DNA of 64,000 nt, from the NCBI GenBank assembly GCA_000182565.2, contig KQ257471.1. One strand, 5' to 3'. Below the pieces are notes generated by a model that saw nothing but the letters and a program-made list of their open reading frames with translations, searched no databases and had not been told where the DNA came from. This document shows positions 1-64,000 of the stretch, one piece after another. The DNA comes from Spizellomyces punctatus DAOM BR117 (lineage: Eukaryota). How positions within the stretch are numbered: position 1 is the stretch's first letter; each line of letters begins with the position of its first letter. The translations under genes and the position numbers were made by a program.

Positions 1-46
1 TAATGCAAGCATTTCAATGCACACCACTTGGTCAGATAGCACGTAC

Positions 47-1452
47 TCTTTCCACAATCTGGGTAAGGACACTGGTACAAGGTTTGTCGCTGCGTTTTGA
101 CTGCCATCTGCGACGGCTTTGGTAATGGCGGCATGTCTGGGTTGGGAGGTACCGGCGACCCTCGTCGCTCGGGTGGCGGCGACGGTACCTCGAGTTCCTC
201 TCGCTTGACTTGTTCCTGTAAAAGGGACGATGACGAGGGCGTCGTCGATAGAGTGGTCGACGTAGTCTTCGAGGAAAGGATGTAACCGGCTTCAGATGAT
301 GGATCATACTGATCCGGAGGTGTAGGGTGGCCCAATAAGACAGACTGCCCAAATTGCTGTTGCAACAGAGTGGTTCGTTGATCGGTTTGAGGAAACTGGG
401 GTGATACGCCTTGCTCGTACTTTTGAAATTCCGACATTAGGTCATCAAACGAGATTGATCGATGAAGATCAGTTTGGGCCACTGGATTTTCTTCCACATT
501 TCCAAACATCGAGTCTGACCCCAACCCTGTCCCATTGTAATCCAGAAACTGTGTAATAGCAGTAGCAGGAAGCTCGATATTATTGGGGGTTGGATATGGT
601 GATATTGAGTACGCCGAATGAGGTGAGTAGGAAGGACCCGGGGCGGGCGATGTGGAAGGGGATGGAATTGCGTGAATCATAGGAGATGTCAATTGGACGA
701 TATTCGTAAACCTGTACCAAATTTGGTAAGTACCATCATCTTGCTACTTCTAGCAAGTCCTTAACTTACTGCGGATCATACTGCGATGGAGTCAAATAAC
801 CATCGTCGCTTGCATCGTCACCTAGTGTCAAATCTTCGAACCCGCTTAAAGAACTTGCACTGGAACGTCTCGATTGTCGGGAAGGAACTTCCAGAAAAGG
901 CGCACTCAAATTGATGCTTGGATACTGCTGGTGTCCAAAATCGACAGGTCCCATGAACGGCGATGGCGCACCAGAAGAAACCGAAATGGAGTCGTTATCC
1001 GATTCGCTGTACACTGACGACCTCTCCTCGCGATCATGCCACTGGGGGTACTGATATGATGTGTTCTCAAAGTTCACCGTGAGTTGTGGTACAGAGGCAT
1101 AGAGACCGTTCTCTGGTGAGGAAGGATATTTGTTTTGGCCTAATGCTGGCATGGATCCGAAGAGGGGCGTACCCATGCCGTTTGTGTCCGAATCGGAAAG
1201 CACTACCTGAGGCGTCGGCGTCACCATTGTGATATCAGAGCCCATATCTGCATATGCTATTTCGCTTTCTTCCGAACCAAGAATTGCCGCCAGAGCTTGG
1301 TCCAGGCTCTCGGAAGTGAGTTGGTGTGGTTGTTGCTCCTGTCGTTGTTGAGGGGAGCTCTTCAACATATCTTGTGCATACTGGAAGTCTTGAGGCTCAT
1401 CCGCTTGTTCGGGTGGAAGTCCATACACATCATTGCGTGAAGAGGTCATCAT
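47..1452 (-). CDS. C2H2 zinc-finger transcription factor, Crz1-like, 3' partial (continues off the left edge)
   Basis: Exon 1452-770, intron 769-712 (GTAAGT..CAG), open exon 711-47 rich in Ser/Pro ending QRQTLYQCPYPDCGK (first half of a C2H2 finger), then a GTACGT donor at 46. Confidence 0.75.
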
Positions 1453-2074
1453 ATCTTACGGAATGAACTGCGACGGAATGAGCAAGTAGCCGGCTAGATT
1501 GTTTTATGTGCGGTTGATACGAGACCACTAAGAGGATAGCCAAACCGCATCAGTTTTCACGCCATTTCTATGGGGTATTGTCAATCTTTCGTCTTCCTTA
1601 CCTTTAAAGGTTAGCGGCAAGTGCTTTCCTGCGTACGGTGTGAACCAGATTCAGCTTCCTCCGCCAAAACCGCTGTCCGCTCACATTACCCCGGAGCTGT
1701 TTCACCAAGAGACATATCACGTGAATAATCATGTGCTGATTATGCAATGTCGGACTTTCAGGCGGATGTTCTACGGATACGATCCTTTGAACTGCCTGGA
1801 TCAATCCAACCTGAGCCGTGTGGCCGGGTGTATATGGAATGGGCATGAGCCTGGATAGAATATTTTAAGTAACTGGATATTTTAAATAGCTCACGTATGA
1901 ACATATTATCGGTTGATTTGCCACCCATCGAAATACCATGGCCGAATTTTGTTGGTATAATGCGGTATCCACGGATATTTGTAATCCGCAACTCTTGTTG
2001 CTATAGATGGACGGGCTTGGGCTTAAAGCAGAAACGCTTCAATTTTCGGAAGGTCGTCACCAATCCAACCTGCC

Positions 2075-2836
2075 ATGGACTTCACACCAGAGCACTTCCG
2101 AATGTCAGGAGACCTCTCGAAACCCGTCCTCAAAAGCCGTGAAGTAAGCACAAATCAGAATGGCGCTGTATTCACTACCAATTACTCGAGTGGGAAAGTG
2201 GGCGCTTTAGCATTATTCGGAATCATCGCCGCAGCAGGTGTTGCCCTCGTTATTGGCTTCTTCATTGGAAGGAGATTTTATCGACATCTCTCCCGAAAGC
2301 GACGACTACGTAAACTAGGATTAAACGCACCACCTGAAATGACTCTTACCCCCGCCACACCACTGACACGTTCAATGGCCTCCCTTCGATGGATACTTCC
2401 TAAGCAGAAGAAGGACGCCAACAGGTTATCCGTTGTGATTGTCAAGCGATCGCAAGTGATCGAGGTTGGTGTGATTGGAGCTGACGATGAGGATCGGGTT
2501 GCGATGGGAAGCTTAGAAGACTTGAATGCGGGATGTCCAATGCATAACTTGCCAGGTGTTGGAGCGGAGAATACTCACGAGAATCACGAGAATCATGACA
2601 CAACAGGTGGATCTACCTCACTACCCGACGACTTCGCAAATTCTTCACATTTGAATCCTGAAGTCTCCTCACAACCGGAACCGGAATACCCACCACCAGT
2701 CTACATTGATGTTAATCTTCCCCCCATGATTCTTGAATTTCAGTTCGAATCTCCGAGAAGTAGTCATTCAATACAGAGTGTAGAAGCGAGGGATTCTGGA
2801 AAGGTCTTGGATGGTCTTGAGTGGAAGAAAGATTGA
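2075..2836 (+). CDS. Hypothetical single-pass membrane protein
   Basis: 253-aa ORF with a hydrophobic segment (VGALALFGIIAAAGVALVIGFFIG) followed by a basic stop-transfer cluster and a low-complexity tail with YPPPVY. Confidence 0.6.
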   Translation: MDFTPEHFRMSGDLSKPVLKSREVSTNQNGAVFTTNYSSGKVGALALFGIIAAAGVALVIGFFIGRRFYRHLSRKRRLRKLGLNAPPEMTLTPATPLTRSMASLRWILPKQKKDANRLSVVIVKRSQVIEVGVIGADDEDRVAMGSLEDLNAGCPMHNLPGVGAENTHENHENHDTTGGSTSLPDDFANSSHLNPEVSSQPEPEYPPPVYIDVNLPPMILEFQFESPRSSHSIQSVEARDSGKVLDGLEWKKD

Positions 2837-3682
2837 TGGTGAATGTATGTGAGATATATTTATTTAAGATAAATTGTATAGAGCTAATGATTTGGTCAAA
2901 CACGACATCCGCGATACTGGGAAGTAAAAGGTATCCTCAGATATGGTTGTTAATATCGCAAGATGCATGAAAAAATTTCAGTTCTCGCATCACATCGCTG
3001 CCCCAATCACCCGGCCTATAATAAAAAGTCGGTCGACGTGTGGGTGCCTTGCCTAGCATCAATGCCAACTTTCTTAGTACCACAACTTCCGCATTCCTAG
3101 CCCACACCTATAATCTTACTTACGTTGACGACCACATATACCACACGCAATACACCAGCGTGGATTAAATCACTTGGGTCTGCCGGCAAGCAGCCGGACA
3201 AGATAAATAACTAATACGAGGCCTGATTGCATATGTGATAGTACGTCACGATTGGTCTAACCGGTAACTAGTGCCCACCACCATGAAATAAATCTTAACA
3301 GGACATGGTTCCGATCGAGGATGTGGATATTAGTAAACCGTAATTAGATTGGGTAAGCATGGAAAATTACCAGTACAGTAGTAGTAGGCGTTGCAAGATC
3401 CTTTTTTGTGCCTAGTCATTGTCAGGAGAGCGAGGTCCTCAGCCTCGGATCAATCATGCTTCTCATCATTGCTTGAGAGCTGAGGACGCGGAGAGTCGCT
3501 GGGACAAAACAGCAAGAGGGGGGAGAGGGGAAGAAGGCGGTATACATAGAAAAGCGAGTGCAACTGCAGCCAGGCATCAGATGGCCGCAAGCGGACCCGT
3601 TTTCTAAAGAAGACCTCACATTTGTGTTTTCCTACACACTACGTATCTTGAGGCTCCGCTTAGTCAGCCTCGCGATTGCCTT

Positions 3683-3695
3683 GTTGCCATGGGAC
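3683..3695. promoter_or_regulatory. Possible RFX X-box
   Basis: GTTGCCATGGGAC: a perfect GTTGCC/GGCAAC half-site plus a degenerate second half, about 80 bp upstream of the Grx ATG. Confidence 0.35.
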
Positions 3696-3770
3696 GACAG
3701 ATGACGATCACTTTACCACTGACAAATCTATCTCAATAACCCTAAGCAACATTCTGCGACGCTGAGAGCA

Positions 3771-5333
3771 ATGTCGAAGCATAACGTCAACGGTGCGTGG
3801 GTATTGTTTGTACGAAATATCACACTTGCTTACTTGAACATATTGTAGAGGTAACGTCCGACGAACATTTCCAGCAGCTACTGAAGGACCGATCTGTGGT
3901 GGCCCTCAACTTCTGGGCATCATGGAATGAACCTTGTAAAGATATGAACGAGGTGTTTGAGGAGTTATCTAGGAAGTATCCTGCTGTGCAATTTGTCCAG
4001 GTGTGCAGTTGGCTGCCTTTTGTCTTGCCGCAAGTTGAAGAATTCTCTAACCGTTGCATGTGAATCCACAGCTGGAAGCAGAGAATTATCCCGACATATC
4101 TGAACACTACGAAATCGCAGCCGTACCAACCTTCATAATACTCAAAGATGGCAAAACCGTCAACAGAGTTGAAGGCGCAAACGCCCCTGCTCTGACCTCA
4201 GGAATTGAGAAATTTGCCAAAGTTGCAGCCGCCGCTGCTACCTCGGCCTCAGTCTCATCGGCGCTCCCTGTTGAACGAAAGAAGGATTTGCAGTCTCGGT
4301 TGAAGGAGCTTGTCAGTTCACACCCGGTCATGATATTTATCAAGGGAACCCCGCAACAGCCTCGATGCGGTTTCTCGCGGCAGTCTGTTGAACTTCTCTC
4401 TGAGGTGGGCGTCAAGTACGGGTCGTTCAACATTTTAGCAGATGAGGAAGTGCGCCAAGGTAGGAAAGTAACGTAAGATTTGAGGAGGATAGTTAAGTAA
4501 TTTGTACTGTTACCCGAATTCAGGACTGAAGGAGTACAGTAATTGGCCAACTTTCCCACAAAGTAAGTTGTAACTGCGATGTTCTTGACGGCTGTTGATC
4601 TGACCTGCTTGCTGTCAGTATATGTAAATGGCGAGTTGATCGGTGGATTGGATATTTTAAAGGAAATGGTAAGCATGAAACAAGAGGACACAAACGAACG
4701 GAACTAATTTTTGCAATAACTGTCCAGATTGAGTCTGGTGAATTTCAAAAACTGGTTCCCGCTGAAGAGGATCTCGAATCACGATTAAAGAAACTGTAAG
4801 GTTCAGATACGTGTGGTCGCTAATTAAGTATTAATTACTCATACTGTGATTTTAGTATCAACCAAGCCCCGGTCATGGTGAGATAGGGTTAAATATCACC
4901 TTTCGCGACGTTTGTCCATCTGGATAACCTCTATCTGAATTTTCAGCTATTCATGAAGGGTTCACCCGACACACCTAGATGTGGATTCTCGCGACAGGTA
5001 TGATTACGCCCCCCGTTTTCACCAGGTAGTCACCGCACTTACGCTCATCTATTGTACGCGGTCTTAGATAACACAATTGTTGAAGGATCAAGGTATTGAC
5101 TACCAGACTTTTGACATATTGGAAGATGAAGAAGTCCGGCAAGGGTTGAAGGTACATTCGGAACCCCCACGTGCTGTCTTGCGCAGTTCCTAATGCATTG
5201 TTCCATGTAGACATTTTCGTCGTGGCCAACCTATCCTCAACTCTATGTTAACGGGGAGTTAGTCGGCGGTCTGGATATCGTGAAGGAAATGGTGGAGTCT
5301 GGGGATTTGAAGGCGATGCTGACTTCCGCATAA
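3771..5333 (+). CDS. GRX3: Multidomain monothiol glutaredoxin (Trx + 2 Grx; Grx3/4/GLRX3/PICOT family)
   Basis: Trx-like domain with [10 protein letters not shown]; two CGFS motifs (about 4366 and 4979); two WPT(F/Y)PQ..VNGELxGG segments; several short GT-AG introns; stop TAA 5331-5333. Confidence 0.92.
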
Positions 5334-5476
5334 TTTGATAGAGAATGTTAACATTATTGTAGAGTGGATATAGTTTGGCGTGTGGTGTACTGAGGTTGAA
5401 ATAATGCATCGCCGTCTTCCTCATTTCTAATTAAGTAGCATATGTACAAAGATATTTATGAAAGTGACAGCAGGTG

Positions 5477-6414
5477 TCATCCAATATTTGTGTTCAGATA
5501 CTCTACAAACCCATCTGCAACCCTTCCCATGTCCAATTGCGTATGCAATTTATTCAGATTCGTATATTGTCGTCTCAGTCTCCGCAACTCGGACAGTGTA
5601 ATCACTCTTGGCGGTAATTTTAAATTAACTTTCGCTTTTGGAACCTTCGTGTCCCCAGTGATACCCTCCTTTTGCGCTGCCAGAATCGTATCCACAATCT
5701 CCTGTGTTGTCCGATCCATTTCGTGGAGGTAATTCGTCTCCGTGAGGGGTTTCACGACGGTTGAAAGGTTAGGCGGTGGTGGACGACGGAGGATAACAGC
5801 TGATGCAATATCTGCTATAGGAAGTGGATCGGATGGTATGAGGGTAAACAGAGGTGCATCCCAGCGGTTTCGTGCGTCAGGTTCCTCGAATCTCGTACAA
5901 AGATCCTGTAGAGTTGTTGTTTCATACGCAGTGGAGGGATCACGGGCAGCGTTCCAGATCTCTGCTGTGGAAGGGGAGACACCGCAATGAATCGAGCAGT
6001 GGGGTGTTCCCAATGCACGAGCAATACAATATAGTTGATATCGGAAGCCTTTGATATAGTTCATTGCATCGCAAATTACAAGGTCTTCTCGTGAAAGGTG
6101 TCGTTCAATGGCAGATATGAGAGCTCCGCGGGCCTTCTTCTCTTCATGTGGGCCTAAACAATCAGACGTACCTTGTTTAGCTAGTTTCTCACGAGGGGAA
6201 ATATCTGTGAACAAAACTTACTCGCATAAGCTTCCCGCTTGTTGATCCTTAGAGATTCATCATTAACGATAATGACTTGTGGTCGGAGAACAATATTTCT
6301 TTCCGCCAGGTTTTGCGCATTGTCACAAATGTACTGTTCTAGTTCGACTTTCAGTTGGTGTGCACGAGTGGTCTTGCCACTGCAGGGAAGACCGCAGAGA
6401 TTGACGAGCGGCAT
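5477..6414 (-). CDS. KTI12: Elongator-associated protein Kti12
   Basis: MPLVNLCGLPCSGKT P-loop, DAMNYIKGFRYQLYC, RFEEPDARNRWDAPL, ELRRLRRQY; one intron about 6221-6154. Confidence 0.95.
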
Positions 6415-6700
6415 AGTGTTGAGGAAGATCTATGAGGAAGAATCAACAGTTTATGATGACCTTTAAGGAAATTTCAATTTCATGGCTGTGCCACTAGGGC
6501 ATGAAGCTTCCACTCGTCACGTTTCATCAACCCCCGGCCTCGGAATTAACGTTGTGGGTCAACGACCGAACCTTCTTGCGTTCCCTGTATCATACTCATT
6601 ACTCTTACTATTCATTTCCACACTCCCTTTGAGGGGAAGTCGGCAACTGCGTTGCGCCTCTTCATGCGCCAGCCGTCATCCGCTGTATAACCAATCTGTC

Positions 6701-7989
6701 ATGAAGAAACACAAGAGCAAGACTTTCCTTGCTGTAGCGACGGCTCTTCTTCATAGTATCATGCTCACACACGCTGAAGCCTTACAAGTCTCCGCAAGCT
6801 CTTCTCACCGTTCTTGCCCTGATTCTTCGACATGTCACTCACCCAGAGCTATGGAAAACACACCTTTGGCTGGCAAAAGGGCCGCTCCTTCGGTGGTCCC
6901 CCCCTTCGCTAATCCGAGCGCCGTGGCTTCTTTGCAAGACAGTGAGCAAGACAAGGAAAGAACAGTTCCTTCTGCAACCGGGCTCCAACTCTGCCAGTGG
7001 CCACCAAATCCAAATACCGTTTATCTTATGCTCTCCAAGTCTTTGCGCATAGACGCTCAGTGCCTGTCTTCCAGGAGCCGCACTAACGCCACGCAAATTG
7101 GAGAGGGAACCTTTGTCATGGTAGATAATTGTAACATTGAAGATCCCGATCAGAGAATCACGTTTACGGATTTGGGCAACCTCGTCTATCATATCAATTT
7201 CCCCGGGAAAGGGCATTGTATTGGTCACGTCAATCGGGTAGTTGGAGAATGGGAACCTGCCCAGCATTTGGCTAATTGCACTGCGAATTCACCCAACTCC
7301 AAGTGGAAAGTGAGCACACTTGAGAATATTGGTAAGTAGCCATTTCTTTGCCTCTATACCTATTAACTAGCACACCTAGCTAATTTGGGTGTCCAGGCTT
7401 CTCTGCCCAGTTGCTCAATGTCGAAAGCAAACCGGATCGGTGCCTTAAAGTACAATATCCTAACGAAGACCGAGGTGCTCGTCCGATGGATGCTGTCGGC
7501 TTCGCTAGTTGCCGTCCCATCAGCGTGAGCACAAGCCAGTTTTGGGCATTACTTTCGACAAATTGCGGTACGCCAAAAGCATCTCCGTTTCCGAGCGTCC
7601 CGTCTCAGGGTCCAAATGGGAGCGCGCAAATACCAGTGTCGTCAAGCGGTCAACCTAAAACTCCCACCGCAACTGTAACAAGCGCTCAGATGCCACAAGG
7701 AACAGAAGTTATTCTGGCAAAGGCTGAAACCACAACAGCGCCCACGGCACGATCCACCCTAGTGGCTCAACCTGGAGTTGGTCGCATGCTTGTTGGATCT
7801 ACGCAAAACTTCCTCATAAACGACCCCATCAGCATCCAAAACAGCAAAACTAATCCGATATCCCTCACGTTAGCGTTGACCTTTCTGGCTGGACCAATTG
7901 TTCTGGTCGGCGTGATGTTTGGAATTGTCGGAGGATCCAAAAGGCTTGCTGAACGGTGGGTAAGAAGCAAGTATGAAGGGAAGTATTGA
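6701..7989 (+). CDS. Type I membrane protein with ricin-B/beta-trefoil-like lectin domain
   Basis: Signal-peptide-like N-terminus, three Cys-pair repeats ending DQRI/NSKW/SQFW, intron about 7332-7396, S/T/P stalk, C-terminal TM helix and short basic tail. Confidence 0.6.
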
Positions 7990-8332
7990 TCGATATATCT
8001 GTTACATTTTATTGTATAGTTTTTTTTTTTTTCTTTGTGAATAGCGTTTGGCTTTTTGTGTAAATAGACCTTTTAACCCAATCATTGATCAGTCCCCCCA
8101 AAATGGGCAAGATTGAATGAGATGTTGAAATTTGCTAGGCACGTGTCTGTTGGGAAACGGCTGCGCGGATGGTCCCCAAAAGAGCTTCTCGAACCTTTTG
8201 ACTTGAGCCTCATTTCGTTTGTCTCATTTTCTGTTCACCAAGTTTATTGCAGCTGTCCCGCTTTATTCTCAAGCTCCTGTGGACAAAACGCTGTTGTGCT
8301 CATTTTTTTGAGTTAACGACTGGTCATTGCGC

Positions 8333-10710
8333 ATGAGCAAACCAAGAGTTGCCGTCATCGGCGCTGGTACGTACCGCCACTATGCACTCGCTTTGGGCTC
8401 GTCCATACTAACGGATTTCTGAAAAACAGGTGCCTCCGGATTGGCTGCCTTAAAGCAATGTCTTGAGGAAAAGCTCGACGTTGTGTGCTTTGATCAGGAG
8501 CCGCAGGTTGGGGGATTGTGGAGATATGTGCCGCACGGTGGCGATGAAACGCATTCCAGTGTTTACATGAGTACCATTATCAATACAAGCAAGGAGTAAG
8601 TGGACGATGATAAGCCCTCCTTTCAGCGTTGGGAAACTCATTTATTCATCTGGCGGTACCTTTCCTTACCTCTTGTGCCCACTTAGAATGGTAGGTACCG
8701 GAAAGGTTTTGTTTGTATGGTCCTTTGCAATATAATAAGGCTTGGGCAACGTCTAGATGTCGTTTTCGGACTTTCCTGCTCCAAAAGATTGGCCAACATT
8801 CTTACCGGTAGGCTCTACCTCTTAAGTTGAGCGCTAATCACAAAGTCTTAACGATCACCGTATTTCAGCACCGATTTGTGGTCAAATACCTCAACCTATA
8901 CTGTGATCACTTTGACTTGCGAAAGCACATCAAATTTAACCGCAAAGTTATTTCTCTGTCACCTGAGATTGGTCCGGAAGGAAGTCACACTGGTCGATGG
9001 GAAGTTGTAACGCAGAAAGTTAGAAGAAAACAACCTGCAGCAGCGATTCCGCAAAATCCCCGACGAACAGCACGAAGTCCCGCCCCGTGTCCCCCGCCAA
9101 CAGGGACCGTCGTTCCCCCAGCAGTCGATGGTCGGCGGGCGCTCTCTCCTGTGCGTGGACGAAGCCCAGCACCGTCGTCAGACAGCCTTGCGGCTCCGCA
9201 GCCATCCCCACGCGGTCGTAGCCGAATGTATTCTCCCATCCGCGAGTATGACCCGTCCGTTGGATACGAGCCGGTGGACAGGTCAGCATCGGTATCGCCA
9301 AGGGAACCGGGTGTCCTTTCGCCGCCTTCATCTCCATCAGGAAGCGATCACAGTAGTCTAAGACCTTTCTCACCGACTCGCCGAAAGCGTCGAGGAAAGA
9401 CCCGATCGCGGTCGCATCAACCAGCCAAGTCAAAGTGCGAGACTTTCGACTACGTCATTGTGGCAACTGGACATCATTGGAAGCCTCGCTTACCTGACTT
9501 TGAGGGGGTGGACACATTTAAAGGCAGCATGATGCATTCACATTCATATAAAGTGTGAGTCTGGGTCTTAAGTTACTGACTGGTGCTTTGTGACTGACTC
9601 GAACTCAATGTATTTTTATTTTTCAGTCCTTACCCTTTCAAGGATCAGCGTGTTCTCATCATAGGCATTGGCAACTCGGGAGCTGACATCGCTACAGAGC
9701 TCTCACATCATGCGAAGCAGGTTATTCTTTCGGCAAGGAGTGGTACATGGATTCTCCCCCGTTTCTCCCTATTTGGTATCCCTTTGGACCATCTCTCATC
9801 CCGCATTGCGCATGCACTTCCACGACCCCTTACCAATTTTGCCTTTGAAACTGCCATGCGACTACAAAATGGTGACCTGGGGCGCTATGGTCTCAAACCT
9901 GACCATCACATTTTTGAAGCACATCCAACTATCAATGGCCACGTCCTCGATCGTATCGCCAGCGGAAAGGTCTTGGTGCGGCCCAACATTGCTAAATTTA
10001 CCGAGGGAAATAAGGTTGAGTTTGAAGATGGAACCAGCGAGACAATTGATACGGTAGTTTACTGCACTGGGTACCGCATTGAGCACCCTTTCCTTGACAA
10101 TGCACTCGCCATTCTGGGTCAAGAACGTACCGATAGCAATCGAGTTCGATTGTACAAGAACGTCTTTCCAATCCGACACCGCAATCTTGCTTTTGTGGGG
10201 CTAGTCCAACCTATTGGAGCAGTGATGCCCGTCTCAGAGATGCAGGCCCGTTGGGTGTCGCGTGTTTTTGCCGGACATTGTAAGCTCCCCGATTCCAAAT
10301 CCCTACGAGACGCGGTCGACCTTGAATGGCAGGAACACACTAAAAGATTCGTTCCGAAAGAGCGTCATACAGTCGAAGTTGAATATGTTACGTACATGGA
10401 TGATCTCGCGGACTTGATAGGATGTAAACCGGATGCATGGAAACTTTTCAAAGCCCGAGATGTGATTCTTGCTGCCCAAATCATGTTTGGACCTGCTGTT
10501 CCGACGCAATATCGGTTGCTAGGGCCTGGGTCTTGGGAAGGGGCGCGACAGGCGATTGCCGATGCGTGTGAGGGATTTGATTTTAGAAAAGTTGTTGGAT
10601 ACAAGGCGGTTGAGAAACTGAGAGAGGAGGGGGGCAAAGAAAATGAAAAAAGCGGGGGGTCGACCAAGGAAAATGGAAATGGAAAAGGCGCAGATAGTCC
10701 GGTGGTGTGA
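8333..10710 (+). CDS. Flavin-containing monooxygenase (FMO family)
   Basis: VAVIGAGASG FAD motif, GGLW, NTSKEMMSFSDFP, FKGSMMHSHSYK (FxGxxxHxxxYK), IIGIGNSGAD NADPH motif, YCTGY, SEMQARW. Confidence 0.93.
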
Positions 10711-11121
10711 TTTATTGTATAATAATGGAACGTTGGTGGATATCGGGATACTCAGGATTTGTACAAGTTTGCATATTCTATTACTTCTTTATTTTTGGAC
10801 TTATAAAAATATATTGCAATACTGCCGATTTGGTGAACGTCCCGGACAACCGTTGATGAATGCTCTGTCTTGCGAGAATTTATCGTCAATTCGAAATTGT
10901 CAACATTTCGATACCAAGTGACTAGTAAACAAATTCATAATGTATGTAATGTAACCAGATTGTCATTTGCATGCAAAGAACAGGACTCACACAAATTCGC
11001 AAGTCTCTATGAAAACGCCCACCATTGCCCCGCACTGTCCCCATCTACCTTCCCACTCTGTAATGACTAAAACAATAATGTCCAACAAATGTTCTGTTAG
11101 AAAAGTCTGTAGCTAACCATT

Positions 11122-14100
11122 TCACTGTTGTTGAGAGAGTTTCGCGAAATACGGAGCCATGTATTCAAAGAATGCGAATTGACTGGGTTCCGTCCCGTAT
11201 TTGTAGACTACGATCCAAAATTCGATAAGCTTCATAATAATCAAATACAAAAATAAAAAACAAGACTTACCAAATCGACTGGCCAAGTAACTGCCAAAGA
11301 TGGCCTTGACGTATGTTTCCGGTACCCTCTTTAGAAGCGTCTCCAATCCCAGCTTGTCCAATAAAATATTTGGGAAGGCCTCTTGAAGGACAATGAGCCT
11401 CAAGGGAACATTGTCCCACAAAGTCGTCAATTGAAGTTCCGAATTCAACTTGACAATTGCCAAACTGAGTTGGTCGGAAATAATGGACTTTGGGAGGCTG
11501 GTACGGTTCGATTCACGCCAAATGGCCTCAAACTCCAGTTCGGCGTTCTTTTCAATGATACCGTGAACAGCTTTAACGTAGTCGGTGTAAAAGGCAGGTG
11601 TAACGCCGTTCTTGACTTGCATGTTTTCGGCAAATTCGTCGTCTGCAAAGGCGAGAGCAGCGAGGACTTCTAGGGAGGAGGAGGTAACACCACCCTTGTT
11701 CGCAGATGCGTCCTTGTAGACAATGGCTCCAGCCTTCTCGAGACGAAGACGAGCTTCTTGAGTAAAGAAGAGGTTGGCGCCTTCGACAATATACTTGAAG
11801 CGAGAAGAACCGTCGGAGTTGATCAGTGCTTGGACGTTGCTAAGGTCAACAGCTTCGGGACGTCCACCGCAAGGAACAAAGACATCAGCACTGGAGAGGG
11901 GGTGCAGGTGGAACTCGTTCCGGAATTTGACACCGCTGTCGACGACGGTTCCGTTCGGAAGACGTACGTTCGTCTCATCGACCAAAACGCGGAATCCCTT
12001 AGGGCCAAGTTTGGACATGTCAAAATGGTTGACCATAAGACGCTTGGTGGCAAGACGAAGTAACTCCTCGCGGTTGATACCCTCAGGATCATAAAGCACT
12101 CCGCTTCCGTCCACGACACCAATGGTCTTGTCCTTCGATATCTTGATCTCGTTGGATCCCAAGTCACCATCTGGACCACCTGTTTGCAGCTTGTGCACGT
12201 TTTCCTCCTTAATACCCAATTTGCGGTAGATGCCAAGGACGTACTGGTGTACCGATCGCGTGGTCATACCAAAGGTATCGTGAGGAATTCCACCCAAGGA
12301 CTGACTCTTGCCTGTCGTGAAGGCTTTCCAGAAGGAGGCGCCTCGCTTACGGGCGTGTTGACTGGCCCAGTCCATGTAGTCGGCAGTACCTTCATCAGGG
12401 CCAAAAAAGAGAATCTCTGGCTTGCCGTACAAATCCACAATCTTCTCTTTGATACCGGGGGTCTCGCCAACAATGAGTAGATCAAGCATGGCGTCAACGT
12501 ACTTCTCAAAGGCCACACGCGGTTTGTCCTGTTGATCAAAGTTGAGCAGAATGGTTCCCTTCGAGCCACCCTCAGGAATATCCTTGTTTTTGCGCTGTTG
12601 GGTTGCCGCCAGATTATAGTTCTCATCCATGAGACTACGAAGGTTGATACTGTACGCTTCCTTGTTGCGAGAGCGAACTAAGCGGATTCCGCCACGGGCC
12701 ACGTCCTCGAAACGAAGGTGGAATCCTCGGAATTCGCTTCCGATGACAAGGAACATTCCAAAGAGGTGGTTCGGGTATTCAATCTCTGGAAGGAAAGAAG
12801 GGTCCAATCTGAAGGAGAGAGCGACCTTCGTGGGTTGGTAGAAATTTGTCTTCAACACGTGCTTGTTGAAGGTCAGGTAAGACTCAAAGATCATCAATTC
12901 GTGATTGTTCGACACTGTCTTTTTGATCTTGTCCAGCAGTTCCTCCTCCGTTAAGATAGGGGTGGTTTGCAGACGCTGATATGACAGCGACACACGCATT
13001 TCATCATGGGGAGGGTTGATGTAATGCACCATTGCAAAATTGGTGTAGAGAAGCTTGATAAGATCCGGATAGAGCTTGATGATATCGAGGATATACTCGC
13101 GTGTAAATGTGTCCGATCGGAGTCTTTTTTTGATCTTTTGAAGAACCTCCACGTGCAATGTATTGTTGAGGTCCAACGCGGATGAGAGAGCCACGAACTC
13201 GTTCCCAAGACGGTTGAGGAAGTGCTGCGCAAAAATCCATCCAACATAGCCGTAAACAGTTTCCTGAACTGAAGTCATGCGTCATGAGATAGAGCAAGGA
13301 GGCATCACAAAACTAAGCTCTACATACCACTAAGTCTGCCACTTTGGAAGAAGTGCTGGAGAGGTGATGTAGGGAGACAGTACATCAAACTGGCTTCCTT
13401 CATTACTTGCCAAATGGAGGCTTCAATCGGGGGCGCTTTGCTACCTGGCAATTGGTCAAGGTACATGCAGTGAATTGTAATTCCATTGGAGAAGTTTTCT
13501 GAAAAATCAAATCGGTTAGGCACATATTCTCCACCTTTTCCTACGCCTCTCGAGTGTCCGTACCAACATATTTTCTTGTAGAATACAATTCATAAAAGTG
13601 GTAAAGATCTGAAATGGCTGCAAGAAGACCTTGTGTTGTTCGGTGTCTGCCAAGCAATGGGACGCGTTAAAAAGAGATACGGCGAATGCGCCGCTACGAT
13701 ATGACGATCCATACTTGAATGCAATGACTAGTCGCTTTTGACGACTCTTGGGGATATCATAAACTTCTATTACTGGTCCGGTTCGAACGAGAGCATGTTT
13801 CATGACTTTTGAGTATATCTCGAGTGTGTTTTCGGTTGCCTTTTCCAGGAAAGTGCTGTCGCTGACAAGGCGAATGTCAGCTTCTTCTGCCAGGGTAGGC
13901 TCAGCCTTGACAAAATTGCATTTCCGGACAAAATAGCAACGGAGTTGGGTGGAAAGAGAACTTGATACTGTGCCGGAGGATCGATAACTTTCCATACGAT
14001 ATGCCAAATTCTTGGTGCTCCCGTCCAGGTATCGAGCATCGATCCTAATATGCAAATGGTGACAAATATGAGAAAGAAGATTCAAGTCCAAAGAATGATA

Positions 14101-14590
14101 ATTTTTGCTGTTACCTCTTTTCGTGTTGGGGGCCGGCTGTATTTGAGACGCCTGGGCGCGATGTGTTAATGTAGACTGCGCCCTCATCAGTTTCCCGCTC
14201 CAGCTCGATGTCCAAAGCCTGTTCATTCTTAATGAAAGCTGATATCTTGGCTCCGTACAGCGCCATGATGTGCTGAGCAATGGTTTCAACACTCTCAAGT
14301 TGGAAATACATGTCATCAATTCCAAGGTTTCTGAAAGTAATTAAAAGGTGGGTAGTCAGTTACCAACCAGTAATTCCCTTGGTTGTCAAACTTTGCGATG
14401 CTCACCCATAGAACCATGAGACTTCATTCAACACCAGCTCCTTGGGAATAAAACCTTTCTGCTCGACATACGCGCATACTTTTTGGAGTTGCTCCTGCTT
14501 GCCAGCAAAGTGGTTGCTTGCATAACCGTCCGCCACTAAGGCTGAAGACGGCACTCCGTTTCTCTGGACGCCGGGAACAGATAAAGACAT
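11122..14590 (-). CDS. GDH2: NAD-specific glutamate dehydrogenase (large fungal type)
   Basis: RGFHLRFEDVARGGIR, KDIPEGGSKG, FFGPDEGTAD, QTGGPDGDLGSNE, ANKGGVTSSS; 5' exons reconstructed (WFYGNLGIDDMYF); start MSLSVPG at 14590. Confidence 0.96.
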
Positions 14591-15174
14591 TGTGCAGGGT
14601 GAATCGTCTAGTGTTGACCGAACGCGGCTAGTTTGCACGATAGTGAGCGACACAGTTCCTGTACAAAGCTTTCGCATTTCATATTTTTGACTATACCTTT
14701 CTGTGAATAAGCTACGAGATGCGAAATGGTACGAGATGAAATGGTGGGAGAAAAAGGGCAAAGTCGCAGCTATCACAGGGTTTAAAAGAAGTGGTCGCCA
14801 GCCGCGCGCAGGTGTGCGTGGCTTAGTCGATGCCACAAGTAATGACAATCCCGCATTTCCGCTTTTGAACAAACCAATACAATGGGACACATGACCGACA
14901 TTAGGGAACACTTCCAAGAAAGCTTGCTTGTTGTTGTTGTTGTTGTTTAGAAAAAATAAAAAAACTAGAAGAAAAAAAAGAGTTGAACGAATCCATTGCA
15001 AGTGTTACTCTTGTGTGTTTTGCTTGACGACAACAAGCGTTGAGCAATCTGTCGAAAACGGGCACGGAACAAGGTGCACACCACACACGGTCAGGAAATA
15101 GGTTGCGAAAAGAAAAATGCTCTTTTTCGTTAAACAGTCCACACATTGCCATAAAAGCACGATTTAAACGATAC

Positions 15175-15573
15175 TCATTTTGTCAACGGCGCTGGCCGAA
15201 AGGAAAGTATTTCCCATGATGCCCACACTTTGTTTTTTACGTACGGATCCTCCTGCATGTACTGTTCTACCTCTTCCACAGAATCCATTTCAAAGATCAT
15301 GACACTCCCCACCATCTTGTTCTTGTCATGGCTGTCTAAAATGGCACCGCCTGTAATGACCTTCCCATCCGCAGAGGCCTTGGAGGCTCGCTCCAGGTGA
15401 ACAGGTCGTATGCTGAGGCGGCGTGATGGTGCTTCGGCGTCCGTGTAATCGCGTGCAATAACCACAAACTGAGCAAAAAGATGAGCGCTAGTGGAAAATG
15501 CTCGCGCTCCTTTATTAAATCCAGCCCTTTGCAATGTGGGCAAACGCATGCGGGCCGTCTGTAGAATCATCAT
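15175..15573 (-). CDS. YCII-related domain protein, probably mitochondria-targeted
   Basis: RRLSIRPVHL, GGAIL, GSVMI, DPYVKNKVW are YCII-family motifs; Arg-rich N-terminal presequence-like stretch. Confidence 0.85.
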   Translation of the reverse strand: MMILQTARMRLPTLQRAGFNKGARAFSTSAHLFAQFVVIARDYTDAEAPSRRLSIRPVHLERASKASADGKVITGGAILDSHDKNKMVGSVMIFEMDSVEEVEQYMQEDPYVKNKVWASWEILSFRPAPLTK

Positions 15574-15622
15574 GGTGGTTGCAAATCTCGCTTGTTTTGC
15601 AACAGTCGTTTTGGCAGCGGTG

Positions 15623-15649
15623 ATTGGTCACGTGTAAAATGCAGCCAAT
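15623..15649. promoter_or_regulatory. CCAAT / E-box / CCAAT composite in the divergent YCII-ankyrin promoter
   Basis: ATTGG-TCACGTG (15623-15634) followed by CCAAT (15645-15649). Confidence 0.5.
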
Positions 15650-16573
15650 CAGATTGCTGCGCCTTAACCAGGCCTGACCCCCCTTGCTTGCTTCCCTTCC
15701 GTACAGTCCAACGGTTGCGCAGTCATTTTGGGTGCGGTTTAAACGAGGGTCTTCCCTTTTTTTTTTTTCTGTTCATCTGCCGTCCAATCTTTTGCTGGGC
15801 GAAAGTCTTTACTCCACTTGTGCAACTACTTGCATCCGTCAGCGAATACTGCTCTCAACATCTCCAGTTGACCGCTCTTGAGTCTCACTCACGTAGACAT
15901 ACTGGTCTCATCGTCATCCCGACTCAACCATTTGGCCTGCCTTCAGCTACTACAATTTGCAAAGTGACACTTTCTGGCAAGGTGACCGTTTGTGCAAGAA
16001 GAGTACACTGAACGATACAAGTCTAGTGCAACACCGGTCATCTCACTTTCATCAGGTAATTTCCCTTTCGCCGCAATGTTTTAGCTGAACTCGCACGTTT
16101 TGCGTGAACCCAAACATAAAACATGTCCCGTGGCTGGGAATTATTGCTTACCGAGAGTTACTTCCTCAGGTGGACGCTTGGCCCGTAACGAGTCTCCTTT
16201 CTCGAAATTCGGCGGACGTTGTCGGTCGCTCTCCGCGGCCTTCGGACCCGCAACGGGGGAATGCCGGCACTGTTTGAAAGTATTCTTGCTGCACTTGCGT
16301 TGTAGCGTCGACTTCTTTACGGTCGGGTACCCTTTTGAGGCAAGTTTTTGCATTTTGAGACAATTTGGAGCAAATTCCGAAGCAACACTTTTGTTGCGAT
16401 TTTGTCGATGGGATGGGAGACCAATGCCTCCCGTATGATTGGATAACCCACAAAAAGCCGCGGGAATATGATGGATCTGCGGTCAACTGAAGATTGGGAA
16501 GGGTATCGCTCTTACTTAAAGAATGACGAATTAATAACGAATTTTCTTTACAGGGGCCGATCCTTGCACAGAG

Positions 16574-19500
16574 ATGGATACATCGTATTCATCAGGGTCG
16601 CAGCAAGCCTATCCATATCAATATTATAGTCAGCAATACCCATGCCCCTACTACCCCCCTGGCAGTGAATACTCGGGCTATTCCCCAGGGTCCACACAAT
16701 ACCCGTATGGCGATTATAGGCAATCACCGCCGCAACCCCCACCTCCAGGCTCGTCACAAAGCTCACCGTCCCCACACGATTACTACCTACAGAGTCAAGC
16801 TAATCAGTACTACTACGATCAACCATATCCGTCACCAGCTGCATATACCGGTTATCCTTATCCACCACGAAGTTCCGTCCCTTCGTATCCCTCACAAGCT
16901 CATGGACATACACCACACTACGATTCAGCTGCCGCATATGCAGCATGGATGGCCACGCAAAATCCGCGCGGAATTGAAGGCGATACCGTATCAACGGGAA
17001 ATGGCGTGGCGGGTGACGGTGTGAGCACCTCACCTCAAAGTCGAACCAGAGTGGACTGTGTTGAAGTGGATTGTATGATGCGAGTCAAGGAAGAGTCTCC
17101 TTCATCTACGTTGCAGGAAAACAAGCCCACGAATAGAGTCAAAATAGAAGGCCAGGCCAGTTCTGAGGATATAGGCACCCTAGGCAGAGAGAAAATGGGT
17201 TCACCTGTATCTGAAAAAAATAAGGCGCTGACTATGGTAAAGCAAGCGTCGCTTATTTCGCCCACATCAAATTCCTCAAATATCCCGGACAACGATGGCG
17301 CGAGGGTCCCTCAGGCAGCAGAAAGTGAGCGAAGTTTGGCATATGACGCCGATCTTATTACTCCGTCATCTCCGCTAACCTATGGGACAAAATCGGCAGA
17401 TAGGGAGGAGAGCAGGAATGCTTCACCAACTGAAAAGCAAGTGTCTGAGGTGACCGTGGTGAAGAAAAATGGCGCCCAACCGTATACCGACCAGAAACCG
17501 CAAGACCAGGGGTCTTCTGATGATTCGCTGAGTGAACTCTCTGAGGTCGACGGTGAAAGTCTTAGCAGCACGTCCGAGCCTACTGGTTCTGATCAGGAGC
17601 AGTCCACCCCACCATCCGCGCATGCAAGCCCTAATCATTCACGAAGCCATAGCTTTAATGTTGAAGATTTTATTGGGCCATTCATTGATCCCAACGACAT
17701 GGCAAGCGATGACTATGAGTATACGGATTCTGGGGCAGCGTCGTCCAGCAGTGACGAACGAGGCGCTGGACTTGGGGAAGACAGAAGCAGGCAGGGGAGT
17801 CGCCAGTTATCAGCTAGAAACGGGCGGATAAATGGGCGAGCAAAAAAAAGGAGCCCTGCAAAGCGAACTGTTGACTCTGACAGCAATTCCGAACCATCGC
17901 ATAGGACGTCAAGGCGACGATCACGAGTTACCCGTTCCATGAGCAAGCAAACCCCCAGGCCCTCGAGAGCCAGAAAGCAGATTACTCCCGATAGTCGAAC
18001 TTCCCGTCAGAGTGTGTTACAAGACTGGGATGAGCTTGCTCATTTATTTCCATCCGGGGATGATGATGATGAAGATGATGGGGCTGAAGTTACTTCCAGA
18101 AGGCGTGGAAGACCGCCATCGAATAAAACCAAGGCTATGCGGGAGTTCAAGAAAAATCAAGTAGCGTTATATGAGCAATTGAAGGAGAAAGCTGAGGTAT
18201 TCCTTCTCTTCTACATGCCAGAGGACTGTGTGCAAATTTTCTAAAATGGGTCACTTTCATAAAGCTTCGTTCGCGGGATGGTCAAGTTGGGTCAAATGGA
18301 AATATCGATCAGGAAGGAACGAAACAATCCATTCCAGCACCGGCGATTGTAAAATCCCGTGAGGGTGAAGGCTTCTCCTTCGGAGCCCGATTCATACGAT
18401 GGGAGCGACTTGACGAACGAGATCGGAGTGGACGAACATTCCTATTCAAAGCTGCGAGTCGGGGAGACTATGAGCTTTGTCGGACTTTGGTGGAAGCAGG
18501 TGCAGATGTCCATCCTAAAGACAATGCTGGCTGGACAGCCTTGCATGAGGCATGCCTAGAAGGTCATCTTTCCATTGCGAGTTTATTGATTCAGCATGGG
18601 GCGGACGTTAATGTTCCTGGAGACAATGAGGACACCCCGCTACACGACGCCGTGCAGAGGGGCCATCAAGAGGTAGTGGAGTGTCTTCTCCTTCACGGCG
18701 CGTCCATCAATGCAAAGAATGCCGATGGCGAAACTCCGTTTACGGTCGCAGATGAGAATATGAAGAACGTGATCAAGGATTGGCTTGACAAGGCCAAGCG
18801 GGTTCTGGCGGTTGATAAAGCTGGGAGAACTCCTTTACATGACGCATGTGCAGATGGGGATCTCATGGAGGTGCGACGGAATTTGTCTTTCGGAGCGGAC
18901 ATCAATTGGGCCGATAATGCAGGTTGGACTCCTTTGCACGAGGCTGCCTTGGCAGGACACGAAGATTGCGTTCAGGAGCTTCTGACTAACGGTGCTGAAA
19001 TCAATGCGCTTGGTTTTGGGAACGATACGCCACTTCACGATGCAGCAGCAAACTCGCATCAAGATGTGGTGCGGCTGTTGTTGGAGTATGGAGCTGACCC
19101 AACAAGGAAAAATTTAAAGGGGGCTTTGCCTGTGGATTTGGCGAAGGAGGAATCTATCAAAGAGCTTCTATGCGAGAATCCAGAAAAGTGGAAGCCATAC
19201 AAGACGGCCCTCAAACGACCGATGTCAGCCCTTCAACAGGCCGTTGCGCGATCCATGCTTGTCCAAAATGCAGATGCTCTGAAACAGGCATCTACTGGTG
19301 ATGAGCGGAGTGAGCCCGATCGTCGGCGACGCGTCGATCGTCGAAGCTCTACAGATTCACAAGGCGACAGCATGTATGATAGGCAGCCTTCGTCCCACGG
19401 TAAAACTAAGAGCGGTTCTGCATCAGAGAAGAATGAGTATTTCAGACATGGAGGCCTTAAGGAGACAGATTCTCCTTTTCAATCTGAACGCGACCGTCGG

Positions 19501-21560
19501 AAGTTTGAACAGCTTTGGCAAATTCTCCAGCGAGACGAGTCAGCCAAATCTCCTGGCCAAGAGGGGCGCATACCTCGCTCCGATAATGTACGAAAGCGGA
19601 AGCGCCCGTCTGTGGGTGACGCATCTTCGGACGATGATGAGCCAATATCAGCGGATGCCACTGTGGCGAAAAAGGCAGCCGGTAGTAGGAGAACATCTGG
19701 TGTTTCTGGGAAGCGAGTAGGACGACCTCCAGGCAAAAGATCGGATAAGGGCAAGTCTTGTACTCCTGATGCGGAGAATGGTCGGCCTATTTTGGAAAAT
19801 TCGATTCAAGCACCTACGGTTGGGGCAAAGGATAGGAAGCAAAGCATATCTGTGACAAGCGTAGCGCCTCCGGAAACCGCTAGCCACCGTTCGAAGTCTG
19901 TTGAGGAGATTGTGAGGATGATGAACTCGGATTCCAGCGATGTTGAAAATGATACTGAAGTTAGTAAACGACAGCGTTCAAATTCGGGTGATTCTGTCAG
20001 CCTGCAAGCACCGCCTGCTACTCGCCAGAAACGCGAAGATACCGCGTCATATGTTTCGTGGATTGATGAACCACTGGAAGAGCATCCAAAAGAGTCCCAG
20101 ACCCTCCTTCCAGCTATGGTACCACTCGATACACCAGAGAAGGCGGACAATCAATTGATTCAGAAGGAAGAGGCTGAATTCCTTGACATGAGCATGACTA
20201 ATGGTGTCAAAGAAGAAGCCCTGACTGGTGAAAAGAAAATAACTCAACGCCGGAAGGACGCTGAGAATGTAGAGCGAGTCGCAAGACGTAGTCGGCGGGA
20301 AGCTCCTAGTTCCAGCGTTCCAAATGGTGCTGCAAAGAAAGGTAAGAATTTGTTCCCTGCCTCCCTTGGTTTCGAAAAGCTAACATTTAACGTTTCTCCA
20401 TTGAAGCGTCCAAAGAGCATAAAGAAAGTGGGCGCGATGATAAAACACGGCGTGGACATGGAGATTCTTCCCATGCGCCCAAAAGCATTGAAGACTCGCC
20501 ATCAGTGTCAGCGAAATGTTCTGCTAATGAGAAGGAACCTTCCGAACGATCGCCTGGTACCACAAAGAAGCAAAGAGCCTCTAAAAGTCCTGTTCGCAAG
20601 AAGCGCAAGGCAGCCATTTCCAAAGACGCTGTTGCTGCGGAGGATGATGGACGGAAAGGGGATGTCGAGTCAAGAAGTAAGGCCGAGGGGGCTAATGGGA
20701 GCTCTATGCTCGACGAAGAATCTCCCGCAGGGTCAGTTGTATTATCTGTTCAATTGGGGGCTACCCCTGGTGCGCCACATGAAGAAACTTCTGCGCCGGC
20801 TTCCAAGCATATCACAGTCGGTGTATGTGCGACGTCTCCTGATGTTCCGTTATCCTCCTACAAGAAGAAACGTCTTAGCAACGGTGGGATCCCCCGGATT
20901 AGTGGGTACCAACGTGCAACGGGACCTGATGATTTGCGGAACGATTCGGCCAAGGACCTGGCTCCTGACTCAACTACGGTTGCGCCAGTGACAAGGACTG
21001 GACGCATTGATCCCATTCGTGAGGCGGCTGCGAAAGAGTACCGGCTGCGGCGATGCTTGCCGTTGTATGCCATGTACCTCACTGAGGAAACCGTAGAAAG
21101 TGGAGAAGGAGGTACAGGGACAATGACGTCGGACCGACCTCGCACTCGGGCACGATGGATGGTGGACATGCAAATCGGCCTGTTATTTGGGTACAGAAAT
21201 GGACGTGAACTACTTGATCACTACCAACATCTCACCCGTCGAGTAGCCAATTCAGTCGAGAAAGACCGTCTCGAAAAGACTTGTGTTGCTGAAGCAGTGT
21301 TTACAAGTATGGTCCACGCCAAACCCGAGTGCGTCAGGTGGGCCAAGACTGTAGAGATTGGCGACGCAGGTAGCGGTCGTAAAGGACTACGATTCACGTA
21401 TTACGATGTAAATTTTTTAAGAGAAGATGAAGTTTTGCATGAGATTTCGGGACTGAGGGAGCGAATGAAAACAAGGGGGGAGTGGCTCGAAGAAGCCACC
21501 ATTGTAGAGCTGGATGTTGGGTGTGGTGGAGTTGGAGAGGGCGTGACGATACCGACGTGA
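16574..21560 (+). CDS. Large ankyrin-repeat nuclear protein (Hos4/ANKRD11-12-like)
   Basis: Three exons (about 16574-18196, 18265-20341, 20407-21560); two ankyrin blocks (GWTALHEAC, DTPLHDA, GWTPLHEAA); long disordered regions; C-terminal WMVDMQIGLLFG domain. Confidence 0.8.
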
Positions 21561-22531
21561 TGAAAGGTTGATACCCCGTTTGGATGGCAGCTTTGGGATT
21601 TAAATGGAGAGGGGCACAACAGAATGTGTGGGTAGGTCGGGGGGTTGGGCAATTTGGCATTTTTTTGTGGGCAAATGTGGATACTTTTGATGTTAGCTTG
21701 CATTTTCTGTTGATGCGGTTTGGTTTGGAAATCGGCTGCTTGGTTTTTTTCTTTTTTCTTATTTTTTTGTTTTGCTGGTCCAAAGCACACATGCCTTTCT
21801 CTCTCTCTCTCTCTCCTCTATCTCTGTCTGTCTTTTTCTTTCTTGTTTGAGGTCCCGTTTTTTTCTCAAGTTGCGTTATTCCTTTAATCCATGTATCTAG
21901 CTTATTCAATTCTCCCTTTTCTATGTCCGATGTTTTCTTTTTTTTTTTTAATGTTGGGCATGTAGAGCTGCAGAAATGGTTTAGATTCGGATAAGCGCCC
22001 AATGAAAAACTGTGCCGTCCAACACTTTCAGATAGTGTCCTAGTATTTATTGCTTTTTTTTTTTTTTGGTCAAATCTCTTTTTTGTGGGCCTCATGTCAT
22101 TGATGTATTTCAGAGGTTAGGTGGTCCAGTGGTTTGACGGTACCGGTGTTGAGATGATGTAGAATCCAGATTTTGATATGGTTTTTACTCACTACATAAA
22201 ATACTTACATATTGGACGCTCTGCGATTGTGTGACTGATATACTGGGGTCGAGCAGGGGTCCATCTTCTAGCGGCCAAGTGCCCATTTGCATTCGATTGA
22301 TAAAAGCATTGTCCCGTGTTGGCATAAAAAAAACAGTTTGACCGTTTTATTTGCCTCAAGTATTTGAATGAGACCTTTTTGGTACACGACGACAGAGTTT
22401 CTCCCACCCACAACCCACTCTATAACACTTGATACTTTTATACTCTGCAAGATTCTATTGCGAAACGTATAGATCTAAACTATATATCAATGAGGTCGCA
22501 ATTAGATACATATGCAAGACCGTTGATAGAA

Positions 22532-25500
22532 TTACGGCCTGTATGGGACTCTGAGTTGTTGAGCCCAGAATGTGACCTTGTCCGTCATGGTGTCCACTAA
22601 AAAAAAATTTGATGAGCAAATGCAAATAACAAAGGGGGGAATGGGCATTGCACTTACTGTAACGCAGGAGAGAAAAGATATTGTGGCCGCTCTGTAATAC
22701 AAAAAGCAGTTTAATAATGATCGTAACGGTAAACCGGGACTATACAATAGAACGTACCAATTCCCTAATCCTCAACAAAACGGGTTTGGCTCCCCAGACC
22801 GAGTGGGAAACTCTCTGCAAATGCGCCGCGAATTTGAAGCTATGCAAAGGGCTCACACGGGTATCGTGATCTCCGGTGGTGATGAGCATGGCTGGGTACC
22901 GGACATTGGGTTTCACGTTGTAGACAGGTGCCCATTTGAGGGCCGAGAGAACTTCCTTGCCAGCAAAGTTACGACCATAGTCGTTCACCCAGCCGGGACC
23001 AAACGTGAAATTGGTGAAGCGGAGGGTCTCGTGGACTCTGGGAGTAGGAACAGGGTGTTTGTAAACGTTTGTGAAATAGTGGCAAGTGATGATGTTCTTA
23101 CCCGTAGTCAGCCAACCCCACACCAATGAGGCCAGGAGCTTGCAGGGAGACCGCACCAGCCAACAAGCCGCCATTGGATCCGCCGTGGATGCTCAACAAT
23201 CCCTCGCGCGTCCATCCCTCCTTGACAAAGAACTTGCCCGCAGATATGATATCGTCGAAGCAGTTTTGCTTGTTAAAGAGGGATCCACCTTCATACCAGG
23301 GAGATCCGTATTCTTTTCCACCGCGGATGTTGACAAGGGCGTAGATTCCGCCGTAATGCCTGGTACCGATGTGGTGTTAGTCGACCGATTCTACTCTACA
23401 GGTGTTTAGATGATTAGCGACTCACCTCGCCAATGCTACAGCAAATGCACTAAATGTCGGCATAACGTTGATCTGGAATCCTCCATATCCGTACATCCAA
23501 ACGGGGTTTCGCCCATTTTTTTGTGCATTCTTGGGACGAACGACAAATGCTGGTACTCTTGTTCCATCCTTGCTGTTAAAAAAGACTTGATCGAATACCA
23601 CTTGCGCTACGGCGGCCGGCGCTTGAAGTTTTCGGAAGACAGTTACGTTGTTGGTCGAGAGGTTATAGATGTAAATGGTGCCGGGATCAATCATGGTTTC
23701 GTATTTGAAGGTCACCGTTTGGAGGTCCGTATCTGCTTTGATATCTGTTGCGGCTCCATTCCGCTGGGGAAATTCGTAGATCGTGCTGCTGGTGCCGTTG
23801 GTTACCTTTACGACGCGGACGACGTGCTAGGCAAAAAATTAAATTGGCATTAGATGCACGTTGATATGGAATGTTGGGTCAAATCTTCGTTCAACATACC
23901 TTGACATTGTCAAGGTAAAAGACCGCAAGTGCTCCGTCAGCGATCTGGACGGATTGATCCAAAACCAACTCCTTGTCCTGAGGGACGACATCGACAGCTC
24001 TCTGTTTTAAAGCGGATCAATAATACAGGCTAAGAGGGACAGTACAGCATAATGACACGTACCAATTCAGTACCCTCAGCCTCAGGAATGGCAATGACTT
24101 TCCCACGAGGTGCACCAGCGTCCGTTCGGTAGTAAGACATACCACCCGCTGTGCCAACAAAGGTGGTATCGAAGGGACCGGCGTCTTGTTTCGTCGATCC
24201 CCAGTCGAATTCAGGTGTGTCGACGCTAGGGGCCCAGGGAGTAAAGACTTTTGAAATACAAGAGATCTTTAGCTAATGTCTATATTGCAAGTCAATGCGT
24301 TGGACTACAAACCGTTTTCCTTTTTCAATGGCAAGGCAATCCGGATTTTTCCACCCTTCCCATCATCAACGACAGCAAATTTCTGTGGTTGAGGTCGCTC
24401 AGGCGCAAAGGAGGGCGCGCCGGGGCATACTGACTCCTCGCATATTGTGTCGGTTTCAATCGATGTACCGAATTTGTGAAAGAGCAAGTCATACTCGTAG
24501 GGGAACAGATCGTTGTTTCGGCCAGCGTCATCCCAGGAGAGACCTTTGGGTGCTTTGTAGCGCTGAGGGTTATATGAGCAAATTTATTCATGTATAATAT
24601 GGACAGAGAGCAGTGTTTCGCTTACTGCGTAGGTCACACCAGTGCCGTCCGAGGCCCAGCGGAAGTAGTACTGGTCCATGGAACGAATGACATAACGGAG
24701 ATAGGTGTCAAAGGGCTTCTTGCTCTTCACATCCACAAAGCCCACCCAAGAGTAATCACTATTGAAAGAGTTTCAATCAACGACATGAAACCTTGAACGT
24801 TGCGGCGACAGTTGGATTGTGCTTACGTCTCGTTCTTGGTGACCAAGTAAGCAAACTTTAAAAGATCGGGAGAAAAGCTCCAAGAATCTACACGATCGAC
24901 ACCCTGAGGAGACAACGTGTTGGGATCAAGGAAAATCTCTGGTTTTTGGTTCTGGAGATCTTTGGTACGATACAAAATGGATTGGGCGTTTTGGCCTTGA
25001 GGGTTGGCAAGATAGTACCAGTACTCGCCCTGTAGTAGCAACTGTTACTTGATGTTTCTTTTAGGTTTAGTGACAAACAAGTTGCACCTTTTTGAAAGGA
25101 GTGCCATATCTATCAAAGCGGTTGATTTCCCGGAAGCTCTTCTTAAAAAGTTCGCGGTCCGGAAGAGACTTTAAGTACTTGAGAGAGAGATCACTTTGTT
25201 GGGAAGCAAACTTGATAGTCTCCTTTGAGAAAGGATCTTCCATCCATCGGTACGGATCCTCAACAGGCGTTCCAAAATAGTTTTCCGTGAGATTCATCCG
25301 ACGTGCGGGAGGATATGCAAGTCCTCCCGGGCTGGGATAATACGTCGGAGGTGCAGCAAATACCGCCGTTCCTGGGAAGCAGAAAAATAGTGTGAGCTGT
25401 GCTGAAGTCAAACGACACAGGGACTAGTCATGATTGAATCAGGGCCGCCATATCGACTGGGACGCCAAGATATGTCAAGAAAAGAGTCTGTCTGGCTCCT

Positions 25501-25618
25501 CTCGTCCTCGCCAATTTTTCCCACGCTCTGATGTGCATGAATAAACTTGTTGCCTACCTGCGATACTCAGCGCACATGCCGCAGCCAGCACGGCAGCCGA
25601 GACTGTTGGTACCATCAT
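22532..25618 (-). CDS. Prolyl oligopeptidase (S9A) with signal peptide
   Basis: VEDPYRWME, IFLDPNTLS, SKDGTRVPAF, YGYGGF, GGSNGGL (Ser), TGDHDTRV (Asp), SGH (His, in a small 3' exon); first exon MMVPTVSAAVLAAACALSIAG. Confidence 0.9.
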
Positions 25619-27135
25619 GGATCAAAACACGTCCAGTTCTCAAAAGATACTGGGAAGCAGGGGTTTAACAGATGAGGTTGGTGATGGGGCGCGCTGCCGT
25701 TCTCCTGCCAGGGCAACGCTCCTTTTTACCTCATCACAGTGACCATCCATCTTCTCGTCGGCCTTTCTTCTCAACCAGCACATTTGCGCAACCCGTGAGA
25801 AAGATCATGATCGTTGTGTGTCAGTCGAGCGCAGACTGTGTGTAAACATCGGGGAAGAGTGTTTTTAAATTTTTTTGCCGCGCAACATCTTGTAAAGATA
25901 AACCCTCTCCATCATGCCGAAATAGGGCAGAACTTTAAAGTCTGCGCGTAAAAAACACTCTGCTATTTTAAATATACGACTGTGTTGCGCAGATTACGAG
26001 GTTTTTTTGCATGATTCTTTGTCCATCCATGATCAAAATTTCCATATCGCTTGCGTTATATTTTTTATTTTGGTGACAATTGAGGGGAGAAATAATTGCT
26101 GTCCAACGTTCCCAATGAGGTTCTTTTTAACAAAATGACACAAGAGCAAAAAACACCAAATGGGCGCTTCTTCCCCCTCGCTCGCTTTTGCGTCCCCCAG
26201 AATGATTGAATTAGGTGATATGGCATATGGGCACAGGCAGAGATACGAAAATGGTACAACTGCTATACTTGATTGCTACTTGTCTGTTTTCAAGAGTAGC
26301 AAGAACAATTCCAAAATGATTCTTGGCTGTGATTTCCCGTGTGTCCAAATATACAAAACGAAGGATTACTCCACTCTTCCCGTACCAATACCGCCAAAAA
26401 GAAAGGCTTGTTATGATACACAAACATCACCTGACCTCCGTTGTTTCTCCGAATGATAAAAGCCAATGGTAAACAGGTCTTGGTAAATGGCCATCACGCA
26501 CATGACAACCCGGGAAGGCGGGGCCAAGTATTGACATACACTTTCCCGTCTTTCCGTTCTGGCAAGTATGTTGCTGAGGGAGTGTGATCACGAGAGAGAT
26601 GATGATCGAAAGAGATAATCACCTGGTGGGGGTCTTTGCATTACGACGCCGTATCGCCACACTTGACTGGTGCCGTTTCATGCCCTGATTGCCACATTTT
26701 TTATCTTTTTTCATCCTTTGTTGTTTTTGTACGACGGAACACCCCCCACATCCGCTTTCCAGAAAGGGAAACTCTACGGTCCAAGTGCGCGGTTCATTTG
26801 GGGCCCGATCAGTTGCTTTATGAGAATCCATGATATCCAGGGGTTCCGATAGAGAGGAGATTATCCATAATATGGTCAAATTGCTACAAGTGTGAAAGTG
26901 TGCCATAAACATAAGTTTTTTTTTTTGTTTTGCTTTTGTTTCCCAACGGAGCCAGCCGCTTGCGTGCCTTTTTTCGCTGATGGCTTATCTGCTGGAAGAC
27001 CGGACGTTGAGGTGGGGTTTCTGACTCTGGTCGTATATATATATCACTGTCCATTTGGGGTTTCCCCCTCCATTCCCCCCCCCCCCCCACCATCCCTTGG
27101 CCTAGTCTTTTTTCTTACCTCTTCCGTCCACAGCA

Positions 27136-29036
27136 ATGTCAAAGGAGGACTCTGATTATGTTACATTCGTGGAAGAAGATGGTCGCCGTGATTCGGGTGA
27201 AAACAAGTTGGAGCAGGGGCTCAAGCGAGAAATGAAGGCCCGCCATATTGCTATGATTTCCATCGGCGGAACAATAGGTACCGGTCTCTTCGTTGCCTCT
27301 GGAGGTGCCATTGCGGTATGTGTGCAGTGAATTGAGTGTTTTCAGTTGCGCTCGCTGAACTTTGTTTTGCTTCTTCTCCTCTGCAGAAAGCCGGCCCTGC
27401 CGGTGCCTTACTCGCTTACGCCTTCATGGGGTTCACGGTCTTTTGTATCATGACTGCGTTGGGAGAAATGGCTACCCTTATTCCCGTCAGCGGTTCTTTC
27501 AATCACTACGCTTCTCGGTTCGTTGACCCTGCCCTTGGCTTTGCATTGGGTTGGAACTGTGAGTTGTTGTTTTTTATTCATTGGTTTATGCTTGTGATCT
27601 GGTTGCTGACTTTTACATTATAAACAGATTGGCTCAGTTGGGCTATCACAATAGCATCTGAGTTGGCTGCAGCAGGTCTCATCATAGGCTTTTGGAAAGA
27701 AATTATGCCGACGTACATATGGGCTCTGATCCTTCTTGCCATCATCGTTGTATTCAACATGTTTGGAGGAAAAGGTTACGGTGAAACCGAATACTGGCTC
27801 TCATTCATCAAGATTGTCACTGTCATTATCTTCATCCTTGTCGCAATCCTCGTCGCAGCTGGAGCCGTCGGCGGAACTACATATGGCTTCAAAAACTGGA
27901 GGGATCCCGGAGCCTTCAACTCTGGGGCACCGTTCAACAATGGTTTTGCCAACGTCCTCAGCGTCATGCTTGTCGTTGGTTTCTCGTACATGGGCACTGA
28001 GCTCGTCGGTATTGCGGCTGGAGAAACTGCCAACCCAAGAAAAGCAGTCCCCGTTGCCATAAGAAACGTCTTTTGGCGTATTCTCCTGTTTTTCCTTTGC
28101 TGTATTTTCCTCATTGGGTATGTTCAATCGAAATTGATAGTGCCAATTCTAAACTGATCTGATCACTTTCACTCTGCCCTGCAGTCTTATCATTCCATAC
28201 ACCGACCCGAACCTGCTCGACGCCGCAGCCGACGGCAACAATGCAGCCATCGCCCCGTTCACCATTGTCTTCCAACGCGCCAATATTGGCGCGGCTGCCA
28301 ACATCATGAACGCTGTATTGTTGACTGTCATCATCTCTGCATCAAACTCTGCCTTGTTTTGTGGGTCTCGTACTCTGATGGCTTTATCTCGCGAAGGAAA
28401 GGCTCCACGTATCTTCAGCTGGGTTAATCGATGGGGCGTTCCCATCCCTGCTGTGGCAGCCACCTCCGTATTCGGAATATCAGTAGCCGCTGCGTCGGTG
28501 TACGGTTCTGCAGAAGTGTTCAGCTGGGTTCTAGGCTTTTCTGCCGTTACAGGATTTATCTCTTGGGCTGGCATTGGTTTCACCCACTACCGCTTCAGAA
28601 AGGCATACGTAGCGCAAGGAAGAGATGTTTCCCGGCTCCCATACATCGCATGGGCCTTCCCCTTCTCATCATTGTTCGGAGGTTTTGTCTGCGCTGCCAT
28701 TACATTGGCCTCAGGATTTGAGGCCTTCACACCGACATTTAGCGTTGTAACATTCTTCAGAAGGTATTTATATTACGGTCATTTCGATTCCCTCGACAAA
28801 GGCGTTTCTAATGCAATTCTGTCCATAGTTACATCAATATCGTCCTCTTCATTGTATTGTGGGTTGGTTACAAGCTCATCATGAAAACAAAAGTTGTTCC
28901 ATTGCTCGAGTGCGATTTTGACACTGGTATCCGCTGGTTAGACAATGAGCCGGAGGAGAAAACTGTAGAACCAGATACTTTGGGTGGAAAGGTCAAATAT
29001 CGTGGAAAGCGATTCCTTCAACAATTCATTGCGTAG
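27136..29036 (+). CDS. Amino acid permease (APC superfamily, YAT family)
   Basis: RHIAMISIGGTIGTGLF, LGEMAT, FVDPALGFALGW, GTELVGIAAGETANP, SRTLMALS; four introns; stop TAG at 29036. Confidence 0.95.
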
Positions 29037-29386
29037 ATTGATGTAATTGGGATGTGTAGAGCACATTCTAAGACTGTAATTTTGGGTATCTCTTAAGGTG
29101 TATTTATTTGGTGTTGTACAGATATGCAATCCTTATATAGTTTTGAACAAGAAATTGTGTTTATTCTTGGATGCTGAATAACTTTTGTGTAGCCTCTGCC
29201 CCCTCCATTTGTCAACCCGATGAAATACTCATTTTGCTTGTCAATCGACGCATCACAGATTACTAATTTTCAAAGGGTTATAGCGAGTGATGCGACTTGT
29301 GAATCCAGCATGCGATCACCTCCACGCCCTGGATAAATAAAAATGTACCATTATCAAAAACAACTTACTGTCAGATAGCAAAAATG

Positions 29387-29458
29387 GCAACCATAGTGCA
29401 GTGGTTAACATACCTGCCTTCCAAGCAGGTGGCCCGGGTTCGAGTCCCGGTGGTTGCA
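29387..29458 (+). tRNA. tRNA-Gly (anticodon TCC), intronless
   Basis: Acceptor stem GCAACCA/TGGTTGC, D-loop AGTGGT, anticodon arm CCTGC-CTTCCAA-GCAGG, T arm CCGGG-TTCGAGT-CCCGG, discriminator A, downstream TTTT. Confidence 0.96.
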
Positions 29459-29849
29459 TGTGCAGTCGGAAGTGAGTCTTTTCTCCCTTTTACATCCCAA
29501 GCAAATGAATCTGCTAATAGCGTGAATCACTCGGGCAATATAGCTTCTCATTGATCAAAGCTAAAATACCGGAAGCGTGCATAATGTTCGTCAGATTCAG
29601 GATGACACCGCATTCTTGCGATTCCGATAAATTGTCTACATGGACTTCTCGCTATTGCTTTTTTCACATCGAATGCGAACCTGCTCCGCCTCAGTATTCA
29701 TTAGCGTTGATATGGTAAGGTGTCGAGAGCCCCCAATTTCGAAGCAGTTGAATGCAGATAATTATAGGTTTGATGTTTATATTTTAGTTGCGGTTTCATT
29801 CTGGTGTGTTTGCCACAAACTGGAATAAAATTATGGTTGGATGGAACAT

Positions 29850-31106
29850 CTATCTGCTACCTGCAGTGCTTTTATATGTTCTCTTCAAGTCTTCCAATGT
29901 CGTCAAATCAATCTCCTCCCGGCTCAGCTTCCACTGCGCCCACTCATCCCCCACCAAGGTTTGCCAAACCTCTAACAGGACGCCAACAGAAAACAGGATG
30001 CATTTTGGGGTTTCCCAAGGAGAAGCAGCAATATCATGAGTCGGTTCTGCCAGCAATCGCATCAGCCTCTTTGCATGAAACTGGCAAAAATGCCAAAGTT
30101 GGTCATATCCAAACCCGGCATTATTCGCCTTGAGCATCGACTGACAATGCTCGCTCCATTCATCCTCTCCCATCTCGTCTCTAAACTCTGCAATGGATTC
30201 CCGTATATATGCGAGATCTGACGCTAGATTCCGGTAAATATCTTGAAGATTGCAGGCGTTGCACCAATTATGGTTGATCGAAATGGTTTCGCCAATGTTT
30301 TCCACTTGATGCCACCATCCGCTGGGTACAAAGATGAGCTCGCCTGGATGCTGGTAAACAGTTATTGGGGTTGTGGTGGTGTAATAGGTTGGATGTGTCT
30401 CTGGTGATATCAGACGAAGATCGGTTATGGAACAGCCCGGGAATGTGGTGAAAAAGTGTGCTTGCGAGGGTGGAAAGAACGTCCATTTTTTAGTTCCGCA
30501 TAGGTTTGCGCTCCATGAGTAGGAAGTAAATACATCGACGTGGAGTGGGGTACATGTTCCTGAAGCCCCCATATCTAAGATGAAAGTGAAAAAGTTACGG
30601 CTCGCGAATTTCAAGAGCTCCAGGGATCGGGCCAACTCACATACAAATCGGTAGTCATCTTTTCCTCCTTGATCATCCAGAAATTCATTCAACCAGTCAT
30701 CTCCAAACCATAACGGCACCTCATAAACAGCATTTGCTCCCACATTTGGATGTTCCAGAACAAAATGCCAGTCCTTCAAGTACATGCTGTTGTCGCCTTG
30801 TTCCATTCGCACGAGGAATTGTTTGAAGTCCATAGGCGCATCGGCACCGGTTGGGTGGACAGTGGAGGTACCATACTTTGCCTTCAAAAAGCCATAGTTG
30901 GGTTTTCGGTTAGCACTCCTTGTGGACAGGTCGGAGCTGGAGGTTGGGTCTGGGACTGTCCATTGATAAAAAGCGGGGTTGAGAGGAAGCGTCAGTAAGC
31001 AGGGGCGATTTGGTCTGAGATAGCCCTCAAAAAATTCATCGTAGGTAGGGAGTGCAAGTTCATTTTGACCCCCCAGACGGTCAAAAACTGGAATCGACAA
31101 TGTCAT
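29850..31106 (-). CDS. JMJD4: JmjC 2-oxoglutarate dioxygenase, JMJD4-like
   Basis: YLKDWH, DWLNEF, DDYRFVYMG (after removing intron 30640-30575), TPLHVDV, SWSANLCG.KKW, FVPSGWWHQVEN, ISINHNW. Confidence 0.88.
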   Translation of the reverse strand: MTLSIPVFDRLGGQNELALPTYDEFFEGYLRPNRPCLLTLPLNPAFYQWTVPDPTSSSDLSTRSANRKPNYGFLKAKYGTSTVHPTGADAPMDFKQFLVRMEQGDNSMYLKDWHFVLEHPNVGANAVYEVPLWFGDDWLNEFLDDQGGKDDYRFVCELARSLELLKFASRNFFTFILDMGASGTCTPLHVDVFTSYSWSANLCGTKKWTFFPPSQAHFFTTFPGCSITDLRLISPETHPTYYTTTTPITVYQHPGELIFVPSGWWHQVENIGETISINHNWCNACNLQDIYRNLASDLAYIRESIAEFRDEMGEDEWSEHCQSMLKANNAGFGYDQLWHFCQFHAKRLMRLLAEPTHDIAASPWETPKCILFSVGVLLEVWQTLVGDEWAQWKLSREEIDLTTLEDLKRTYKSTAGSR

Positions 31107-31227
31107 GGTTTGCCAAATGACCTGCACTAGGTCAAACTCAACCACACCTTGTTGGCATGGTGAATCGCTAACGCGCAGCAGCCTTACTCTAGCTTGGACA
31201 GTTTGCATAAAAACTATAGCGTTGAAA

Positions 31228-33988
31228 ATGTTTCGCAAGCCATTCCACACCAAACCGCAGTCTCACCTACGCTCTTCGGACCGCCGAAAACTGCGAGCAG
31301 AGTTGCTGGCTGCATATCCTTCTATAAGCGAGGAGGTTGTCGTCGACCTTATACCCACCAAGGAAGGAAAGGACGGGGGAGGGGAAGTTATTTCAGCAAA
31401 GTTTGTTACGCATGGAGGGGAGCAAGGGGTCCTGTATGTCGTCGATGGGCAACCAATATTATGGAAAGACTTGAGCGGTTGTATTTTTCCAACAGGTAAG
31501 CTAATTCGAGGTCCTAGTGGTAGTATATGTCAAAATCCGCTCAGTCTTGGTAACTTCTTGTTAAGTTTACACATTATGGAGGATTCCCGCTATGCTTCCC
31601 ACCATTATGACGCACGGACCCGTGCTACAAAAACTCTTTGATGGAGCAGGTTAGTTAGTGTCACCCAGTGGGTATCAGTTTCCTATGCTTATTGGAAAAT
31701 ATCAGATCTTATGCTGCCAGGTGTCATTATCCCAGCCGAAGGGTTCCACGACTTTGCGTACGGGGATGTAGCTGCTGTCACTGTTCGAGGAAGCCCGTAA
31801 GTATACCCTATATCGTCCTTGATCCTATCACGAGCACATCATGCATTAGCAGCATCGAAATGCTTATTGTCCTTGAATGGTGACCGGATCCAGCATTCAT
31901 ACCATCATTGTTTACCAGGATACCCATGGCAGTGGGTACAATGACTGTGTCCAGCGCGGATATTAAGAAGAGTAGATATGAGATGAGGGGAAAGGGCGTC
32001 AAGATTCTGCATACCTTTGGAGACTACATGTGGTATGATGCGGCTGATCGAATCCTGTAAAGGAGCTGACCGAGAGTGCTCATATGCTGGCTGACTTTCC
32101 AGGGCTCATGGAAATAAGTCTGAGCCTCCAGAATTGGACTTTGTGGAAGGTGGGTAGTCTTTATGTAAAGACATTTTAAGGGATGGAGGTTCATTGGTTT
32201 TCTTGCAGTGGGCGATGCGGACACTAGTGGATCATGGACAGAGCTTGAATATAATCCATCCGGCGCCTCAACTCCCATAGCGAGTGAAACCCTGCCTGCG
32301 TCCATGCAAAACTTGAACCTTGATGGAAGTGTCCACGGAGAGATCGAGCAGAATAACGAGGAGGCCGTAGCAAAAGAAACGGATACAGAAGTGAAAATGT
32401 CACCTGCTGGTGAGACAAGACGAATTTTGCCCATTACGTTTTCGTTTTGTTAAATTCCCGGGTTGCCAGAGATGGACCAGTTACTTGAGCAAGCACTGTT
32501 TACTGTGTTGAAATCCCGACTACCGGATGACCCTAAAGCATTTCCGATGCCATCAAGTCTGTTGTATTCCAACTACATTGTACCATGTCGACCACGAGGG
32601 ACCCTGATAGATATTAAGCAATCGTCATATAAAAAGGTGGAGTAATTAGAGACGGCGTCATCCAGGAAAGACCTTAGTGCTGATGAACCGTGTAGGTTGG
32701 AAAATTTCTCAAGGCCATGGAAAAGCGGGGTTTGATCAAACTAAAAGAGCGAGGCGGAGAAACCATGTTGATGAGTGTGAATCGGCAACATCCGCAGTAA
32801 GAATTGTTAATGCTACTAATGCAGTCAGTGCCCGAAACACTAACTATAGATTTTCCTCCGAAGAATTATAGAATTTGTTGCACCACGTAAAGTCGCTGGA
32901 GACGAAAAGCCCGCCAAGCCCGAAGGACCTGCAGATGGATCACGGTCTCCGACTGATTCAAGTAAAACCAACGGAAAGTCCGGTGCTGGTGAGACTATAT
33001 CAGCAGTCGAGCTTTACAAAGCCTCCGCAAAAGAATGTAGACTTTTTGAGGAAATTGGTGCAAGGTATATTCAAAGTACATTTTTGTTGCGACCGAGCAT
33101 TTCATCTGACTAATCACTCTCGTATAATCACTCTCATATAGTAAAGATGCTCTGTTCACCGAGGCTGATCTACGGGTGGCAGTTACCGAGTACGCCGAAA
33201 TGAAAAACTTGATTGACAGAGCGAATCCAAGGTATATAAACATTTCCGACATGAGAAACTGAATCATCGTGTGCTGACGTTTTCCTTATCCTTCAGAATG
33301 GTAAAAATCGACGCCATCCTGTGCGATGCAGTTTTGAAAAAGGATGAGTACCAGAGCGTGGATTATCTTCCCAGAGATGGAATTTTGCAAAGGTAGGGTC
33401 CGCATTGGCCTCCCTTTCAAATTATACTCTTTGTTCTGATTTGTTGCATTTAGGTTGACAGAACGAATGCAACCATACCATGAGCTTCACCTTCCGGGAC
33501 GCGAACCTGAGATTCGGTATGGCTAGCATGCTCAACATATACTTTAACAACCACACGATTTCGAGACTCCCCTAATTCATACTGTACTCATAGAAAAGGA
33601 ACATTAAAACCGATCCAGATCACCGTCGAACAACGCCAAGGACGGAAAACGGTGACAAAGGTTGTAGGAATTGAACGATTTGGAATAGATCCTGAGCAAT
33701 TAGCTGGGTGGTTGAAGGTTCGGTGTGCCAGTAGTACATCTGGTTAGTTACTTTCTTCTGCATCCCAGATGCGGTGTTTGATGATTTAACCTACTCTTTC
33801 CATCAGTTACACCTATTCCGGGAAAAGCAAATGCGGCGCCTGTATACGAAGTCATGATTCAAGGATCAAAAGTGAAGGAAGTATGTTCCGTTTTGGAAAA
33901 GGAGTGTGGTATGCCGTTTACGGGGGGCAAGGGGTCTGCTGTGAGCAGCAGATTTGTAGAAGTTGTCGATAAAACAAAAAAGAAGTGA
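31228..33988 (+). CDS. EIF2D: Translation initiation/40S recycling factor eIF2D (Tma64/ligatin)
   Basis: MFRKPF..LRSSDRRKLR, FPTVYTLW, GADLMLPG (PUA), IDIKQSSYKK, SWIB-like region, C-terminal SUI1 domain (RQGRKTVTKV..CASSTS..EVMIQG); many short introns. Confidence 0.9.
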
Positions 33989-34269
33989 GGATGGGAAATG
34001 GTACTTGGGCTGATGCATTGTTGTAATACTAGACGGGATGCAGATCGGGATTTTTGAATACCAGTGTTTGGATTTACGCTCAATAATGGGTCGTAACCCA
34101 GAGTTTGTGGGTCTACCATTAACAGTCGCAAAGATACATTCAACGACTTGCTTTCGCACAAAAGAAAAACACAAAATATTTAAAAACTACAAATAATATG
34201 TACAAGGAAACAAAATCTTCAAAACAACGACGCCCTGTTGACAACGAGTCAACATGTATCTTACCGCTC

Positions 34270-36519
34270 TTACCGCCGTGCTGCTGTTGCTCTAGCCAGT
34301 AATGCCTGCCTCTCCATGTCTTCTTCTTCATCATCGCTCACCTCTCCATGTCGATCATCCGGTTGTGCAATTGCACCCACCATCCCGACAACAAACACAG
34401 CCAAAAAGGCCCATTGAGCCCAATAAAAGATTGTGCCAAACAGAGGGAACGTATACGTCGTACGGTTAATGATAGTAGAGATGGTAGTGGGTGTGCAAAG
34501 ACTTGTTGGTGCCTGCATTGTGCAGGGACGGATTTTGGAAGGGTCATCTGTACAATTTCTACTTGGGAGATCACACTGCCAAGAAAATCGTTGTTTAGCC
34601 AAAATCGGAATACTAGTATCAGATCAAACAACTTACGTAGCGTTGCACGCCGAAAGTGCCCCACTGCGGTGCTAAAACCAGCACCACATATCCGTATGCC
34701 ACTGTTACCAGCATCATGAGCATCGTTCCCAGGAGAAGACCTTGTGGGCTCGTTGCATTGTGACGGATGGTATATAGGGGAATGCAGAGGCAGCGAATAC
34801 CAAGCCGCGTCAGCGCCACTAGTGTACAAAAGAAAAGGTACATGATGATAACGAGTAGGAGGAGGGTGTCCAAGGGAAAGTACTATAGGTTCGACGCATT
34901 ACTAACAGTGCCATTGCCGACCAGTGCAATAACAAGCTCCCATACCTTAGAGGCCCGAAGGAGAAGCCAATTGACAGGATTATAAAACATGGGATGATCG
35001 AGCATCCAGCCGCAGGACGCCCCACAGAAGGAATTCTTGATCTTGTCGATACACGCTAGGAGAATCGCAAATGTAATGGACAAACTCAATAGGAGGACAA
35101 CCGTTCCAATAAAAATCTGTTGGCAAAAGTCTGTTAGGTTGCGCACGGAGCTAAAGTTTTGGAGACACCGCTATAGGTACCATGAACGGTTTCAATCCAT
35201 TCCAAAATCTGACCCAAAAGTTAGAATTAGCTCTCTCCATGGCCAGAACGCGGGTTTGCAAATCTCTATGTGACCATTCCAAAAATCAAAACAAGGATTA
35301 CCACCATAACGTCAAACGACGACGAACCTCTCTTTTCTCTCCAGTTCCTCTAACTCGCCCTTCTCCCTTCTGTTCATGGCACCTGGTCCCTCTCTTCCAC
35401 ACTTGGCACGGAAAGCCCTTAGTCTTTCTTGCACTATAGCAAGCTGGGCGACAGCGTCTTGGTTGATTTGGTTTGCACTTCCAGCTTGGATGAAGCGGAT
35501 TGGTAGGAGGGATAAACCAAGGGAGGTAAAGGAGACGTATACTAGTAAACCTAATGTTATTAGCACGCCGATTAGCGCGATAAAGGGCGTTTCGACACCT
35601 TGTAGGTTTTTAATCGTCATTAGCGTCCGTTCTCACAGTGACCACTTTGTAAAACCGATACTTACCACTGCCTAAAAGCTTCTCAAGCCATTCGATATCT
35701 CTCGGTGAATCATCATTCCGCGTCTTCAGCAGAAGAGCAGCCACAAATAGAACCGAGACGGTGATCATAGTCGCCGCCGTGTACTTTGTCGCACTGAGTG
35801 CGCGCTGCCAAGTCCAATTGGTCTCTTTCATCACCAGGAACATGCTCACGTAATTGAAACGAACCCGCTTGAATGTAGAGTCCTCTCCACCGCCCTCTTC
35901 AAAGTAAAAGTAAACCCAAGGAATCACGACAAATGATCCAAAGACAACACAGCTGTAAAGCACTGAGCAAGAACATTGAGCACAAATATCGCGGAAAGCG
36001 GATGAGGCAACACACAATGCCTCACCATAGTAAGCGATCTTCAAACCCAGCTGGACGTAAGACAGAAAATCCGGTGTTGCCCAGGGATGCTTGAGTCCAG
36101 TGGACAGATCTGTCGTACCCGCCGTTATATAAACATCGACGGGAATAAGGAATATGGTTGCGAGACAAGTTGCTGAGATAGACGATAGAGATCAGCAGCC
36201 TGGCCTCTAACTGGCAGAATGGCGATAGACGACTCACATAATCCAACAACACAGGTAGCTGTTACTATATGGTAGATAACCATTTAAAAACAATGAATTT
36301 AAATAGAGAACCAAACTCAGCCAAACCTAAAGGTTCGCCTTCATGGCGGTCTTCAAAATATTTGACTAACGCATAAGAGAATACAACAATGGCCTGAGGG
36401 AACCAGTAACGCCACTGAGACACATTTCACAGGCATTTGTCTACCCAAGACGAACCCACCAAGCATATAACAGCAAATGCTACAAACGCCCCAGTAATAT
36501 TTCCCGCAAAGTCCATCAT
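34270..36519 (-). CDS. LMBRD1: LMBR1-family membrane protein, lysosomal cobalamin transport escort LMBD1-like
   Basis: LIPVDV, FVVIPWVYFYFEE, ALSATKYT, GLSLLP, IDKIKNSFCGASCGW, TSPQGLL, LAPQWGTFGVQ, CTMQAP..CTPT; start MMDFAG at 36519 from reconstructed 5' exons. Confidence 0.85.
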
Positions 36520-36769
36520 CTCCTGTATGGGACTTTAGCAAAATGGTCGGTGGAAGACCGTACGGACAACCGGAGAGCTCTCAACACTTGAGGGCAATCG
36601 ACATGACGTGGTAGCACGTGATTACCAGACATCTGGGTCCACGTGTCGACCGCACGGACATCATTTGCCTTTTTTGGGCATATGTCACAACTCTCCGAGT
36701 TCCCGTTGCCCCTCAGATATCGGGAAAGGCAAACAGAGTGCGAAGGTTGATCCCTCCGCTCACCCAACA

Positions 36770-39700
36770 ATGGCCGATGACCACCTGCTGGGCAATCGGC
36801 AACGAGCTGCTGCCATAGGGTTTTTGCGTAGGCGAGGGACTGAAAGAGTATTGGAGCGTGGTAATGTTTCAAATCAGGGTGCAAACAAGGACCGGGAAGT
36901 GGAATCATCATATACATCCGAAAACGGGATAGTTGGTCCAGCTCCATCAGCCGAGGTTGGTGAACCCATCTTTTACTCTGAGCTTGAAGAAATTCCTGCG
37001 GAACAGCCCACTTTGGCCAGTTCCTCGCAGCAAGTGTATGTCCCACCAGCGCCAACAGCAACACCGTCTCCTTACAATGGCGTGCTTTCGCTTGAGCGAA
37101 TATCTGTAATGCTGCGACGGAAAGAAGACGAGCTTCGACTTCAGAAAGAAGCTGAAGAAATGAATGAAACTACTTTTGAAAGAAAATTGCGGGTTTTGGA
37201 GGAACAGCGGCAGAGAATGCGAGGGGACGCGGAGGAAGCAGACCGACTCGCCCAGAGAACGTTGGCCATAGGCTTTCTTGGAAATAACAGAAGAGTGGGT
37301 AGTCCTCGTGAGGAACTCGAGCGCAGGCCGACTTCACGGGCGGAAGCAGCCGTTACGCATATGGACGAAGATCACGTTCGGGATTGGTCTGTATCACCAA
37401 TCCGTCGATCGCGAACAACACTGGGGCGCAAGCGAAATCTCCACCGACGACATAGTAGCGTAGATACGATTTTAGGTGAAGAAGTGCGGGATATATTAGA
37501 AGGAGAGATATTTTCTGAGCCGGAGCTGGTTGAAGCAGATGTGAGCATAGGAGACGGCACCAATACTGAAGGTCCAGGGTCACTCCGGTCTGATCCGGAC
37601 TTTTTCGAACCATTGAAAGGGGAGAAAGACCAGCTCCGTTCCGGTCGATTCTCCCCGTCCCCGTTTGGAACCTCCGTGCCAATGCATGTCGATCCTGCGA
37701 TGCCCATGCCAAATTTCCCTGTCCGCTCTTCAAGTCGATCGCGGATGCTAGCCCCCCCGAAAATGGAGCGTGCAATCACTATTCCCGGACCTTTATCGCC
37801 TCAGTCGCCTTTGTCTCCTCATTCCCCTCGAGTTCGCCCTGCACAAATGCCCAATTCACTACTTGGATTGCGCGGACGCCTACCCACATCAGTATTCCCG
37901 CAAGATCCAGAAGACGTTGAATATGACGAAAATTGGAGTGATACTGGAGCAAATGAACGGAATCGTGGTCAAGATAATGAAATTGAGCAGACTCCCACCC
38001 AAAATGGTCAAGGGATGGTCTCGCCACCAATGTCACCATCTCGACCGTTACGCCAAAGATCAGAGTCCGAAGTCGCGGTGGACGCCGCACAAGAGTGTGT
38101 GGAAGAGTTCCCCCTCCGTCGTGCCGATGTATCCTATGGCCCTCCGCCCCAAGGTTCGGCCATTCAAGCACCTTCGAACGGCCCATCAGGACGCCAGCAC
38201 CGCGTGGATTTTGCTGAGTCTTCTGCAGAAATCCGAGCGTCACCGCCGCCGGTCACTGGTATCATGCAATCCCGCAAATTTCTTCATCAAGGTCGTGCGT
38301 GGCAAGTTATTACGACAAGTACCGTCAAAGATCGATACCTCTTCTTGTTCAGTGACGTTTTGATCATTGCAAAGCAGCTCAAGGTAGATCAGGATGATCC
38401 AAAACAGTCTATCTATCAAGTCAAGTCGATCATGCCACTGCGTAACGCACAGTTGGTACTGAAGGACGAACGATGGCAGTATAGTCCACGTGCCCCCAGC
38501 CCTGCTGTACAGTCGGCAATTCGGAAGTTTACAACAAATCCGATCAAGGCGATTGCATACCTTATTGCTAAAAGGGCGTTTCCTTGTACACCTGATGCAA
38601 TCGCGCATTTTCTACATGTAACATGGGGGTTGAGCCGGAAACAGTTGGGAAGGTTTCTGGGGATTCCGGAACACCACGACATACTCCAAGGCTTCTTATC
38701 GTTCTTTCCATTCAAGAACCAGAGGTTAGATGAGAGTTTGCGATTGTTTCTCTCTTCCATACGGTTGCCAGGAGAAGGTGCGGTGATAGACGCGATACTG
38801 GACACATTTGCAAAACGCTGGTATCATTGCAACAAGGACGCGGTGGACTATGACGCCCACGTCACTCTAAAGCTTGTGTTTGCCATCATGGAACTTAACG
38901 CTGATCTTCATAACCCATACGCGGATGAGAATAATTCAACGACCATGCGAGAGTTTGTAGATCGATTTCGTACTGGTGTACGTGCCGACGCGGTCGCTGC
39001 GGGATCAGGGGTCTATTCCTCGGGCGTGCCATCAGACGTGTTGGGAGAGATCTATGAAAGCGTCCGACGCGAGAAATTGGAAATGGCGGAATTGGATGGT
39101 GACTTGATGGTCAAGGAGAAAATTTCTGTCGAAGTCGATACTGATTACTTGCAGAGTCGAACGCCCGCCCTTCAGGATACCTTTGCAAGGGACCGAAGGG
39201 TGGCGCAAGACAATGAGTTTACACCTCCTCCATTCCCTTCACGATTAACGCTGAAACATACCTCTCCGCCTATTCTTGTGCGCATTCCATATCCGGACGC
39301 CCATCTTCGCATTCACCTTCATGGACAAGATCTCCAATTCGATCCTCCCGTCCTCGAGTTCGTTCGTTCTAATGTAGCGGTTTTCTACATGCGCGGTTCC
39401 GGATTGGGCCGCAAGCTCGTCTTTTTTACCAAGCGCGGGTCATCAGCAAAACGCTACGCCACCCCTCAAACCCGACAAGTTACCATTGAACCCGCGTTCC
39501 TCCGTCATAGTTTTCAGATCACGTTCCATAGCCACCTGGATGGTATCGCAGGCGATAATTATCAACCACCCTCGTCCGCACCCAGCAAGAAAAAGTATCT
39601 TTTCGCCGTCTCAGACCAACCGACGAGGGAGCAGTGGGTTGCATCTTTTTCCGCTGGCGGAATTGTACCCAACGCTCCTGCTCCCCGCCGTGCACCCACA

Positions 39701-39922
39701 TCCTACTCCCGACGACGAACAAATTCATCGAGCAGCTCGACGTCAACATCGAGCAGCGAAGAAATGGAGGCGATCCAGGAACAGGTGGCCATTCGAGTTC
39801 TAAAAGATTATGTATTGCCAGTGGACGGGAGTCCAATGAGTGCGGAAGGTATTGTGGATGCTGTATTGCGGAATGCTCGGATACCACTCGCATTAGGCTT
39901 TTTGAAGAATCAAGGCTGGTGA
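36770..39922 (+). CDS. Sec7-domain ARF guanine-nucleotide exchange factor with PH elements
   Basis: Intronless ORF; LSRKQLGRFLG, LDESLRLFL, RLPGEG (glutamic finger), FAIMELNADLHN; first in-frame ATG at 36770. Confidence 0.88.
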   Translation: MADDHLLGNRQRAAAIGFLRRRGTERVLERGNVSNQGANKDREVESSYTSENGIVGPAPSAEVGEPIFYSELEEIPAEQPTLASSSQQVYVPPAPTATPSPYNGVLSLERISVMLRRKEDELRLQKEAEEMNETTFERKLRVLEEQRQRMRGDAEEADRLAQRTLAIGFLGNNRRVGSPREELERRPTSRAEAAVTHMDEDHVRDWSVSPIRRSRTTLGRKRNLHRRHSSVDTILGEEVRDILEGEIFSEPELVEADVSIGDGTNTEGPGSLRSDPDFFEPLKGEKDQLRSGRFSPSPFGTSVPMHVDPAMPMPNFPVRSSSRSRMLAPPKMERAITIPGPLSPQSPLSPHSPRVRPAQMPNSLLGLRGRLPTSVFPQDPEDVEYDENWSDTGANERNRGQDNEIEQTPTQNGQGMVSPPMSPSRPLRQRSESEVAVDAAQECVEEFPLRRADVSYGPPPQGSAIQAPSNGPSGRQHRVDFAESSAEIRASPPPVTGIMQSRKFLHQGRAWQVITTSTVKDRYLFLFSDVLIIAKQLKVDQDDPKQSIYQVKSIMPLRNAQLVLKDERWQYSPRAPSPAVQSAIRKFTTNPIKAIAYLIAKRAFPCTPDAIAHFLHVTWGLSRKQLGRFLGIPEHHDILQGFLSFFPFKNQRLDESLRLFLSSIRLPGEGAVIDAILDTFAKRWYHCNKDAVDYDAHVTLKLVFAIMELNADLHNPYADENNSTTMREFVDRFRTGVRADAVAAGSGVYSSGVPSDVLGEIYESVRREKLEMAELDGDLMVKEKISVEVDTDYLQSRTPALQDTFARDRRVAQDNEFTPPPFPSRLTLKHTSPPILVRIPYPDAHLRIHLHGQDLQFDPPVLEFVRSNVAVFYMRGSGLGRKLVFFTKRGSSAKRYATPQTRQVTIEPAFLRHSFQITFHSHLDGIAGDNYQPPSSAPSKKKYLFAVSDQPTREQWVASFSAGGIVPNAPAPRRAPTSYSRRRTNSSSSSTSTSSSEEMEAIQEQVAIRVLKDYVLPVDGSPMSAEGIVDAVLRNARIPLALGFLKNQGW

Positions 39923-40670
39923 AACGGACACACATATTGCACGCATGTTCGGTAAAACTTTTTTGTAATTATGGCACATAGTTTTTTTTTTATCGTGGGG
40001 TAGGGTAGGTAGTGTTGTACACTAGCTTTCTGTAGTTTTTTTTCATGTTTGTATATTGAAAAATATGGCTCGCTTCCAGATGCAAGTTTTTTTTTTTTGT
40101 TTTTGATGGGTGGGTGATCGTGGATAACATTTTGATGACCGGTTCCATCATGGCATTGGATGATTTATTGGAAAAGGCATACGAATCCGCGCCATAAATT
40201 GTTTACGTGAGCTGTGTTACGTGTGTTACCAATGTTACCAACAAGATGGAATCGGAGGTCGCAGCTCTTTTGTATACCTGATTTGATATATTTGTTGAGG
40301 CCTGCTTTTGCTTGTCCACTTTTGGGCAAAAACCATAGTGTTCTGCAGTACACGGATCCTGCGTGAATAGTAATTTTATTTCGGCTGAGTGAGTTACATT
40401 TGTGAAAGTCGACAAAGACATAGTTTTTCCTTGGAGCGCACATAGTTTTCCTTTTCTCAATTGGTGAAAGGTTTACTTTGTAGGTACCCAAGATCACCAA
40501 ATGCACAGACCCCGTTGCCGGTTGTATTCAACAGCAAGAGGAAATTACAGTCAAAAGAAAACAACAGGCTCCTATTATCTGTTCCTAACTGGTCCACTAG
40601 GTAGTTTGAATTTTTGCCTTCTCCTCATAAGCTTTTTCTACGAGAGTAAAAACTACATAGGAACACCCTC

Positions 40671-42854
40671 TCAAATAAATTTCTTGGTTTTTTCCTCTCC
40701 CATCCTCCTAACTACGCTAATGACCCACATGACCAGCATGCCCACCGAAAACCCGATAAATCCAACTACGAGAGGAGAGGACTGTGATGGTGGTGGTGGT
40801 GCTGATGATTGTGACGATCCCTTTTGAAGGTTTTCATCCAATTTGTCGTGTGCGCGGGAGAGGGAGACTGTTGTCTGTGTCCGGTGAATAAAGAATAGTT
40901 AGGACATGCTGTCCTGATCTGTGCGCGTTGTGCGCGAAGATGGACGCACCTTTTGTGACTGTTCTGTTAAGGCACGGATTTCATTTGAAAGTACGTTCAG
41001 CTGTCGTCTGTTGCAAAAACGTCAAGTCTTTGTATGCAAACAGATATACGCGCGCTGTAGAACTTACACAACGTCGTCCAACTTTAAACCGGCTGCGTGG
41101 ATCGCTTCGGTTTGAGTAGTGGCATGAGCAGCCGCCTTTGAGTCGTGCGGAATTTTGGGTTCTCCAATCTTTTCCAAGATGAGATTCAGTGATTCCAGGA
41201 TATGGAACTGGTTTCCTTGTAGTTGCTGGATGACGCTGGGCATATGGGCCTGTTATTGTGGAGAAAAATGTTCAAACCGACATTACGCTTTCGAAAAATG
41301 AACGTCCATTACTAGGCTTACATTGATTGCGTCAGTTGGAGGTTCCGTGTCCCATTGCTTTCGGGTGCTTTCCACAGTATCCTCAATCTTTTTAATCATC
41401 TAAATTGCCAATGACCAAGTTAGTGGTCGTTCTTAAAGCATGCCTTGACCATTTATAGTCCACACACCTTTTTGATATCATCGCTCATTTTGAATTCGTC
41501 CCCTTTAGCAACGTGTTCTTTTTCATGAGGTCGCAGATGTGCCTATAAAGGATCGCGGTATCAGACTACCCTGACATTACTATTAGGTGAATTCCAGAAA
41601 AGTTACCTTGGTTGATTTAGGCTCAAGCTCATATACTTCGAAAGAGTGAATGTCGTGATCGTCTGATAGCCATGAATGCTCATTAACCAATCTGAGCTGC
41701 AAAACGCTGTCCACCAAAGTATACCGTACCAGCGAGATGTGCTTCCGTCGCTGATGACAATCCAAAGTAATAATTTTTAGGCAGATCGATGCCTGCCTGC
41801 TCAAAGCACTGTACAAAACCGTGTCCCCCTTGCCGCAAGTCTATATCGAGCTTCAATTGGGCAAACATGATGAGTGGAAAATACACGCAATGAGCCTAAA
41901 AACACCCTGCGAAGGACAGAGCTTACTCTGATAGTTCTATTCGCATATGTCACACGTGCCCAAGTATGTGCTGGGTCATTACGATAGTCACGGAAACAAG
42001 CGCCTCCAAGAGACGTTGCAAGGTAATCTTTTCGATGAGCCATTTCCTGCTTGCCGTGGTTCATTACCCCGTAAATGAAGGGAGTGTATCTCTACAAGTG
42101 AGGGTAATCTAGTGAGCCCTGTCGCTCCGACAACGTAGCCGATAGATCAAAAGCAAACTCACATTCTCCAGCTGGTCGGCTGTATCAAAGACAATGCCCA
42201 ATCCTGCCTCGTCGAGAATGTTAGACAGCAACCTACAAGCAACAAGACCACCCAATTCTGCACGTACCTTCCCACTTGTCTTCACTTCCGTACATCGGTC
42301 CTATCTGCATTGGCCGTGACGTATACCAAAACGCGAACCCTTCTCCACCAATATACCCACGACCCGTTACAGAAAAGGAGAACAGCACTTGCCATTCACT
42401 ATGCGGATTTGGCTTTTGAGACCAAATTGTTCCCTTAGAGTCTGGTACACTTGGTGTAAGACGAACGTATTCATGGCTCAAAAGTGTCGCTATATAAAGT
42501 GAAGATGTGATGTGATCAGTAAATACACGAGAACTATTGCCTCCCTCCAAAGCCATCCGGAAAAGTTCTTAGCGGCCCTTGAATAGGTAGCGCTAGCCGC
42601 TTCCGCGCGACACAATTCAGCCCAAGCTATAGTTCTCTCCATGTGGGGTACGTACATCCATGATGCTCAAAGAACGGGATCTCAACGTCGTCATACAGAA
42701 AGTACGGCTTCTTAAATGATTGCTTATAGTCGTACCGCTTCGGAACTCCCTCAGGGTCAAGAGGTTTTGTAGGGACATGCTCAAAGGAGGTAGCAAAGGA
42801 CAAGGTCGAGGTCAAAAGCGTTAAAAAAGGTAGGAGAGTAAATGTCCGGCGCAT
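40671..42854 (-). CDS. L-type lectin cargo receptor (ERGIC-53/Emp47/LMAN1 family)
   Basis: Signal peptide, YKQSFKKP, VRLTPS, GGEGFAFWYT, GACFRDYRN, YFGLSSAT..DDHDI, coiled region, TM helix and C-terminal KTKKFI sorting signal. Confidence 0.9.
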
Positions 42855-43792
42855 CTTGATGCAAAGGAATGAGAAATGGGACAGCTACGCGTTTACAGTG
42901 AACAAGAGTGTTGAGGTTTGTCGATTCTTTTCCTTGGATTTTATGACCGACCTTTTGTGATTGCGCCGGTGCAACCGTGATGATGGGGGAGGTGCGGGCA
43001 CTACGACGAACCTCAAACAAATACGATCTCATTGTTGTGTGACTCAGGATTTCGTAAGCCATGTCACGTGATGCTCCGATCAATGCTCAACCAGGTCGTG
43101 CTTGTCTGAGTCCCCATAGTCGAAAGCATACCAGTAACAGCCCTACCCAAAAGTATGACTTTTTGGTAGTAAATCGTCCGGATTGTGCCTTGGTGCCTTA
43201 CGTAGATCTGCCTCCTGTAAGCGAATGGTTGCCCGATATCGGATTTGTTGGGATTTGAGCCTGTTCTATTTTGATGCGACGTTCTATTGTGACATACAGT
43301 ATTTAGTGGACGATGTTCATATTTGGATAAAATATACTTGTTTCCATTATAAGACGAAGCCGGGATAGGATAGGATATCCTGCCACATAAACTATATATC
43401 AAAATGTCGCTTTTTAACTATTTTTACTGGACAGAACACATGTTTCTGGGGTACCAAAAATATGTGCTGGGATTTTGTATCCTATCCAGTCTGCCAGCAT
43501 TCAACTATCCACGATGTTCATTTATCTTCCACATGTTGTCTGATATCCTTAGTGTGACTGAACAGTCAACAGGATGCCAAGTTCCCCTGACCGTTTACAC
43601 ACATTGTCAGTGTCAACGGGTAATGTCATGATTCAAATCGTTAAATGGGGTGGAATATCAAACATGACTGGCATCATAGGAATTCATGATAAGATTTGCC
43701 TTAATTGAAATGTGCTTAACTCTACAGCAAAGAGAGCCTATCAGTCACGGATCTACAAGTTCACACTATGTACAGTTTGTAATGAAAACGCC

Positions 43793-46539
43793 TTAAAACA
43801 ATTTTCTTCCTACAATACCCTTGTTGACTTGCCCAATTCCTTGGACATTTCCGTCTCCAAATACATTCCCAAAGTTATTTACCATCAAAGTGATTCCAGA
43901 TACAAAAGCCTTGCCATCCATAGCGCAATGTGCGCCTTTGGGGGAAGCATCAGCGGTAAACTGCTTGTTGATGGCATCATCGTTCATCCCAGCTGCCGAC
44001 AATTCCTTGCTATACGCTGCCATGGCTTTGTTAAACTCGGGTTTGAGATCGGCAAGTTCGTTTTGCGTGGATTGAAAGTGAACACGGAGGGTCCCTAGGG
44101 CTGCGGGATCCTGGATTTTGACAGCGGGGGCTAGAGCACCACAATTTAAAAGGAAATTGTTGCCCTTGTAGGCGGCTGCAAACTTGGGCATAAAGTATCC
44201 CGATAGTAGGAGGGATCCACCGGAGACACCCGTAAAGCTGACCTTGTTTTTGTCAAAGTTGACAAGTTTAGGGAGCTCGTTTTGGATTAGATCGTTGATG
44301 GCGGCGGAATGAAGAGGTCCTAGGGGACGATCGTTTCCACCTTTTCCACCACCCCAAATGGGCAGATTCCGGCTTTGCGGATTCTTTGGCTGGAAAAAAA
44401 GAAAGGAAGCTGATTAGGTTACTGTTGTTAGGCTTTTTATAGACGACAGAACGGGTACTTACTGCTAAGAGGGCCACACCCATCAGACCATTAGCCGGGG
44501 TCTGGTTCGGGAAAGCCTCAAATGGAGAGCCACCATCGCCGTGAAGCAGCACATTGAGACCCATCAAACCATCGGCGCTGCCATTAGCCCCTCCAACGAG
44601 GAACTGTTCGGGAGCTGCAAGTTTGAAGCGAATAGGGATACCTTGAACCGTGGCTAGTACATCATGATAAAGTCAGTTTAGGGAGAGCCACTAGCGTGTA
44701 TTACAAACATGTCTGCAGCGTACCTGTTTGATCAATGATCTTGACGGCTAGCGTCTTTCCTGCACCAGGGACAGGAAGTGTCCCATTTCCACCGGTTTTA
44801 GCTCCCCCCGGGGTTGTTGTGCCCCCCGGTGTTGCTGGAGTTCCGCCGGTTTTCTTATCTGCTGCCGTGTCGCCGCCTTTCTTTGCTCCTTCCTTTTTCT
44901 TTCCTGCCTCCTTCTTCTTTCCTTTTTGCGCGCCGTCGTTTTTCTTGTCGCCAGGAGTTGGAGGAGTCTTTGCTGGTGGGATGTCACCAGTCTTCTTGTC
45001 GCCAGGAGCTGTAGGGGTTGTGTCGCCAGGGATTCCGCCGGTTTTCTTGTCGCCAGGAGTTGGAGGAATTTTCGCTGGTGGCGTTTCATTGCCCTTCTGG
45101 TCGCCAGGAGCTGTAGGGGTGCCTGGAGCTTCAGCGGTTTTCTTGTCGCCGGAAGTGGGCCCGTCTGGTACTTGTGTCCCATTAGGATTTTCAGGAGTTT
45201 TAGGTGCCGTCTCTCCATTTGGCGTCGTAGGTCCACCAGGTGCTCCAGGTGTTTTCTCCTCCCCTTCATGCCGTTCGTAAATTTGTGCGAAATGGTGTGG
45301 GGCTTTTGCAGCTGCTTGGGGTGTGACGTTATCTGCCGTGGGGCCTGAAGCAAATGCTGCTGCACCAGGATGGTGTGGTGCTTTTGCAGCAGCAGTTTTG
45401 GGTGCCGTCTTTGCATCAGCGGGGTCCGTGGGTGTAGCAGGCGCTGCTGGAGCTTTTACTGTTGCTGCAGGGGGAGTAGCGTTCCCACCTTTTGCACCTT
45501 TTGCACCTTTCGCACCTTTCGCATCTTTCGCATCTTTGGCTGCAGTTGGTGCTGCAGTTTCAGCGGGAGCGTCCGTGTCATCTGTCTCGGCTGCTGCCGC
45601 TGCAGGACTAGGTGCAGCGCCACCAGCTTTAGGAGCTGCTTGAGGTGTGACTTTATCTGCCGCGGGTGCTGCACCACCGTGGTGTGGCGCTTTTCCAGCG
45701 GTCTTGGGTGCCGTCTTTGCATCAGCGGGGGCCGTGGGGGAAGCAGGCGCTGCCGGAGCTTCTACGGTTGCTGGGGCGGGAGCAGCGTCCCCACCTTTCG
45801 TACCTGGCGCATCATTGGCTGCTGTCGGTGCGGCAGTTTCAGCGGGAGCGGCCGTGTCGCCTGTCTCGGCTGCTGCACCTGGCGCCGCCGTGGGACTAGG
45901 TGCAGCACCACCAGACTGAGGAGCTGCTTGGGGTGTGGGTTGCTCTGCCGCGGGGGCCGGAGTAGGTGCTGGACCTGCGGGTGGGTTCGCCGCTGGTTGA
46001 GGGGACGCAGGTGCCGCTGGTACTTGGGGATTATCTCCCGGAACTACCTTGATGATTATCACATTGGGTCCATCCGTAGGCTCCGGCCTCGGGACTGTTT
46101 GAATCGTCATTTTCTGGCCGCCGTCACCTTTTGCGGTGGCTACTGTGACTGGTGCGGGAGGGTTTTGTTCAGGAGGTGGTCCAGGAGGAGGTGGCCCCGG
46201 AGGAGGTACGTTCTGTTCAGGAGGAGGTGGTCCAGGAGGAGGCACATTTTGTCCCGGAGAAGTTTCTGTAGGAGGAGGTGGTCCAGGAGGAGGTGCGTTT
46301 TGACCCGGAGGAGTTTGTGCAGGCGGGGTTTGCCCACCTCCCGCCGCCAAGAACCCCTCCAACAACTTGTTCATCCCATTCGTGAATTGAAGTAACGCAT
46401 TCTTCGTGTTAAGGACATCCTCTGCAAAGTTACGGCGCTTTAGGACGCCTTGACCTGTACGTCGCTGCAGAGGAACTGCATAGACGACAGTCGCGACGCC
46501 TAAAAGCAATAATAAAGGAAAAAGTTTCTTAAAGTGCAT
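43793..46539 (-). CDS. Secreted Pro/Ala/Thr-rich repeat protein with C-terminal putative alpha/beta-hydrolase domain
   Basis: Signal peptide and QRR/KRR sites; exons 46539-44724, 44653-44463, about 44390-43793; NVLLHGDGG, FTGVSGGS, LLNCG, HFQSTQNE, GAHC. Confidence 0.8.
44930..46300 (-). repeat. Coding tandem repeats within the secreted protein
   Basis: PPPGPPPP units (about 46150-46300), two related ~290-330 bp blocks (about 45930-45310), AKG/AKD 9-bp repeats (about 45487-45535), (T/A)PGDKK units (about 44940-45150). Confidence 0.85.
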
Positions 46540-47725
46540 GGTTTACGCTCAAATGCATGAGTGCGTACAATGAATGTTGGTACGGCTTTCCAACAGAACA
46601 GGAGGCGTTCCGTTTGCATCTTGTTTTTATAAGAGGGGCAAGTTGGAGATGGCGACAAAACGGAGAATGGAAACCAAGCATCTCAACGATACAAAGCCGT
46701 GTGTCGAGTGTGTTTCTTGCTTACGGCATGCGCGATCGTGGCGCGTCGATTGGACCGAATCGCGTGTGGGGAACACTAAAAGTGTGACTTTTTCAGAGTT
46801 AAATCTCCTTCTTTCCATAGGGAACTTGTATATTAGGCGATATTTCATCTGCAAAACGTTTTATCGAATTCAATGTGGAGAGGGGATTCCATACATTGCA
46901 ATGCAACATGCATGTCTACACACATACACACAGAAAGTGGAGGTAATGATGCCACCCATTTTCTTGCAACCAGATTCAAAGAACGTTTGACATTCCCTGC
47001 TGATCTCGGGGATGGGTACTTGTAAGTTGCTCGATTTCATACAGCCACCACCATTGTCTGGCTGGGTAGAAATGGACGGTTCTCTTACCGGAGCGCTACC
47101 ATGACGAACAATGTGGTAGATAACAATGTAGGACCAAGAAACGGAAAGTCCAAGTTGATAAAAAGGTGTTTAGGACTATTTTAATAGTGTGGTAACTTTT
47201 TGTGGTCCGTTGAAAACAAAACTAGTAAGAGGCTGGAATGAGTGGACATTAGAAAAGAAATTAAATACAGCAGGTGGGCATTCAGAAACGCTGTCTAGGA
47301 CCACCTTAATCCACCAAAGCAAAAGTAGCCTGACTCGTCCATTCATCACATATCACAGTAGTTGCCAAGCTTGATTCCTACCAATGTCGCAGTGAATAAG
47401 AAAGAAGGATGGCATGAACTGGGACGATAATTCGATACCGCGTTCATAAAGGCCACCAAAAAAGTCGTCGTTAAATGCGACAGGATTCATAATTTCTCTT
47501 TATAATGAGAAAAAGGTGGACGGGTATACATGCCGTGTATAGCAAAACCTATCAGCATTCCAAAGAACACTACAAACAAAACAAAAGTTGTTATATAGAA
47601 CAGATAGAACAAATGGTTGGATCTTCCACTCCAGTGGCATCCCATGTACTCCTGTCTTTTAAAAGCATACGACAATTGTTTTTCTATACCCGTCTTGTAC
47701 AAAGAACTAGACTCCTTACAGCACA

Positions 47726-47932
47726 TTACAAATACCCCAACTTTTTTAACCCCTCCACCATCTCCGCATGCTGCTCAGCTCGTTCCTTTTGTTTCTCTTG
47801 ACTTTTTTTCGAGGGGTTCAACGTCTCGGATTTTGATGAGTCTGGTGGGTTGATGAGGGTTTCGGTGGACTTGAATGAATCTGGTGGGTTGATGAGTGTT
47901 TCGGTGGATTTGGAAGATGGTTTTTTGTTCAT
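47726..47932 (-). CDS. Possible small orphan protein with a 13-aa duplication
   Basis: 68-aa ORF with (S/F)KSTETLINPPDS twice (39-bp repeat), showing the same C-to-G gradient as neighbouring exons. No recognisable homology and the 5' end is uncertain. Confidence 0.3.
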   Translation of the reverse strand: MNKKPSSKSTETLINPPDSFKSTETLINPPDSSKSETLNPSKKSQEKQKERAEQHAEMVEGLKKLGYL

Positions 47933-49215
47933 GTTTTGAAATGTGTAGAGTTTTTTTTTTTGGTGGTGGAATGGGGTTTTTTATAGTGTGCATCTTTACG
48001 GTTTTTTGTTGTTGGTAGAGATTTTGGAATGTAGTGATTGTGGAGGATAATGTCATTTTCATCGCTTTGTTGGATTATGGACGCGAATGTGTTGTGTTGG
48101 AGGAATTGAACGAGTGTATAATGGTATTTTTGTCCTTTTTCTGATATGATTTTGGGATTTTTTTGGTCTTGGTGTGTATGGGATGTGCCTTGATGAAAGT
48201 TCCAGAGGTGTTGTTTTTGGTGTGTTTGTGGCATAGAGTAGCTAAACGTAAATTGATTGACTTTAGCATTATGCACTTGTTTCATTGCTGAAATCTCGTA
48301 CATTGCACGCCGTAATGCTAGCCAGTTTTTAAGCCGCACATTGCATTATGATGCATATACCACATCCATACAATTTTCATGCTGTCCAGATGTGACCTAA
48401 CATCCGCATGATGATAAATGAACTATCGCTCCCTTTTTCATATTTCCAAGAAAAAAACCTTTTTGGTACACTGCTTCTGCTGTAGGAACGTAATGGCAAA
48501 ATACCTGATGACAAACCTGTATCAGCGATACCGTTTGAATTGTTTGAGAGTAAATTGTTTGCACATGGCAAAAGGATATAGAAGAGGCATTATTTTACCA
48601 TATCATCCATGTAAAATCTTAACCCTAAAACAGATATCCAATGCCGACTGTTCAAGGACACTATTCGTGAGTATATTACACGCATTTACGTGAATGCAAG
48701 AGATGTGCCATTACGACATTTGCACTGATAGAATATACTCTTTACGCTTGCATTCGTGTGAGTCGAGTAGAAACCCATGAACTCTTGAATGTAAATGCGG
48801 CGACGAATAAGGATACTCCATAAAGTTTAAAAACGAAAATGGAAACCCCCAACAATGCTCAAGTCTTATTCAACAATGGAATGATATATGTTTTCCTCAC
48901 CAACAAACATCCTCATAAAAAAAAAACGCCTCTTTAACGATAGTTTGAATACGACATGCTTAAAAGGAAGAAACAAGACCACGCGACAGCTATTACCTAA
49001 TACCTTTGTAACGCCATCGACAACGACACAATCGATGACGTCAAGTATTTTTACAGAACACTTGCGTTTATTAGAAGCTGCAAGTGAGATGCTTTAACAT
49101 CCGTATTTTTTGTGTGTTTTTGCTTTTTGGTAGAGTTTGAAACTTGTGTGTTTTTTGTGTCTGTGAGAGATTACATTACTCATTTTGTTATTTTAGAGAT
49201 TGATTGGTTACAAAC

Positions 49216-51763
49216 ATGCCTGTTAGCGAGCACGCCCAGGTGGATATCACCAAACCATTGTTATTCGAGATTGCATGGGAGGTTGCGAATAAAGGTTTGT
49301 CTCCAATTCATACGGTTGTGTAGATGCGCGCGCGCGCTAAGTTTGAAAATGACAGTGGGTGGAATCTACACTGTGATAAAGTCCAAAGCCCCCGTTACAT
49401 GCAACGAATATGGAGACCGATACTGTCTCATCGGGCCTTTATCCTACAAAACCGCGCCAATGGAAGTAGAAGCCATCACGCAGCCTCAATCAGAAGCCAT
49501 GAAAGCCACATTGGATAATTTGGCGCAGAGGGGTGTGAAATATCTTTATGGGCGTTGGTTGATTGAGGGGGCGCCGCATGTGTTGTTGTTGGATGTGAGT
49601 TCGGCGTATCATAGGATGAATGAGTGGAAGAGTGATTTGTGGAGTATTGCGGGGATTCCGTCTCCGCCTGATGATCGGGAGACGAATGAGGCGATCGTGT
49701 TTGGGTATCTTGTTGCGTGGTTTTTGGGGGAGGTAAGAAACGAAAGAAAAGATCGTGTTTTTTTTATATACATTAAAAACTAAAGGGTTGATTTTTTGGG
49801 ATCTTGAAGTTTCTCCATCAACAACAATCTCTCAGGTCTTTCCCCGACTCTGAAGTCGACGATCGGCACCCCCCAAACACCAAACCCGCCATCATTGCCC
49901 ACTTTCACGAATGGCTCGCAGGCGTCGCGCTCGTCCTCCTCCGGAAACGCGCATTGAATATTGCAACTATCTTTACGACGCATGCGACATTATTGGGTCG
50001 ATACCTCTGTGCAGGCGACGTGGATTTTTATAATAACCTAAAATTCTTTGATGTGGATGCTGAGGCTGGGAAACGTGGATTTATCATCGGTATTGTATTG
50101 AGCGGCTGCGNNNNNNNNNNNNNNNNNNNNNNNNNNNNNNNNNNNNNNNNNNNNNNNNNNNNNNNNNNNNNNNNNNNNNNNNNNNNNNNNNNNNNNNNNN
50201 NNNNNNNNNNNNNNNNNNNNNNNNNNNNNNNNNNNNNNNNNNNNNNNNNNNNNNNNNNNNNNNNNNNNNNNNNAGTTTACTCGAGGACACTTTTACGGGT
50301 ACAATGATTTTGATTTGGATAATACATTGTATTTCTTTACGGCTGGGCGATACGAGTTTCGGAATAAGGGGGTTGATATGTTTATAGAGTCCATGGCGCG
50401 TGAGTATTTGTTTTGTTAAAAGTTTAATGGGTGGCATGTAAACGCTCGTTTTATAGGTTTGAATGCCCGGTTGAAGCATTACAATTCGCCTGTGACTGTT
50501 GTTGCGTTTATCATCATGCCGGCTTCTACGCATAGCTTTACGGTGGATGCGTTGAAAGGGCAGGCTGTGATGAAGCAATTGAAGGATACCGTGACCGAAA
50601 TTCAGGATTCTATTGGGAGTCGAATTTTCGATAACGCTGCTAGGTAAAAAAAAGATAAAAAAAATAGTGAACCTTGTATTTCATTTTATTCATTAGTTTT
50701 TTTTTTGACTAGGGGCAAGATCCCAGACGCATCTCACCTCGTCTCGGACCAAGACTTTGTCCTCCTCAAACGCCGAATCTTTGCTCTAAAACGGGACTCA
50801 CTCCCCCCGATCGTGACGCATAACATGGCCGATGATAAAAATGATCCCATTTTGAACCAAATGCGACAAGTGAAGCTCTTTAATGCTCCCGAGGATCGTG
50901 TGAAAATGATTTTTCATCCAGAGTTTTTGAGTTCGAATTCTCCGCTTTTGGGATTGGATTATGAGGAGTTTGTGCGTGGGTGTCATTTAGGTGTTTTCCC
51001 TAGTTACTATGAGCCTTGGTACGTTTCATTATCTTGATTTGTTAGCGAACATATAGTAACACTTTTTTTTAGGGGTTACACACCCGCAGAATGCACCGTG
51101 ATGGGCGTCCCATCCATCACGACCAACCTCTCTGGTTTCGGTTGCTTCATGGATGAAATGATTTCACACCCACCCGACTATGGAATCTACATTGTAGACC
51201 GCCGTCTCAAATCCGTTGAAGAATCCTGCCAACAACTCGCAGACTACATGATGGACTTTTGTCAAAAATCGCGTCGTCAGCGTATTAACCAACGAAACCG
51301 TACCGAACGCCTCTCGGACCTCCTTGATTGGAAACGCATGGGATTGGAATACGTTAAAGCGCGATGGGTCGCGATTCGACGTAAATGGCCCGACATTGTC
51401 GCCCAACATGAAACCGATTTAGATTCCGATGAATATGGAGCGGAATTACAGTATGGATATGAATCTGATGCGAACCCTTCTGGATTACAACGAGAGGATT
51501 TGACGAATTTGAGGTATCATCAAAAAGTCCCGCGTCCCGCTTCTGCGCCTGGATCTCCTAGAATTCGGGAGCGGATTGATGAGGATGAGGATGTTGTTGA
51601 TGGTACCGGGGGCTTATTTGAGGATATGGATCCTGTTGGGTTGATTGAGGGGTTGAAGGCTTTGGGTGTCAAGGGGACCGCCAAGGGCTATGTTCCGCCT
51701 GTGACTGAGGGTAGGGCGTCGAGTACGGGGGATTTGAATGCGAATGATCATGGTAGCAAGTAA
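49216..51763 (+). CDS. GSY1: Glycogen synthase
   Basis: [92 protein letters not shown]; interrupted by an assembly gap. Confidence 0.97.
50111..50273. other. Assembly gap (N run) inside glycogen synthase
   Basis: Run of N bases. Confidence 1.
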
Positions 51764-52008
51764 GAAAAAAGACCCAAAAAAAAAAAAACAGCGAGACAGA
51801 TTTGTGGTTTGTGTGTTTTTTTTTGTCTTCTTGTCTTCTTGTCAGATGCAATGAAAATCCTTTTAAAAAAAAAAGAAATACAAAAGAGATTTGGATAAAA
51901 CTTTATACACATTTTTTATACACATAAAAACAGTTTACAAGTATCGCCCCATCCATCCAACGAATCCTGTACTCTCAAAAATAAAATAAAATAAAAAAGG
52001 GCCCTTAC

Positions 52009-54511
52009 TTAGAACGGTAAACTCCAACTCCTCTTTTTGACCCTTCCCCCATTCGTATCCTTGACCTCTCTCAAAAACTCTACAACACACCCTTCATAAC
52101 ATAACCCAGGATGCACCACAACCGTCTCCAAAAACTTTTGAAAAGCGACAAGTCGGTCTCCAACAACTTTGGACGAAAACCGATCCAACCATCTCTTTTT
52201 CGGAAAGTGTGTACAAAGTAATGTAGGATACATTTTACTTAGTGCCGTGTACAATGCCCGGAATTCTCGATAGCGTTTATAAATCGTGTAGGATTTCGCT
52301 GTGGGGTTTTCGTAGGCTGTGATATGGGGGCGTAAGAGTGTGATTGTGATTTTATAGAGTGTGTGACGGGGGAGGGTTGTCGATGGTGTTGGATCGGATA
52401 TGTGGGTGTAGATGCCGAGGTGGTAGTATCGCGGTGGGACGGATGAAGAAGGCGGGAGGGGGAGAGTGGAGAAATAGTAGTTTGTGGATGGGGGGTCGTC
52501 AAAGATGGGGGGGAGGGTGTCAAAGGTTTCAGAGAGGTGATCGTCTGCTAGGCTTTCTGCTAGGCTTTCTGCTAGACTTTCTGCGAGGCTTTCTGAGATG
52601 CTTTCGGCTAGACTGTTTGATTCGATGGTGGTTTCGGAGGAATAGATACTATCGGTTCCAACGCCGTAGGACCAGCCTTTGCGTTTCCGAATGTAGAGGT
52701 CGTCATATAGATATGTGGATTCAAAGCTTGTTCGGCTGTGCGTGTCGGTTGGGTCGTGGGGAGTAGTTGTGATCATGGTAGTGGCGATCGGGGTTGTAGA
52801 GGTCGTGANNNNNNNNNNNNNNNNNNNNNNNNNNNNNNNNNNNNNNNNNNNNNNNNNNNNNNNNNNNNNNNNNNNNNNNNNNNNNNNNNNNNNNNNNNNN
52901 NNNNNNNNNNNNNNNNNNNNNNNNNNNNNNNNNNNNNNNNNNNNNNNNNNNNNNNNNNNNNNNNNNNNNNNNNNNNNNNNNNNNNNNNNNNNNNNNNNNN
53001 NNNNNNNNNNNNNNNNNNNNNNNNNNNNNNNNNNNNNNNNNNNNNNNNNNNNNNNNNNNNNNNNNNNNNNNNNNNNNNNNNNNNNNNNNNNNNNNNNNNN
53101 NNNNNNNNNNNNNNNNNNNNNNNNNNNNNNNNNNNNNNNNNNNNNNNNNNNNNNNNNNNNNNNNNNNNNNNNNNNNNNNNNNNNNNNNNNNNNNNNNNNN
53201 NNNNNNNNNNNNNNNNNNNNNNNNNNNNNNNNNNNNNNNNNNNNNNNNNNNNNNNNNNNNNNNNNNNNNNNNNNNNNNNNNNNNNNNNNNNNNNNNNNNN
53301 NNNNNNNNNNNNNNNNNNNNNNNNNNNNNNNNNNNNTTCGTGCCAGCACTCGTTGGCATTGTTTGAATGTAGGGTTCTTGACAGGCTTGCTCTGAAACGG
53401 GTATTTCATCCACGACGGGGAGGAGCAATGGGGGAACACTCGATTCAAAGGGCGTCTCAATCTCTTCGCCGAGACCAAATGTTCCCACGGAGCCGACCGA
53501 GCCGCCTCGTCGGTGTTTATTGGGTTTGATCGTCACGTCCGAGTCTGCGTCGGTTTCGGACATGAAGCTGAGGCGGTTGAGGCGGGGTGTCATCATCATG
53601 TCCGTGTCAACATTGAAGCTTTCCGAGGTGGTAGAGTGCGCATCTTCTGAGGGCATGTGCGAGGCGTCCTTGTCCGAGTGAGCGAGGTATGCGTCCAGGG
53701 TCGACTCACTTTCCAAGCTCTCGTAGTCGGGTGTGGATGAGGACGAGGAGGCGTGATTCGGTCTGTCGACAATGTCATTGTCTAGAGGTGCAAGTATCTC
53801 GCGCTCCAGTATGGGAACCGACATGTTGTTGTGGTTGGGTCGCGGAGTAAGGTCATTGTCTGCCGCGACGACAACATCATTTGAGAGGGACGGCGATCTC
53901 GGCTGAAAGTCATTCTTGTCCGGACGTGCAGGTATCTCGCGCTCGAGGATGGGAACAGACATGTTGGCGTGGTTGGGTCGGGGAGTGAGATCATTGTCTA
54001 GAGGTGAAGATTTCCCTCGTTCGAGAATGGCCCAGCGTTCGAGAATGGGGCCGTGTGTGTCGTTGGACCGGGGAGTAAGGTCATTGTCTGCCGGAACGAT
54101 ACATTCATTCGCGAGGGGCGGCGACCTCGGCTCAAGGTCATTCTTGTCTAGAGGTATCTCGCGCTCGAGGATGGGAATAGACATGTTGGCGTGACTGGGT
54201 CGGGGCGTCAGATCATTGTCTGCAGCCCCGAGTTCATTCGACATGGGAACACTTGCAGGCGGTTGAACTGTAGACTTTTCGGGGGATCCCAAAGAGGCAT
54301 TTGAGTTCTCGTCGTCGACGGCCTTCTTTTCTCTGGATTCAACGGCAGTCGACAAGGCACGAGTCAATGCAAAGTCGACAATGAGGGAAGTGAGGAGGGC
54401 GTCCGAGGATCTTTTTGCGTCCAATGAGACGAGCGGTTCGTCGTCGACTGAGGGAGCACCAGAGTGATGAATGTGGGTGGGGAAGGCTGTCGAGATTTTG
54501 TAGACGGCCAT
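52009..54511 (-). CDS. PX (phox homology) domain protein with long repetitive N-terminal region; 5' end uncertain
   Basis: C-terminal HTLYKITI..YTIYKRYREFRALYTAL..FPKKRWLDRFS..VVGDRL..FQKFL; open frames on both sides of the N gap. Confidence 0.7.
52809..53336. other. Assembly gap (N run)
   Basis: Run of N bases. Confidence 1.
53760..54225 (-). repeat. Imperfect coding repeats DNDLTPRPNHANMSVPILEREI
   Basis: Recurring GACAATGA(T/C)CT..AC and ATGTC..TTCCCAT..T.GAGCGCGAGATAC units. Confidence 0.85.
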
Positions 54512-55329
54512 GAGACATTTACGAACCCGTGGAGAGTAGCAAAGGGGACGTTAATGACTTTCAAGTCGAGAGAAACCGTGCAGGTAAATGGGAGGCTCCC
54601 TAACGAGTATTGGAATTGCAAGAGTGTGTCGTGTAAAGTCGTTTCAACAAGCCAATACCGGACGCTATGCAAAACAAGGAGGAATATCAACAGTAACAAA
54701 CAGCAATACAGACATGCAAACTCTAATGGAGAAATAAAAAAATAAAAAAAAAGAGATGATGATGATGATTCCCCGAGCCAAAAAAGTGTGAAAAAATAAT
54801 GGCAAACAGATGGGCCCCCTCTCTCCTAAATGTCACGCGTTGCCGCCAGTTCCACATTTTGTATCCCACTTTGTATCCAAATATGATGATGGTTGTTAAC
54901 ACGGGTGGTTTAACACAGCAGGTTTTAGATGTATTGGAATGACTAGAATTTCATATCGATGTTGAATATGGGAGATTTGTAATTTATTCCCTTGTGGGTT
55001 CGTTGCTATTTCATAGCAATTGCTGTGGTGCTACTACATCATCATACCCTGGTTTAACGCATTCATACCTGGGCTTGACGCATTCTGCTGTGTTTCTGCT
55101 GTGTATCCGTTTATCTGTTCCATCATATATTCGATATCTAGTTGTAGAGAGAGTAGAGAGAGAGAGAAGAAGAAACTTTTAGAGGGCACTTAAACGTGTG
55201 CATAACCTTGTAACTCGTAAGAGCAACACACGACAACAGCAGTCAAATGTGTGTTCAAATCAACCAATGTATCATGATTGTGAGTAAAATAAAAACAATA
55301 TAAATAAATAGGTTTAGAATGAGTGAAAA

Positions 55330-55398
55330 CTCTCTCTCTCTCTATTAGAAGAAACAATATCTATTACACACACACACTCTCTCTCTCTCTCCCTTACA

Positions 55399-55458
<60 letters not shown>

Positions 55459-55749
55459 TACATACATACATACATACAGATGAAATTCTCTCTCTCACAC
55501 ACACATTCATTCATAGTCTCTCTCTCTCTTGTGGTCTCTGTCTGTGGATATTTCTCTCTCTCTCTCTCTCTCTCTCTAATTAACGTCTCTCTCACTCACT
55601 CACTAGTAGCATTATTCTCTCTCTCTCATCAACACACAATCACACACAATATCACATTCACACTCCATCATTCTCTCTCTCTTTTCACTCGATCATTCTC
55701 ACTTGCAGATTACATTCACTCTTGTCTCTCCCCCTTACTAGTAGCATTA

Positions 55750-55780
<31 letters not shown>

Positions 55781-55812
55781 GTTCTCTTGTTCTAACGTGT
55801 CACTCTCTCTTT
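55330..55812. repeat. Compound microsatellite (CT)n/(CA)n/(CATA)n upstream of AP-3 delta
   Basis: Directly visible dinucleotide and tetranucleotide runs. Confidence 0.95.
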
Positions 55813-55924
55813 CACACTCGCACACTCCTTGATTACATCATCTCACACTCGTATTATCACGTGATTCATACTCACATTTAGTATCTCTTGTTGTTGTTGC
55901 ATTCATTGCATTCATTCATTCATC

Positions 55925-58900
55925 ATGTTTGAAAAGGTAAGTATCAATTATTACACACTCATCTTCTCGTTTATTGACAATGTACTAGTCCCTAGCAGAC
56001 CTCATTCGAGGGTTACGCGCAAACAAAAAGAATGAGCAAAAGTACATTGGATCTTGCTTGGACGAGATTAGGTCTCAGGTCAGAACAAACGACCCTCACA
56101 CAAAGGCTACAGCCATACAGAAACTCGCCTATCTCCACATGCACGGATACGACATGTCTTGGGCTTCTTTCCACGTTATTGAAGTCATGTCCCTCCAAAA
56201 GACGCTCTACAAGCGCATTGGCTATCACGCCGCCGCAGTCTCTTTTCGTCAAGACACGGACGTTCTCATGCTCTGCACCAATTTGATCAAAAAGGTATTG
56301 TATTCGAGATTCGATCGCTAAGCAGGGGGAAATGCGATAGTGAGAGGCGTGAGCAACTGGTGACGAAAAGGGAGGGAAAGCGTTGGGACGACTAGCAAGT
56401 ATGACCATGAACGAGGGGATAACGGGCACTATGGAGTGGAAAACATGTTCTCATCCATCTCTCTCTCTCTCTTTCTCACACACACTCTCTCTCCCTCTGT
56501 ATCTCCCCTCTTTTCGTCCTCGTCACGATAGGACCTCTCGTCAAATAACTATGTCGACACAGCGATTGCATTGCACGGCCTCGCCTCCATCGTCACCCCA
56601 GACCTCGGACGCGACCTCTGCCCAGACCTGATTGCCATGCTCAACCATTCACGCCCCTACATTCGCAAACGCGTCATTCTCGTCTTGTATCGCGTGTTTT
56701 TAAAGTATCCTGAAGCATTGAGGATGGCCTTTCCGAGATTAAAGGAAAAGTTGGATGATCCTGATCCAGGTGGGTTCTGAACGCGCGCGCGCCATGTTGG
56801 ACGTGTTGGCATATTCTTATGAATCTACTGTTTGTCTTTTTGCATCTTGTTTCTCAAATGCCATGTCATACATGTCCTCGATATTGGATATCATGCTCTG
56901 GCTATACGTCTTGAACTTGTCATGGATTATCACCCTCGGCTCTTGGAAATTGTCTACCCCTTTGATACTGCCATGCCTCTTTTTTGGGATGACCTCCTCG
57001 ATAGCCGTGGTGTCGGCGGCAGTCAATGTGATTTGCGAACTGGCGAGAAGAAATCCAAAGAGTTACCTCCCCCTCGCTCCCCAACTCTACGGACTCTTGA
57101 CAAACTCGACCAACAACTGGATGCTCATTAAAATCATCAAACTGGTAAGTGTGTCTGTCTTTTTTACCCCCGTCATGGCCGCGGCCTCGACCGGTAGAGG
57201 GCACGTTGATACGGGCTCAACGACTACATGGTCTGGGGTGAAACGACACAGGGGCATATCAGAGTTTCCGACTTGAAGCCCGTTTGGCGAAAATGAAAAT
57301 GTCGCTAAAACCTTTCATGTCAGTTTGCAGCACTGGCGCCCCTCGAGCCCCGTCTCATCAAAAAACTCGTCCCGCAAATTTCGAGCGTCATCCAGAGCAC
57401 CAGCGCAATGTCCCTCCTCTACGAGTGCATTCATACCGTGATTATAGGAGGCATGATTGGTCCCGAGACAGAGAATGGAGAGAATGAGGCACAGGATTCC
57501 GCGCTGGCGAGATTGTGCACTGCAAAACTAAAGCTGTTTATCGAGGAGCCTGATCAAAATTGTACCGTTTCTTTCGTGCCTCGCTTGTCGTTTCTGGGTT
57601 GTCATGACTGATTGCTTTCGCCCTCCTTTTACAGTAAAGTACCTTGGCCTGTATGCCTTGTCAAAGCTCCTCGCCGTACGTCCGAAAGCCGTCGTGGAAC
57701 ATCGGGATACCATTCTCGAATGCTTAGATGACGCCGATGTGAGCATTCGCATGCGAGCTCTGGATATTGTGACTGGAATGGTACGGCACCGCCAAATGCC
57801 ACATTGTCACCTGTGACGGACATGTTTTGATTATAAACAACATATTTAGGTCACACCAGGAAATCTGGTCCAAATCGTTCGCAAGCTCATGACCCAGCTC
57901 TTACCTCCCACCGCGGACACCTCCCCCTCTGCATCCTACCCACCCCCCTCGGTCACACCCATTCTCGACGCCACAGACCGCGCCCATGTCATAGAGCGCA
58001 TCATCTCCATTTGCTCTCAAGATACCTATACCAATGTCACCAACTTTGAATGGTACATTACCCTTTTGACAAACTTGGTCCGCGTCCGGGGTGTGGATGT
58101 CGGCACGCGCCTGTCTGCGCAACTCATTGATGTGTCGGTGCGCGTACCTGAAGTCCGTGAATTTGCCGTGCAGGCCATGACGGCGTTAATTGAGGATGAG
58201 GGGGTGATGCAGTCTGCCAACCAGGACATGAACAATGCGCGCGTGTTGGTGGGTGCTGCGTGGATTGTGGGGGAGTATTGCATATACCTTGTGGATCCGG
58301 TTCGTATCATGATGAGGATGCTCGCGCCGGGTGTGACGCGCTTGCCTCCCACCGTGCAAGCCGTGTACCTCCACAACGTATTGAAGATTTATGGACACTG
58401 GGCTTGTACGGCTACCGACCCCACCACTACGACGCAATCGATCCTGGAAGCTCTAAGGCCATTTAAAACGAGTTTTGATTCCGAAGTCCAGGAACGGGCT
58501 TGTACTCTTTTTGAAATCCTCCACCTCGCTCTATCGGATCCTGCCCTGGTCCCATCTATCCGGGCACTGTTTAGTGGTGAATTGAACCCGGTTGCCCCCA
58601 AAGCTCAAAAACGTGTCCCAGTGCCTGCGGGACTGGACCTGGACCAGTGGATTCATGAACCGGAACCGGAGCCTGTTCAAGAAGAAGAAGAGGAAGAGGA
58701 CAATGACAGAGTGCCAGATGAATGGTTCAAACAAGACGTACAAGAACAGATTGTGGATTCTGATGATGTTGAGCGGGTATAACTCAAGTTCGGCCCTTTT
58801 TCTTTTGAGACTCTAGACACTAATCCCTTTTGACTAGCGCCGACAATCCCGAGCGGAGCGTCTCAAGCATGATCCGTTTTACATTCCCTCCAAACCCCTC

Positions 58901-60150
58901 TACGACGATATTGACATTAACGAGATCCCTATTGTCCGCCTTGAGCTTAATGTTCCACCAGAGCAAATAGCCCCAACAAGACAGGTCCCCAAAAAGAAAA
59001 AGAAACGACCGATATCCCCTCCTCCGGTACCGAAAACGTATTCTATCAATCGCGGAGGGGACATGCCAGAGAATAGTGTTGTTTCGAGTGAGGATGATGA
59101 GGTGGAGCATGAGGTGGATGAGGTGACCAAGGCGGTTATGAGTGTGGATTTGAGTTTGGGAGAAGAAACTCGTGTGGAATCTGGGACGAGCCAGGTGGAT
59201 GCCAAGGTGGATGTACCGGCGAAAAAAACTAGGACGAAATCCACCAAGGCGGACAAGGCGGGCAAGACGGGCAAGACGGGCAAGACGGGCAAGACGGGCA
59301 AGAAGAAAACCAAGACGGAATCCAAAACGAAAACGGACAAGCGCAAGAAAAAGGTAAACGAACCATTTGATACTTGTACGTATCTTTTTTCGTTTCTAAC
59401 CACTTGATAGAAACCCGTCTCTATCGCTGACCCGTCGCTTGCACCGAGTACCATCAATAAATCCCTCCTCGCTGTGCGCGGTCTTGAAATGAACACGCCT
59501 TACGAACGCGTCGCGTCGCCGGCCCCAACCGAACAAGCTGAACAAGAATGGGTGGATATTGGAGGCGATGAGCAATTTCAAGTGGTATGTTGTTTTCCTC
59601 TCTCGTATAACCAATTTTTTCGCATTGTAATTTTTTGGTGTAGGCCTTCAAGTATAAACTCTTGCCTTCTTCCACAACCCTCACACTTTTATTCACAAAC
59701 AAAACCCCCTCACCCCTCCCTCTCACCGCGACCCTCTCCCACACGGACCAAGACCTATCCATGACCCTTCCCCCCACATCCACCACAACCCGCACCCTCA
59801 CCATCACGTCCACCCACCACCCAACATGGCTTGATGTCCTTGGTACAAAGTTCTTGGTACCCATCCCCTTGTCACCCGAATCCTTTAATGAGTTGGTAGC
59901 TACTACGAAATGGACTTACTCTGCTCGCAAGACGCTACCGATTTCGGGAGCGAATACAAGAGAGGTCGTCTCTGGTGTTGCACGTGTGCTTGGGATGGAG
60001 CTTGTTGAAGTTGTTGGTGATGCTGGGACTTTGGTTATGAGAGGCGGACAGGTGGTTGGGTTGGTTAAAGTGCTTTGGGAGACGGGTGGGGTTTTGGTTG
60101 AGGTTCGAGGGGTGGGTGAGGTTGAAGGGGTGCTTGAGAGGTTGGTATGA
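55925..60150 (+). CDS. APL5: AP-3 adaptor complex delta subunit
   Basis: MFEKSLADLIRGLR, GYDMSWASFHVIEVMS, KRIGY, RPYIRKR, ICELARRNP, NNWMLIKIIKL, AMSLLYECI, EVQERA, ELNPVAPKAQKRVPVPAGLDLDQWI. Confidence 0.96.
59261..59303 (+). repeat. 9-bp coding tandem repeat (GGCAAGACG)n, encoding GKT, in the AP-3 delta hinge
   Basis: Four perfect copies plus a partial copy. Confidence 0.9.
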
Positions 60151-60532
60151 TTTGAGAGAGATTTAGGCATTGGGTGTATGGGTGTGTGTGCGAGGGTATA
60201 CCCGTAGTTTTGGGAACGGGGAGGTTTGATTTGCGAAATGGGCTTTGTTGAAGGTGTTGGTGATGTTGACTGTGGAGGGAGGTTGGGTTGCTTGAGAGGT
60301 TGGAATGAGTATATTGAGGAAAGCTGTTTTTTCGTACATCTTAGATTGTGTGTTTTTTTTGTGGGATGAGGATGGATAATGAGATAATCTAAATCACTGG
60401 GATTTACTCACTAACACTGTACAGTAGTATTCGCCCCATATTCAATCTATCACGTGAACTCATGACTCCCCAACGACAAAGCACTTGTCACTCCAAAACT
60501 CGTTCAAGTATGAGATCAACGAATCCAGCATA

Positions 60533-60817
60533 ATGTCCAATGCATTCACATTTATCGTCAAATCAACCCTATATGGCGGAAGTATCATTGGCCTCGGATA
60601 CCTCCTCATGAAAGCCACCGTCCCAACACCTGACGAAATGCGCCAGGCAAGCACCCAAAAAAAACAATCACACTCTTGCCGTTATATTGATTATATTTTG
60701 TAGAGATTGGAATCGTTGGGACATGCACCTCTTGAAAAAGAACGTATGAATAAAGTTTTGGAGGTTATTAAAGAGAATGCTGCGAGTGATCGGCCGGTTT
60801 GGGATGTTCGTTGGTGA
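60533..60817 (+). CDS. CBP4: Cytochrome bc1 assembly factor Cbp4-like small mitochondrial membrane protein
   Basis: GGSIIGLGYLLMKATVPTPDEM, GC-AG intron 60647-60703, then ..IKENAASDRPVW. The stop may be 60817, or a further intron may follow. Confidence 0.7.
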
Positions 60818-61440
60818 GTTTTCATGGAATGTGGAAACTTGTGTGAATGATTCTTGTTTTTTTGATTGGTTTTTGTTTTTTCGGCAGGGAGGGGGACTCT
60901 AAAGGGCGGTAAAACTCTACCATATATATGTTTAGGAGGGGTTTGGATGGTGGAGACGAATGTCAAGTTGTTTTTTTTTGGGATGTGGGATTTTGCGGTG
61001 TGTATAGGTGGGTGGTGGTGGGTTTGTGGTAGGGAATGCATGGATGGTATCGTTAAGGATGCCAGATGATCCTTTTGTTAAATATATGGAAAAATATTGT
61101 TGAGTTGGGGGTCTGATACCCCACTTGTATGGACTATGAGTTGGAATCTTTTTGTTTTTATTCACGTTTGCAACTATGCATTTGTTTAATTAAGTGTCAA
61201 AAGGCCACACAAGACTGTTTTTTGTTTGTACTTTTGCAAGGTGAATGAAAACTAACGAGTTGTCATGCCTAGGTAGAGACCTAAACGACTAAAAAAAGAC
61301 GGTTTGCGAAATATATATTCAATGTTTTGTAAAGGGCAACAAAAGGCCTAGTTCCAAACACACAAAAACCCAAACCCTTCAACTCACATATTCAAAAAAC
61401 ATAAAAGGGTATAAAAGTGTAAACAAATAAAATAAAAATC

Positions 61441-62566
61441 TCATTTGGATAACGATCGATGAAATTCCGTCAAGGCACTACACAAAATATAAGTATCCCA
61501 CTTGAATCATGGACCATTACATAACTCACCTCTCTAAATCAAAAAGTAACTGCCGGACTTGATCTTGAGTAATCTCATCTGACGCTCTAAACCGTAAAAA
61601 CCATATCAATATCATATAACCTCCTCCTTTCATCCTCCCCTAAAAACACTCGGACTCACTTCATTTTATTCAACGTAATCAACCTACCCAAACCAAAAAC
61701 CTCATTAACAACATCATCCCACACACCAAAAAAAAAAACACAACAAAAACACAATTTACCAATCCCGAATCTTGACTTTGCCAACATAATCCCCAGGCAA
61801 CGTCGATACTTTATTCAAACTCTGAATCAAATCACTCAATTGCGGATGTATTTGATCCACTGCGACGTAATTCAATTTCAACGAGTCCATTAACGTAATA
61901 AACACCTTACATAAAAAAACTTTTAATTTTCATTCAAACTATTTGTTTTTTTATAATGTGACTTACTTGAACGGTCTCGGCAACGTGTTTAGCTCCACTA
62001 GAACCTTCCACAGAAGCATGCTCTACTGTCGCTGGTACACCCACCTCCAATAACCGTTTCGTAGCCGCCGGACACGACAACTAAAAAAGAAAATACATTC
62101 AGAAATAATCCCTTCCTTTATTGTTTGTTGAGAGACGTGAACACTCTTACCTTGTACCCCTTGATAAAAGCATTAATATCCGGCACAACATCCGAAACAA
62201 GATTCAAAGCCGTCTTGTATTGTGCAATCAATTTCAGGCATGCCGGTGTATACCTAAAAAAAACCCACCACTTAACCCTCATTCCAAATACGATTGTGAT
62301 TTGGGTTTTACGTTACTCTTGGGCTGAGATGGCATCCCGAATGTAGGCTCGTTCCAAGTACTCTGTCGCGACGAGTATACCGTATAAATCAGCCATGTTG
62401 TCGTATTTTTCGCGGTCTTTGTTGGTTGTGTAGAGTCGGAGTTCCTATCATGTGAATTAGCGGACTGTAAAGTGTATTGTGGGGGCGTTTGAAAGGGGGG
62501 ACTTGCTTGGTCGAGGGATCGGTCTGTCGGTGTTGTGGGGTTTGTTGGAGAAAAGGAAGAGTACAT
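61441..62566 (-). CDS. VPS28: ESCRT-I subunit Vps28
   Basis: Reconstructed exons give ELRLYTTNKDREKYDNMADLYGILVATEYLERAYIRD..EYTPACLKLIAQYK..CPAA.KRL..FITLMDSLKLN..DQIHPQLSDL..QVRQLLFDLE. It is missed by the ORF track because the exons are short. Confidence 0.93.
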
Positions 62567-63042
62567 GGTTGGGAGTGCGAATGCAGGTGTGATGTGAGAG
62601 GTTGATGTTTTGGGTAGAGGAATGAAGGCAAAAGTTCACAATGCTGATCTAGAGAGACGACCTGCCAAAGCATGCAAGGTTGGCGCTACTTTGTTGAGTC
62701 ACGCGCAGATTACGTAATTGCCAAACATCCTATGATTGTCACCTCTACACTAACTTCCTCTCAAACCTATGTACTCAAAGCAATATGCATCAATTTCGCA
62801 ACGTGAAAGGCATGTATTTTGTCACAACGTAAAGGTTTTGATAAAGCAGGTACGCAAACAAGAAGCACACACAAAATTTGGAACCGCACAACGCCGATAT
62901 TCACCATCTACCCCTCCTATACGGCTGTTCCTTTACACATGTCATTTTGCAATTGTCCAAAAGGTGCAATCATTAGCAAACGTCATTTTATGCTATGCTG
63001 AAATGGTACCACAGTGGAAATAATAGACAAATGTCAACCACT

Positions 63043-64000
63043 TTACATGTAGTACATCGTGTGTTGGTCCATCAGGGGCATGACTTTGCGCAATGTAATG
63101 GTTGGCTCAGAATTTCCACTGCGCGACGAGGCAGTATCAAAATCGCCCTCCAAGAACATTCTTCCATCTGGATAAAAACAAATTTTAGTAGAGTGGTATA
63201 AGAGTCCATTGCAGCAAGTACTCACAGTAAGCAGCCAAATGGGCGCGATAGGCGGGCGCAACCATGTTGATACTCCTCGTGGCGCGTTCCGAGAGGAAAC
63301 ACAAGTTAAAGCACAGTTGCTGCAAGACATTCGAGGACATTTTAATCTCGTCATGAATAACGTGATAAATAGTCGGGCGGGACGTCCCTTGTAACCCCGC
63401 ATGAGATTGGAGGACAAAATTGTACTCTGTCGGATGCATAATATCGGTATCGACCTAGAAAAAGTAAAACATGCACCTCAATTCACGAGAGTTGTCGCTA
63501 ATAGGTACCTGCCAAAGGAAAACACCTACAGTAGTACCAGGCAAGCAGTTGCCAGACTTATCCTGGTTGTTATCGTTGGGGAAGAAGCGTATATGGTGGC
63601 GTTTCTGAACGATGATAAACGTGACGGGGACCGCACCCAGTTTCAGATTCGCCAAGGCCCGTTTGATTGCCGAGACTTCTTTCTCGCGAACCTCCTTGAA
63701 CTGACCGGACGACACACCATCTCTAAAAAAAATGAGCCGTTGAGGAAAGGTTCCAATGGCTTTTTTGAAACTTTCAACTGCATCGCCCATGATTTTTTCC
63801 ATGTCCTGGATGATTTCAAGACGACTTGGCTGAGCCGCCAAGAAAGTACGGTATCTCGTCGCTTGTTTGTCCAAAGATGTTACCACTGCCGCGACTGAGG
63901 GCGCACCAGACCCTGGAGCAGCGTGGGTCACATCAGCACCACAAATAAGTGTGGGCTTATCTTCAAAGAGGGGAAGCCTGTCAACAAAATTGGTAGCTCC
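63043..64000 (-). CDS. Argonaute, PIWI domain C-terminal part (5' partial)
   Basis: CGADVTH, PSVAAVV, IFFRDGVSSGQF, IVQKRHHIRFF, GNCLPGT, QSHAGLQGTSRP, APAYRAHLAA, terminal MYYM; two introns. Confidence 0.95.

What the first reader, a model, noticed from the sequence alone, without database searches (positions are those of the whole stretch)
47700..62600. Exon-scale C-rich to G/T-rich gradient that reshapes codon and amino acid usage
Seen: in this region nearly every long exon or short gene starts C/A-rich and ends G/T-rich. Examples are GSY exons 49356-49731, 50713-51018 and 51073-51763, the AP-3 delta last exon 59644-60150, the PX last exon, Cbp4 and VPS28. The gradient resets at poly(A/T)-rich introns and intergenic tracts. 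In conserved GSY it appears as a switch in synonymous third positions. In the AP-3 delta tail it tracks the protein itself (TPSPLPLTATLSHT..TLPPTSTTT, then VVSGVARVLG..GGVLVEVRGVGEVEGVLE). A C-to-G gradient reads the same on both strands, so it need not be transcription-directional. Inference: a local strand-asymmetric mutation, repair or gene-conversion process anchored on poly(dA:dT) tracts. The gradient is much weaker left of 47 kb.
Basis: partly seen in the sequence, partly recalled or inferred. Interest (0 to 1): 0.7.

Follow-up and report, generated by a model that had tools for sequence, protein, structure and literature searches.

The report
Strand-skew domains around microsatellite hubs
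In a chytrid fungus, clusters of ordinary genes around repeat-rich promoter regions have exons that start C-rich and end G/T-rich even at silent positions, which probably records a strand-specific mutation process, such as DNA-break repair or replication start, concentrated at these sites.

Summary
The gradient is real. In three RNA-confirmed glycogen synthase exons, third-position G+T rises from about 0.32 to 0.82-0.98. It also amplifies an amino-acid bias in the AP-3 delta tail. It is not universal: 9 of 19 introns reset it, Cbp4 and VPS28 show only a gene-scale gradient, and poly(A/T) runs are not required.

New here: the zone is a domain centred on the divergent PX|AP3D intergenic region, which holds a polar GA|CT/CA microsatellite cluster. 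Twelve other loci, picked by microsatellite alone, show raised skew, and 11 of 12 have a stronger exon gradient than background. Genes pointing away from a hub are C-richer than genes pointing towards it, out to 12-15 kb. A weak form exists outside the domains.

Gene-level 5'-C/3'-G skew in fungi is known (McLean and Tirosh 2011). My searches found no paper on the intron phasing or the hub domains. Mechanism is inferred: mutagenesis of resected single-stranded DNA in break-hot domains (0.4), replication initiation zones (0.3), transcription (0.17). The scan noted similar waves before, elsewhere in this genome and in another fungus.

The parts
47500..62700 (.). High-amplitude GC-skew domain, about 7.5 kb either side of the hub
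   Evidence: SD of 200-bp GC skew 0.28-0.36 in the three 5-kb bins versus 0.15 and 0.18 in the flanking bins
54600..55924 (.). Hub: long divergent intergenic region between the PX gene and AP-3 delta; GA-rich run, then CT and CA microsatellites; G-to-C flip at about 55.0-55.4 kb
49216..51763 (+). Glycogen synthase, 6 coding exons; resets at introns 49733-49809, 50644-50712 and 51019-51072; none at 49295-49355 and 50400-50456
   Evidence: Pfam PF05693; splice joints
52009..54514 (-). PX-domain gene with an assembly gap; coding strand C-rich over most of the 3' part and G-rich in its last quarter (-0.40, -0.50, -0.53, +0.46)
   Evidence: Pfam PF00787; start codon inferred from the reading frame
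55925..60150 (+). AP-3 complex subunit delta, 10 exons; resets at 6 of 9 introns and one inside exon 7 (about 58345)
   Evidence: open frame across the joined exons; homologues
59644..60150 (+). AP-3 delta last exon: strongest gradient (-0.76 to +0.76); P/T/S/H-rich first part, G/V/E-rich end
60533..60817 (+). Cbp4-like gene, 2 coding exons; gene-scale gradient, with the C-to-G switch lying in its intron
   Evidence: Pfam PF07960 below its cut-off; joint
61756..62566 (-). VPS28, 5 coding exons; gene-scale gradient, no resets at its introns
   Evidence: Pfam PF03997; three joints; first intron inferred from frame and gene finder
47700..48345 (-). Small ORF region without a Pfam match; C-rich then G-rich on the minus strand

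Best explanation
Shown: a weak exon-scale C-to-G skew outside the domains is amplified about three- to four-fold in 20-30 kb domains. Each domain is centred on a long, usually divergent intergenic hub with G-type repeats (AG, TG) on the left and C-type repeats (CT, CA) on the right. Inside a domain the + strand is G/T-rich for 150-450 bp left of some non-coding stretches and C/A-rich right of them, about once per kb, and it carries a further net offset of the same sign about the hub. Inferred: these domains are DNA-break or recombination-hot regions. Breaks fall in open, A+T-rich stretches (promoters, terminators, some introns), most often at the hub. 5'-to-3' resection exposes, on each side, the strand whose 3' end faces the break. 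That strand loses C and A (C to T, C to G, A to G) through damage and error-prone refilling. Over evolutionary time this writes a G/T|C/A flip at each site, shifts synonymous codons, pushes weakly constrained residues, and expands homopolymers and microsatellites.
For: The polarity follows from resection geometry alone (own knowledge) and needs no reference to gene direction. Resets occur for both orientations. 5 of 16 hubs are predicted tandem rather than divergent. The strand running towards an anchor has less C and A and more G and T at two-fold sites, and more G at four-fold sites. This fits the strand-asymmetric C>N and A>N footprint in the 2 kb flanks of human meiotic breaks (PMC7615360, section 4 and passages). 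Excess power lies at periods of 0.4-1.2 kb (10-17 times the white level versus about 3), with none at 150-180 bp. Homopolymers and microsatellites cluster in the domains. A Spo11 domain is present, and a second, intron-rich DMC1/RAD51-type gene exists. The skew SD is also raised in the one telomere-bearing 10 kb examined.
Against: No break, crossover or polarised mutation data were available; everything is composition. The away/towards offset reaches 12-15 kb, far beyond meiotic resection, and the amplitude decline alone seems too shallow to produce it (my rough estimate). The local range of 150-450 bp is shorter than the 1-2 kb resection cited for humans. GC-biased conversion is not clearly seen: four-fold GC rises to 0.52-0.57 from 0.48, but two-fold GC falls. 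C-to-T deamination alone does not fit the four-fold composition (toy model). A sexual cycle in chytrids is unproven (PMC6572847 passages). The Hinch passage I read does not state which side of the break carries which change. C22 and C1 contig starts show no raised skew, though they bear no telomere repeat.
Confidence: 0.4

Rival explanations
1. Hubs are efficient replication origins or initiation zones. The 12-15 kb offset is a leading/lagging-strand bias of the yeast type (leading strand C/A-rich). The local waves come from dispersed initiation, or from origin-linked breaks, at open stretches in the zone.
For: Genes pointing away from a hub have four-fold skew -0.22 (n=46) versus -0.04 for genes pointing towards it (n=45), p=9e-6, same direction in 9 of 12 prospective loci. 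The polarity matches the leading strand of three yeasts (PMC3459929 passages). Hubs are long intergenic regions (0.8-5.3 kb versus a median of 470 bp). Human origins raise breaks and mutation load at promoters and splice sites (PMC9645720 passages). This rival can overlap with the best explanation.
Against: The offset is a plateau that vanishes beyond 15 kb (+0.02, -0.03) rather than declining to a midpoint, although data there come from three regions only. The jump of about 0.17 is twice the 9% cited for S. cerevisiae origins. There is no A-over-T offset at four-fold sites. One origin does not explain sign flips every kilobase on both sides.
Confidence: 0.3
2. Transcription-coupled mutation: the known fungal C-bias downstream of start sites is produced in both directions from every open site (promoters, terminators, A+T-rich introns with cryptic antisense starts) and is stronger in highly open chromatin domains.
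For: The same polarity is seen at gene starts and stops inside and outside domains. It is the main hypothesis of McLean and Tirosh. The coding strand is C-richer overall in domains. 11 of 16 hubs are divergent and none convergent. A range of a few hundred bases fits short cryptic transcripts (own knowledge).
Against: It does not explain why genes several kb away, separated from the hub by other genes, differ by orientation to the hub. Deamination of the exposed non-template strand would give the opposite sign after a start site (own knowledge).
Confidence: 0.17
3. Selection on RNA or protein: splicing enhancers near exon ends, mRNA folding of C-rich against G-rich halves, or protein needs.
For: G-to-C switches are tied to exon borders. 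Other chytrid AP-3 delta tails have the same bias in milder form.
Against: The amplitude depends on distance to a hub, not on gene type. About half of the introns do not reset. The pattern continues in intergenic DNA and in the polarity of the microsatellites (18 of 23 loci).
Confidence: 0.08
4. Nucleosome-polarised repair: slower repair on the 3' side of each strand in positioned nucleosomes gives a C-to-G/T ramp per nucleosome, reset at A+T-rich linkers.
For: Right polarity and direction-independent (PMC6961582 abstract).
Against: No excess power at 150-180 bp (1.4 versus 1.4). The ramp stretches with exon length up to 600 nt. There is no oscillation in 40-nt bins of long exons.
Confidence: 0.05

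Closest known systems
Opposite GC skews at 5' and 3' gene ends in fungi (McLean and Tirosh 2011, PMC3315797; parts 1-2 of 4 and passages read)
   Same: C-biased 5' ends and G-biased 3' ends, seen at four-fold sites and in amino-acid use; Spizellomyces punctatus is in their species list.
   Different: They work per gene; the word 'exon' does not occur and 'intron' occurs once. Here the skew resets at a subset of introns, is concentrated in hub-centred domains and has a 12-15 kb offset about the hub.
Replication-linked skew jumps at yeast origins and C. albicans centromeres (Marsolier-Kergoat 2012, PMC3459929; passages read)
   Same: G|C jump of the same sign at a long intergenic site, visible at third codon positions.
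   Different: The offset ends at about 15 kb, kilobase waves are superimposed, there are several sites per contig, and no origin map exists.
Strand-asymmetric mutagenesis around human meiotic breaks (Hinch et al. 2023, PMC7615360; section 4 and passages read)
   Same: C>N and A>N changes on one strand flanking a site; repeat instability.
   Different: Measured there as new mutations within 2 kb of mapped breaks; here only standing composition, with many anchors per domain.
Asymmetric repair in nucleosomes (Mao et al. 2020, PMC6961582; abstract read)
   Same: Rotationally symmetric strand polarity, with more mutation on the 3' side.
   Different: Nucleosome scale; the waves here are 0.4-1.2 kb with no 150-180 bp signal.

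Membership tests
Fungal within-gene GC skew (McLean and Tirosh) | Coding strand C-biased at 5' end and relatively G-biased at 3' end | tested here: met
   four-fold C0.38/G0.13 at starts and C0.24/G0.26 at stops within 8 kb of hubs; C0.27/G0.21 and C0.24/G0.28 beyond 15 kb
Fungal within-gene GC skew (McLean and Tirosh) | Affects four-fold sites and amino-acid use | tested here: met
Fungal within-gene GC skew (McLean and Tirosh) | AT skew flat along genes | tested here: inconclusive
   four-fold T/A flat across introns in 4 of 5 distance bands, but shifted in the curated window exons (A64/T48 to A28/T83)
Yeast-type replication origin | Leading strand enriched in C | tested here: met
   away-minus-towards difference -0.12 to -0.25 out to 15 kb, if the hub is taken as the origin
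Yeast-type replication origin | Leading strand enriched in A over T | tested here: not met
   four-fold A/T 0.237/0.239 (away) versus 0.247/0.235 (towards)
Yeast-type replication origin | Skew declines gradually to the inter-origin midpoint | tested here: inconclusive
   plateau, then zero beyond 15 kb; few regions, and weaker origins in between are possible
Yeast-type replication origin | Initiation activity | not testable with these tools
   no replication data
Meiotic break hotspot | Spo11 and Dmc1 machinery present | tested here: inconclusive
   TP6A_N match over cut-off; two full-length recombinase loci matched exon by exon, neither over the DMC1 cut-off; genes not read for integrity
Meiotic break hotspot | Strand-asymmetric C>N and A>N mutation in flanks | tested here: inconclusive
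   composition compatible; no polarised substitutions; only 40 of 634 differences were listed
Meiotic break hotspot | GC-biased gene conversion | tested here: inconclusive
   four-fold GC up, two-fold GC and intron GC down
Meiotic break hotspot | Mapped breaks or crossovers | not testable with these tools
   no data
Centromeric skew jump (C. albicans type) | One site per chromosome | tested here: not met
   two domains on the 322-kb contig C22 and four on C5

The most novel reading that the evidence does not exclude
The hubs are a sequence-readable map, roughly 100-170 sites genome-wide by extrapolation from contig C1, of recurrent break (possibly meiotic recombination) or replication-initiation domains in a chytrid with no described sexual cycle or origin map. 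Their strand-specific mutagenesis is strong enough to rewrite codons and protein sequence exon by exon. The fungal 5'-C/3'-G skew would then be one site-centred process rather than separate initiation and termination effects.
Probability: 0.35. Interest if true: 0.85.

Novelty: new variant of a known kind. Interest (0 to 1): 0.63.

Why it matters
The fungal within-gene GC skew was left with two untested hypotheses in the 2011 paper. Here it varies several-fold within one genome, in domains with predictable centres and predictable reset sites. Competing causes (breaks, origins, transcription) can therefore be tested by overlaying one map on a list of coordinates. If the hubs are recombination-hot they are indirect evidence for sex in this lineage; if they are origins they give a first origin map for a chytrid. 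In practice the bias distorts codon-usage and selection estimates, and it misled my own gene finder at G/T-rich exon ends.

Tried and rejected
Assembly artefact: rejected; independent contigs match the exons. Telomere effect for this window: rejected; the domain is 80-95 kb from the contig end and the DNA in between is flat. Centromere: rejected (several domains per contig). Nucleosome period: no spectral signal. Fixed 0.9-kb period: the average spectrum peaks at 0.85-1.2 kb, but the 27 per-segment peaks range from 0.3 to 1.4 kb. Poly(A/T) tracts as sufficient anchors: weak; intergenic deltas are 0.16 and 0.06 in domains and 0.12 and 0.08 outside, and 10 loci around A13 runs are mixed. CpG methylation as driver: CpG o/e is 0.87-1.05 in the domain, like the flanks, and the G gain occurs in all next-base contexts. 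Pure C-to-T deamination: does not fit four-fold composition. Metagenome scan: 5 distant fungal loci (37-40% identity), skew SD 0.16-0.19, not informative for close relatives. Sequencing runs: no RNA holder listed; depth was not used to rank genes. A strict intron filter left only 92 of 2138 introns, so a relaxed filter (347 of 2138) was used; both agree. An evenly spaced genome-wide control sample was not obtained, so background rests on three inner stretches of C22 (about 165-180 kb) plus about 55 kb from C1 and C10. Literature searches without a paper on exon-phased or hub-centred skew.
Full report
Setting. The window is G000:C22:177658-241657 in a 24.1-Mb, 38-contig genome. An AP-3 delta exon is 90% identical to a Spizellomyces protein and 50-56% to other Spizellomycetales, so the organism is a Spizellomyces chytrid. 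The species name S. punctatus comes from recall and from earlier scan notes, not from a test. Pfam confirms glycogen synthase, PX, VPS28 and Adaptin_N, and gives a sub-threshold CBP4 match. Spliced contigs of runs X1 and X8 give the GSY and Cbp4 introns and three of the four VPS28 coding introns. The ten AP-3 delta exons rest on homology and one open frame.

Observation. In curated exons of at least 230 nt, third-position G+T rises from the first to the last 40% of codons in 8 of 9 exons, significantly in 6. The three GSY exons tested go from 0.30-0.35 to 0.82-0.98, and the AP-3 delta last exon from 0.25 to 0.79. One GSY exon with an assembly gap was left out of that count; by all positions it runs from -0.39 to +0.34. 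Short exons behave differently: Cbp4 and VPS28 run from C-rich to G-rich across the whole gene without resets. A step filter finds 21 G-to-C switches in the region. Nine sit at or next to coding-region introns (9 of 19 such introns), ten are intergenic or in UTRs, and two are inside exons. Introns with resets include two of 50-52% GC, and the A/T-run-rich VPS28 introns have none. Left of 47 kb the effect is present but weaker (four-fold first/last 120 nt: -0.27/+0.04 versus -0.60/+0.16).

Protein effect. The AP-3 delta tail has an amino-acid-implied skew of -0.62 in its first part and +0.59 in its last. The sister Spizellomyces protein has -0.54 and +0.40, and eight other chytrids have -0.28 to +0.05 and +0.15 to +0.37 (alignment). 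The bias is therefore shared within the genus and amplifies a milder trend that the fold already imposes. The relative's DNA in run X11 (about 90% alike) also keeps the gradient in the one exon whose differences were listed; 40 of 634 rows were shown.

The domain. Across all of C22 the SD of 200-bp skew peaks in two places, 130-140 kb and 225-240 kb (this finding), together with poly(A/T) runs, microsatellites and assembly gaps. Two more domains turned up at C1:610 kb and C10:40.5 kb. All four centre on a long intergenic region with AG/TG repeats on the left and CT/CA repeats on the right; here it is the PX|AP3D region at 54.6-55.9 kb. As a prospective test I took the CT-repeat hits in list order, skipping the C1 site already used and one at a contig end, and fetched 30 kb around 12 centres. 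Centres were later shifted by up to 400 bp to the repeat switch. Mean skew SD within 6 kb is 0.27-0.29 against 0.148 +/- 0.036 in 59 background bins, and falls to 0.17-0.22 at 12-15 kb. The four-fold exon gradient exceeds background in 11 of 12 loci. G-type repeats lie left of C-type repeats in 18 of 23 loci that hold both; some of these loci overlap. Eleven of 16 hubs are predicted divergent, against 82 of 287 other intergenic regions, and none is convergent. On C1, 16 microsatellite sites have a median spacing of 117 kb, and 9 of 16 have an A13 run within 12 kb (3.6 expected, p=0.006). Only one C1 site was profiled in full, so 100-170 domains genome-wide is an extrapolation.

Intron phasing. 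Beyond the window I used a self-trained gene finder. It recovered 16 of 19 curated introns, which were also its seeds, and unaided found four UTR introns seen in X1. It miscalls some G/T-rich exon ends as introns. It was retrained without rescoring. Contig ends of C22 and the first 12 kb of C10 were set aside. Among 347 filtered introns of 2138, the keto-skew step across the intron at degenerate third positions is 0.32 within 10 kb of hubs (n=108) and 0.09 beyond 15 kb (n=162), p=5e-5, and it is positive in 14 of 15 regions. It grows with intron A+T content in domains only. Upstream exon ends have more G and less C at four-fold sites, more T than C at pyrimidine two-fold sites, and more G than A at purine two-fold sites; downstream starts are the mirror image. 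The C-rich zone lasts about 300 nt and the G-rich zone about 150 nt on top of a C-rich baseline. The spectrum has a broad excess at 0.4-1.2 kb and none at 150-180 bp. G-to-C switches avoid exon interiors (11% versus 27%, p=4e-11) and C-to-G switches favour them (39%).

Long-range offset. Whole genes pointing away from a hub are C-richer than genes pointing towards it: differences are -0.25, -0.18, -0.17, -0.17 and -0.12 in 3-kb bands to 15 kb, then +0.02 and -0.03. In the 12 prospective loci alone the values are -0.22 and -0.04 (p=9e-6). The sign and base pattern match the local resets, which suggests one process with two ranges.

Mechanism. Shown: the two-level, direction-independent asymmetry, its link to hubs and its phasing by non-coding DNA. 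Inferred: its cause. Resection at breaks gives the polarity directly, and the loss of C and A from one strand resembles the footprint around human meiotic breaks (PMC7615360). Spo11 and a second recombinase gene are present. Against it stand the 15-kb offset, the short local range, the mixed GC signal and the unproven sexual cycle (PMC6572847). Yeast-type origins explain the offset and its sign (PMC3459929) but not the repeated flips, unless initiation or origin-linked breakage is dispersed (PMC9645720). Transcription explains gene ends but not orientation to a distant hub. I put these at 0.40, 0.30 and 0.17; the first two could both be true.

Known and new. McLean and Tirosh describe the gene-level skew, including four-fold sites and amino-acid use, with this species in their list, and do not analyse exons (figures and supplements not seen, so per-species detail there may bear on the background level). 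Fujimori 2005 (PMC555766) was seen as a search listing only. Searches returned no paper on intron-phased skew in fungi or on hub-centred domains; the library lacks most subscription papers. The scan noted related patterns in this genome (e1-7175225) and in another fungus (e1-7646939); these are unchecked notes, not support. Verdict: a real, new variant of a known fungal skew, whose domain structure makes the cause testable. Interest 0.63.

Noticed in passing
window 50076-50274: The assembly lacks one letter in the glycogen synthase exon and has an N gap that three runs fill with 178 letters, so the gene is probably intact.
   Followed up: partly
window 60647-60703 and 62445-62506: Two GC-AG introns within 2 kb (Cbp4, supported by a splice joint; VPS28 first intron, inferred from frame and gene finder).
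   Followed up: partly
window 49130-49196, 60814-60887, 61478-61529, 61587-61659: UTR introns: one in the GSY 5' UTR, one starting at the Cbp4 stop codon, two in the VPS28 3' UTR.
   Followed up: no
window 49326-49337 and 56783-56792: Alternating CG tracts inside introns of GSY and AP-3 delta; the only two such runs on C22 at this length.
   Followed up: no
window 59644-60150: The AP-3 delta appendage is about 45-70 residues shorter over the two compared parts than in other chytrids and has no Pfam match; shared with the sister species.
   Followed up: partly
window 47700-48345 (minus strand): Small ORF region without a Pfam match and with an internal repeat; relative X11 lacks 81 letters there; run X2 covers 47500-48279 without a joint.
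   Followed up: no
window 53800-54230: Internal near-repeats of about 45 residues in the PX gene N-terminal part; no Pfam match.
   Followed up: no
window 44701-46542 (minus strand): Long low-complexity ORF with strong A/T skew just outside the domain.
   Followed up: no
G000:C22:20000-35000 (L013, L014): CpG strongly depleted (o/e 0.15-0.46), possibly a methylated transposon region.
   Followed up: no
L010:1-10000: C10 starts with telomere repeats, and its first 10 kb has raised skew variance and a CT repeat at 5 kb.
   Followed up: partly
domains generally: Assembly gaps are frequent in domains (6 of 12 prospective loci hold 100 or more N), so these regions may be under-assembled.
   Followed up: no
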